From Lama guanicoe (taxonomy: Eukaryota): DNA of 64,000 nucleotides. Where the stretch lies: positions 17,363 to 81,362 of the forward strand of contig MU053802.1 of NCBI GenBank assembly GCA_013239625.1. The letters run 5' to 3'. The number at the start of each line of letters is the position of its first letter. Position 1 is the stretch's first letter. Of this stretch, positions 1 to 64,000 are shown piece by piece. Both the position numbers and the translations under genes were made by a program. Under the pieces are notes generated by a model that searched no databases, had not been told where the DNA came from, and worked only from the letters and a program-made list of their open reading frames with translations.

Positions 1-380
1 CCCGCCCCCTGCTCATCCTTACAGGGTTGGGTCTGCTGGAGGGCGTACCCCTGTGAACTTGGTTTTTGGTGGCAGTGCCCTCTCTGGGGTGGGATTTGAC
101 TGTGGTCTCAGCTGTGTGTGTATGGAAGGGGGTGGGGGTCTATGTAGGAACGAGCTTTTGGAAATTGTTACACTTTCCACCAGAGGTACTGTTGATAACT
201 TCCCCTTTCAGGTGAAGACCGCATCAGGAGCCTCCCCCAGACCCCACCCTGAGGGAAAATCTCTCCCAGTAAACCAGGAGAGCTGTGACCCCGTCAGGTC
301 TCTTTTTCTTTTAACCGATAGCACCTGTGTGTAGCTAGTTTGTTGGCTCCAGGGTTCTCAGTCAGCTCTTACTTTCTTTA

Positions 381-490
381 AGAAAAACACACACATGAAC
401 ACCCACACACACCCCACATTACACACACACTGCACACACACATCACACACACCATACACACGCCAATATGTTACGTGAGTCACACACAAA
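381..490. repeat. Degenerate (CA)n-rich simple repeat
   Basis: Interrupted ACAC runs visible directly. Confidence 0.9.
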
Positions 491-1309
491 CATGTATTCC
501 AGCTGAGCTCAGGTCTCTTCTGGACATCAGCCTGGGTGTCACCCTGGAGTGTGTGGCTTAGAGATCTTGGTGGAAGAGGGATCCTTGGTCCCCAGGGTGA
601 CCAGCAGCCTCTTGCTGACGTCCTCACTTCTTGAGTTTTCTGGAGCCTGGCTGTCCAGACCCTGGCCCCTGGCCCCTGACCCCACCTTGCACTCAGCATC
701 CCCAGTCACATGGTGGGAGTGGGGCAGCCATGGAGTGGGAACCAGCAGACATGGGACAGGCCTGTCTGACTGTGCAGGCTACGGGAGCCCACTTTTCAGA
801 TGTACCACTACATCTCCCAGCCATGGTCTGGCCCATCTTGGAACTCAGACAATTGGAGACGGCCCCCAGTCCTGCTCCCGCACGCCAGTGTTGCCTGTGT
901 TCTTCACGCATAGAAGCCTGTTCTGGTGGGGGTGGGGGGTGCCTCTGGCGGAAGGGGTGAGTCAGCGAGGGCAGAGGTTCGGGAAGGGGAATGGGCTGCC
1001 GGTACTCCAGGGCTGTCTCCCATGTTCCCTGATGCTGCCCAGCCCTCCACTTCTGTCCACGTGCAGGGGAGCTGTTCTGACTCCTCTGTGACTCTTGTGT
1101 TTTGTAGAGAAGAGCCATGGAAAGGTTGGATGTCAGGGATCCCCAAACGCTGGTGTCTTCTCATTCATCCCAGTCCCTTGCACCTCTGAGTGACCGCCTC
1201 GTTGGCTCATGGCACCCTGGGGTGCCAGGTGCAGTGCTGGGTGGTGGTAGTGTGGCTGTGGGTGGGCACACCTGAGGCACGTTGGCCGAATGCCATCTTC
1301 CCTGCCCCG

Positions 1310-1690
1310 GAATGGAATATTACATGATACAGACAGGGCACGTTTTCTGCATCCATTCCTCCATCAGTGAGCACTTGGGATGCTTCCACCCTTTGGCTTG
1401 TGAATAAGGCTGCCATGAACATGGGTGTGCAAATACCTATTTGAGACCCCGCTTTTCAGTTCATTTGAGTGTAGACTTGGAAGTGGAATTAATAGATTAT
1501 GTGGCAATTCTGTGTCTAATGTTTTGAGGAACGTCCACGTGGTTTCCCACAGTAGCTGCACCGTGTCATACTTCCACCCCAAGTGCACCAGGGTTCCCGT
1601 GTCTCTACACTCTTACCGACACTTGTTTTCTGGTTTTTTGCTAGTAGCTACCTTATAAGGAGCATGAGGTGATTGTTTTTGCATTTCATT
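1310..1690 (-). mobile_element. Old LINE-1 (L1M-type) 3' fragment
   Basis: Antisense L1 3' motifs: 'ttgtgaataaggctgccatgaacatgggtgtgcaaatacct', 'tacttccaccccaagtgcaccagggttcc'. Confidence 0.8.
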
Positions 1691-4600
1691 AAAGCCTCAG
1701 TTTGGAAACTAACCTAATTTTCCCGTGGTTATCAAGCGTCAATCTGCAGCACCAGATCCGTGCCTGTTTTCCGGGACATGCGAGTCCCCAGAGTGCATCT
1801 CGTGCTGCTTTGTTGACCAGAAACTCAAGGGAGAGCACAGAGGAGGCAGAGCTGAATGCCAGCCCACAGTCATGGGTGTGAGGCCCGTCTCTCCCCGTGC
1901 TGGCTCAGACCCAGCCGCTGGCTGGCTGGGGACACTGCTCCAGGACGTGGTTGAAGAGGACACTGCGCTGACCCTCCTGGGACCTTTCAGGTTGAAAAGA
2001 GTCAGCCAGGTTGTGTTCGGGGCTTCGCACTCACCCTCTGTCCCGGGACCTCTCGTTGCCCGTGTCTTGCCTTCAGCGGCTTCCATGTGGGCCAGGATCG
2101 TGGGTTGCACAGGGGTTCTGCCTGCCTCGGCCTCCGCTCTCGCCCATCTCCTCAGCCTCTTTGCATGTGGGCACAGGTGTACGCAGGTGTGATGTGTCCA
2201 TGCGGACACGTGTGCGAGGTCCTTCTGAATATGCACCTGTCAGCCCAGGCTTCGTGTTGCTCTTGGAGTCCCCGTGGGTACACAGGCTGCTTCTGTGGGA
2301 GCTCTGTCAGGGGCGTTTCCAAGCTCTCATCCAGGAGGCAGCCCAGGACTCCCTGGGAGGGGAAACGGGCCCTGGAGGCTGCTGGAGATGCTGCAGAGAT
2401 GGAAAAGCACCCTGTTTCCTCAGGTCCTTCACTCATCTGAGCAGGACTCAAAGCCACCATCCTATCCGGCCACAGATTTTCCCAAGGAATTCTAAGGAGC
2501 CACAGGTGAGTGGTGGCAACCTGTTGATCCCTGTGTTTGATGGAGAATTCTCCTGGCAGGAAGCAGCAGGGCTGTGTGTGGGTCACTGGGTGAGGGGTAC
2601 AGAGCCTGACCAGGCTCTCCTTCTGCCTCGACGAAGGGGAACTGAAGCCTGGAATGGGCAGGAATGTGGAGGGAAGCCCTGGCTGCCAAAGTCTTAGGGG
2701 TGCACTTGGTGGTGTGGGGTGTGCGTTCCAGTCTTCCCACTTCCGTGCTCCCCTGTCCTGGGTGCACCGCTCAGCCCCGTGGGCTTCCCATTGGTTTCAC
2801 ATTCTCGCCGTCACTAGGAGAGGATGCCGGAGGGTGACCGCTTACATCTTAGTGTTCCAGGGCTCTCGCCGCGTCAGGCATGATTTCATCCGCTGTTAAC
2901 AGCCTCTCCCCTCGGATGTGGGCTCCCAGGTCCCCCTGAGGTCCCATCCTGGCTCTCCAGGTGTGGGCAGCGCTGCCCAGAGGAGCACGGGGAGCTGCGC
3001 GGTTGGCACTGGCCGTGCTCTGCTGGCCCTGAGCCCTGATTCTGTCTTGTTTGCACAGAGCCCGTGGGCATTTGCCCCTGGGCCGTTCCTCGCATGAGCA
3101 TTGACTGGGGCTTTCATCCCCCCAGACTCCAGACTCCAGTGTTGTGGGATTGGGGGCTGTGGGCCTCTCACAGGGCCATCCTGACATGGGCCTCAGTGGG
3201 TGGGGGTGGAGGCGTGGCAGAGCTGTGCGTGGCCAGGCTCAGGAGGCCCCTGCTCTGTACCAGTCCCTCTCCCATTATGGACTCTAATGGCCCTTCCTTC
3301 ATGTCTTCAGAGACACATACTCCAACCACTTAAAAACTTGCTAATCTGATGGCAGCCACATCCTACATTGGTGAGGGCCACTTGATTTATATTCTTGGAG
3401 AGACAGCATTCTCAGGAGAGCCACAGCTGACTCATCCCAGTGACTGAGTGATGTAGAGGTGAGTCAACAAAGTGGTTACTGAGTGAATGCAGGCGTGGAG
3501 GTGGCTGGCAGCCCTGGGCACCGCTCCTGCTGTCCCTGCATACGCTTCACTCTTGGGGTACGAGAGATAATGAGGGGCAGACAGGGCCGCAGAGTGGCCG
3601 GGACTGTGGTGTGGGCACCAGGAAGGCAGTGCAGGTCCCCACGTGTGCGTGGTACACTGGCAGGGCCAGGGCTTGCCTCTCCTGCCTGGCCTTGGCTTTC
3701 ACTGGCTGCCTCTGTGCAACCCCAGGGCCCTCCTCCCTTCCATGGGGCTTCGTACACTTCTGCTTGGGAATACGATGTTAGGTCATTGCATGAGTCTGTT
3801 GCTCACATCACCAACACTTGTCCCCAGGTGTTCTCAGGCGAGCAGGTGCCACCTTGCAGGGTGACACCTTTTAGGACAAGACGTGAGAGTCACAGGCTGA
3901 GACCGGAGCTGCTTGGAGGTGCACAGAAGAGATGTATTTCTTGGGTGCCAAGGACAAGCTCTCTCCCTCTCTGACCAGTTTCTTTGGGGAAAAGTTGTAG
4001 AAAGAGCAAAATGTGAAACTTGGCAGAGCTGGTCTTTCTTAGCAGGATTAGGCAGCTACCTTGTGACAATCTCATTAAAGGCTTAGCAAAGGGCCCAGGC
4101 CGTTCTGTAGTAGATTTTAGTATTACCGCTGAATGTCGGTTAGGCCGTGCCAACTGGTGTTATCAGTCGCCCGTGCACTTTTTGAGGCCAGCTCCGTCTC
4201 ACAGCTCAGGGGTCAAGTAGCTGACCTGGAGTCACACAGCTAGTAAGGGGACCCAGAGCTGGGACCCAGGCTGCTGGGCCCAGCACCCGGACTGATTTAA
4301 AGCTCTCTGGGGGATAAAGGGATGGGGGCAGAGCAGCAGAGACGTGGAGGTGAATGAGGTGTGACACCGAGAGAGAAAGACTTGAGTAACCAGGGTTGCC
4401 CTGCAGACTAGAAAGTCCGGGTCCTGGTCTGAGGACTGGAAGTGCTGGGTGTGGCCCTGAGGATGGCAGGACTGCACTCTTGGGGGGACTCAGGGCCACC
4501 TTCCTCTTTGCTGTGGGGTGGCCTATGGGCAAATGCTGTTGTTTGGAAATGACATGACTGTTTTGTAAGAAAGATACAAAAAGAATGCATTTTCTAATGT

Positions 4601-7600
4601 AAACAAGTTAGAAAATACAGAGAAGTCCCAAGAAGATATTAAAGATGCCTCGGAAGTCCCCTGCCCAGAACTGAGCTCCCCCCACACCCGGCCCCCATCC
4701 TCTGCCTGCACAGTGGTCACTGCCAGCCTGCCTGGTGCCCTGGCTCTGAGATCAGATCCACTTGGCCCCAGTGAGCTCACCTGCAAAAGCAGGTGGTGCT
4801 GCCCTGCTGGGATCAGGGAGTCGGCTGCAGAGAGTGTTTCGAGTGGTGACGCCCACACCCAGAAGGGCGGGTGACTTGATGGCTTTTTTTTTCATTCCTT
4901 CGTGAATAAGCCTACATTTCAGTGCTGTTTTATCATCTCTTCTTTCCATCTAGTAATACATCGTGTCCGTCCGTACTTGTGAGTAAGCATTGGCTTGATG
5001 GTCTGTGCCGCCTGCTGGGCAGGCTGTAGTGTTGTATTTATTTAGCCAGTTCCTGTGAGTATACGTTTAGATGACAAGTTTTCACTTTTGTTAAAAGTGG
5101 AGCGGAGTGAACGTTCTGGGCTGGCGTCCTTTGGAACTTGTGGGATTGCGGAGTCCGAGGAAAGAAGCGTGGCAGAGCTTGTCAGTCTCCTGCAGAAAGC
5201 CAGGCCCGGCCCCGCCCTCACCAGTGAGCGGTAACTTTGTCCGAGGGCCACTTGCCCTGGGACAGTGTGATCCATGGGCCATGCTGTTGGCCAGGTTCCA
5301 GCCCTTGCCTGGAGGGGGAGGCTTTGCAGCTGGATAGCAGGCACCCCCAGGAAGACAGTACATTGTTTCCCACTGAAGACTGAGGGTCCTGTAAGCCACT
5401 GATAGTGGGATCCATGCAGGTGTGTGTTTGGTTGGAGTAGCGGGCAGGGAGGGCTGCCCAGTGTGGTTCTCCTTGGTTTTTTGGGACAGAAGAGGAATGA
5501 CCCCAGGGACCTCCCAAAGGGGTGGGGGGAGTCAGGGGCAGGCCGGGCAAGCTGGGGCAGGCACTTCAAATTTGCGATCTGCAAGTCGAGAAGGTAGTGT
5601 GAAAAAAAAATCTGGTTCTGAAATTTTGTGATGGATGTCCTTACCACTCAGTAGTTCCCTTCCCTGTGGCTGAAATGTTTCTAGAAACTTCTGCCACCTT
5701 TGGCTGCTTTGGGTGGAATTGCCATCCCACGCCTGGAGCCTGTCCCGGGCAGCCAGGCATTACCATCTCCTCCTGCAAAGCCACCCACTGGGTACTTCCC
5801 TCTGACCACGGGTTAGGATGAAGCAGCCACTCTAGAGATGTCTTTTCCAAAGTTTTGCAGCTACAGAGGTTGTCCCACCACTTGAGTTTTCAGAATGTCC
5901 CGTCTGAGACAGTTGATGTTGAACAGAAACCACATTCTTCTGGAGATGAATCTAGTCGCTCTTCATTCGCTGTGAGGACTGCAGTTTGTGTGAATCATTT
6001 CATTTCACTCATACCGTTTTTTAAAGCTGGTAAGAAAAGATGAGTGGCGTGCACTCCTGCGTGACCTGAATAGCAAAGTGCATTTATTTGGAAAGGCAGC
6101 TGCTGGAGGCTGGGACACACTGGTGGCCTGGAGATTCAGATGCAGCCGTCTTCGGTCAGAACCATCTTTTACAAAGTGTTTGCTAGACTCCTAACTTGGA
6201 ACAATCTGAGATTTTGATGAGAAACTGGATTTAAAGGCGCCCAGGTGTATTTACTAACTCTATGTGGGCCACCTGGGTTAGGGTCTCCACTATGGGAGTG
6301 GGAGAATTGGCTTTCCATCCCTGAGGAGTGATGAGGTGTGTGTAGGGGGCAGGCCTGGGGTCAGACGCTGGGTTTCGGACACCAGCCTCACTGTTAGACA
6401 CTGACGTGGCTTCTGGAAGTTTCCAAGCTTTCGCAGTAGTGTTCTTATCTGAGAAATAGAGGTGATGATGATAATGGTTGCTGGAAGGAAGAATCCCTGT
6501 GAGATGTCAGCACATTCCTGGGGTCACGGGTGCCCTGACTCACTCTCTTCTTGGCTCCAGGAGGGCTCCTGCAGCGACGATGGGGCAGTCAGTTCTCCCT
6601 CATGCGTCCCCTTGGCCTCTCACAGGTGAAGAGTGAGGCTAAGACTAAAGGTAACCAGAGGGGGAGGAGGTGACCATTGGCTGGGGAGGGGTCCCGCTGG
6701 GTGGGAGGAGCTGCCTCCAGTCCCATGTCAGGTGGTCAGATGCCTGGTGACCATTGTCGGTGGTGCCCTGGGACACACTGCTTCTTAGACCTGAGATAGA
6801 TGACTTCTACACAGGGGCTGCTCCCCACCTCTCTCTGGGCTGCATACCAGCTTCCAGATCCAGACATGGGGTCCCATGGACCCGGAGGCCGTGAAGGATG
6901 CAGAAGGGCTGCTGGAAAGTAGACAGGGTGGGACCGTGTCAGCCCTGAGGGAAACCCTATTGGCCACTGACAGGGTCAAAGATTGGGATGAGAATTCTGC
7001 TTCTCCTGGTACCCCCACAGCCAGCTGGGGGTTGGATCTCATTTTCTGTTCCTTCAGGAGCACTTCCTCCCTGCAGACACCCATCACCCCCACACCTGGA
7101 GGTAGGGCTGGCATGAGTGTCATCAGGGTCCTTGATTGGGGTCGAGGTCCCAGTGCAGGGGAGCGCTGTCCTATCGGAGGTGGAGGTGGTGGTGAAGGTG
7201 GAGGGCAGGGTAGGGCTGAGCGCTACCTGTGCCTCAGTTTGCTCCTGTCTGAAATGAAGGGCCAGGGCCGTGGCCTCGAGGGCTCTAAAGTTTCCCAGAC
7301 TTGACATTTGTGTAGCTCTGAGAGCCATGCCTGGCATCTGGCCGAGGATGCCCACTATCTCCTCTGCTTCCCGGAGCCCACCTGGGTGGATGCAGGTGTG
7401 GCCGGCCCCTGTGGCTGTGCCCAGACTTGGCCTGCAGCAGGTGCTCACAAGCCTGCCTGTTTCCCTCAGTCTGTCCAGCACACAGTGACACAGGTGTCCC
7501 AGCAGGGACATGACTGGGTGACCGTGACTATAGAGCCCAAAGGGAGGCAGTGGCAGTGGGGGCAGCACCATCCAGTGACCGCTGGGAGCATAAGGAAGTG

Positions 7601-8619
7601 GTGCCTGCATCGCCCAGCGGATCTGTCTAGACCACGTCCTTCTGTGTGGTCACGGGGAAAGCAGAAGTGTGTGTGTGAGGCCTGGCCCATGGCCTGCTTT
7701 GTAGACCAGGGAAGGACCCGTTCCCAGGACCAGGGACCAGGGACCAGGCCACATTTGTGTGAGGTCAGCCCACTGGGCGCACTCTCCCACCCCAGAGGGC
7801 AGCAGCCACCCGAGGGACCCGACAGATCGGCCTGCCAGACCCTCTTCAGGTGAACGTTTGCCTCCTAAGGGTTCGAGCTCAGGGTCCTGAGGTGAGGAGT
7901 CAGGGGCAGACCATCCCTAGCAGAGCCCTCCTGGGAGACAGTGGTCATCTGGGACCCGCTGGATGAGAAAGGACAGTCCTGCGTCTCTCCTGGTTCCTGC
8001 CCGGGCACGGGTCAGTGTTGGCAGGCGAGGAAGGTTCCTTGTGCCATTGTGACAGAGCCCTGGCGTTCTTGCCTGACGTCCTCCACAGGGCCAGGGTGGC
8101 AGGACCCTGGCGAGGGTGCAGGGGGTGGAGCAGGTGGCCAAGTTTATGTGGTGTAAGAATGTTCTAGAACGTCTTTCAGGTTTTCCAGTTGGCTGGTTTC
8201 CATAAACTCGGGGGATCAACCTCCTGACTCAAGACACCCCCGCCTCCGCTCCTGCATCATTCCTAACCCGCACCCTAGCGGTGGTTGGTCCCAGAGGGGA
8301 GGGGCCTCCTCGAGGCTGCAAAAACAGACCAGGGCTGGTTGCCCCCTCAGCTGGCGTTTTCCGTCTGGAAGAAGACAGCGTGATGGTGATCCACCAGCTG
8401 CCACTTGTCCTCGTCTGACACGTTCTGAGTCATCCGGAAGGTGACGCAGGGCTCAGACGGGACTGCCCTGCTGTGGGATTCTGAGCATGAGGACAGAGCC
8501 CTCTCAGGCCCTGGGACAATTAGACTGGGCTCTGGGAAAGGCTGCAGGTTCACAGAACTGGGGTCTGGCCAGCAGTGGCTCGTGAACCGTGGCTGGTCTC
8601 TTCCCGATGGGGAGGTAGC

Positions 8620-9145
8620 TGGTTTCTTATTTGCTTGGTTTTGTTTTTGCCCCAGGGAAGAGCTAAGCATCTCCCTTCTGTCTTCTGCCTGTGGTGTCAC
8701 AGGGGGAAGGGCAGTGCCTCCCCCGAGGTTATGCACAGAGTTACTGAAAGGGCTTCATTTTGTACATCACGTCTTTAGCCCACCTGGATTTCCCTTTCAA
8801 ATAATAAAAATGCTATTTCAAGTGAAAACAAAACGAAACATCACCAGCCCTCGCTTAAGCCACGCGGGCAGGCACGCAAAGCCACCTTTCCTGTGGCTTC
8901 ATTGACAGGGAACACCCAGGAGAGGTAGACACCCAGAGGGGAAGAGGACTCGGGGCTGTCAGGGGCTGGGGGGCTGCGGGGGTGGCGGGGATTGCGTGAT
9001 CTGGATCCAGGGTTTACTTTGAAGAAAGGAATAGTGTGAGCCTGCATGGTAGTGATGGTAGCACGGCATCGTGAAGGCACCTAGTGCTCCTGAATTGCAC
9101 AATTTCAGAGGGACAAAGTCTATATTTTATTAAAAGAAACTTAAA
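8620..9145 (+). repeat. Local paralogous block, copy A (3' flank of the minus-strand gene; distal half is an old L1M 3' end)
   Basis: Colinear diverged similarity to 12385-12880; shared anchors 'ggaagagctaag', 'ttatgcaca', 'aaaaatgcta', 'aaagccaccttt', 'ttcattga..gggaac', 'tttactttga'. Confidence 0.85.
9126..9131 (-). terminator. Putative polyadenylation signal AATAAA overlapping the stop codon of the minus-strand gene
   Basis: Minus strand reads TTT TAA TAAAA; stop at 9132-9130, AATAAA at 9131-9126. Confidence 0.6.
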
Positions 9146-10766
9146 AAGGCAAAATAAAGGATACCATAACCGATATGAAATGAACAGAGGGAAGTGAAGA
9201 AAAACCAAACACAAACCACTTCAGGGGAATGGAAGTCAAAGTCGGGGTCGGGAGGGGATTCATGGTGGGATTTTGAAGAAGAAGGTGTTGGTGGGCGCAG
9301 AGGGGGCTCAGCCCCAGGGGCTGGTAACGCCTGAACTGGTTCTCTGTGGCCCAGCGGTCCAGCTGCAGATGCAGCATCTTCATGGCCTTCGGCAGCAGCG
9401 GGAGCGGTGGGACCTTCAGGAGCAGCGGGAGCTGCGGTACCTTCAGGAGCAGCAGGAGCTGCTGGAGGGGCAGAAGCTGCAGGATCTTCAGGAGCCGCGT
9501 TAGCTGCTGGAGCTGCAGAAGCTGCAGGAGCAGCAGGAGGGAGCTCGGGGTCTCCTACCGGATCCTGATGGTCCTGGTTTTGGTCTCTGGCATCTTCCCC
9601 TGCCCCCGCCTGCTCTGGATCTGTGACTGTTGGAAGTGGAGAGAGCTTTCAGTCTCGTGGAGGTGCTCGCTCATGCTGTGAGAGAGGAAAACTTGACCCA
9701 AGTGCCTCCCTTTCCGTGGGCCTCTTCGAGGACAGACATCTTCCCAGAGCTTTCCAGACAGCTCCCACCCAGCAAGTGCCCACAGGATGTATTTTGTGAC
9801 TGAACTCTTCTAGACAGGTGGTCTGAGGCCAATCTTTGCTCTGGTGCCAGCGGCAGCCTTTGGGGATGCCTCCCTGTGTGGCCCAGCCCTCGGCCCTCCC
9901 TCACCTAGGCACATGCACCAGCCTCGCCCTTCTCACCTTCGGGTTCGGCCTCGGTGGGCTCCTGGTCCTCCATCTGACTCCCAGGGAGGTGCTCCAGGTC
10001 AGGGCCGGGTCTGCTGAGCTGCCTGTCACCCGCGGGCCTGTCACCCCTGGCGTGACGCCTGGGCGTCTGGGGGGGAAGCCGTCGTGGTGGCGGGGACCCC
10101 TCCGTCGTGTGCAGACTCACCCGGAGCTGGTGCTGGCCCTGAGAAGCGTGCACCGGCCCCTCACTCGGGGAGGCGGCGCGGGTGTCCTCATCCAGCGGCT
10201 CCTGCAGCGTCCGGCTCTGCAATGACAGTGACCGGCAGCCGGCCGAGCCCGAAGGTCTCAGAGCCGTACCCGTTCAGGACCACGAGTGATTCTGCTCGCT
10301 CGACCGTCTGCTGCCAGATCAGACTGGGACCTCGGTCAGCTCAGGCGGCCACCCGGGAGGGAAGAGACACACAGCCAGAGGGCACGGGCTTCGACTGGGG
10401 TGGCAGGGCCCTGCCCGGCTCGCCTCAGCCCAGCCCGCCAGCTGGGACCCGGGGTGCGGACGCGACCAGCCCCCCAGGCCTCTGACCTGCTCGTGCTTGA
10501 GGCAGGCCCCCACACCCCACCATGACTGCCCACCTCCACCAGCAAGGAGAAGGGGATGTGGGGCTATACCCGGGTGGGGTCTGAGTGGTGGCCCGGCCTG
10601 GGCTGGCCTGCCCCGGGCCTCCCTGGGTTACCTTTGGGTCCCTGTGGCCAAATGGCCAGAGGCGCCTGGGGTGAGAGCTGACCCAGCGCCGGCACCGCTG
10701 GCCCAGCCCCTCACTGTGGGCCTTCCGGGGGCCGCGGCCTCGGGGTGTTGGGACGCAGCAGAACAT
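9130..10766 (-). pseudogene. Disabled three-exon gene for a Pro/Ala-rich low-complexity protein (MFCC leader exon, acidic middle exon, PAAPE-repeat exon with hydrophobic tail)
   Basis: Exon 1 10766-10632 (ATG, MFCCVPTPRGRGPRK...HPRRLWPFGHRDPK, donor AAG|GTAACC, phase 0). Exon 2 ~10354-9905 (polypyrimidine tract but no AG; donor |GTGAGG, phase 0). Exon 3 9675-9130 (acceptor tttcctctctcacag|, 182 codons). In-frame stops at 10321-19, 10276-74, 9907-05 and 9651-49. Confidence 0.72.
9385..9545 (-). repeat. Coding-type minisatellite (9/27-bp units, PAAPE/PAA repeats)
   Basis: Repeated 'cttcaggagcagc(g/a)ggagctgc' on +; minus frame reads PAAPAASAAPAANAAPEDPAASAPPAAPAAPEGTAAPAAPEGPTAPAAAEG. Confidence 0.85.
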
Positions 10767-10873
10767 GTGTGACTGAGTTGAGCTGAGTCCACCAACCGGG
10801 TGAGCTGAGTAGGGGCTTCCCGACAGAGTGGGTGCCCGGTGACCTCGGTTCTAAGTTCTGTTGGGTCCTGCTG

Positions 10874-10898
10874 CCAGGGAAGTGAGGTCACTTCCTGG
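10874..10898. promoter_or_regulatory. Dyad element GGAAGTGA-GG-TCACTTCC about 110 bp upstream of the MFCC ATG
   Basis: Perfect 8-bp inverted repeat (10878-10895) with two inverted ETS-like GGAAGT sites around a TGAGGTCA core; function is inferred only. Confidence 0.4.
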
Positions 10899-11681
10899 GG
10901 TCCCCTTCCCCAAACTTCCTCCTTCCGCAAAGCTCCCCCAGGGCCTCTCTGGGCTGCTGACTGCTCACCTCCCAGCCCATGCCATGTGCACACACAGTGA
11001 CACCAACTCGCCCCTCCTTATAGCGCTGAGGAGACCTGGATGCAGCCAGGAGCACAGCTCTGAGGACCGAGGTGGGTTTTGACCCAGCTCCTCCACTGGC
11101 AGTGCTGTCACGCTGGACAAGCCACCTGCCTCTCATTGTCTCTCCAATTCCCACATCAGCCCAGTGGGCATCATTCTGGCCCCTGCTTCCTGGAGAATCC
11201 ATCGTGTCTCCAGAGCCACAAACACCTACCACACCTGTCAGCCCCGTGTGCTGGTATCACAGGGAGCTCGTGCACAGACTCAGCAAAGGGAGGGCCCCAC
11301 AGTGGCCTGGCGGAGGGCAGGGCACACCCCACACAAGCCGGGGTCTACCCTGGGCTCTGGGGTAGGTCATCCTCCTTGCCGCCTTCTTCCAAGCTCACTG
11401 TCAGCAGGTTGAAATTAAATACAACTCTGCCATCATCCGTTCCGACATGCAACCTCCTAGGTCATTGTGTCATGTCAGATTCACTCCCAGTTTCCCATCT
11501 TGGTCTCCAGGTTGGGCTGCCCCATTGTGGCTCCCTGCTTTTTTACCTTCTGGTCACACATCCTTGTGTGATTCCCACACATTCCTGTGCAGAGTGGAGG
11601 ACACTGGGACCAGGTTCTGACATGTAGACTGACTTGTGGAAGTGTGCGTGACATCCACTCATTCCCATCTCCAGTGTTCAT

Positions 11682-11832
11682 TCTCTCTCTCTCTCTCTCT
11701 CTCTGTCTTTCAGTGCCTCTCTATCTGTCCTCTCTCTCTCTTTGTCTCTCTGTGTTTCAGTCTGCCTATCTCCTTCCTGTATGTATGTGTGTATATATTT
11801 ATGTGTATATATGTGTATTTATGTTTGTGTAT
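11682..11832. repeat. (TC)n followed by (TG/TA)n low-complexity tract
   Basis: Visible directly. Confidence 0.9.
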
Positions 11833-12384
11833 TGTTAGAACCCAGGGCAGGTCACTGATGAAAATGCTTTGATGACATACTGATTGTTTTAAATTCATGT
11901 TACTGAAGAAAAAACATCTTTGAAATTTGTGCAAGCACTTTGGTGAGGTCAGCTCTAAGGATCAGCACTGCTCGGGAAGGGATGCATCTGTGGCCATTTG
12001 ATGACTCTTGTACCCTGTTCCCCAGAGAGGAGTGTCTGTTTACTCTTCCCTCCAGGGGATCTGCTGGGGCCTCTGCCTCCTCACATTGTTTCCAGGGCTG
12101 GTTGTCACCAGGCTAAAGCCCTGCCAGTGTGATGGTGACCAGCATTGCCCCTCAGGTTGTCCGTCTGCCTGTGCCCTCACCTGAGAGTCGAGCACCTCTA
12201 ACACACAGTGGCCACCTGCACTGCTTCTCATTGGAATTGCTTGTGTGTGTACTGTTTCTTTTCAGAACACTGGGTTTCGAGAGGTTTTTAGACCTCATGG
12301 GTGTGAAACCTTTCTCTGACCTCGGGTCATGAACAATGTTTTTTCCAGGTTGTGATTTGTCTTTCCAGCTGTCTTTCTTGGTCT

Positions 12385-12880
12385 TTGTTTGTTTTTTGGT
12401 TTTATTTCCACAGGAAGAGCTAAGGATCTCCCTCTGGCTCTGGTTTCACACTTAGAATAGCCATGCCTTCCCCGAAATTATGCACATAGTTATAAAAAGT
12501 CTTCATTTAGTATGTCTCATCTATAATCCATGTGGATTTTCCTCTGAAAATACAAAAATGCTAATTCATGTAAAAACAAAAAAATTCACCCGTTTCGGCT
12601 TAAGATATGTGGGCAGAAAGAAAAAAGCCACCTTTTATTATTTCATTGATAGGGAACCTCGAGGATAGGTACAGACAAAGGGGATGAGGGCTTGTCATGG
12701 GCTGGGGGAGGGAGGACGTGGGGTGAGCTTTGGATACAAGCTTTTACTTTGAGGAAGGAAATAGTCTAAAACCAGACAGAGGTGCTGATCTCACAGCATT
12801 GTGAATGCACTTAATGCTCCTAAACTGCACAACTTAAAATGGGAAAAGGCTAAACTTAATTCTTGTAGACTTAAAGCATA
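12385..12880 (+). repeat. Local paralogous block, copy B
   Basis: Diverged colinear copy of 8620-9145; ends where an LTR fragment begins. Confidence 0.85.
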
Positions 12881-12893
12881 AAAATAGATGGTA

Positions 12894-13150
12894 CATAATA
12901 GAAAAGAACAAGTCTGACTCCATATTAGATCTCTTCCTGTGGCTTTAACCCTGTGCCCTGTTTTCTAGGCTTAGTCTTGTCTGTCTGGTAAACAGGAGAG
13001 CCCATTCTCAAGGCTCTGATCTTTAAGCAGATTAACACTTTTGCACTGATACAAGACAGCAAGTTGCCAAATAGAAAGTAGTTTGTTTTGTTAGAGGTTT
13101 TACAGGGGCACCATGACTTGACCCACGTGGACTGCTGTAGACCAAGAACA
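12894..13150 (+). mobile_element. Truncated ERV-type LTR fragment (copy 1)
   Basis: Begins 'taatagaaaagaacaagtctgactccatattagatct'; homologous to the reverse complement of 13280-13564. Strand is inferred. Confidence 0.7.
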
Positions 13151-13169
13151 TGGCCGACTAATGTCCTGG

Positions 13170-13564
13170 AGAACCATCTTCCCCAAGTCAGACTTTAGGT
13201 TCCTTTTCTACTAAAAAGGTGAGGGGCTGTGGTTGATTGTTGCAAACTTCTTAGTGCAGGAATTCTTTGTTTTTGGAATCCTTTGCAGCTGTCCATGTGG
13301 GTCAGGTTATGGTGCCCCTTTAAATCCCCCAATAAAACAAAGGTTATTCCCTATTCTGCAACTTGTTATCTTTATAGGAGTGCAAAAGTGTTCATATCCT
13401 TAAAGGTCAGAGCCTTGAGAATAGGCTCTCCTGTTTATTTCAGGCTAAATGCAACATTGTTTTACAAAAGCTGCAGAGCTAGTGAGACTAAGCCTAGAAA
13501 ACAGGGCACAGGGTAGAAGGAAAAGGAATAGATTTAGTAGTCAGATTTGTTTTTTTCTACTACA
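13170..13564 (-). mobile_element. Truncated ERV-type LTR fragment (copy 2, inverted)
   Basis: Ends '...ttctactaca' (TG terminus on minus); shares 'ccctgtgccctgttttctaggcttagtct', 'taaacaggagagcc' and 'ttctcaaggctctga' with copy 1 in opposite orientation. Confidence 0.75.
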
Positions 13565-14975
13565 GTGCCTTTTGGTGAGAGGTAAGAGGTTGTTTCCAGG
13601 TGGGTCCTTCTCTGCCCAGGCTGGGGTTCAGGCAGGAGCCCTGCCAGGTTCACCATGACTGTGGACCTGATCTCCCGCAGAGAAAGTAACAATTATCAGT
13701 GATTAAAATTACCTGTCAAAGTCCCTTCAGTTGCCTGTAAACTATATGGTGGGGGCAGAGGCGGACAGGGGACTTCTCATTGGCCCGTCAACAGTCTCCC
13801 CAGTGCAAGGGACCAGCGTCATGGCTAGTTCTAAGGCGGCCTGGCTAGTGCAGCTGCCTGCTTGGCTCTTCAGCCTTGGGATCCTAACAAGGACACTTTC
13901 AAATCTCCTGTCCCTTTTCCCTCTGCCCCGGCGTGAATGAATGTGGTCCCTGCAACCACCTGGGCTGAGCCCAGGCCACGCACATAGCCCAATTCACACA
14001 GCCCACTGCCTACTGTCCATCTCCGGGCTCAGCTGCACCCTTACCCCCTCACACGTTCCTGTGCCTCCAGTCTCAGGGTCCGGATTACCATCTGGGCCAT
14101 CAACCACCCAAGGCCCACAGGCCAGTGGCAGGCAGCCCGGGACCACCCTGACCCCCAGGCTCGGATGAGGCACAGGGTGTGTGGGGGTTAGAGTGCCTTA
14201 GCTAGAATTGGAACTGCCTCCAGCCTGGCCTGCTGCACCCTGTAGCTTCAGACTATGCTGTGCACACTAGGCCAGAGCCCCTCTGGTGGCAGTCACCATG
14301 GTTACCAGAGCCCGGACTTCCTCGCCCCACCCGTGGGTTAAGGGGTGAGAGTGTCAGCTCCAGGTAGGGGTGCACTCTGAGTGAGGGGGATCCCGCAGTT
14401 AGGATAGGCTGAGGGGTGAAGGGGACCATATCAGAACTTTGGGGGGTCCTGCGGTGAGGCATGAGGAGTATGCTTGGGCTGTGAGGGCCAAAGGTTAGTA
14501 CCAGCGGGGTGGAGTGTGGGAGCAGGGACCTCCTTGTGACAAGAAGCCCTGTCTTGGGGGTGCAGTCGGAGACTGGGCCTGGCCGGAGGTTGGGGGCAAG
14601 CAAGGGGAGTGGGGCTGGGGTGTGTGGCCTGGCCCAGGGCCGGTCGTGGTCCTGGTTGAGCCAGGACCTGGTCGATGATGGGGTGGGGTCACTGAGGATG
14701 TTGACCCAGCAGCCCGGGCAGAGGGATGGGCCCACTCTACTGCCCTGGCCTGCCCCGGCTGTCTGGGCCCCACTCACAGAGAACCAGACAGTGGGAGCCC
14801 CACCCCGAGCGTCCGCACTGCAGGCCTGAGGAGGAGGGGTGCGGACACACAGATGTCGGACCCCGCCTGGCCTGTGTGGAAGCTGGACGGGAGCCGGGTA
14901 CTCCTGGACCAGCTCCTGAGGAGGAAAGCGGCTTGGGGTCTGGGCCGCTGCTTGCCATCGCCTCCACTGCCATTG

Positions 14976-15065
14976 CTGGGCAGGTAAGGGGGTGCTGGTG
15001 GGGGCGTGTAGGTCAGGGAGCTGGGCAGGTAAGGGGGCGCTGGTGGGGGCATGTAGGTCAGGGAG
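14976..15065. repeat. 45-bp tandem duplication (2 copies plus degenerate partial third)
   Basis: ctgggcaggtaaggggg(t/c)gctggtgggggc(g/a)tgtaggtcagggag at 14976-15020 and 15021-15065; two mismatches. Confidence 0.95.
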
Positions 15066-15329
15066 CCGGCAGGTGAGGCCTGGGCTGCACAGCTGGGGAG
15101 GCGCACAGGGAGGGGTGCGTGGGTGAGGCCCAGCCATGCTGCCCATTAGGACCCTGAGGCGGGTGCGGGCCGCCACTATAGTTCATGGTGCCTTCATCCG
15201 GTTAGTAGTCCCTGAACCCTGTTTCTTTGCTGCCGCTTGTACCCGGGTTTGGGTAAGCGGGTGCAGCCCCGGGAGGTGGGAGGGCACTAGAAGGCCCTGG
15301 AGCACTTCCCTCTGGCCCTCAGATCATGG

Positions 15330-16180
15330 CTTGCTCGTGGGAGGCAGGTGCGGGGTTGTCAGGGGGCAGGGGTGGCAGTATCCTGGCAGCAGCAGGGAGA
15401 GGGGTCTGCTGCTGGGAGCTGTCGAGTTGCTCCCATCTACCCCACAGCCTGTCCTGGGGGCGACCTCTAAAGCCCCAGGTTTGCAGGACTCAGGTTACAG
15501 GTCAGTCTGCTTTTGGGAGGAGGGCGCGGTGCAGTGAGTGTGCTAGGGTGTCGGTAGCGACAGCGGAAAGTGGCAGCAAATCCCCGTGCTTGCACAGGGC
15601 AGCCCCAGTCCCACCATCGCCTCCTCCATCCCCTGATAGCACAGCTGCTGCTTTCCAGGAGCAGGCTGACCTGTAAACTGAGTCCCGCGATCCTGGGTTA
15701 TCAGAGGCCGAGTCCAGGACAGGCCGCAGGGGAGTTTGAAGCAAATCCATAGACTTGCATTGGCAGACCCCTAAACCCCCGGTTGCTTCTGCTGCCTGTG
15801 ACCACACCGGGCCCGCCTCCTGGGAGCATGCTGACCTGGGGACATGCCTGGGACAGTAGAGGCTGCCTCCAGGCCATGCCGTGGGGAAGATGGGGACAAA
15901 GAGACCAGTTTTCCAAGGGCAACGCCCCTCTCCCCGCCAGAGCCCCAAGTTCGTGGGACACTTTTCCAGGTCAGTTGGCTCCGGAAGGCAGGTGCGGTTG
16001 CGGTTAGAGGGCTGCGGGGGGAGGGGTGCTGCCCCTCCTCCAGGTGGCAAGTGGACTTGCTTCCATCTCCCAGGGGCCTGTCCTGGTGGCGGCCTCTGCT
16101 GCCCCAGGTTCACAGGAAGCATGTGTTCATGTCATCCTGCTCCTAGGAGGAGGGTGCAGTGTGGTCAGGAGGCAGCGTCA
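15330..16180. repeat. Diverged monomers of the GC-rich ~160-180-bp satellite unit, mixed orientation (- + + -)
   Basis: Core 'ccaggagcaggctgac...cctgggg..gcagaggccg..cccaggacaggcc...gagatgggagcaaa' occurs reversed at ~15425-15515 and ~16055-16150 and forward at ~15655-15750 and ~15820-15905; same core as in 58.3-62.4 kb. Confidence 0.75.
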
Positions 16181-16289
16181 GCAGCAGGAAAGGACTTTAG
16201 GAGGGCCGGGCTCTAGCCCAGGGTAAATCGCTCTCCTTCTTTCTTCTTTTGCTTCCTCAGTTGGTGGCTGTAGTGGCTTTTCCAGAATA

Positions 16290-17270
16290 GGTTATTACCA
16301 GATTTTGAACATAGGTTTCTGTGGTATACAGAAGAAAGTTAAAAAAAAACTGTTGTATATTTAGTGGCTAATATTTGTAAACCTCAAACTCCCAGATTTA
16401 TCCCTTCCCACCCCATTTCCCTGGTAACCATAAGATTGTTAACCAAGTCTGCGAACCTGTTTCTGTTCTGTAGATGAGTTCATAGTGTCGTCCTTTTTTT
16501 TGATTGCACCTCTGAGTCATATCATTTGGTATTTTTCTCTTTCTGTCTCACTTCACTAAGAATGATGATCTCTAGGTCCATCCATATTGCTGCAAATAGC
16601 ATTCTTTTAACCTTTATAATGGCAGGGTAGTATTCCATTGTATAAATATACTAGTTCATCTTCACCCAGTCACCTGTTTCTTCATTTAATAGGTTGCTTT
16701 TTTGGCTATTATATAGAGTGGTGCTATGAATACTGGGGTGCAGGTACTTTTTTGCATTGGAGTTTCCTCTGAATATATACCCAGAAGTGGGATTGCTGGA
16801 TCATAGGTTAAGTCTATTTTTAGTTTTTTGAGGAAATCCTATACTGTTTTCCATAATGGCTACAGCAAACTACATTCCCACCAGCAGTGTAATAGAGTTC
16901 TCTTTTCTCCACACCCTCTTCAGCATTTATCATGCATGAACTTTGAAGTGACAGCCATTCTGACTGGTGTTTTGTAGTTTTGATTTCCATTTCTCTGGTT
17001 ATTAGTGATATTGAGCATTTTTACATGTGCCTATTGGCCATTTGTAGTCTTCATTGGAGAATTGCTTCTTTAGGTCTTCTGCCCATTGTTGGATTGGGTT
17101 TCTTGTTTTTTGTTATTAAATTTTATGAACTGTTCACATATTCTGGGAATTAAGTCTTTGTCAGTTGAATCATTTACAGATATTTTCTCCCACCATTCCG
17201 TAGATTGTTGTTTTGTTTTGCTTATGGTTTCCTTTGCTGTGCAGTTTCCTTTGCTATAAGTTTAATTAGC
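16290..17270 (-). mobile_element. LINE-1 3' portion (artiodactyl/camelid type)
   Basis: Antisense 3'UTR ('aaactcccagatttatcccttcccacccc...ggtaaccataag') followed by antisense ORF2 C-terminal motifs ('tatacccagaagtgggattgctggatcata'). Confidence 0.9.
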
Positions 17271-17279
17271 CTGTAAGTT

Positions 17280-17485
17280 TAACAGCTCATACATCTTAAT
17301 AACAAAAAACAAACAGCCCAATTCAAAATGGGCAAAGACATAAACAAGCAATTCTCCAGTGAAGACCTACAAATGGCCAATAGGCACATGAAAAAATTCT
17401 GTGTTGCTGATTATCAAGGAAATACAAGTTAAAACTAGATGAGGTATCATCTCACACCAGTTAGAATGGCCATCATGGAAAAGTC
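17280..17485 (+). mobile_element. LINE-1 ORF2 fragment, inverted relative to its neighbour
   Basis: 'caaatggccaataggcacatgaaaa' and 'catctcacaccagttagaatggccatcat' match the reverse complement of the L1 part at ~16945-17135. Confidence 0.85.
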
Positions 17486-17949
17486 ATTGCATATGTCATT
17501 CAAAAGTCGTAGCACACATCATTAATTATGTGGGCTTTTTCTGCTAGTCACATTCGAGTTTAAATTCCAACCCAGCTACTGGCTGTAAAAAGCCAGGGAA
17601 TTGTGTCCAGTGAATACATATCTGTATTTGTCATTTTCCCTCATCAGGGTGGTTTCTCTTTCATATACGAAATGATAAGCATGTAATTTACATTGATTTT
17701 TATGCATACATTCACATATAATAGCCACAAAATACAAGGCCACTTAAAAAAAGATACTCCTTTTTTCTTACTGTAGAATGTGTTCAAACCTTTAGCAGCA
17801 GATTCAGCAATTAAAGGGTTAACAGTATAGCTGCCACCACTCCCTGTCCTGGAGCCTCACAGGGACACTTCGAGGCTGAAGAAAAGACTTTTTCCTTCAG
17901 TTTATCTAAAGCTTTTCTTCAGTCCTGGGATTGTTTTAATATATAATTT

Positions 17950-18027
17950 ATTCATTTTTTAATGGAGGTACTGGGGATTGAACCCAGGACCTCATGCGCA
18001 CGCTGTGCCACTGAGCAACACTCTCCC
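17950..18027 (-). mobile_element. tRNA-derived SINE (Vic-1-like)
   Basis: 'ttttaatggaggtactggggattgaacccaggacctc...ccactgagcaacactctccc'; pol III A/B boxes on minus strand. Confidence 0.85.
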
Positions 18028-18444
18028 TGGCCAGGCCTGGAATTGAATAACCTTCACTTCTCCCTCCTGGAGGAGAGAGGGACACAAACTTCAACATTTT
18101 TGACCCACCCACGTCCGTCTTTGGAAACGTTGGGGCACTTTTTCCTCCCACCTGGGTGGAGAAGGAAGACCATGGGGTCACCAGGCGTGGGCTTTCCCCT
18201 CACTGAGGCCAGCAGGCCAACTCCTGGGGTTGCATTTGCTGCTTTCAAATGCATTGGTGCATTTTACTTCTCCCACCTGACAGCTTAGCTTCCATTTTAT
18301 ACCGTGGGTGATTGCGTGGCTACCAGGGACCAGATTCATCGTGTCCCACCCTTCATTCTTCCTTTTACTGAACAAGGCTTTTGTGATACTTGTCTGAATC
18401 AGGGCTGTTCTAGAGAATCCCAGCGCTGCCCTCCCTGTTCCTGA

Positions 18445-18965
18445 GAGCACTCCCAGGTTCAGTGATTCACTAACAAGCCTCACAGGGCTCTAGATGTGTT
18501 CATCCTCAGGGCTGAGATTTAGTATAGTGAAAGAGAAGAAAGGAAAATCAGCAAAGGGAGAAGGCATGTGGGCCACGTCTGGGAGAAACCAGACGGATGT
18601 CCTCTCCCAGGGGAGATGGCACAGGATGCCCTTCGTCTCCCCAGCAAGGCACTGTGACCACATATGTGAAGTGTCATCTTCACGGGCAACGTGGGGAGAC
18701 TCGGTGCCCTGAGCTTTCAGTGAGGCAGGTCGTGTAGGCACGTCTGCCTGGTGCTCAGGTGAGTTCCAGGCCCCCGGAAGGAAGCCTGGAACCATGTGGT
18801 CTGTGCAGACAGTTGAGGCCCAGGGATGCATTCTTGGCAGTTAGGGGATGGTCGGAACCCTCGCAAAATCCAGGTTATTGGAGGCCAGCGGAGGGCAGCC
18901 TTGCAAGCAGGCCTTTCCAAGGACAGCAGTCTTGGGCCTGCTTTGTTAGCTTGTCTGTTTCCAGT
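18445..18965 (-). mobile_element. MER21-like LTR remnant
   Basis: Recalled MER21 motifs 'cccaggttcagtgattcact', 'aaaatcagcaaagggagaagg', 'ccttgcaagcaggcctttccaaggacagcagtct'. Confidence 0.75.
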
Positions 18966-19084
18966 ACCGTAATTAAAGCTGGTTCATGTCTCACTGTCAG
19001 ACAGTTAGATGGTTATCTTTTTTCTATTGTAATAAAATTATATGATGCATGTTTTTCTTTTTTTCAAATATTGTATTTGTTCGT

Positions 19085-19240
19085 TTGTTTTTTTTAATTT
19101 ATTTATCTATCTATATCTACTTATTGTTTTTTGCAGGGGGGCAATTAGGCTTCTTTATTTTAATGGCGGTACCAGGGGTTGTTGAACCCGTTACCTCCTG
19201 TGTGCTAAGTGTGTACTCTGCCGCTGAGCTAACCTCCCCC
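19085..19240 (-). mobile_element. tRNA-derived SINE (Vic-1-like, long form)
   Basis: T-rich tail, 'aattagg' linker, 'gaacccg...gtgctaag...ctgagcta.cctccccc'. Confidence 0.8.
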
Positions 19241-19575
19241 TCAATGCATGTCTTTCTAACTTAGAGCATTTTGGGTTTTTTGGAGCAGGTTGTAATCCCT
19301 AGAAAGAGAGTAAATGTCTTTTCTGAGTAGTTTTTTCATCTTTTACAACTTCTGATACACATTTAGATATTTTGTCCTCCCCTTGCCTTTTCCAAAATTT
19401 AATTCTCATCAGTAAGTTTTTCATAGTATTTGTTGTACTGATTAAACAAAAATACACTATTGAGTCTTTAAAGTTACTATTTTCATTAATACTTAATAAT
19501 TATTTTAAACATATATTAAGATTGGGAAATTGTGACTCTTGATTGGCTCAGCTGCTGTTTTTGGTGCTGTGATAG

Positions 19576-19763
19576 GCCCCAGCTGTGATAATGTTGAAGC
19601 AGCCATGAACAAGTCTGCCCGAGGAGCTCCCGCTACAGTTCTGGGAGAGACTCAGAAGGAAACAGCCCCGGTGCAGCTCCCGGTTTCTGGCCTGGAGCTG
19701 GCTGCCGTGATGAAGATGGGAACCAGGGTCATGAGAGGCGTGGACTGGAAATGGGGTGATCAG
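19576..19763 (+). pseudogene. HERC2: HERC2-like exon (start of MIB/HERC2 domain)
   Basis: [16 protein letters not shown]...[17 protein letters not shown]; donor is AT instead of GT. Confidence 0.92.
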
Positions 19764-20871
19764 ATGCTTAGAGATTTGACCCAAACACATGAGCCACTTG
19801 TTAGTCATATTCTGCGCATCCTGGGGGGTGGAACCTGGAGTCAGTACCTACCTTCTCTCAGGATGTTTGTGACTGACCCATGACAAAGTACCGACTCCAA
19901 GGCAGGTGACTAGAGGCTCCAAACGAGGGAGCAGCAGCGGCCTGTCGTGGGGCCCCGATCAGGATCAGGTCTGTGAGGAGTGGGGACTGTTTTCAGAGAA
20001 CTCCTGGCGTGGGCTCAACTAGGGGTGCAGCCCGAAACGAGAGAGTGAGCAGGAGAGAGCGCACCTCATCCGAATAATCGGGTCGAGAAACTCTGGTGTG
20101 GCCTCTACGAGCTGATGGCCACGTGCCTGTCAGCACCCCGGCTGGGCAGCAGCAGGCGCTGGCTTGGGGGTGCCCACCTTTTGTCTTCTACCCCAAGCTC
20201 CTTCCTCCCACATCTCTGCAGGGTCACCCCAGGTGGAGGTCAAGGGCCGGGCTCTGCACCACTGCCCTGGCCACTTGCGCAGGACTGCGTTCACCCTCCT
20301 ATGATGTGGAGCTGCCTTCTCATGTCCTGGTGTTCTCAGCCTCACTCTTAAGCACGCGCCTCCTGAGAATCATCTCAGAATCGGTGTCAACAGGCAGCAT
20401 TATCCTAAAAACAGCTTTTACTCATAGAAATGGGAGGTGATGTTTCACTTTAGGGTCAGAGAAAAACTGAATGAGCAGGAATGAGGCAGTGCTGGTGCTT
20501 GTTTGAGGTTCTGACCTCGTGAAGCCCCAAGAGGGATCTAGGGGCCAAAGAGCAGTGTGGCAGGACCAGGCTGAAAAGTCTTATCTCCGCATTGGCTTAG
20601 GATGCTGACAGAGGTGACACCTTCCCAGATACCTCTTCGGTAAAGGAGCACGGGCAAGCTAGCCCCAGTGTTCACTGTGCAGTGATGGCATTCGCTGTGC
20701 AGTGATGGTGTGAGCTGCGTGGTGACGGTGTGAGCCGTGCGTGTTGTAGCGGGTCTGGAGCCCTCTACAGACACGCAGCCTGTGCCAATGCTGCAGCCAC
20801 CTTTACAGGCCGTATTCATGTGACAGACGGGTCCGCACCCTCTTAACCAGTCTCTGTTTCGGCTTCCCCAG

Positions 20872-21064
20872 GACAGACCTCCTCCTGGCCTTGGCTGTGT
20901 GATCCATGAACTTGGAGAGGATGGGTGGATCATGGTCCAGAGGGACATGGGCAACACCAACTCATGCAGGATGGGAAAGGAGGGGAAGTATTACCTGAAG
21001 TTGGCGGAGCTGCTGGCCTCCACGCAGCCCTCCGCAGAGGACTCGGACACAGAAGATGACTCCG
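20872..21064 (+). pseudogene. HERC2: HERC2-like exon (rest of MIB/HERC2 domain)
   Basis: DRPPPGLGCVIHELGEDGWI...RMGKEGKYYLKLAEL...EDSDTEDDS; AG/GT intact. Confidence 0.93.
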
Positions 21065-22334
21065 GTGGGTGCCATGGGGCCTGGCAAGCTGTGGGCACGT
21101 GCTGGCCGGCCATTATTTCATCTGGGAGTGAGAGCAGCTCTGTAGACCAGGCTTCCCCGGAAGGTCAGTTTTAAACCGGCCCCTGGTGATTCTGTTGGAT
21201 TTGATTCCTGTTTTCCTTGGAGACAGTGTGGTGGGAGGGAGAGGGCAGGGCTGGCTGTGTCCTCACCGCTGGTGGGCTTTCTGGGGGCCCTGAGCTGGTG
21301 TCTGAGGTAGTGAGCCAGTGCCTGGAGGAGTGGGTGTTACCCTGCCACGCCAGAGCACACCTTTTTCCTTCTGTCACCTTACCCACCAAGGTCCCGCTGT
21401 CAGGCATGTAGTGTCGAGTAGTAAGTCAGTACTTTACTACCTGAGGGAAAGTTGAGGTGGGAGTTTAGCGTGACCGCAAGGTTAAGGAGATGCAGGGTGT
21501 GGGAGGAGGGCTTCAGGACTTTTTCAGACCTTGGGATGTTGAGATCTTGGTTAGACCGTCCAGGAGGCCAGCGATTTTTCTTGGGGCTCCAATGTCAGCT
21601 GTATGCACAGCACGGGCAGGCTTCAGAAGTCACTTTTATGGTTAGGAGAGGAAACCTGAGAGGCTGAGCTCATGAGAGAAAATGGTGTGGAAGGTGTCAG
21701 AGGCAGTGCTCCGTGCCCCTTGTGCGTGCCACTCCGCGCATCAGATGTACACGGATGACGTCTGCCCTTGGCAGGTTAGGAGTAGTGTGTGTGATGCCGC
21801 GTGGCCCTGCCTGGGTCAGTGCGGGTTATGTTATCATTGCATCTGACAGTGTCCTGGTCAAGTGCGCCTCCTCCCAGCTCTCTGCCAGGGGGCTTCACTT
21901 AGGAAGTTGGCCTGAGCAGGGCTGGCCAAGTGACAGGAAGGTGGCCTGGACATGTGTGCCCCTAGCTCTGTGTCCATGGAGGCAGCCACCTCATCTTCAT
22001 CCTGTGCATAGCCAGCTCATTAACAACCACAGCTTTTGACATTTGATGAGCTATTTTTCTGAGAAGTGAGTTTTTATAATTGTTTTAGTTCTTCTGAGCT
22101 GTATGCTGAGATTGCTTTAAAAAAATATTTAAAAGGCTTGATTCCTTTGAAGGAGGTAGGGATGGAGCTGAATAGGGTGTTTATTTAGTGGACCTTGAAT
22201 TTCATCTTCAAATATAAAGAGCTGCTTCCCTTTCCAAAGAAAAGAAGAATGTGAAGTCAAATCCCTTAAGTTACATGTGGAGATGCTTTCCCATTTATAT
22301 GGGAGTGTAGTTTCTAATTTTGATTTCTTTTCAG

Positions 22335-22508
22335 AAGCTTTAACAAATTGAAGGGAACATTCACCCCACTGCAATGATGCTCACCAGCGCTGTTAATTTA
22401 CTGCAAACTCTGCTGGAGCCCACGCTGAAGTCATGCAGAACGAAGCCACCAAGACTCTGCGTGGACTGCTGCACACGTTGGTGGAGAGGGCAACGATGGA
22501 CAAGACAT
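22335..22508 (+). pseudogene. HERC2: HERC2-like exon, frameshifted
   Basis: NIHPTAMMLTSAVNLLQTL, then in another frame AHAEVMQNEATKTLRGLLHTLVE..DKT. Confidence 0.9.
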
Positions 22509-22589
22509 GTATGCAGGGAGTGCTGTGGGCCACAGAGTCAGAACCGGGCTGTGAGGCTGTCATGTGCGAGTGGGTGCGTGTGTCCGTAT

Positions 22590-22832
22590 CCTCCCAGGCT
22601 TCCACGGCTTGTGGCCACAGCATTCCAGTGTCTGCCTCATGTTTGCTTGGATGCCTCCCCTGTCCTTTGCCTCTTCTAAGGGCTTTCATTGGATTTAGGG
22701 TTCATCCTAATGCAGTATAATGTCATCTCAGTCCTTACCTTCGTTATACATGTGAAGGGTTCATTTTCAAATAAGGTCACAGCTGAGGTTTTGGGTGAAG
22801 ATGACTCTGGGGGGATACAGTTCAACCCACTA
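22590..22832 (-). mobile_element. MaLR (MLT1-like) LTR fragment
   Basis: 'cattggatttaggg', 'aaataaggtcaca', 'gggggatacagttcaacccacta'. Confidence 0.75.
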
Positions 22833-22839
22833 AAGTGTT

Positions 22840-23125
22840 TGAGTATGTGGATGTGAGGGTGTTAAGTGTGGAGAGGTTGAAGTGAGTGCAGCGAATGTGT
22901 GTGTGTGTGTTTGTGCAGGCTTGAGTGCATATGTAAGTTTGTACATGTGAGTGTGAGTTTGTCTATGAGAGTGAGACTGAGTATGGGTGTGAATGTGAAG
23001 TGAACAAGTGAATGTGTGTGAGTAACTGGGTGTGTGAATGACTGAGCAGGCATATGTGTGATTGTGGTGGGGTGTGAGTGTCTGTGCATGTGTCTGGGTT
23101 AGAGTGAGTGTGAGAGTGAGCATGG
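22840..23125. repeat. Degenerate (TG/GTGA)n tract
   Basis: Visible directly. Confidence 0.9.
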
Positions 23126-23609
23126 GTCTGAAGGGCAGTTTCCCTGGAAGCTGGGAGAGCAGGAGGGCTGGGCCATGGCAGCTGGGGAAGAGCGGCTGGT
23201 CCAGGGGTCTGAGCAGGTCATGGGATGCTGCCCTGCCCCAGGGTCACTGCCAGCCAGGAGGGAGCAGAAGCCCCGGGTGCCCGAGTGGGGCCCCGGGAGG
23301 AGCAGACAGGGTCATGGTCAGGTCAGAGTCAAGTTTGATAAACCTCATGGAAACCTGTTACTCTCATTCTGCTTTGCAGACTTCTTAGCCTTGGCCTGGG
23401 AATTTAGGACACAGATTAAATATGAATGAGCTCATGGAGGATGTTTAAAACGTGAGATTTCAAACCAGTAGGAAGTTTCCTCACAGAGAACTGCTGTTGG
23501 AATTGTGAGTTGTCTCCCTACTGCACAGGAAGGGTGAGTGGATGAAATTCCTTAAAGAATTTGAGTTACTACACATGCTTTAGAGATTTTTAACATGTAA
23601 AGTGTCCCT

Positions 23610-23750
23610 TGGGAGGGTAGAGCTCAGTGGTAGAGTGGGTGCCTAGCATGCACAAAGTCCAGGGTTTAATCCCCAGTGCCTTCATATTTTTATTTTATAT
23701 ATCAACGTAATTACTTCCCCTCACACAAAAAAACAAAAAGACAAAAGAAA
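23610..23750 (+). mobile_element. tRNA-derived SINE (Vic-1-like)
   Basis: 'gggagggtagagctcagtggtagagtgggtgcctagcatgcacaaagtccagggtttaatccccagt' plus A-rich tail. Confidence 0.88.
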
Positions 23751-24074
23751 AGTCCTTTGGGCTGGTTTGAAAGTCTCCTGTTCCTCTCCCACTGAATCAG
23801 TGAAATTGTAACATAGCTGTGAAGTAGTTTCTCCATGAAAATAACGTGATGGAGGTCAATTAAAAGCAAAGGTTGTGCCGAGTGCTTCTTTGTAGAAGGT
23901 GGGCGCCCAGCAGCACCGCCTGGCTCTGGCAGTCTCCCCAGCAGGCAGGGGTGCCAGGAAGCCAGCTGAGGCAGTGGGGGCCGCATACCTTTCACCTCTG
24001 CTGGGGTTTCCCTGTAGGATGTTGATTTCCCTTTGAAATTCCCTTTTTAAAGTCTCTGTTTATTTTGGGGGTTT

Positions 24075-24207
24075 TATGGTTTTTTTTTCAGGAGGTATGT
24101 AATTAGGTTTCTTTATTTTGCTTTTCGATGGAAGTCCTGGGGATTGAACCCAGGACCTTGTGCGTGCCAAGCATGTGCTCTCGCACTTTAGCTCTACCTT
24201 CTCCCCT
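24075..24207 (-). mobile_element. tRNA-derived SINE (Vic-1-like)
   Basis: 'gtaattaggttt...ctggggattgaacccaggacc'. Confidence 0.85.
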
Positions 24208-24364
24208 TAAACACTGCATTTTATTCAAATATATATTTTTAAGTACTTTGTTCCCGGAAAAAAAGGATGAAGGAACTAACCTAGAAATGAATTCCGCTTT
24301 ATTTTAAGTGTAAGAAGCAGGCAGCACCCTCGACTCCGCTCCCCAAGGTTGCTGTCTGTGCTAG

Positions 24365-24595
24365 GCCCTGTGGGAGGGCTAGTTTCCTGACTCTGAGGAC
24401 CCAGAGGTGGGGGGCTTCATGGCGGTCCTGGCTGTGGGCGGAGGCATTGACAGTTGGTTGCACCTGGAAGGACTAGTCATGCACAAGGAGTTTGGAGTAG
24501 GCACTGTGACCCCCATCACCCTGAAGGGCAGGATCACCATGCAGCTCTGTGACATGTGCACCTGTCGTGTGTGCCCCCTGAACCAACTGAAGCCA
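24365..24595 (+). pseudogene. HERC2: HERC2-like exon with nonsense codon
   Basis: ALWEG*FPDSEDPEVGGFMAVLAVGGGID...CRVCPLNQLKP; TAG at 24380-24382. Confidence 0.92.
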
Positions 24596-25406
24596 GTAGT
24601 GAACCTGTGTTCAGTTCCTGGGTGAAGTGGGAAGAACTTGATTCTGGCTGTTTATGTCTACCTTCTAGGATGCCATCCAAATTCAGGAAGTATGTCTGCC
24701 TTTCTTTTTCATCTCGTGCTCCAGTGGTGAATGGGACCTATCTCACAGGATTACATAGATTAGTAGCTCATTTGTCTTATTTTAGCCTGAAAAAGACATG
24801 AAAGGGCATTAGCTACTTAGAAGGTACTGTGGAAATATAAGTTAGTTCTCATTATTTTTAAACTGTGAATTAATAAAATTTATTTCTTATTGAACAGCTC
24901 AACTTTCAAAAAAACCCTGAAAATGATTCCCTTAAATGAGCTTTTCTTCATGTACAAGATCCATAATAATCATGTTGAGTGACATGGTTTGTGTGGCAGC
25001 TGGTGTCATGTTAAACCTGTGAATTAGGGATACATAGAGAAAGTGATTTATATTACTTTGATGTAACCCAACTAAGACCTGACCATATCTTTCAATAAAA
25101 TACTGTTTTTGATAATTACAGGAATATGTACATGTTGTAGATAATACCTAAAAATTTAGTAACCACTACCATGATGTAATTATTGCTGACACGTTGGTAA
25201 AGAAAAAAATTTAGTTTCTATTTACTGTGCATGTAAGTCTTTGTCTTGCCTCCAGTGTCATCTTTTAACATTATTTTCAGATGTAAAAAGACTTACATCT
25301 ACATGTGGTGTTTCCGAATTAAGATTTGTGGCTCTGACAGCTTCCAGAACATCCATGTGCTCTGCTCACTGGACACACATTGAAAGCTCCTGCACTCCAT
25401 CTTCAG

Positions 25407-25544
25407 CTCCCCGCCCAGCGTTCAGTGGCACCGACTTGCGCTTCACAGAGCCCATGCTCTTCGTCTGGGCTCAGTTGGTGAACCTCGCTGGCAGCAAATT
25501 GGAAAAGCACAAAATAAAGAAATGACCTAAACAGAGTTTTGCAG
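25407..25544 (+). pseudogene. HERC2: HERC2-like exon with frameshift and stop
   Basis: FTEPMLFVWAQLVNLAGSKLEKHKIKK*; TGA at 25523-25525. Confidence 0.92.
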
Positions 25545-26559
25545 GTCGGTACATACACTTGTTGATGAAAGAGAGCTACAGTTTTAACTAGAATTGTTTG
25601 AACAACGTCTTGTTTTGTCAGAGCAGGTCTGTCACTGCTGAAGTCTTTGGGTTCAGATGGACTGACCAATGGCTGAGTGACAGCGGGCATGGTGATGAGT
25701 GTGTGTGACACCAAGATGATGCCGTGGTGGAGGTGGCACCCAGAGACCCCCCAGGCCTCCCCACCTCCCAGTGCCAGCGTTTACTCTGAACACGCTTTTT
25801 GAAGAGAAGTCTGTGTTCTCTCCCTGTACATTGACCCCGCCAGCTGAGACCCCCCAGCCTAGTCGCCTTTCTTGAGTGTTGCTCTGGGTCTCATCACAGC
25901 CAGACCCAGCAGGACCTGTGTGCCTGGACCTGCCTCGCTTTGTGTCTGTGGACCGTGGCCACCTGTCTGAGACCAAGGCCGGCGCTCCTCTGGCTCTGCC
26001 TTTGGTCTGGGGTTCTGGCTTCCATTTCCCTAACGTTGCCCCTCCGGTGTCCTTTCAGAATTCTTCTCCCTGACTATTCTTTGCACATTAGAAATCCTTG
26101 TGGTTGCATCCATCACTTGTGGCTCGTTCTGCCCACTCTTCTTGAGTTTCCTCACCCATTTCTCCCAAGTCCTGTAATTCCTGCTGCAGCATTTATGATG
26201 GCTCTCCAGTTCTCATGTCTGGCTGGAGGGCCAGGTGCATGTAAACCACAGCATGTCCACAGTTCAGCTAACCTTGTCCCTTAGCCATGTTTCCTGTCAC
26301 AGTGAATAACCGTCTGCTGGGTATTAGAGCTCGGTGCCCCAGAGGCACTTCTGGCTCCTCCATGCCCTCCCGTCCCCATGTCCCCATTCCCCATGTCCCC
26401 ATGCTGCCTGCTGTGGCCTCTGGCATCTCCTGCTCTGGATGCTGCTGCTGTGACTGGCCTGGCTCTCCTTGTTGTGCCTGCGTCTTTGTGGTGGCTTCCC
26501 TGGTCTGTTCCTCAGTTGGCCCGTGGACATCACTGCAGTCATTTGATTAGTTAAGATCC

Positions 26560-27209
26560 TGTTGCCGGTAGATGTAACTGGCATGCTGGTTTTTGAACCA
26601 TTCCAGAAAGAATTCAGATGAGACACGGCAGTTAAGAAAGTAAAGTGAGGATTTACTAAGGCAAGGACAGCAGACTCTCAAGGGGAGAGTGGGTGGGCTC
26701 AGGTGAGCGGCTGTGCTGAGTTTCTTTGGCAAGTTGGTTACATAGAGTACAAATGATCGGGCAGAATATTCATTAGGAAGTGAAGGGTTTGGGGTCATAT
26801 ATCCTGGTTTCATCCCAACTCCACCTTCTCGAAGGGAGGAAGAATTTCTGTCCTTATTTAGTCTGGATTGGAAGTGTCATGGCATTGGTTCATGATGGGT
26901 ACTTGTAATCTACAAGGCCAATTTTTTGGAAATGAGGGCACAATGAGTAAATGGTTACATTGGGACACGAGATTGCTGCCTTTTCCCACCTTTCTTTGTC
27001 AGCCTTCAGGCTGCTTGTCACTCCAAAGTGTGAGAGTGCTTTTCAGCCCAGAAGTTCCTGCCTTTCTTTTCTACCCAGGGACCCCTGGTGCTTACATGAT
27101 GTAGGGTTTCCTGCATTTGGCCCCATGCCCCTCGTTTCTGCTCAGTTCTTGCCATTTGGCCCGGGTCCCCCTTTCTCTGCTCATATCTAGCTATCTGCCT
27201 GCTCTAGCA
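26560..27209 (-). mobile_element. Solo LTR (ERV1-like), 650 bp
   Basis: TG...CA termini flanked by the 4-bp target-site duplication ATCC (26556-59 and 27210-13). Strand is inferred. Confidence 0.85.
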
Positions 27210-27619
27210 ATCCTACAGAGTGCCATTATCTTTATGTTAGAGAACTGTATGTCCTGAGTATCTGACAAAATTGTGTTGTAGGAGTCTTGGCAAGAAAAGA
27301 TGAAAGTATGTTATTTATGCCATAGGTGTCTGGGTGAAATTTCAGTGACTTGGGAAACACCTGATCATACTAGCAGTAGCTAACATGGCCCTAACTGTGT
27401 TTAAACCATTGCATCCTCACCTGACTCGAGGCAGCACATGGCAGGGAAGACCTCAGGGCAGAGGAGGATGCTCACCCACAGCCCAGGGAAGGGCAAGCCC
27501 TTCATCACTGCCAGGCTTTGCAAAGTCAGATCAGTCCCTCGGGGCAGCGCCATCCCCAAGGCCGACCCTTGCTGAGGGGAGAGCCTGTTCCCTCCCTGCT
27601 GAGGCCTTTTCTCCCCCAG

Positions 27620-27750
27620 GACAAGGAAACCTGGGCCTGCTGAGGGGCCAGAGCTGACACTGTGAATCCTGAAGGCGGGCCACGTGCTGCTTTCCCACCA
27701 GGACCAGCTCAGGCGGATCCTGTCTCAGGACACAGCAGCTGCCCATGCAG
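27620..27750 (+). pseudogene. HERC2: HERC2-like exon, disrupted
   Basis: GQGNLGLLRGQ / ILKAGHVLLSHQDQLRRILSQ; AG/GT present; indels and a stop. Confidence 0.85.
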
Positions 27751-27949
27751 GTGACTTTCTAGGAGCCCATACAGACCTGTAAGAAAGGCAGCCAAGGGAC
27801 ATGTACGGGTGGCCCATAGAAGGGGAACTAGAGATGGCTTCTACATGAACAAGGAAGATGTGCCACCAAGCCAGTAACTGATGAAACACAGACCACGAGT
27901 GAGAAAGACAAAACCTGAGGGGAGAGAGGGAAACAGTGCTCTGCTGCCT

Positions 27950-28090
27950 CAATGGCCAAAGTGTGGCCCCAGAACCAGCAGCGACGGTGGCACATGGGAG
28001 CTTGTTAAAGGTGTGGGCCCCTCAGGCTGCAGCCCAGACCTAAGAAATCAGGATCTGCATTTTTAACAAGGCTCCTGGTGCACATGAATT
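27950..28090. mobile_element. MER5A-like hAT MITE remnant
   Basis: 'caaagtgtggccccagaaccagcagc...gggagcttgttaaa...ctgcatttttaacaag'. Confidence 0.7.
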
Positions 28091-29129
28091 GGGGCTCCTC
28101 TGACACTCTGCTGGGGGGAGTTAAGTTGGTACAGCCATCCACTGGGCATCTGAGGACATGCTAGACTTTAAAATGCACGTGCACACGTATGTATATCTGT
28201 ATGTCCATTGATTAGCTAGTCATCTTTTGGGAACTTCTCACATGGAAAAGCATGAAGAAATGTGTTTATAGATGCTCATTGTGGCTTTTTTGGTTGGTCT
28301 CGTTTTTATGCTGAAAACTGGAGATGCCTCAGTGCCCATCATTAGGCGGTGTACCGGAACGGTAGCATGCTGTGGTGCTGTTCACAGTGGTGGTCCATGT
28401 GTGTGCCCCTTACCATGGAAACATGAAAATGATAAAAAAAAAAGCGCATTGCTGTATATGTATATGTTTGTAGACTTGCCACAGAGAGTGAGGAGAATTT
28501 CAGCTAACTTTATTTTCTTTGTACTTTTCTGTATGGCTGTAGTTTTCTAGAATGAGCTCACATCATTTTGAATAGGAAAAAACCCAAAGCTGTGAAAAAA
28601 TTTTGGACTATCTACTGTTGAAAGACATTGTGCTAAATATTGTGGGCAACCGGACAGTCCTCATTTATGGTTTTTTACTCTTTGGAGTCAGGGTGGGGAA
28701 AGAAAATGAAGGCAGGTAGCTCTGTCCAAGGTATATGCTCATGTGCTGTGAGATGTCTCAGCACAGTTCCACACATGTCCCGGGGATGCTGGCGGCTGAC
28801 AGCTGGGGAGGGAAACCTTTGAGGGGCGAGGCAGGCCCTGGTTGTAGGGTGATGAGGAGTCCCTGTCTCCTCCTGGGGGAGGAGACGGCAGCACAGGCGT
28901 GATCAGTGAGTATTGGGTACTGAGCTTGGCAAGGAGTGCAGGGTTTATCAGTGATCGTGGGGCTAAAGCTGGAGAGGTCATTTAAGTCGTGCCCAGGGAA
29001 TTGGACTGGCTGTTCTGTGGTCACCCTGGTGAGTAGCTACAGCAACGTTGAATCAGGGTTACCATCCCATGCTCAGGGCAGAGCGAGGGCTCCAGGTGGA
29101 GCTGTCCAGCACAGGGCTTGACAGACCAC

Positions 29130-29310
29130 CACAGCCACCTGTTTCATCAAGCTTTATAGAAACACAGCCATGCCTTGTTTACATGTCATCTCTGGCCACT
29201 TTTACACTTCAGTGGCAGAGTTTGAGTGGCTGTGACAGACCCTGTGGTCACTAAGCCTAAACTGTTTACTCCCTGGCTCTTCAAAAAAATTTACAACCCC
29301 TGGACTAGAG
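29130..29310. mobile_element. MER58-like hAT MITE remnant
   Basis: 'gaaacacagccatgcc...ggcagagtttgagt...aagcctaaa...acccctgg'. Confidence 0.7.
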
Positions 29311-29734
29311 GATTAGTTGAAATTGTATCAATGGGCTCGTGGCAAAGGAGAAGTGCCAGACACCTCACCCAGAGCTCCTCAGGTGAAGACAGTAGACATC
29401 ACCCTGACCACATGACACATTGGGAATTGGTGTCAGTTTATGGTGTGAACAAGGACTGTGGCGCACACTTGGGAGTGTTCAGAGCCGGGGTTTCTGAAGC
29501 AGTGAGTGCTCACCCAGGCAGAGAAGGGACCCAAACTTGACCAAGGGCAGAAGTCTGGGAGGTCGCTTTGGTTGGCTCTAAAGAGACAGATAGAAGAACT
29601 AAAGAAGGACAGAGGCCAGAAAGCAGGGAGTGGAAAATCCTTGAAGATTTTGATTGGCTAACGCTTGATGAGGTAGAAATCATATATCTGATTTAACATG
29701 CTCAGTGCACTGTGTTTTAAAAAAAAAAAAAATT

Positions 29735-29900
29735 TCTTCTGTATAGCACAGGGAGCTATATACAATATCTTATAATAACTTTTAATGAAAAAGAATATGA
29801 AAACGAATATATGTATGTATGTATACACATGACTGGGACATTGTGCTGTACACCAGAAACTGACGCATTGTAACTGACTGTACTTCAATTAAAAAAAAAG
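29735..29900 (+). mobile_element. 5'-truncated LINE-1 3' end with poly(A)
   Basis: 'ctgtatagcacagggagctatatacaatatctt...tgctgtacaccagaaactgac...cttcaattaaaaaaaaa'. Confidence 0.9.
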
Positions 29901-29970
29901 TTAAAAAGAAATAGTAAAGATGTTTGTGGTTGAAAATGCAGTGTCATTCTTATTTTGTTTTTAAATTCAG

Positions 29971-30112
29971 ATGATGGAGCAGCTGCATCCCTTGACCTCA
30001 GTGACATGTCTCCTGAAGGCCTGCAGCCCCTAACGATCCTCTTACAGTAGTCACTGGCCTCGGCCACCCAGCCATCTCTGGTGAGGTCATAGTTGACCAA
30101 AAGGAGCTTGAG
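29971..30112 (+). pseudogene. HERC2: HERC2-like exon with stop and frameshift
   Basis: DGAAASLDLSDMSPEGLQPLTILLQ*SLASATQPS...KELE. Confidence 0.9.
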
Positions 30113-32921
30113 GTACAGTCAGTAGTAATCTTGGCAGTCTTTATCCAGCACATGAGATTGTCAACTTTGTTTTTTGGTAGATGTGTAGGTAGATTTCCTT
30201 AAGAATATGGTCTGAATTTTAAATATGTGAAAATAATTCTTGTGACTAGGTAGGTGTTAAGCATGTTTGTCATAGAACGTTACAATGCTGGTTAAAGAAT
30301 GAATGAGTTAAAGTTTAATTTCATTTTGAATTTCTGTGAATTATTTGAAAAAGTCAGCTGGATTCAGCATGCATTCATTCCTCAAGTGTTCTTGAAGGAA
30401 TCTTTTCCCAGGAAACAGTGTCCTTGAAAGAGCCCCATGAAGCCTAGGAAGATGGCACTTGCTGGTTTGTCTCACTCACGCCAAAGCCTTTCCTGAGCAT
30501 GCTCTGTTGAAGCCAGGCTCTCAGTCTACACCCTGTTTCCAAGCACGTGGTGCACTGCGTACTCGGGTGGACTGTGGGCATCTTCCCACTGACTAGGGGA
30601 CATCTGACCAGGTCTAAGCATGATGGGGACTTCCATGGTCCACTACATGGAGGACTAGATTTCTTTTTTTAAACCTTCTTGCTTGCAGTATGTCAGAAAT
30701 TCTGAACAGAACATCAAAGACAAAAATTAAACCTTGAGAGCTCAACTTGGCAGGCAGAAAACACCCTAGTAGAGATCTGCAGAGACCAAGACCCTGCATG
30801 GAGCCAGGATCCAGAGCGAGGGAGCGGCAGGTGCAGAGGGAGAAGGCAGGAAATGCTGGGCACGGGGCAGCTGGGGAGGAGGGTGCAGGGACTTCTGTGA
30901 CCCCCACCGAGTGCCAGCTGCTCCTTAGGTCTGAACACCTGAGGTGAGAGGCTGGGTTAAAGTCGCCTAAGCCCCTGCCGGGTGTTTTTTCCTGTCCTGC
31001 CCTCCTGTTCCTTTCTGAGGCTGCTGCTGTCATCTGGGGATTGCTAGTGAGTTTCTGTTTGTGTGTCTTGGTTAATCAGCTTGGTTCGCTGTACGGAGCT
31101 GTTTTAAGGGTCAGGTGTGCGGCTTCATTGGGTCTGATCTGCTTTAACCCATCCAAGGAACCCTTTATACTTTCAGATCTCATGTTTCCGTTTGGTTCCT
31201 GTGTTACAGTTTTACAGGTTTCTTGATGGTCCTCATGTCTTCACCCTTTGTGTAACTTTAAACACATTTCACCCTTGATACCTGTACATTTTTAAACATA
31301 AGTTTGATTGCTGTATTAAATTTCTTATTTGCTAATTCTGACACTTGGGCCACTCATTGGTCTGCTACTGATCAGTTTTTTCTGCTGGTCATAGTCAGTT
31401 ACTGGTTCTACTTCTACACACGTCTAAACAATGTTGCTGTGTGCTGGGTGGTTTGGATAATACGCTGTGTGGTCTCTGGGCTCTGTAATGTCCTCTGGAG
31501 AACACAGAGCTGTATTTTTGCAGACAGTTCAGTGCCTGGCAGTTTTCCTCAGTCCTTGGAGCCTTGATTCTAGACTTTTTGGTGACACTTTATTTTTGTT
31601 TTGCCATCAGTCCTGGTTCCTGGTCTCTGATTCTACGGGATTTACAATGTCTTCTTAGGTTTCAGTGGAAACCTCTACATCATGACCACCATGCTCAAAC
31701 GTGGTTGGACTGGGACCTCGTGCTGTCTCCCTAGCCCTGGGCCTGCCCACAGTTCCTTTGTGCTGGGCTCAGCTTTGTGGTCAGCCAAGGAGTCGTGGGT
31801 AGTCTGCGTGTGCACTTCGTGGTCCTCCTGCACCTCTGCTTGCTCTGGCAGGCCCCTGGCTGTGGTCCAGGAGCACCGCCCCTGTCATGGCTTGCCCCGG
31901 GCCTCCCTGTGGTCAGGGTCACACCTGTCCCTGTTTTCTCCTGGGCCTGCCTTCAAATGTTTTTTAAAAATACTCTGTCCAGATTTCACAATTATTATCA
32001 GCAGAGGCTTATTCTACTGCTTCTTACTGCCAGAACTGGAACTCCTAGCTCGATCTTGTTCTGAATTACAAGCTTTTAGGATGGAGCCTGTCACTTCTGA
32101 GTTATTCAGACTTCACAGCAAAACCCTAGGATTCTGACCCTTCCTAAGCCCTGGAAGGCTCAATGATGTCTTCTGTTTCTCCTTAATTCCTTCCTCACAT
32201 GGTCAGTTTTAAAACAAACAGCGAGTCTCAGTGCTATGTGAAGTAGAGCGGATGAGCAGGGAGTTTCAGGTGGTTCAGGGAGGGAGTGAGGCGTCCAGAG
32301 GCAGGCAGTCACCAACAGCAGGCCCCAGTGATGCGTGGATTCATCAAATCATTGCAATTTGCTTCCCAACATTCTTTAGTCCCCTTATTTTTTTATACCA
32401 TGTTTAACCCCTAGAGAGGTTGTGTTACTCCTCAGTAGGTGGGGGTTGATTTGGTTGCACATGAGGTGGCTCTGTGCTGTCTGTGACCTGTCCTACAGAT
32501 GGAAGAGAGCAGGAGACTGTGGGCACAGCTTGGTCATGGGGAAGAGAGGAGTCCCCTTCTCCTGCCTCCTCGAGCCCCCACTCTGCGTTCACTCCCTCAG
32601 CTTGTTGCCACTCAGAGCTCAGATTTCAGGGCTGTGAAATTTCCTTAATGGACATTGATACTTGGCTAAATTACTAGGTATGTTCTTTGTCTGCCAAAGA
32701 AGCTTTTTAACCATCACAGTTTTCCTCTGCATTAAACTATGAAAGTTGTCTCTGTCCTTGTTAACATGCTTTTACCCATTCATCTAAAAATGCCCAGTAG
32801 GCCTGGGTATAGAAATACACTTCTGCACTGCAGTTGGCAGTGGTCGTCTGTAATTTCTGTTTTCCTAGGCTCCTTGCTCCCCGCCAACTGATGGCCCTTG
32901 GCTCCTCTCCCATTTGCCCAG

Positions 32922-33180
32922 GCCACCGCACTGGCTGTGTGTCAGCATTTGGCTGTGGAGCCCATGCATCTGGTGAGCCCCATGTGTGAAGCCTGCAGCT
33001 CCATGACTCCTGTCCCTGTGCCGCGCGTCCACCCCATCAGAGTGAAGAAGCACCAGCCATCGCCGGGTCCTGCTCTGCCTGTTGTGATCCAGCTCATGGA
33101 AATGGGATTCCCTAGAAGGAACATTGAGTTTGCACTCAATTCACCCACAGGCACTCCTGGGAACGCTGCTGGCTTGCCAG
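32922..33180 (+). pseudogene. HERC2: HERC2-like exon (UBA-like region)
   Basis: ATALAVCQHLAVE...PALPVVIQLMEMGFPRRNIEFALNS; open, AG/GT intact. Confidence 0.93.
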
Positions 33181-33324
33181 GTACTGCGTTTTCCACAGGG
33201 GTGTTCCAGCTTAAGATGCCCATCTATTTGTTCGTAGGCCTCCCGGGAAATGCGGCCGTCAGAGGCTTGTGCTCAACTGGGCATGTTGTCCTCACCACGG
33301 GGCACCATGTGTGCCTGCTCCTGG

Positions 33325-33459
33325 GCATGGAGGCCATAGTTGGGTGGCTGTTGGACAATGCTGACGCGCAGGTCATGGATCTCTAGGATGCAGACGGGGT
33401 CTGAGGAGTGTTTAGACAAGGAGGTGGTGGAGGATGTGGATGACACGGCCTATGCTGTG
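33325..33459 (+). pseudogene. HERC2: HERC2-like exon, acceptor mutated, stop and frameshift
   Basis: MEAIVGWLLDNADAQVMDL*...EVVEDVDDTAYAV; GG instead of AG at the acceptor. Confidence 0.88.
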
Positions 33460-33665
33460 GTCAGTGCCTACCTCGTGCCATCTGTCCTGAGCTCTGATTT
33501 CCTCCACGCTGCCCCATGAGGCCCTTCTGGTTTTGCCAGGCACATGGGGAGGCTCTAATTGCTACATGGATGTTCTGTGCCTTAATTACATTTAGCTTTA
33601 AAACAGATCCTTGTTCCAACATCGAATGATGTTGGGTAGCCATGAGAGGAGATGTTATTAAAAAA

Positions 33666-33752
33666 TTTTTTTTAAATGGAGGTACTGGGGATTGAACCCA
33701 GGACCTCTAGGATGCTAAGCACGCACTCTACCTCTGAGCTATACCCTCCCTC
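33666..33752 (-). mobile_element. tRNA-derived SINE (Vic-1-like)
   Basis: Near-consensus copy; 'ttaaaaaat' on both flanks is a probable target-site duplication. Confidence 0.9.
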
Positions 33753-34032
33753 TTAAAAAATCATTATTTATATGACACATTGACTTCTGATTTGAGTGAG
33801 TTGTTTCACGGGATTGATTTGGAAGTGCCTCAGAAATTTTCTGTACTTTAAGGTTTTGAGGTTAGTTCTGCTTACTGTGCTGTTGCCATTAATCATGTAA
33901 AAATGAAGAATTTTACAGTGAAAACACAGCATAATATTTCACACTTTCTTTTTTAATGTTAGAGATTTCACATACTTCTTTAAGTAGATTTATCTGGTTC
34001 ACCATTTTTAGAAATGTGTTTCTCTTTTGTAG

Positions 34033-34132
34033 TCTACCAGTGCTGCCGTAACCGAGAGCCAGACTTAATGAAAAATCGGCTGATTTCCTGAGTAATGATG
34101 ATTATGCTGTGTATGTGATTCAGAATAATCGG
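34033..34132 (+). pseudogene. HERC2: HERC2-like exon (start of CPH domain)
   Basis: STSAAVTESQT* then, frameshifted, ADFLSNDDYAVYV. Confidence 0.92.
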
Positions 34133-34384
34133 GTGAGTAATGGTCTCAGGCTGGAGTCTGGCTTAGGTTTTCACTCAACAGATGCGTGAGCATCTCAGAA
34201 AATCAGAGACCTGGCAGAGGAGGGCATAGCAGCCAGCAGGGAGGCCTCTGTGTCTGGAGAGAGGACAGAGGAGCAGCAGATCGGGGGCCAGCACCACAGA
34301 ACAAAAGGGGGCTTGTCCGTAGTGACATGGCACAGGGTCCTGTGCTTCTCAGTCATCCCCGTTTTGGACACTTCCACAGCCTAT

Positions 34385-34498
34385 TTTTGCTTTTGAGGGG
34401 AGATGGAGGTAGTTAGGTTTGTTTATTTATTTTATTTAATGGAGACACTGGGATTGAACCCAGGACCTTGTGCATGCTAAACACACACTCTACCACTG
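34385..34498 (-). mobile_element. tRNA-derived SINE (Vic-1-like, 5' clipped)
   Basis: 'ttaatggagacactgggattgaacccaggaccttgtgcatgctaa'. Confidence 0.82.
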
Positions 34499-35444
34499 TT
34501 TATATCATTCAATGAGAATGAAAATATCATTCTCATTACCATCTAATTTTAAAAATTTACTTATGTTTTTTCAACCTTAAATCCTTCCTTTTCCTGCTTT
34601 AATTCTTTTCTAGTTAGTACACTTCAGAGATAGTCCCAGAAATCATCTCATTCTACCTGTTAATATGTTGATATGTATCCCATATAGATAAGGCTTTTAT
34701 TTTTAACATAAAGACCTTACAGTTACCTAACATTGCCTGACAGAGTAAACAGTGATTCTTCACTGTCATCTCATAGCTAATGCTTGCTCAGATTTTCCCA
34801 GTTTTCTCAAAAATGGCTTTCTATAGTAATTCCTTTGAATTTTTATACTAACAAGATCATATACCTTACATTTGGGTGATAGGCCCCTGAAGTGTTTTTA
34901 ACCTAGAATAGTTCCTCCCTCCTTTTTTCCTTTTCATGCCATTCAATTGTGCTAAACTACATCGGCCCACAGTCTTCCTCCCTCTCCTCTGTGTCTCCTG
35001 TACAGTCCGAGTGAGGGCTGCAGGGTGGTTGGGCTCAGGCTGCCCCTGAGCAGGAATGTATCGTAGGGGCCAGCACACAGCATCACTGGTCATCACCATC
35101 TATTCTTTGTTAATGTTGTTCATGTCACCTTCTAGATCCGTCACAAACTTTGTCATCCCTCCCAAATTTATTAGCTGGAGTTGAGTCCTTTAAAAAAAAC
35201 TTTCTTATGAACTCTGGTCAATATAATATAGTTCATATAGGAAAGGCAGAGTAGTGGCTGTTTTTTGTTTGCTTGCTTGCTTGCGTTACCAATTTTCAGA
35301 ATGATGAATTGGTGCCCTGGTACTTGTAAAGGTGACCAAGAACCTTTGTTTTGTCTATTATCATTATGATGAATTTATTGGCTATTATGGATTTGATGTG
35401 TTCTAGCCATTTTTCCTCTTGATCATGTGGGAACCCACTGATCT

Positions 35445-36700
35445 TTTTTTTGTTTTAATTGAAGTATAGTCAGTCTACAATGCTGTGTCAGTTTCTGGTG
35501 TGCAGCGTATTGTTTCAGTCATCCATGCACATGCATGTATTCCTTTTCACATTCTTCTCCTTTACAGGTTACTACAAGATACTGAATGTAGTTCCCTGGG
35601 CTGTACAGTAGGACCTTGTTGTTTATCTATTTTAGTATCTATACTAGTAACATTAGCATTAGTAGTTAGTATTTAGACTCCCAACTTACCCTTCCCACCC
35701 CCTTGTCACTCTGGTAACCGTTTGAGCTGTTTGTTCTTGAAATTCAGCCCTTGACATTTGCATCATTTGCAAATATTTTCTCCCATCCCGTAGGCTGTCT
35801 TCTTATTTTTGTTAGTTTCCTTTGTTGTACAAAAGCTTGTAAGTTTGATTAGGTTCCATTTGTTTATTTTTGCTTTTATTTCTATTGCTTTGGGAGACTG
35901 ACTTGGAAAACATTGCTACAATTTATGTCAGAGAATGTTTTACCTATGTTCTCTTCTGGATTTTTATGGTGTCCTCTCTTTCATTGATTTACATGCTGCT
36001 GTCCAGTTTTCCTAACACCACTTGCTGAAGACACTGTCTTTTCTCCATTGTATATTCTTGCCTCCTTTGTTGAAGATTAATTGACCCCGTAGGTCTGTGG
36101 GCTTATTTCTGGGCTCTCTGTTCTATTCCATTGATCCACATGTGTGTTTTTATTTCAGTACCACACTGTTTTGGTTACTGTAGCTCTGTAGTATTGTCTG
36201 AAGTCTGGAAGGGTTATTCCTTCAGCTTTGTTCTTTTTCTTCTGTGTTGCTTTGGCCATTGGGTCATTTGGGAGTCCATATAAAATTTAGGATTATTTGT
36301 TCTAGTTCTGTGGAAAATGTCCTGGGTAATTTGATAGGGGCAGCATTAAATCTGTAGGTTGCTTTGGATAGATAGTATGGCCATATTAACAATATTAATT
36401 TTTCCAATCCAAGAGCATAGGATATCTTTTCATTTCTTTAAATCATCTTTGATTGCCTTAATCAGTGTGTTGTAGTTCTCCACGTATAAGTCTTTCACCT
36501 CCTTTGTCAGGTTTATTCCCAAATTTTTTTTTGTCTTTGTTTTTCATGTGATTTTAAAAGAGATTTTTAAAATTTTACTTTCCTTTTCTGATATTTCATT
36601 GTTAGTATAAAGAAATGCAGCTGATTTCTGTATGTTAATCTTGTATTGTGCTACCTTGCCAAATTCATTTATCAGCTTTAGTAGTTTTTGTGTGGAGCCA
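35445..36700 (-). mobile_element. LINE-1 3' part with internal deletion
   Basis: Poly(T) and antisense 3'UTR to ~35720, then antisense ORF2; the minus ORF contains [32 protein letters not shown] (L1 ORF2 RT region). Confidence 0.93.
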
Positions 36701-36945
36701 TTAGTTTTTGAGTGCTCCCTTGCTTTATGGCACACGTGGACCTAGGCTCATGTTACGTATTTCCTCCCCCAGAGATCAAGACAGGCAGTTTATTCTAAAG
36801 AGCCCTGGTTCTATATATTGAGAAAAGATTTTGAGATCATACTGGGTGCTAGAGGAACTTTCCTTAGAAATAGAATAATGCTACTTAAAATTGATCACTC
36901 ATCTATACACTGGACTAGACTTTTTACATTTAATTTTAATTTTAG

Positions 36946-37114
36946 GTAGGAATGATGGTTAGATGCTGTTGAACAGATGAAGAAGTTTGTGAAGGAGATG
37001 TGGGCAAAATTATCAAGTTGGATAGAGATGGATTACATTGACCTCAGTGTGCAGTGTGATTGGCAGCAGAAAGGAGCACCTACTGGGTTAGGTTCATTCA
37101 CGTGGAACTTGTAG
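36946..37114 (+). pseudogene. HERC2: HERC2-like exon (CPH domain)
   Basis: VGMMVRCC*TDEEVCEGDVGKIIKLDRDGLH...QCDWQQKG...YWVRFIHVELV; stop plus compensating indels. Confidence 0.94.
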
Positions 37115-37206
37115 GTAAGAACATTCTTCATCTGCTTCTGAATGAGGTCTTTAGAGTTCCCAGAAATGAATGCTAACTGTAGCTCATTTTTTATTGGAAT
37201 CTCTAG

Positions 37207-37334
37207 GCTGTCCTCCACCAGGTTCTCCTCACATAAAGGCAAGATTGGTGGTAAAGTTCATGTGAAAGCCTCAGTCGTGACACTGAAATACAAGTGGGGG
37301 TCTGTGACTCAGCAAAATGTGGGGCTTGTGAAAG
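37207..37334 (+). pseudogene. HERC2: HERC2-like exon
   Basis: KIGGKVHVKASVVTLKYKWGSVTQQNVGLVK. Confidence 0.92.
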
Positions 37335-38823
37335 GTCATAGTACCTAGGCAGGAAAGCGCTGGGTGTTGGCCTTTCATCAACTGATGTAAACTAGGGCAG
37401 GAAAAACAAGAATTAAGCAAACCTTATGATATAAAAATAGTGTCCTCTGCTTGTCAGTGCCCTCACGACCAGGAGCAGCCCTGCTGTTGAGGAGTCAGGT
37501 GTGTTAACTCCCTGCAACGTGGGAGAATGCACCATGGAGAAGGCGGCATCTCCATAAGTGTGTGAATGTGACAAAGTCTAATGAGTTCGCATTGAGTATT
37601 TGGGGGAGATTTCAAGGAATTGGGGTAATTCTAAGAATGGATGTGTTAATAAATATTCCCTGGAAGTGGAGGGCAACTGAGTCAGGATGAGGTCATGATG
37701 GGCAGGGAAGCAGTCGGTCATACTCGCCAGGAGGGGACTGTGGTTGGGATTCGATTGGATGTGACTGGACATGTTAGAGTGGTTTTGTTTTCATCTTGAT
37801 CTGTCACAGTCTCAGGCTGACCTTGTCTCATATTGGGGTTCTTGCTCTGTCAGTCATTCTGCCAAATGGCCAGCTCCCTCAGTGTTTTTCTATTTTTATT
37901 AATGCTGTATAAAAATTTAGGGCTGAGTTTAAGAAATGGAAATGTAGAAATGATGGGTGTTAAGACCTGGAAACACAAAATTCTCCTCAATTTATATTTA
38001 ATGTGATATTGTTGAGATTTCAAATCACATGGCATACTATGTCCATTTTAACAGTTGCAAGAAAAATAATTAAATATATGCGTAGTTTTATTTTGTCTTT
38101 GAGCTTTTTCAGTGCCATTTTTGCTTTGTTTTGTTACAGCTTTGTGGAAAGCCATCTTTCTGCCAGATAGCTTCGATTAGAAATGGCCACAGTGGTGGTA
38201 CTTCCTCAGTGGGCAGGGATGTTAGAGTTTTTTAAGTTACTTAAGAACAAATGGCTTATTTAACATTTTATTTTGGTTTAACATTTTGCTTCAGTTAAGA
38301 GATTCTTAAAAGCTTTACAAATCAAAACAAAGATAGATTTCAAAAATAACAACTTGGTTTAGAAGTTAATGTTTTCAGTAGCTTTCACCAAAGGGCAAGA
38401 GATACCTTAACATTATTAATATAATTTTTATTCCCTAAGTTACTGAATGGAGTTTTTGGTTGGTGTAATTAAAAACAAACAAATAAACCTTCAATAAATG
38501 GATAATTTCAAACAGATACAAAAGTTGAGATTATAGTATAATGAGCTTCCGTGTGCCCATTACCTGACTTGAGCAGTTGTCAGCTCCTGGCCAAACCATT
38601 CACCCATGGTCCTCTGCTTCCATTATTTTGAAGCTAATCCCTGATTGCCATCATGTGTTAGTTGACCCAGAATTATCTTAGTATGTCTCTCCCAGAGAAA
38701 AGTTCTTTTTGTACAACACAGAAAACTGTAATAAAATATCACGTGGTTAGGTATAGTTTTAATTTTAATTTTCAGTTTTTATTGGTGAAAGAGGTGTTAC
38801 AGACAATTTCTATTCTGTCCTAG

Positions 38824-38929
38824 CTGTCAGTGCCAATGGGAAAGATGTTATTGTCAACTTCCCTCAGTCTCACTGAACTGCGCTCTCATCAGACATGGAG
38901 TTGGTACCCAGTGTTCATCCTGGTATGAC
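38824..38929 (+). pseudogene. HERC2: HERC2-like exon, stop and dead donor
   Basis: VSANGKDVIVNFPQSH*TALSSDMELVPSVHPGMT; donor ATGAGT. Confidence 0.9.
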
Positions 38930-39045
38930 ATGAGTTTTTATTTTTATGTTGCTGGATTTGTTTGGGAGGAATGGCTTTCTCTGGAATCAAGTTTAACCAA
39001 GGACCTCATCTTTTTCTTATCAACCAATGGCTATTTAAAAAATAG

Positions 39046-39179
39046 GTGTGATGGCTGTGAGATGTTTCCTATCAATGGATCTCAATTCAAGTACTGTGAT
39101 GACTTTGATTTTTGTGAAATGTGTTTCAAAACTAGGAAACACAACACCAGGCATATGTTTGGCAGAACAAATGACCCAT
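39046..39179 (+). pseudogene. HERC2: HERC2-like ZZ zinc-finger exon (last HERC2 exon present)
   Basis: CDGCEMFPINGSQFKYCDDFDFCEMCFKTRKHNTRHMFGRTNDP; second CxxC collapsed by an in-frame deletion. Confidence 0.94.
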
Positions 39180-39519
39180 GTATGGTAAATGATTACGTTC
39201 TCTTTCCACAAAATTTATTAGTGAGATAATTATTGTGGAAACAAAGTTACTTAGTTTTGATCTTTAAAGCTTGTGCTTAAATGGTGAGCACTGTACTCTG
39301 TGCACAGTGAAACAGGAAAGCTGGTCCTACCCACCTGGTGAATTACTAGTTTTTTACGAGCAATGAGGGGGTCCCTGGAGCTAGAATAGTGGGGTTTGTT
39401 CACTTGTATTTCCATAGAAAAACAGTAAAAGGATCTCAAGAAACTAGTAAATATTTTCTTGGATGGGATGTGGAATTGGAGAGATGGAGAGGGAGTCTTT
39501 TTATTTGTGTGTCTTTTAT

Positions 39520-40165
39520 TATTTATTTTATCACTACGGCAGAATATAGATAACATAAAATTTGCCAGTTCAGTCACTTTTAAGTGTATAATTATGGGAA
39601 TTTGCACATTAACCCCACTATTTCTAAACTCTTCACCACTGCAAATTAGGAAGGGATCCATTAAGGAATAACTCCCCTTTCTTCCCTCTACCAACCCCTG
39701 GCAACCTCTAATCTGCTTTCATCTCTGAATTTGACAACCCTAAGTACCTCTTATAAGTGAAACCACTCAAAATTTTATTTTCTGTGTGTCTGAGTTATTT
39801 CAATCTGCATTGTGTTTCCAGGGTTCATCCATGTCATAGCATGTGTCAGAACTTCATTTCTTTTTGTGGCTGAGTAACATTTCATTGTGTGTATATACCA
39901 CATTCTGTTTATCCAGTCATCTATTATGGACATTTGGGTTGTTTGTACCTTTCAGCTCTTGTGAATAACATTGCTGTCAACATTGGTGTATGAATCTGTT
40001 TCAGTCCCTGTCTTCAAAACTAGGAGTGTAATTGCAGGGTCATTAGGTAGTTCTTTAACTTTGGGGAGGACTGCTAACATGTTTTTTATAGTGGCTGCAC
40101 CATTTAACATTTCTTTCAGCAATATGTGAGGGTTCCAGTTTCTCCACATCCTCACCAACATTTGT
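39520..40165 (-). mobile_element. Old L1MB-like 3' end
   Basis: 'acccctggcaacctctaatctgcttt', 'ggttcatccatgtcatagcatgtgtcagaacttcatt', 'gttccagtttctccacatcctcaccaaca'. Confidence 0.85.
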
Positions 40166-40209
40166 TTCTTTTCTCATCTCTTTTCTTTTCTTTCTTTCCT
40201 CCCTCTCCA

Positions 40210-42100
40210 ATATAAAATCTGAATGGTCATATTAAAGACATATTACCTTTAATTGAAAAACCTACCCACAAAGAAAACTTCAGGTCCAGATGATTTCACC
40301 AGTGAATTTACTACAGAAGGATAATTATGACCAAATTGAATTCCAGGAATCCACAGTGTATGGCTTACTATTCATAAACCAATCAGTGTAGTTCATCACA
40401 TTAGCTGAGTAAATCAGAAAACTCATGTCATTTCAATGGATGCAGAAAAAGCATTTAATAAAATTCAGCATCTGTTTGAGGAAAAAGTTTTAGCAAACTA
40501 GGATTAGAAGGGAATTTTTTTAACCTGATAGTCGTTCTCAGTTAAATACCTACAGCAACCATGATACTGAAGAGATACTGAAAGCTTTCTTTCTGAGATT
40601 GGGAATAAGGCAATAGCACCTGTATCTCCTCTTCTAATCACCACTGTATTGAAGGTCCCAGCAAGGAGAGTAGGGCAAAGGGAAGAGGGGAAAAAACTAT
40701 TGAAGTCCCCAGTTTTGCTAGGAGTCACTTATTAAACAGTGCAGATAAATCCATCATTGCAGAACATTCTGCTGGACAGCACTGTTTGAGATAATGCAGA
40801 TTCAATCAAAACCCCAGCATGAGTTAGTTTATTTTGGTGAATTTGATGAGCTAATTCTAAAACATAGATGAACACACAAAAGGCTAAGGGTAGGCAAAAT
40901 ATTCTTGAAGAAGAACAAAATTCTCAACTAGATATTTAAACTTCTGAATCTGTTATAATTTAGACAACGTCTGGTTCTTAGGCAAAGACATAAGAAATCT
41001 AGGTAAGTCTGTATCCAGCAGATCAAAGAATCCAAAAACAGATCCAGGCATATGTGGGTATATGATTTATGATAAAGATGACATTACAGGACATTGGGGA
41101 AAGTTTGTCCTTTTAACAATTAGTTCCTAGTTAATTGGATGTCAGTTCTGGGAAAAGTGAAACTTGATTACTATCACAAACACAGAAATCAGATCTAAGG
41201 GCATTGCCCGTCTCCAGGTGTGAATGGTAAAACTGAACTTTTGGAAGATAACAGAATTTCTTCATGACTTTAATATAAGGAAAGATTTCTTAAAACAGCA
41301 AAAGAACTAACTTTAAATCAAAAGTTGGTAAAACTAAGAGATCACATTCATAAAAAAAATAACACTAAGAGAGTGACAATGCAAGGCATCTGTAATCAAT
41401 AAGGGCTTACATCCAAAATACGTTAAAAATAGACTTTTTAAAAATGTAGAAATTTGTACAAAAAAGACTCTTCATAGAAAAGTGGAAAAACAATCTGGGC
41501 ATTTCACACAAGTGGCCAGTAAATAAATGAAAAGGTGCTCACAGTCATCAGGAAAACACACTAAAATCACAATGAAGTACCAATACACTGTTGTGGCTGA
41601 AATTAGAGATACTGATGACTCCAGGTGTTGGTGAAGGAATGGAGTGGAGCACAGGGAATTTTCATAAACTGCTAGGGAAAATTTAGATAAAAAAACAAAA
41701 AAATAGGACAGCATCTCTGTATGCAGAAAGACGTATAACAAAAATCTTCCCAGTGGCAGTATTAATAGCTCTGAACTGGAAATAACGCAATGTCAGTCAA
41801 AAGAAGAATGGATAAATAAATCGTCACCTGTTCATACAGTGGGGTACTATAAAATAACGATAATGAGCAAACTGTAGTTTGTTTAAACAAATACACTTAC
41901 ATAAAGTTAAAACTAATCTGATTATGGAGGTCAGGATGCTAATGAATTTTAGGGGAGAGAGAATTCAGCATTGACTGAGGGGTTGTGAATCAGTGATGGG
42001 GTGGTTCTGGGAAGACGGCAGTTTTTATTATTCCTGCCTGACAAGTTCAGTTGATGATAATTGTTTAAGTTGTATTCTGATTTCTGTATTTTTATATGTA
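40210..42100 (+). mobile_element. Ancient L1M(E-like) ORF2-3'UTR remnant
   Basis: 'gatgcagaaaaagcatttaataaaattcagcat' (DAEKAFxKIQH RT motif) and later decayed ORF2/3' motifs. Confidence 0.75.
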
Positions 42101-43605
42101 TAACAAACAAGTTTAAACATAGTATTTAATAATAGCACTGATAATAGAAATCAAAATTAATCTTTTTTAAGAAGTGGTTATTATGTGCCGGGTTCTATTC
42201 TGTGTGTCTACTTGTGGTATCTCATTTAAACTTTGTGACAGACCTAAGGGACTGGGGTTAGTGTAAAAACACCTCTGCTGGAGGCAGGGAAACTAGGGCC
42301 CAGAGTGGCTGTCCTTATGATGCAGGGCTTTAGTCTTTTTACTGTTTATTTCTGAGTTGTTTGTATATCAAGGATCTCAGTTCTTTTCATATATATTTTT
42401 ATTTATTTATATTCCTTCCCAGTTTTCTTTTGTTTTTAACATGCAGAGATTTAAGCATACACCCCCCACCCCCACACCGATTATTTGAGATTTAGATTTC
42501 CAGTTGTTTGCTATTGCAAACAGTACCAGGTTATATATTGTTTCCTAACTGTCTTTGTGCACAGCATCTACTATTTCCTTCAGATATAATCCACACCCCC
42601 TTTTAAACTGAACAGAGTTGCTCCACATAATTGAGTTAACTGAATGTATTTTAAATTCTGATTAATGAGTTGTTTAGACAAGTTACCCCATTTGCCATGA
42701 AGATGTGGTCCTTTTACATGTTCAGCAGATGTTTATCAGTCATACACTCTGGGTCAGTTAAGGGCCTCGTGCTGTGAAGGAGGGACGGAGGCCGAGGTCT
42801 AAAAGCAGAGCTAACACAGGTGATGTGCACATGTAAGCGGGGGTGAAGACTTGAGATTTGCACTTTAGAAAGGCCACTGTAGCCATCTCACTGAAGAAAT
42901 ACAGAATTGCAGATGGGCACGGTAAAGGCAGAGCGAACTGTTAGGGATCTTTTGCAGTTGTCTGAGTGCGGCATGGGGTGACGGAGGCGGGAAGGAGAGG
43001 TGGTATCCGAGTGTTCTGCAGGAGGTGGGGTCAGCAAGGTGGGACTGTTACTCATGTGAGGTGGTCTGTGGATGAAAAGAGCTCTACTGTGACTCCCAGA
43101 GCCTTGATTCTGATTGACTCGGTGGGAGACAGTGGCATTCGCTGTGGGAGAATATAGAAGTGGAACTTCTATTTTAGGGGGAGTTGAACTTTGTTGTCTT
43201 TAGTTTGCAGAATCCGTGTGACATTCAGGTAGAGGTTGTACTCTCCACAAGAAGGGCGCTCGTCTCTTCATCGTGACTGAACTGTCAGTGCAGTGACTGC
43301 AGCAGATGTTAAGCTAGCTATCAATGCCAGAGCTGTTCTCAGTACTTTACACGTAGTAAAGCACTCAGCCTTCACCACAGCTGTTTGAGGTACATATTAT
43401 TATCATTATCAGGACATTAGGTGTGCAAGGCCACCCAGCTGGTGATGTGTGGAGCTGAAATTTCAAACTGTAGCAGCCTGGCTAAGAGTCTGTGCTCTTC
43501 ACTTTTGGACCAGTGCTGGTGTGTGTTCTGAAATAAGTCAGCTTGAGAAAGAGTACCATGGTGCTGAACAGTATGGTGAGAGTTCACTGGTTTACTTAAA
43601 AAAAA

Positions 43606-44487
43606 AACAAACAGGTATTCTGGGCCAGTGTTGGTTGACCAGGGTTTTATGCTTTGCCTTCTGGCTTTAGTTTGTGATTGAAAGTTTTGTTGATTGTAAG
43701 AAGAAAAGTCTTTCTCTTTTCTTAAGGAAAAAGTAACTCTTGTTAGTTAGCTAGCAAGTACTTTTGTGGACCAGAATGTTAATTTTCCATGTCTACCATG
43801 AAAAATCATGACCCTGGTCTCAGCCTACCTGCAAAATAGTTATTGATTGTTCATTTTGTGGCAGGCTTGCCTGGTCTAGGTTCTCTTGGGACTTTGTAAG
43901 AAGCATCCAGAGGAATACAGCAGCCTGTGAATTTATTTCCATGTATTGTGTGCTCAGCCTTTAATGACCTGTATCAGTGGCAAGCATCATTAGAACAAAT
44001 TTCTCACCTGCTTTGGAGGATGCTAGGGAGATTGATTGCTGTACACAACAAACAGGTATTCTGGGCCAGTGTTGGTTGACCAGGGTTTTATGCTTTGCCT
44101 TCTGGCTTTAGTTTGTGATTGAAAGTTTTGTTGATTGTAAGAAGAAAAGTCTTTCTCTTTTCTTAAGGAAAAAGTAACTCTTGTTAGTTAGCTAGCAAGT
44201 ACTTTTGTGGACCAGAATGTTAATTTTCCATGTCTACCATGAAAAATCATGACCCTGGTCTCAGCCTACCTGCAAAATAGTTATTGATTGTTCATTTTGT
44301 GGCAGGCTTGCCTGGTCTAGGTTCTCTTGGGACTTTGTAAGAAGCATCCAGAGGAATACAGCAGCCTGTGAATTTATTTCCATGTATTGTGTGCTCAGCC
44401 TTTAATGACCTGTATCAGTGGCAAGCATCATTAGAACAAATTTCTCACCTGCTTTGGAGGATGCTAGGGAGATTGATTGCTGTACAC
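43606..44487. repeat. 441-bp direct tandem duplication
   Basis: 43606-44046 and 44047-44487; no mismatch seen by eye. Confidence 0.97.
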
Positions 44488-44868
44488 CTGTCAGGTGTAA
44501 AGCAGAGCCTCAGCAGTGTTCCTTTGAATTGATTTCTAAAGAGCTGCCCCACTGGACAGGCCTGATGCAGGCATTCAGAAATTACTTTTGCAATTTACAG
44601 TTCTGAACTGATGAAAATCTCATATGTGAAAATGAGTATTAAAGTTGTTTCCATTGTTTTACAGAAAAATGTGTTTTAAGATTTTCTCTTAAAACAGATT
44701 TACAGATATTCACTCTAAGCACTACTGTATTCTATACCATTTAACGTACAACAGTTGTGTTGAGTATCATATTCTTGTTGGTAGTATTAAAGGTTTTTAA
44801 TATAATTGAACATCCTAAAGTTCTTAATTTAAAGAACCATCACATAGGTCAGAAGGTACAAACATTAG

Positions 44869-45099
<231 letters not shown>

Positions 45100-48000
45100 G
45101 TAAGTTTATGACGTATCAGAAATTATTTGTTGGGATGGTCATTTATTCCTTAAAATGATGTAATAGAAAACAGGCAAATACCTTAATGGTTTTCAGTTTT
45201 ACGTGTCACATGGGACTTCAGATGAACAAAATACAATGTTAAGTTTGCATTAAAATTTTTGTTGGTTTTTTTCTCTTTCCCCTGTGTTTTTCACTTTAAT
45301 TAAAAAACACATATAAACAAGCACATTCTCCCATTTTGCAATAAGGGGGAAAGTTATTTCTAAAGGATATTAGTTAAACTGAAAGCTTATTTTTAGGGAA
45401 AGAAGGTTAAGTAGAAAAATATAAGTTACAGGAAAACAAGTCAGATTCCATTATAGCAAACTTACGGAGCTGATTTTATGTTGTTATAAACTACTTTATA
45501 CACATACCTACAAATAAACGTGGAACTCCTTAAAATTAATGTAAATTAGTTACGCTGCTCATTCTAATATTCAGACTTGAGATTCAGTAGTTTTTCATAA
45601 GAATAGTATACAGTGAATAAATGCTGAACCCTCTTGACATACATACATATATGCATGTGTGTATGTATTTTTAATATCTTCCTGAATTAACTGCATCTAC
45701 TATGTTGATTTTTGGTTTGGGAAGATTTTTTTTTTTTTTACCAGCTATAGTTGTGGTAAAGTTTCTTTCCCCCTGAGGTTGAGTGTGTGATGAGCACTGA
45801 AAGTGGCTGTTTTTCCATGTACTTGGGAATTTGGTTTGCCACTGTTTATTTAGGTCTTTTAATATGATCAAAAACTTGGAAAATTTCAGAGTGTTTCTTT
45901 TACTGGATTATTTGAGGGAAATTAGTTTTTCCTAACTTAATATGTGGTTTTAATAAGCTATTGGCTACAGTTAAGTAACGCCATTATTTCAGGACACCCT
46001 TTTATGTATTAAAATAAAATATTGTCAATAGTGGACCTGATTCTACATTTATAAAATGTATTACAGCATGTAAGTAACATTCACAATAAAATAGTAAGAT
46101 AAATTATGGCAGGACTTAAGAATTCTTTTATGCAGTAAATTGAGGAATTGTATGTTTGAGAATTAGAGTAGTTGGTCAAAACTGGAAAGTGTGTGTGTAC
46201 CAGAAGAAAATTCTCTGGACTCCCACACAGTAGTAACAGCATAATGAGCCATCTGCATTGTACTTGTAAGAAGCAAGTATGTTTGGATTCATTTTCCCGC
46301 TTGTTCAGAAGCAGCCTATCAGGCAGGCTGCCTGTTTTCAATCTGTTTTGCAGCTGAAGGGACTGAGCTCCCATTTGTGATCTCTCCAAGTACGTAGGCA
46401 GTAGACCCTGGGGTCCAGCCCAGGCTTCTTTCTTTTTAGATACAGTTCTCTTTCTGCTCTAACACCCAGCATGTGCAAAGGACTAGGAAAAAACCCAGTC
46501 CTTTAAAGTTATTTTTATGGTTGTATTATTGTAGTAGATAATCTAGTTAGTTAGCAAAGTACCTATTTTTAGATACAACTAACATCTTATTTGTGGATTA
46601 TTTTCAAATAAGAGATAAGTTAATTTAGTATCCATTTTAAGCTGTAAAATATTTTTAGATTAAAATTGTGTAAAAAAAAATCTTTAAGTAATAATATTCA
46701 GCCAGATATTTTTTGCCAAACTCCAGAAGTTTCTGAACCAAAGGCAGTCAGATTAAAAGCTTTCTTCTAACTGAAGTGTAAAACACTAAAACTGTGTGCT
46801 GATGTGGCCTGGTCTACCAGACGTGGGTTCCAGATCTTGAGTCATGATCTAGTTGTGTGATTTGAGTCAGGCCACATGGACCCTTCTCTCTGTTCCTTGA
46901 ATGTAAGGTTGGACTAGACTCAACATCCCCCCAACCCAAGTGCCTTCTAGCTCTAAACTTTGGTAATTTCATTATTTGATTTCCACTGTTTCTTGTTAAT
47001 CATCCTATCAGTGTCTTTTCAATAAGGTTTATTGTACAAGTAAATTGAAATGAGCTTACTTGAACATTTCATTTCTGGTAATTAACCTTTCTAATATGAG
47101 TGTGTATCATATAAATTTAAACACAGTTTTGTTCAAAAGACAAATGTAGTAAAAGTGTAGAAAAGTATGGTTGCTGTTTGGAATGCTGAGCCAGTTTGGG
47201 CTATTACAGTTTTCACGGCACCTTTCATGGTTCTTAAACTGTGTGTTCTGCATATGTGTTGTGTATGCTGTTCAGCTTTATTAATAGGTCTCAAGATAGC
47301 AAGAATGGCAGGATATAGTGTTTCTTACTCTTTACTATATATAAAAATATGAGGTAAATGTAAATAAAATGGATGGAATAGGTATTATTAAACTAAGAAA
47401 CAATTTTTTAATGAAGTCCTGGCACTTACACTATGGAATCTTTTCAGGAAAAAAGATTGTTTTAGCTCTTGTAACTAATCTAAGCAGGAGGTGAGAACTA
47501 CTGCCTTTTTTTTTTTTTTTTTTTGTTTTTGTGATCTATGTCTTCACACGGAAAGGTCAGGAGATTTAGAGCCTCGGGGGTGTGGCTGTTTTGGGCTCCC
47601 AGAGCCAGATAGCTGAGGCAGCAGGATAATTATCTCAGCAGCAATCTCTTTTGCAGGGAGGATGTTGAGCAGCGGTGTGGAGGGGAGCTTGCTACCTGAA
47701 GCAGCTTGGTGAGCTCCTGGGTCCTCTGAACCACTGGGTTTTTTCACCCAGCTGGGGAAGGGAAGAAGGGAGCTTGTTACATTACATTGTCCTGACTTTG
47801 TGACTGTGGAAGTTGGAAGTGGACAAAGCATCAGATGCTTAGGGCTGGTTTGAGTTTGAGTATAAATTTGTAACAGTGTATTTGGAAAAATTATTTTCTA
47901 ATTCTGGATTTGTGATTATGGCATTACAGTAGTGAAAAACAGAAAATTTTATTATCTAACATGAAATCACAATGAAAGTTAGTGAAGAAAGTGTTGTTTA

Positions 48001-50998
48001 GTTTGTAGGAATTAGTTTGTTCTTCCCACATGTTTTGAGCACCTACTCTTTACAAGGCACTATTGGAAGCACTGAAGTACAGTCTGATCCAAAGGCCAAT
48101 TTTTTGTGGATGGAATGCATCTGGTTTATATATACATATGTTCCTGAAATAGTAACTTCTGTTGCCAAAAGTATGTAAGAAAAGTAAGATATTTAGAATT
48201 AGCTAATCAACTTGGCCTTGTAGGCGGTTTGGACAGTTGTGAAAAGGTTAGCAGTGTCACGACATGCCAGGTGCATAGTGCACACTTACACACTGTGTGT
48301 GTAAAAATGTGGTAGTCAGAATTACTTTCATAGACAATTTCAGATCTGTGCAGTACATTAAAAAATGTTTTTTTGATTGTGTGATTTTGGTGTTTAAAGT
48401 GAGCATAGTTGCTCCTGGAAAGATGTAGCCATTCATTCTTTTTTCCAGTGTTTGAAATACCTGTGGAGTTGTAAGTGGGCAAGTTGAAAACTTAAACATA
48501 TTTATAGTTTTGAACATAACTAATTTTAATAAATGCATATGTTTATTTTATTGGTATATATTATGCATGGCTCAATTATTTTGCCCAACAGATAGCCTAA
48601 AAACGATTCCACCAAGAAGCTAGAATACACTCCTAAAATTAACAGGGAGCCCCTGGCCCAGTGCTGTGATTCAGAGCGTGCGGCTGGGCGTGAGTCTGCC
48701 TTAGTTCTCTTCTCATCTGTGTTATTTTACTGGCTCTAGGACCTTGGTCAAGTAACATTACCTCAGGAACACAGGTTTCTCATGTGTAACATGGTGATAG
48801 GAGCATTACTTATTTTCATGAGACTGTTGAGATTACATGAAAGATGTAAAAATTTGCATGACCATAATATGGTGTATAGCAAACACTTGCTGCTACAGTT
48901 ACTATTTTGTTAACTACTTAAGTAACTCATTCATTTCTAATGGTAGTTATACCTTCTGTCAACTCTTACTACAGTGGTAATGAAGTATTTCACTGGTGCG
49001 GATTTTGTGAAACCTCACAGTGAGGCTGCACTCCAGTAGTCTAAGAAGGGTCTTGCCGAGAACATTACCTGCTTGAAAAGAATGCCAGTGCTTAAAAAAC
49101 AGGAAAGGGAATAGATTATGAGAAACTGTTTCATTACCTTAAATGCTTACAGCTTCATTTGCATGAAAATAATTGACATGCTTATACTGATATTGTCTGT
49201 TCCTTCAGTCTCCAAGGACTGGTATGAGAGCCAAATACTCTGTGAACCTAGTTGTACCTGTTTATATTTTAAAAATAAAACAATATGTATTTTAAAAATT
49301 AATTCAGATTATCTTACTATATTTTCAGACAAATAGTTGTAATCAGTTTGTCCCTTGAACCTTATTTGGAACTTTGAGAAAGAGAGATCATGGGAAAAGA
49401 TTATCATTAACTGAATACAGTAATTCAGTGAATTTGCTATCCGGGTAACAACTTTTAGAATTGAGTACAGATGCAGAGGAAGCTGATGTTAAGATCAGTT
49501 TGCTCACTGCTGTGGTCCCTCCAACTTCTCATGCTGCAGGGATGGTGATTCCTTTCTGTTCCATCCACTGTTACCTCTGCCCACCTCTCTTCTTTTTTGT
49601 TAGTGTGAGTTAACTTGGTTAATCTTCACAAGACTCCAGACATTTCTGTCAGGCCTCAGTGTGATGTGCTTGCTTTCTCTTTTCCCCTCAAATTGACCAG
49701 AGTATCCTTTGAAAGGGGCTGCATCAGGGGCTCCTGGCTCAGCAGATTTTGCTGGCATAAATGTCTGTAAGAAAGCTAGACAGGAATCCAAGGGTGGCTA
49801 GTGGTAGGGACTGTAGGTACCCTGATGTAATTAATTGGTTTTGAGAATCAGGGTCTCTTGGTTGCAAGAATCCCCACTGGGAACCCCTTTACCGAGGCTT
49901 GCCACGTGGCAGAGTCAGGTGGGAACAACAACCCAGCATCATTGGCATGCTAGCTGCAGAGCCCCTGGGTGTGCTTGTGTATGGAGGACATTCGTGTTCC
50001 TGCTCCAGCCCCCATCTAGCAGGAAGCTCACAGTTGTACTCTGACTGCTTACTGGATGATGAAAGACATGGTTTAGCATTGTGCTGGGAGTACAGCTGAA
50101 ATGAGTTTTTTAAAAGAAAGTTTCATTAGCTTTAAGGTGTCCTCTGGAACTTATTTGTGGTCAGCTATTAGTGTAATCAGAAGTAGAGATACTGGTATTA
50201 TGGATTCATTCATTTATTCAACAGATATTTATTAAAGAACCTACTGTGTGCCAGGCACTGTTGTAGGCAAAGGTAATACAACATTGAACAAAATCCCTGT
50301 GCCACATGGAGTTTTCTTTGTAGTGGAAGGAGAACAAATCAAAACCAGTAAATAAACCAATGTATACTAGCATGTCAGGTGGTGATAACTCAGCAGGGCG
50401 GGGGCCAAGGGAATGTGGAGGGCAAGCCCAGATGCGTCAGGTGGAGGGCATGCTTTACTCAATTATGCTAAAGAAGTAAGTGCAGATTTCAGCCTTGCTT
50501 ACGTTATAGGCAGACGCTTGTTGGAGGGCAGGCTCTGTGGGTGTTGGGAGCTGCACTTCTGCAGCACCAAACTCCATCTCTGCCCTGTGATCAGCTTGAT
50601 TCATGGTGCGAGCTGGGTCCTAAAATCTTACCTTAGGAGGCTGGAAGATGAATTAGTCTTTGCCTGCTGTGAACCAGGTCAGGCTTAAGAATAATTCAGA
50701 AGTTTTTCCTCAGCTAATTGTATGGTGGAGAAGCCCTCTTGGGCAGCATATCATGCATGTCTCCTGAACCAGGGGTATGTCTATAATGCTGTTATTTAAT
50801 TTGGGGAACAGAACTGAAGCCTTGGGCAGCTGGACATATTATATTCTCATTACATTTATTTTTCTGGTGGTTGTCTTCATTGGATTCCAGTTAAACGAGA
50901 TAACTGACACTTCTAATGTAGATGCCTTTTTTTTTTAAGAATACATATACACAGGTTACAAAAGAGGGAATTCATGCCAGTACAGTATAAAGTGCTAG

Positions 50999-51131
<133 letters not shown>

Positions 51132-53096
51132 GTAAGATTATTGATTTGTTATAACACCATCTACCTTGCAATAGAGTAGGGGAAAGAAGTTATTTTGTGA
51201 TATATTTAAACATACTAAAATTCTTTACTCCCAATGATTTGTCATGTTGATGACTATTATGAAGACTGGTAAATTAATGACTTATATATAGATAGTATAA
51301 TTATGTAAAAGAAGGAAGACATATTAACAGGGACTACAGAAAATTAATTATGGATAACTTTCCTTCTTTTTCAAAATGTTTAATATAGGCTGAGTTATCC
51401 CTTCTATAACTCCTCTTCAAAACAAGAAAGGGGAAGGGAGGGAATAATGACACTGGAAAAGTCTAAATATGTTAGAATTTTGCTTGAATTTTCATTTATC
51501 TGTTTCTCCATTTGCTGTGGATGTCAGGAAGCTCTGAGATGTATTCAGTACCCAGGTAACAGGCATCTGGCCTAGTTTATCTATATAATTTTTTTAAATT
51601 GATGTGTTCTTTTATCTGTATCTTTTCATTGTAAGATATCTGAAAGCCTTTTTGGTGGAAGTAAGTATGATTTAAAAAAATGCACTTTGAATTACTCATC
51701 TTCCAACTTGACTCTTTGCCTCCAAAAATTATTTTTCTGGTATTGTCTTAGACCTCTGGCATGATTGTTACTTGCTTCTAACCACAACTCTAGCTCTGTA
51801 ATTAATTATTACATGAGCTTTTCTGGAGAAGAGTGCCTGTGCTTTCTTTCCTTTTCCAGGGGGCCCTACATCCTTTCACACTGAAGGCTTATCTTCTTCC
51901 AGTGTTATAGCCACTTATCTAAAACGATGTTCTTACGTGTGTATAAATTTTATAATAGTTTGATGCCATTTAATGCCAGTATTTATGTTACTGTGGCATT
52001 GTGGCAAGATAAAATTGGAATGAACTCAATGAGGAACATTTCTAAATTGGATTTTGTACATAATTAATGTGTTATAAAAGATGTGCAAACCAGCTTTTGG
52101 TTATCTGAAAATATCTGATAAAATAGTTAACACTTTATTAATGTCAGTTTGTTAATATCTGATAAATTGTTAAACTGTTAACAGTAACTCTGTTGAAGCT
52201 TGTTTTTAACTGTTTTGCCACCTTGTAAACTAGAATTTTTGCAATGTTGCTCTTTGCAGTGTAATTTACAACTTCCTCAGTTAGTTACCATTTACTTGGA
52301 CTATTGCCTAGTCCACCTATTATTTTTTACTAGTCTTAGAAACTATAAGAAAAACAGATATAAGGAAAATAACTTATTTTGTGATCAACCACTAGGTTCA
52401 TGGCCTTTAGCATGTGCAGGATAGGTAAGGAGCATGTCTGTTTCTCATTAATGCATTGTTATAGGCTTAAAAACTGGGCATGTCTCAGAGGCCCCTTTTA
52501 TATTAGTAAAACATCAGTTCATATACATTTAAACTTTCATTTTTAAACTCTTTTGCCTTAGGATCAAATATAAAATTGGGATTGACTAGAAGGGGGCATG
52601 AAGAAACTTGAATATAAGGAGGATGAAAATGTTATTTATTTTGTTTGGCATTTGTTGATTGCATCAACATGTGCAATTTTCCAAAATTCCTCATATGATA
52701 CACTCTTGAGATCTATGCCATTTCACTGTATATAAATTATATCTTGGTTTAAAAAAATAAATGTAGATCAGGTCCTGTTACTCTTCTTGAATGGGAGGCA
52801 TTGCTCCAGTCCCTTAACATCTATTTATAAAATGTATAAACTGTATAATTCTAAAGGGAATTTTACTGCAGAAATTTCCCCTGGTTATATATTAGTGTTA
52901 TTCTGTAAATCAAATAGCAACTATAGAAAATTGTTTATTTCATTTGTGTGTGTGTGTGTCTGTGTTAAAGAATAAAAATTCCATCTATTTCCTACCAATA
53001 GCAGATTTGTCTCATATATACTCTTGATATATGGTGTGTGTGCCCCCCCCCCAGTGATTTTAATGACACACTTAACACTGTGTATTCTCAGTTCAG

Positions 53097-53290
<194 letters not shown>

Positions 53291-56200
53291 TAACGGAAAA
53301 TGCTGAATTTTATAGTTAGAAAGAATGTATTAGTGAATCATGTTGTTACATCTTTTTCTCAATAGTACACTTTTAATGTTTGTAAATAGATCTCAGCAAC
53401 AGACAAGTAAGTATTTGGATTATCGTTCTGTGAAGGTACTAATACTGCATCAGCTCTAAAAACTCCATGAGCAGTTTTTTGTGGGTTTTTTTGTTTTTCA
53501 GTTTTTTTGAACTTATTTTCTGAGGCTACCAGTAAACTACTTTACTAAGTGGTTGATCTTAATCACTGATAGGTAGTATTGCCTCTTTCACAGGGGCTTT
53601 GGGGTCTGTGGGTGGTTCTTCATTATGTGTGTTAGAGATAATTGCGTTCCTGTCTGATACTCCTCTTCAAGGAGAAAAACGCTTACCATCTTCAGCCGGC
53701 ACAGCAGGTGCCCTCTGACTTTTTCAGAGGCTTGGACGCCAGGGGCTGTGCCTTGACTTTGTCTCTTGGCTCCTCTTCTAACACTACCAGGCCTCTGTGT
53801 GGGTAGACATCCTCCAGGATGTCCTTCTCAGGCCCCACAGCACCAGCATGGCTAAGGCTGTGACTGGTGGAGTTCTGATGGGCAGGACCACTCGGGCAGC
53901 ACGGCCGCTTAGGAAAGTGAGGAAGGAACTCCAGTGTACCTGGCTTTTTCACTTCCTTCCTGGCCTCTTCTCAACCCACAACTCTCCTCTCCTCACTTGC
54001 CCATCCTGCCCAATACAGAGGACAAAACCCTCACTGCATCAGTGTCTTGCATCAGCTGAGCCCAGACTTAGCTGTCAGTCCTTCCTCCTTGTCCTTCATG
54101 AAGCTTTTCTCTGGCTGTGGCTTCCCCAGCTGTTCCCACTCCTAAATCCCCCATCTCATTGGGTCACCACAGAGCTGTGTTATTTGAGGTATGGTTTCCT
54201 GTTCATCCCATTCTCCATTGCCTTGCAACTTTTCTGCAGTGAAGCAGTTATTAATTTGCAATCCAAATACTTTTGACTTTTTGACAATTTTGGGGTGGTT
54301 TTTGTTTTTTTCTTAAACTGTGGAACCTACATGTTCTTACTTATCTGTTCCTGCCTTGTGAGAAACAAAATATGCCTCTATCACCCTGTGAGGAAAGGTT
54401 TTCCTGTATGAATCTGATTGTGTTTAGGACAGAAAGGATACTGTAAGCCACTAGCAGCCACAGGCTGAGACCAAGACACAACTAAGTGATGAAACCTGAA
54501 GGAGATATGAACAAGGTTGTTAGCAGAGCTCTGCAGTTCTGAGGTGGCTCTGCCAGGCCCTGGTGTCATGTGTAGAGTATGCCTGCCCCTTTCCATGATG
54601 TCAAGGAATTTTTGTAATTATATGTAATTCAGGGCCTTTTCCCTTGATTCTAATCTCTTTCTTCTGAGTCAGGGGTTTCTCAGTGTTATGGGAGCCCTTC
54701 TGTATTAAAATATTAGTTCTCATCAGAAGCAACTTCTACTTCTTTGTCAGAGCCTCTTAAGGAAGGGTGTTTCTGAGGCCTACCACTTACATAAGTAAGG
54801 CTGTGAATGCGCAGGGTGGAGTGATTTCTGTCTCCACTCTCAAAATCACACTGACACTCTGGCAGTTGCCTCCAACAGGGCATCGTCTGACTTCTGTGAT
54901 GCCCACTGTGCAAGTCATGGCCATGTGGCTTGCTCTTTAAACTTAGTTTTCCCTGACACTTACTCTTCAAGCTCACAGTGATCCTCCCCCTCCCCTTTAC
55001 CTTTTCTCATACTCTGATTTCTAAAAGGACGCTACATCATATACTTGTGAAAATACAGGCCTGTTTGACATTAGGATTCATTTTCCCAGATGAGACTGAT
55101 TGATGCCTTTCTCCTAGGCTGAAGTGTGTTCAGGGTCAGGGCCTGTCACTCGTCAAATAAAGCCTTCCTTATTGACTTTGTCAGGCTTTCTCTGAATTCT
55201 CTACTGGATCCTTGTCAAATAAGCAGCTCCTTCATTTCTTAAGCCAGTGGTTGTCAGTCCTGACTGCACATTGAAACTTTCCAGGGAGCTTTGGGGTTGG
55301 GGGTTGGTGGTTGGGGGTTGGGGAGGGAGGACTGATGCCTAAGTTCCAGACTAATGAACTAAGAATCTCTGACTGAATTCTGGGCATTGGCATTCTTGAA
55401 AACTGCCTATTGAATGTATAATTCAAGGTCAACAATCATTGTTTTACCACTGAGCCAGTTAACTATTTGCAAAGTCAGTAAATAGTTGGGGTCCTGTTAG
55501 TGGCCTTTGTCCTGGAGACTGTTAGGATCTGGGCACAAAACTGCCACTCTTGATGTAGTCAGTATGGTCAGTGAAAGAGAAGAATATCAAAACCACTTGG
55601 TCATGGTCAGATGCTTACATGGGTCACCTCTGATTTAAAAGGCAGTAGACAGTAGTTTATTTTAGAATTCGGTGAAACCAGAGATACTGCTTTTTTTATA
55701 TTTCAAGTTTGATTTCAGCTAAACCATTTATAATCTGCCATTGACAATAACCTTGACTGATGTGGATCTTGGACCATGCATCCATTCTCTTCCTCTAATC
55801 CAGTGATGCTCAACCAAAACATTGGAATCACTTGGAGTTCTACATGCATCTCCAGATGTTCTGAATATGCTAGAAAATGTGTCTAAAGCTATTACCTATT
55901 CAGACTGTATATAATATTACAAAAGTAAGAATATTTAATCAGGTATAGTGGTTATTTCTAATTTGTATAGATACAGTGTTCTTTTATCTTTGTATTTGTT
56001 TCCTAGTTTTTAATGTAAATTTCTTTGTCAACAGTGTGAAACTTGTTTAAATGAGTAAAATTTAAAATGAGAGGTGTGCAGTCATTTGTTCATGAACACT
56101 TCAGTTTCCTTAGCATTAATTCTTATTTTAAAACTCAAAATCCACTAGTTATGGTATTTTAACTTATTTCCTGCTTATTTAAAAAAATTTTTTTAGTCTG

Positions 56201-56691
56201 AAGTAATTCTCTTATATGCCTATGAAAATCTAATTTAAATTTAGAAAGTTATCTATATTTTTCAGATGACTTACAACCTTTTAAATATCTCACATGTATA
56301 CTTAGAATTTAAACCAGGATTTTCTCTCATTAAAAGAATAGTCAGACATATTGTTTTATAATGTTATTTAGTAAGAAAGGTGGAAAACCAAAGCACTTGT
56401 CAACATTCATAATTTATTTTTGAAAGAGGAAAATAGTTATTCTAATTTTGTTAAGAGACTTATCTACTTTATGGATGTTTAGAAATACTATAAGGATGCA
56501 AAAGAAATCCAATTGAAAAGATTGACTTAAAGTGACAATAAAGAAGTAAATGGATGCTGTTAAATGGAAATGAATAGAATCTCATATTTAGGAAGGTCAG
56601 AAAAATGGGAATTAGATAAATGTATAATTAAGGTAAATTGTAAATTGTTGTTAATGAAAGAGATATTATTTATCTTTTTTTTTACTTTTAG

Positions 56692-56907
<216 letters not shown>

Positions 56908-58316
56908 TGATATGTTGATTTTAACTTAAAGTGATTGAATAAAAATCAGTTATTTCTGTTGGAGGGCACACAGATCTATATATATTACTTGATCTGGCAG
57001 TAGTATTTTAAACCTTTAGGAGTGGTGTTCCAGGTGGTACATAGTCTAAAAACAAATGAGAATAGTTTCTATCTCTCTCTCTTTTTTTTTTGCAACTTAT
57101 GAGTGCCATTTGTTTGCTTTAATGACCCATTAAACTCCAGAGATTTCTTTGCTTAACTTTAATCGTTTCTAATACAGCTCAGAAATTAGAAGTGAGGTAC
57201 TATGTTGTTAATGATTATAGAACCATTTTTGGAATGTCTTCCTCAAGAAATAACAGCCACCATGTCTTGAACTTCTACCATATTGCTTGTGCTTTTCCTC
57301 CATTGTCTGTAATAGTCATAGCAGTCCTGTCAGGAAGGTGGTAGAACCCTTACACTGCAGATGGTCTCAAAGAGTAACATAACCAAGGTCCCAGGGCTCT
57401 GAAAACAAACAAAAAAAAGGGAAGAAGAGTTATGAAAATAGTGACTTCTAGGGCCAATTGATACATGGGTAAGCTGTCTTTTAGTTATACATTTTTTAAT
57501 ACTATTTTTAATCAAATCTAAGATGCCAGTGATCTCCAATCAAATCAATGATGCCAGACATCATTGTTTTATTTGATGACACTGAAATGAAATGCCACCA
57601 AGAAGAAACAAATTGCTGCCAAGTATAAAAAAAAAGATGCTATAAATTTTAAGATAGGATCACTTAATTATATAATTTTAAAAATAAGCATATATTAGTA
57701 ACTCATGTTCAGAGTTTGGCTCGTTTACCTGGTAACCATGAGGTTAAGTTTTATTAACAAACTCCTTTTTAATAAATTAGGAGAGGGCATTGTGGCCTCC
57801 AAAATGATAGAAACAAACACTGATGTTTAAAGATATATGGTTCAGAGACTCAGATTAGATTTCATATATGAAACACCTTCATTCCTATTGTTGCATTCAA
57901 ATGAGTTTATCCTATTCATTTTTATTCTTTAGTGTCTTTATAGATCATCTGATACAGTCCATAGTAATGACATTTGCATTTGAACCTTTTTCTTGTCTAA
58001 TTCACTGAATGTTTGGTCATCACTGTTAGTTACAACTTAATATAAACTGGACACATTTCCATTCAATGGCTTAGAAGGCCAGGAAGGACATTGTGAGGAT
58101 GCTTGACTTATAAAGGAGGCATCTGAACATACCTCACCTCTTCTTCCTCTTCACTTTTATGTTTTATTTTGAGTTTTTGCTGAAGTGGTAGACAAAATAT
58201 TGATAGCATTAATATAGCATTTTAATTCTGCCTTTTTGAAAGAAAACATGAAATGATAGCTACTTGGTTAAGTTACAATAATGGCTGTAATTTTTGTTTT
58301 TAATAAAATGACTTTG

Positions 58317-61158
58317 ATGACCAACTCGCCGAGGCAACCCCCTTTGCTGATGTGCCACCTCCGCCTCTGCCTTCAACCTCTTCCCCTGACCTCACCATGC
58401 CCGCTCCCAGGAGCAGGCTGACTTCAAAGGCTTGAGTCCAGCAAACTTGGGGGAGCGGAGGCCGCCCCCTGGCAAGGCAGCTAGGGACATGAAAGAAAAT
58501 CCTCTGGCTGGCCAGGGGCACCCTATTCCCCTGTAGCCAGTGCCGAACCACGTCCCCAGTGGCACCCCGCCTCTAGTGTGTCTGTCTGTCTGCCTGCCTG
58601 CCTGCCTATCTATTGGAGGATGGGAGAAGCTAGTCTATGTGTGTGACTGTCTGTTTATCCAATGGAGGAGGAGGTGACTAGTATGTCTCTCTACTTGCCT
58701 GCCTATCTATGTATCTATCTATGTATCTATCTATTTATGTATTATCTATCTATTATCTTTCTATCTATATATCTGTCTATTTAGGGGAGGCATAGCAGTA
58801 GGCTAGTGTGTCATTTATTTGTCTGTTGGAGGAGGAGGTTAGTGTGTCTATATAACTACCTACTTGAGGAAGAGGAGGAGGCTAGTGTGTGTGTGTGCGT
58901 GTGCTGGTCTATCTATGTATCTGTATCTAGTGAGGGAGGAGGATACTGTATCTATCAGCCTATGTATACATCAAATGGAAGAAGAGTAGGCTAGTATGTC
59001 TGTCTGTCTATCTATCAGATATCAATATATGTATGTACTTATATGTAATCGAGAAGAAGGAGGAGGCTAGAGTGTCTATCTCTCTGTCAGAGGAGGAGAC
59101 TAGTGTGTCTGTCTCTCTGTGTGTCTGAGAGTTGTGTCTATCTATATCTAATGGAGAAGGAGGATTCCCATGTGTCTGGCTATCTGTCTGTTTCTAACAG
59201 GAGAAGGTAGAGGCTAGTGTGTGTATCCATCAATCTCACTTTCTATCTAATGGAGGAGGAGAAAGTCTATTAAGTTTGTCTATTATCTAATGGAGGAGAA
59301 GATTAGTGTGTCTCTCTACCTACTTAATTGAGGAGTAGGAGGAGGCATGTGTGTGTGTGTGTGTGTGTGTGTCTGTCTGTCTGCCTATGTATGTATCTGT
59401 CTACCTATATAATGGATGAGGAGGAGGAAGTTAGGATATATGGTTGTTTGTAAATGGAGGAAGAGGCTAGTGTGTCTGTCTGTCTATTTATTTGTCTCTC
59501 TGTCTGTCTAATGGAGGAAGCCTCCCAATATTCGACCCACCTGGAGGGATGCCAATTGCCACCCTGAAGCAGCAGAGGGCGCCCCCTTTGGAGGCTGAGG
59601 GGGACACTGGATGGAAATCTACAGGCTTGCCTGGGCAGCCCATGCCTCCCGCTTCCACCCTCTCTGTAGCTGCCACCGCCCCGCCCCCGCCCCGCCCCCT
59701 GACCACCCCGCACCCGCCTTCCTGGGAGCCTGAAAACACAGAAGTGTGCACCTCGTGTACCTAGGGTAGCAGAGACCAAACCTAGGACTGGCCAAGGGGG
59801 AGATCTGAGCAAATACACGGGCTCGGTGGGGCAGCCCCGCCTCCTCAATGCAGCCTCTGATCGCACCGTGCCTGCCTCCGGGGCGCAGGCTGATATGGAA
59901 ACATGCATACTGTGAACCTGGGGCAGGAGAGGCCGCACTCAGGCCAAGCCCTTGTGGAGATGGGAGCAAACTGATCGGCTCACCCGAGGCAGTCTGCTCC
60001 CGGCGACATCCCTGTACCCTGAGCTCACCTCGACAGCCTCCCAGGACCTGGCTGACAAGGAGAATTAAATCCCACACACCTGGGGTAGCAGAGGCCACCC
60101 GGGGGCCAGGAGAGGGGGAGATGGTGGGAAAATGGCCGACTCGCTGAGGCATCCCCCTTAGCTGCTGTGCCGCCTCCGTATCTGCCGCTGACCTCTTCCC
60201 CTGCCCTTACCATGCCTGATACTAGGAGCAGACTAGCTTCAAAGGCTTGAGTTCATTGAATTTGGGAGAGCGGAGGCCGCCCCCAGGCAAGGCAGTCAGG
60301 GACATGGGATAAAATCCTATGTCTCGCCAGTGGCACTCCTGTCCCCGGTCGCCTCTGCTGAACCCCGTCCCCAGACCGCACCCTGCCTCTAGTGTGTCTG
60401 TCTAACTGCCTGCCTGAATGCCTATCTATTGGAGGATGGGAGAGGCTAGTCTATGTGTGTGTCTGTTTATCGAACAGAGGAGGAGGTGACTAGTATGTCT
60501 CTCTATTTGCCTGCCTATCTACCTATCTTTCTATCTACCTATCAACCTATCTATCTATCTAGAGGAGGCATACCAGTAGGCTAGTGTGTCTTTTTCTTTG
60601 TCTGTCTATTGGAGGAGGAGGTTAGTGTGTCTATCTACATATGTACCTATTTGAGGAAGAGGAGGAGGCTAGAGTGTGTGTGTGTGTGTGTGCAGGTCTG
60701 TCAATCAATGTATCTGTAACTAAAGGGGGAGCAGGCTACTGTGTCTGTCTATCAGTCTATGTGTGCATCTAATGGAGGAGGAGTAAGCTGGTATGTCTCT
60801 CTGTCTGTCTATGTATCAAATATCTATATATGTACCTATATCTAATCGAAAAGAAGAAGGCTAGAGTATCTATCTCTCTGTCTGTCAGAGGAGGGGAAGA
60901 CTAGTGTGTCTGTCTCTCTGTGTGTCTGTGAGTCTGCCTCTATTATTTTCCAATGGAGAAGAAGGATTCCAATGTGTCTGGCTACCTGTCTGTCTCTATA
61001 CAACAGAAGGTAGAGGCTAGTGTGTGTATCAGTCAATCTCACTGACTATCTATCTAATGGAGGAGGAGAAAGAGTCTATTAAGTTTGTCTATCTATTATC
61101 TAATGGAGGAAGAGATTAGTGTGTCTCTTTACCTACTTAATTGAGGAGTAGGAGGGGG

Positions 61159-61192
<34 letters not shown>

Positions 61193-62320
61193 TCTATGTA
61201 TGTATCTGTCTACCTATATAATGGATGAGGAGGAGGAGGTTAGGATATATGGCTGTAAATGGAGGAAGAGGCTAGTGTGTCTGTCTATTTATTTGTCTCT
61301 CTGTGTCTCTAATGGAGGAAGCCTCCCAGTACTCAACCCACCTGGAGGGATGCCAATTGCCACCCTGAAGCAGCAGAGTGCGCCCCCATTGCAGGCTGAG
61401 GGGGACACTGAATGGAAATCCACAGGCTTGCCTGAGCAGGCCACTCCACCCCCGCTTCCGCCCTCTCTGTAGTCGCCCCGTCCCCGCCCCCACCACACCA
61501 CCTGACCACCCTGCGCCCGTCTCCCGGGAGCCGGAAGACACAGAGATGTGCACCTCGTGTACCCAAAGTAGCAGAGACCCACCCCAGGACAGGCCAAGGA
61601 GGAGATGGGAGCAAATACACCGGTTCCGTGGGGCAACCCGGGCTCATCACTGCAGCCCCTGTTCGCAACGCGTCTGCCTCCAGGGTGCAGGCTGACATGG
61701 AAACATGCACACTGTGAACCTGGGGCAGGAGAGGCCACACTCAGGACAGGGCCTTGTGGAGATGGGAGCAAACTGATCGTCTCACCCAAGGCAGTCCGCT
61801 TCCCGCGACATCCCTGTCCCCTGAACTCACCTCACCAGCATCCGCGGACCTTGCTGACAAGGAGACTGTAACCCAGCAAACATGGGGTAGCAGATGCCGC
61901 CCCGAGGCCAGGAGAGGGGGAGATGGTGGGAAAATGACTAACTCGCCGAGGCATACCCTTTTGCTGCTGTGTCGCCTCCACCTCTGCTGCCGACCTCTTC
62001 CCCTGACCTCACCACGCGCGCTCCCAGGAGCAGGCTGACTTCAAAGGCTTGAGTTCAGTGAACTTGGGGGAGCGGATGCCACCCCCAGGCAAGGCAGGTA
62101 GGGACATGGGAGAAAATCCTCTGGCTCTCGAGGGGCACCGTAGTCCCCGGTCGCCGCCGTCGAACCCCTTCCCCAGACCGCACCACGCCTCTAGTTTGTC
62201 TGTCTGTCTGACTACCTGCCCTACTGCCTACTGATTGGAGGATGGGAGAGGCTAGTCTGTGTGTCTGTCGTTTTACCTAATGGAGGAGGAGCCGACTAGT
62301 ATGTCTCTGTATTTGCCTGC

Positions 62321-62388
<68 letters not shown>

Positions 62389-62430
62389 GTATCTATCAAT
62401 CTATCTATCTAGTGGAGGCATAGCAGTAGC
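58317..62430. repeat. ~1.8-kb macrosatellite, about 2.3 diverged units
   Basis: Anchor 'c(c/t)(a/g)actcgc(c/t)gaggca' at 58321, 60136 and 61938 (periods 1815 and 1802 bp); each unit has a GC-rich half and a TCTA/TG/GGAGGA-rich half. Confidence 0.95.
62320..62411. repeat. (TCTA)n tetranucleotide microsatellite
   Basis: Long near-perfect CTAT run, longer and purer than the equivalent sites in the other two units. Confidence 0.95.
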
Positions 62431-62689
62431 CAAGTTTGACTTTTTATTTGTCTGATCCATCCTCTGTCCATTTATCCATCTACCATCCACCCATCCGTCT
62501 ACATTTTCAGCTGGCCCAGCAGGCCCCCACCCACCCTCTATCCGTCTCCCCACCCAGCCGTCTGGCAACCTGTTCCTGTGTCCGTCCCGCAATCATCTGT
62601 TCCAGCAAGAGCCTGATGCTCTGGGGCAGCCTAGTCCCCGGCCCCCTGCTCCTGAGGTGCCAGTTCCACCACACTACACCCCTAGGGTC

Positions 62690-63130
62690 ATGACCAGGCC
62701 GGGGCTCGGGGAACGTATGTCTTCTGGCCAAGAGGCAGGCAGAGCTGTGGTCCCAGGGCCACTGGGCCGGACAGCCCGGACTCCAGGCGCCAGCCCGGCA
62801 CTCCGCTCTGAGCTGCGCGGCCGCCCCGAGGGTGGGAACGGCCTGGGCTCGGGGCCCCGCTCACCGCCGCAGAGCCCCGGCCGCCCCGCGGGCTGGCTGT
62901 CCTGCCGGCCCCCGCGCACGTCCCCGCGGAGCCGAGGGGCCATGGGAGGTGTCACGTCGCCGTGGTGGGCAAGGGGGCTGACACCAAGCCGCCCCATGAG
63001 GCCAGCCAGATGGACGAGGATGGCATTGAGGGGTGAGGCACCCGTCTCCCCGGGCCCCTGGTGATCTGGCCCGGCCCTTCCAGGGGCACAAGGGAGCACC
63101 CGGGGTGGACCTGGCCCAGAAACCGTGCCC
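62690..63130. promoter_or_regulatory. CpG-island-like segment with a candidate first exon
   Basis: Dense CpG and GC-box sequence; Kozak-like GGGGCCATGG (ATG 62942) and donor-like GG|GTGAGG at 63033. Gene not recognised. Confidence 0.5.
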
Positions 63131-64000
63131 TCCCTCTGTCTCTCTCAGCCACACACTCAGACGGCTCAGCTGTCCCTGGAAGGAGCCAGCCCCAGTATCC
63201 ACGGACTCTCCACATGGGACAGAAAGGCCTGAGGCCAGGTGGGCAGGGTTCACAGAGGACAGTCAGGAGTGACAGTCGTTTGACATCCGGACTTCTGTCT
63301 GTGAGAAACTTTGGAAAAAAGGGGCAAATTCCCAGAGCTGCTGGATATTGAGTCTACACCCAGGAGAGCAAAGCCATTTTGTTTTCTGTGCCAATTTTAA
63401 GCAGCTGACAGTGGCTGTTGAGAAGTATTCTAGGACCTTGTCTGAACACAGTGGGAGAAAGTGCTGGGATCCAGTGAGTCATGACTTCGGTGGGCCAGGG
63501 AGGGAGCGTGGTGGCCATGGGTGAGGTTTCTGTGTGGGAGAGAAAAGATGTGATACACAACTAGGAAAGGGGACAGTGTTACCAGGATGGATCTCCCCCT
63601 CTGCAGTTTCACTCCTAGAAGGGAGCCTTAACCTATTTATCATACTCCCGGGAAGGGGCTGTTATTCCCATCTTTCAGGTGAGGAAGCTGAGGCTCAGAG
63701 CACTGGGGAGGTTTGCCCAGGATCCCATGAGAGACCAGGTACTGTCAACTTGAGCATCTTCAGTCCTGGTGTGGTCCTTCTCAGCCGTCCTTCACATGCT
63801 GTCCTGGGCCCCAGGGGTGTGCAGATGCTGAGGCAGGAGTCTGGGCGCCCGGTCTGGCCACCACAGTCCAACTGTATGCGCCGGCAGGGACTTGCTGCTC
63901 CCTGAGGGGGTGCCCCCGAACGCCAGGTCACATATGGTTCTACGTGAAAATTTATTGAGCAGAGGGGCTGCCCCACACAAACACAAGCCCCATGGCCAAT

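Follow-up and report, generated by a model that had tools for sequence, protein, structure and literature searches.

NPIP, GOLGA8 and TBC1D3 are core-duplicon genes of primates. RALGDS figures among the copy-number-variable genes of the pig in the available part of the study concerned (PMC3716681), and the available part of another paper describes an elephant RGL-like paralogue without GEF domain (PMC7806701); as far as that portion of the text goes, the elephant paralogue is the nearest published case to the family described below. In the alpaca, VpaSat05-8550 is a satellite whose monomer is treated as satellite DNA, and the sections available of the paper reporting it contain no mention of RALGDS (PMC13751797). 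Two further reports, also available in part, concern protein features: GAP-43 is palmitoylated at an MLCC motif placed like that of the leader analysed here, with basic residues behind it (PMC2063950), and membrane helices have been argued to come from T-rich DNA in yeast (PMC7005711). A search outside subscription journals and bioRxiv supplements found no published study of the family or of its leader.

We analysed a 64,000-nt stretch of guanaco DNA, hereafter the window, whose coordinates are used throughout. It contains a three-exon gene that is an intact copy of an amplified camelid family.

Results

Structure and splicing of the gene

When the structure of an alpaca gene model is mapped on the window, three exons fall on the minus strand, at 10766-10632, 10216-9937 and 9626-9130:

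10632 to 10766, minus strand: coding part of exon 1, 135 nt, with a GT donor, encoding the 45-aa leader
10217 to 10631, minus strand: intron 1, 415 nt, GT-AG; alignable in its 3' part to the RALGDS intron that precedes the exon starting with SPTQE
9937 to 10216, minus strand: exon 2, 280 nt, the same exon being used in alpaca models
9627 to 9936, minus strand: intron 2, 310 nt, GT-AG
9130 to 9626, minus strand: exon 3, 497 nt, with a Pro/Ala/Glu-rich linker, a hydrophobic tail and TAA
9126 to 9131, minus strand: candidate poly(A) signal AATAAA, overlapping the stop codon TAA

Joined at these alpaca-type boundaries (phases 0 and 1), the exons give an open reading frame of 912 nt, or 303 aa, with 0 internal stops. 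Both introns (415 and 310 nt) are GT-AG, and the protein is 87.6% identical to alpaca model P0012 across its full length of 303 aa.

A first-pass annotation had recognised the pieces of this gene. The ATG exon (10766-10632, 135 nt with GT donor) and the acidic middle segment are present on the minus strand, as is the Pro/Ala repeat frame with its hydrophobic end, a 172-aa open frame without ATG (9648-9130); the AATAAA on the stop lies at 9131-9126 and overlaps the TAA. The 377 codons into which it had joined them, with stops at codons 57, 72, 195 and 204, are reproduced exactly, but the splice sites were wrong: boundaries had been set at 10354, 9905 and 9675, whereas the true introns are 10631-10217 and 9936-9627. 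Consequently the four stops held to disable the copy, at 10321, 10276, 9907 and 9651, are all intronic. The AG said to have been lost from an acceptor near 10355 is absent from the 12/12 commonest sequence classes at that place.

Eight sequencing runs were compared with the window, one of which (X24) yielded no reads. Contigs of X4 and X1, two RNA runs from two studies, contain the joints 10216|10632 (skip of 415 nt) and 9626|9937 (skip of 310 nt); with their CT..AC ends, these joints correspond exactly to the two introns. The junctions predicted by the first-pass annotation, 10632 to 10354 and 9905 to 9675, are not among the RNA joints listed. Neither of the two observed joints is among those listed for runs X6, X2, X10 and X11 or for the deep, unlabelled and probably genomic run X15. 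The RNA contigs are mostly less than 95% identical to the window, so the splicing seen is that of relatives and not of the window copy. A processed copy as the source of the RNA joints was considered and rejected: no intronless full-length match to the P0012 query was found among the 127 of 5,695 candidates scored, and none in X15. Together, at least 100 leader matches in the genome, 87.6% identity to P0012 and exact RNA joints at both introns establish that the gene is not a chance arrangement.

A different joint, 9119|9675, occurs in one contig of run X11; this 555-nt skip has no GT-AG ends and deletes all of exon 3, and it probably belongs to a deleted paralogue. Summed contig depth in X15 ranges from 2,000 to 60,000, which is not a copy number but hints at very many copies.

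Descent from RALGDS

Locus L036, which has both REM and CDC25 exons, is taken here, from its translated exons, to be RALGDS itself. Two colinear blocks connect it with the gene, window 10487-10115 aligning to L036 2697-3081 and window 10022-9744 to L036 5758-6024, at 61-62% identity (E 3e-17 and 3e-14) and with splice sites in common. Intron 1 has 61% DNA identity to L036, and its GT and AG are found in 65/70 and 66/70 aligned copies. Colinear blocks were also found to L032, a locus with REM exons only.

Relative to L036, the window gene lacks about 2.6 kb that contained the REM exons. Exon 2 is accordingly composite: a RALGDS exon (10216-10121) continues past its former donor at 10120 and, across the deletion joint, into the 3' end of what was the final REM exon (about 10022-9937). 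In exon 3, the first ~30 nt correspond by alignment to a Pro/Ala linker exon present in L032 and L036. Judging from the alignment to these two loci, the ancestral acceptor of intron 2 is apparently the one chosen in the first-pass annotation (9676/9675); in the RNA joints, an AG lying ~50 nt downstream is used, with the ancestral frame kept. These RALGDS-derived, colinear downstream exons imply that the gene arose via internal deletion and 3' truncation. They contradict the proposal of a mobile leader module placed on unrelated exons, since exon 2, intron 2 and the start of exon 3 derive from RALGDS and are colinear with the leader in REM-only paralogues.

Neither the REM exons nor the three CDC25 exons of L036 have a match in the window, and RasGEF is not among the matches listed on the contig. 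The earlier remark that no RasGEF exons follow the leader was thus correct, no RasGEF domain being encoded, and at E<=1 Pfam returned no family for four alpaca homologues and two window exons. The product of the window gene cannot act as a Ral exchange factor.

The genome also holds a second, multi-copy REM-only family, nine loci of which were fetched (L032, L033 and L037-L043). Its leader is related, its promoter palindrome is the same, and it has REM exons, a short linker exon and an early stop; no CDC25 exon was found within the stretches fetched. The existence of this family points to an order of events: a RALGDS duplicate with leader likely lost its catalytic half first, and REM afterwards. 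Over 2.75 kb, a possible origin of the leader as an exonised RALGDS intron scored 142, shuffled sequences reaching up to 133.

Leader and promoter element

The leader has 45 aa, with Cys3-Cys4, 11 K/R against 2 D/E (net charge about +9) and a predicted amphipathic helix, which a structure model of an alpaca homologue places at residues 13-31 with low confidence. A profile search among 1.84 billion representatives gave 42 matches, of which 20 were looked up by name. The leader heads NCBI-named RALGDS-like models in horse and donkey, a RasGEF protein in rabbit, and proteins of armadillo, tamandua, deer and bat, which bears out the suggestion in the first-pass annotation that it resembled a RALGDS-like first exon; in the guanaco genome it is also found directly upstream of REM exons. 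In the bat protein P0037 it is fused to a PACS-type C2 domain. Over the leader, identity to RALGDS-like models is 44-73%, and the window protein is 41% identical to the horse protein over 83 aa. Two or three Cys lie within the first six residues in 13/14 leaders examined; all 14 are basic, with a helical moment of 0.66-0.99. A word-based search with the leader of the REM-only family gave no match, whereas the profile search did recover relatives; the ESM Atlas gave no usable match.

Models P0025, P0036 and P0097 contain tandem repeats of the leader, alone or together with the second exon: about 5 times in a bat protein, in 13 matched stretches in an unnamed protein and twice in deer.

One candidate promoter element lies upstream of the gene:

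10878 to 10895, no strand assigned: palindromic pair of GGAA sites, candidate promoter element, about 130 nt upstream of the ATG

These GGAA sites, which we take to be ETS-type, form the sole such palindrome in the 64-kb window. A perfect pair is present in 39/74 copies and in 4/9 REM-only paralogue loci searched.

Exon 3 ends in an antisense LINE-1

Exon 3 and its surroundings contain the following features:

9386 to 9539, minus strand: coding minisatellite giving the PAAPE repeats, with periods of 9, 27 and 45 nt
9133 to 9219, minus strand: hydrophobic tail, 29 codons, 28% Phe, coding DNA 56% T, predicted membrane helix
8618 to 9186, plus strand: 3' end of an old LINE-1 that runs antisense to the gene and starts beneath its tail and stop codon
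12347 to 12911, plus strand: upstream twin of the LINE-1 block, 67% identical, marking the ~3.7-kb repeat unit that carries the gene

The block running from about 9186 downward was identified through its 67% twin 3.7 kb upstream. A 26-mer of this twin had 209 genomic matches, against 0 for a control, and the block profile matched at 18/18 of these sites chosen on large contigs as probable non-family loci, none of which has the gene body. At one such match (L149), the C-terminus of LINE-1 ORF2p adjoins the block on the opposite strand (E 7e-7), and another ORF2p piece was found in L146. Since the block is a LINE-1 3' end, the stop codon, the AATAAA and the 56% T tail are located at the 3' end of an antisense LINE-1. 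From this position, we infer that the T-rich tail DNA is a decayed LINE-1 poly(A). The T-rich DNA yields hydrophobic peptides in all three frames, and the tail can therefore exist without selection.

The best Kyte-Doolittle 19-mer of the tail scores 1.61 in the window, a marginal value and the weakest of the seven intact copies; the others score 1.97-2.64, the highest value, 2.64, being found in subfamily B. A single hydrophobic helix is predicted within the last 30 residues, as in tail-anchored proteins. In the structure model of P0012, everything is disordered (pLDDT 49.9, pTM 0.18) except for a helix at 283-312 (pLDDT 85-95). The tail is present at the end of 8/20 alpaca models and missing from 12/20.

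Copy number, arrays and satellite

The inference of an amplified, uncharacterised family proved right, with at least 100 leader matches in the guanaco genome and 20 distinct alpaca proteins. Among fetched loci, 86 copies were anchored and 74 were complete. Paralogues with an uninterrupted spliced ORF exist, in 6/74 of these other complete copies; with the window, 7/75 are intact. For tree and rate counts, 5 copies with partial or doubtful exons were excluded (74 to 69), which with the window makes 70 sequences. The intact copies, whose lengths of 268 to 435 aa vary mainly through the PAAPE minisatellite, fall into two subfamilies, A and B, of a single clade; next to it, broken copies form a star-like burst.

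The core common to the copies corresponds to window 8,600-12,900 in most fetched loci, others lying in longer shared duplications. Tandem copies, with exon 3 repeated, occur in L020 (spacing 3,788 nt) and L017 (4,019 nt); the window copy is single and not in an array. The first 400 nt of VpaSat05-8550, all that was visible of it, read like the reverse of the end of exon 3. One 24-mer of the available VpaSat05-8550 consensus matches exon 3 in 50/131 loci and is exact in two intact subfamily-B copies and L112. The forward primers VpaSat01, 03, 05 and 10 have no match in the 131 loci at up to 2 mismatches.

In exon 3 of another copy (L027, G000:C8912), the sole stop is within a short piece that duplicates some of exon 2. 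Alpaca model P0005, which is nearly identical, is open at that site, and the lesion may be recent or an assembly error.

Several other features of the window were noted. Degenerate UBA-like and ZZ zinc-finger pieces, both below the Pfam cut-off, lie at 32892-33386 and 38789-39229 (plus strand). They read, presumably, like HERC2 exons, and may be a duplicated HERC2 fragment 22-28 kb from the gene; in humans, HERC2 fragments sit beside GOLGA8 duplicons. An exact tandem duplication of 441 nt, 100% identical and possibly an assembly artefact, occupies 43606-44487. Two LTR-like pieces in opposite orientation, 71% identical, are found at 12896-13562, and the REM-only locus L032 has similar DNA about 2.6 kb upstream of its leader. 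A satellite-like ~1.8-kb repeat (83% identity) with CTAT microsatellites covers 58317-62454.

Selection and frame retention

Pairwise pN/pS was about 1.0 in three disjoint intact pairs, versus 1.29 in 20 broken pairs (p 0.09). A value near 1 gives no protein-wide purifying signal; it is usual for disordered chains and also expected of neutral DNA. Indels in exons 1 and 2 among the 6 intact copies are all of 3 or 9 nt, those in introns being mostly not multiples of three; in broken copies, the same exons have 28 frame-breaking versus 4 in-frame indels over 20 pairs. For the tree of the six intact copies, which were chosen after the fact, 16 lesions are expected under neutrality. For the 14 copies of subfamilies A and B, about 27 lesions are predicted at the neutral rate versus ~10-11 counted, all of them on tips or in one small subclade. 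Exons of A and B are 20% apart with the frame kept in both, and the stem (intron length 0.07) carries 0 lesions versus ~4 expected.

Replacement counts were also compared region by region. In the leader, N:S was 22:16 in the three disjoint intact pairs versus 234:75 in broken pairs (p 0.03, one of three tests, a value that would not survive correction). Exon 2 has no fewer replacements than in broken copies, and the tail gives no purifying signal (24:6 versus 93:34, p 0.5). Concerted evolution of the arrays could mimic frame retention. On balance we think it probable that the frame has been kept by selection and that the protein is made.

Discussion

The exon structure, the open frame, the descent, the splicing of family members and the position of the LINE-1 under the tail are practically certain. 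For the product, the reading that we prefer, with a probability of about 0.55, is that of an intact camelid family member derived from a RALGDS-like duplicate, with a likely disordered 303-aa spacer, a C-terminal membrane helix, and an acylated basic N-terminus on a second membrane surface. The duplicate became the three-exon gene by losing both GEF parts. Its disordered acidic chain would be fixed in a membrane by the C-terminal helix, the acylated basic N-terminus would bind a second membrane surface, head and tail both facing the cytosol, and the spacer would span between the membranes with a reach set by the PAAPE minisatellite. This two-anchor arrangement, suggested in the first-pass annotation, is compatible with the sequence. 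Its separate components, namely a tail-anchor topology with the rest cytosolic, S-acylation at Cys3/Cys4 and a function as spacer or tether whose reach depends on the minisatellite, are predictions that we put forward tentatively. A wider scheme is more doubtful: the MFSCC leader may be a membrane-targeting module that has gone unrecognised in placental mammals, and a RALGDS duplicate may have lost its enzyme and been closed by the T-rich end of a retroelement, separately in camelids and in bats or once in an ancestor of both, giving a new class of two-anchor membrane spacers with length tuned by a coding minisatellite and dosage by satellite-like arrays.

Part of the data would also suit a gene that does nothing. 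It might be a transcribed and spliced passenger of a segmental-duplication core and macrosatellite, with an ORF that survives recent array turnover and a protein that, if made, is functionless. The pN/pS of about 1, the broken state of 68/74 copies (most with splice sites and promoter motif still present) and the location of the family in satellite-like arrays agree with this, and a 9-nt base unit makes repeat expansions in-frame by itself. We regard such a passenger as unlikely, because both subfamilies are in frame despite 20% exon divergence, the stem is lesion-free when ~4 lesions are expected, non-repeat exon indels are all 3n, and the leader is conserved across placentals. Alternatively, the protein could be made with its Arg-rich amphipathic leader acting as an organelle-targeting signal, a mitochondrial presequence or a nucleolar one, and not as an acylated anchor, the tail being optional. 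High positive charge, few acids and a high helical moment also fit mitochondrial presequences, and the homologues have a net charge of about +9, few acids and a helical moment of 0.7-1.0; the tail is missing from 12/20 alpaca models, and REM-only, GEF-bearing and C2-bearing proteins begin with the leader as well. What makes targeting to an organelle improbable is the presence of 2-3 early Cys in 13/14 leaders, as in acylated N-termini (PMC2063950, in its available part), which would be needless in a cleaved presequence.

As to a disabled 377-codon gene, in which a mobile promoter-leader module is joined to unrelated exons, that model can be drawn, its GT at 9904 and AG at 9677-76 being common in the copies, and one bat gene does have the leader on a foreign domain. 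Yet its stops are intronic and common among copies (the TGA at 10321 in 65/70 aligned, the TAG at 9907 in 55/70), its downstream exons derive from RALGDS, and no RNA joint at its sites is among those listed, so that we give it almost no credence. On the preferred reading, of an intact RALGDS-derived gene, the locus moves from pseudogene to one of few intact copies (7/75), and an origin is supplied for dozens of 'uncharacterised' camelid models. The results suggest that a spliced gene resides in an already published alpaca satellite, and they provide a traceable mammalian case of a membrane helix out of T-rich DNA. The leader is common to many amplified RALGDS-like models and appears unstudied in searchable papers.

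Comparison with known systems

The leader search recovered 7 alpaca clusters, with 20 distinct proteins on 7 contigs, named 'uncharacterized protein' or 'Skin secretory protein xP2-like'. Alpaca RefSeq models XP_072816812, XP_072796879 and XP_072807712 have the same three exons at 72-88% identity, and the window locus is a member of their family, as is Camelus ferus XP_032326716, named 'predicted GPI-anchored protein 58'. The xP2-like and GPI-anchored names appear to derive from composition, and the entries state neither an origin nor a function. Xenopus xP2/APEG proteins have a signal peptide and a trefoil (P) domain, whereas the window gene has no Pfam match and its sole hydrophobic 19-mer is C-terminal.

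GAP-43 has an acidic Ala/Pro/Glu-rich chain after its N-terminus and, to our knowledge, no C-terminal membrane helix. Its Cys3-Cys4 followed by basic residues (MLCCMRR, in the available part of PMC2063950) is like the window leader, a comparison of possible working only, as there is no sequence family match and no Neuromodulin/IQ domain in the window family (Pfam, E<=1). As in the primate core duplicons, a short core is common to dispersed duplications.

Bat proteins of Eptesicus (XP_054583337, XP_054583618) and Molossus (KAF6433872) resemble the window family in having the leader, a read-through second exon, no REM, a P/A/E linker and a hydrophobic C-terminus. They differ in that identity is about 30% and the deletion joint does not look the same; one of the proteins has a tail of borderline similarity (shuffle p 0-0.05), and in the other two the tail is not similar. 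On sequence grounds, the likeness between bats and camelids may reflect common descent or convergence. With the RALGDS-like models that begin with the MFSCC leader, the window family has in common the leader exon (45-46 aa, Cys/Arg/Trp), the second exon, the promoter palindrome and the multi-copy state. These models keep REM (horse, camelid) or CDC25 (rabbit), whereas the window family lacks both and has gained a minisatellite linker and a tail derived from LINE-1.
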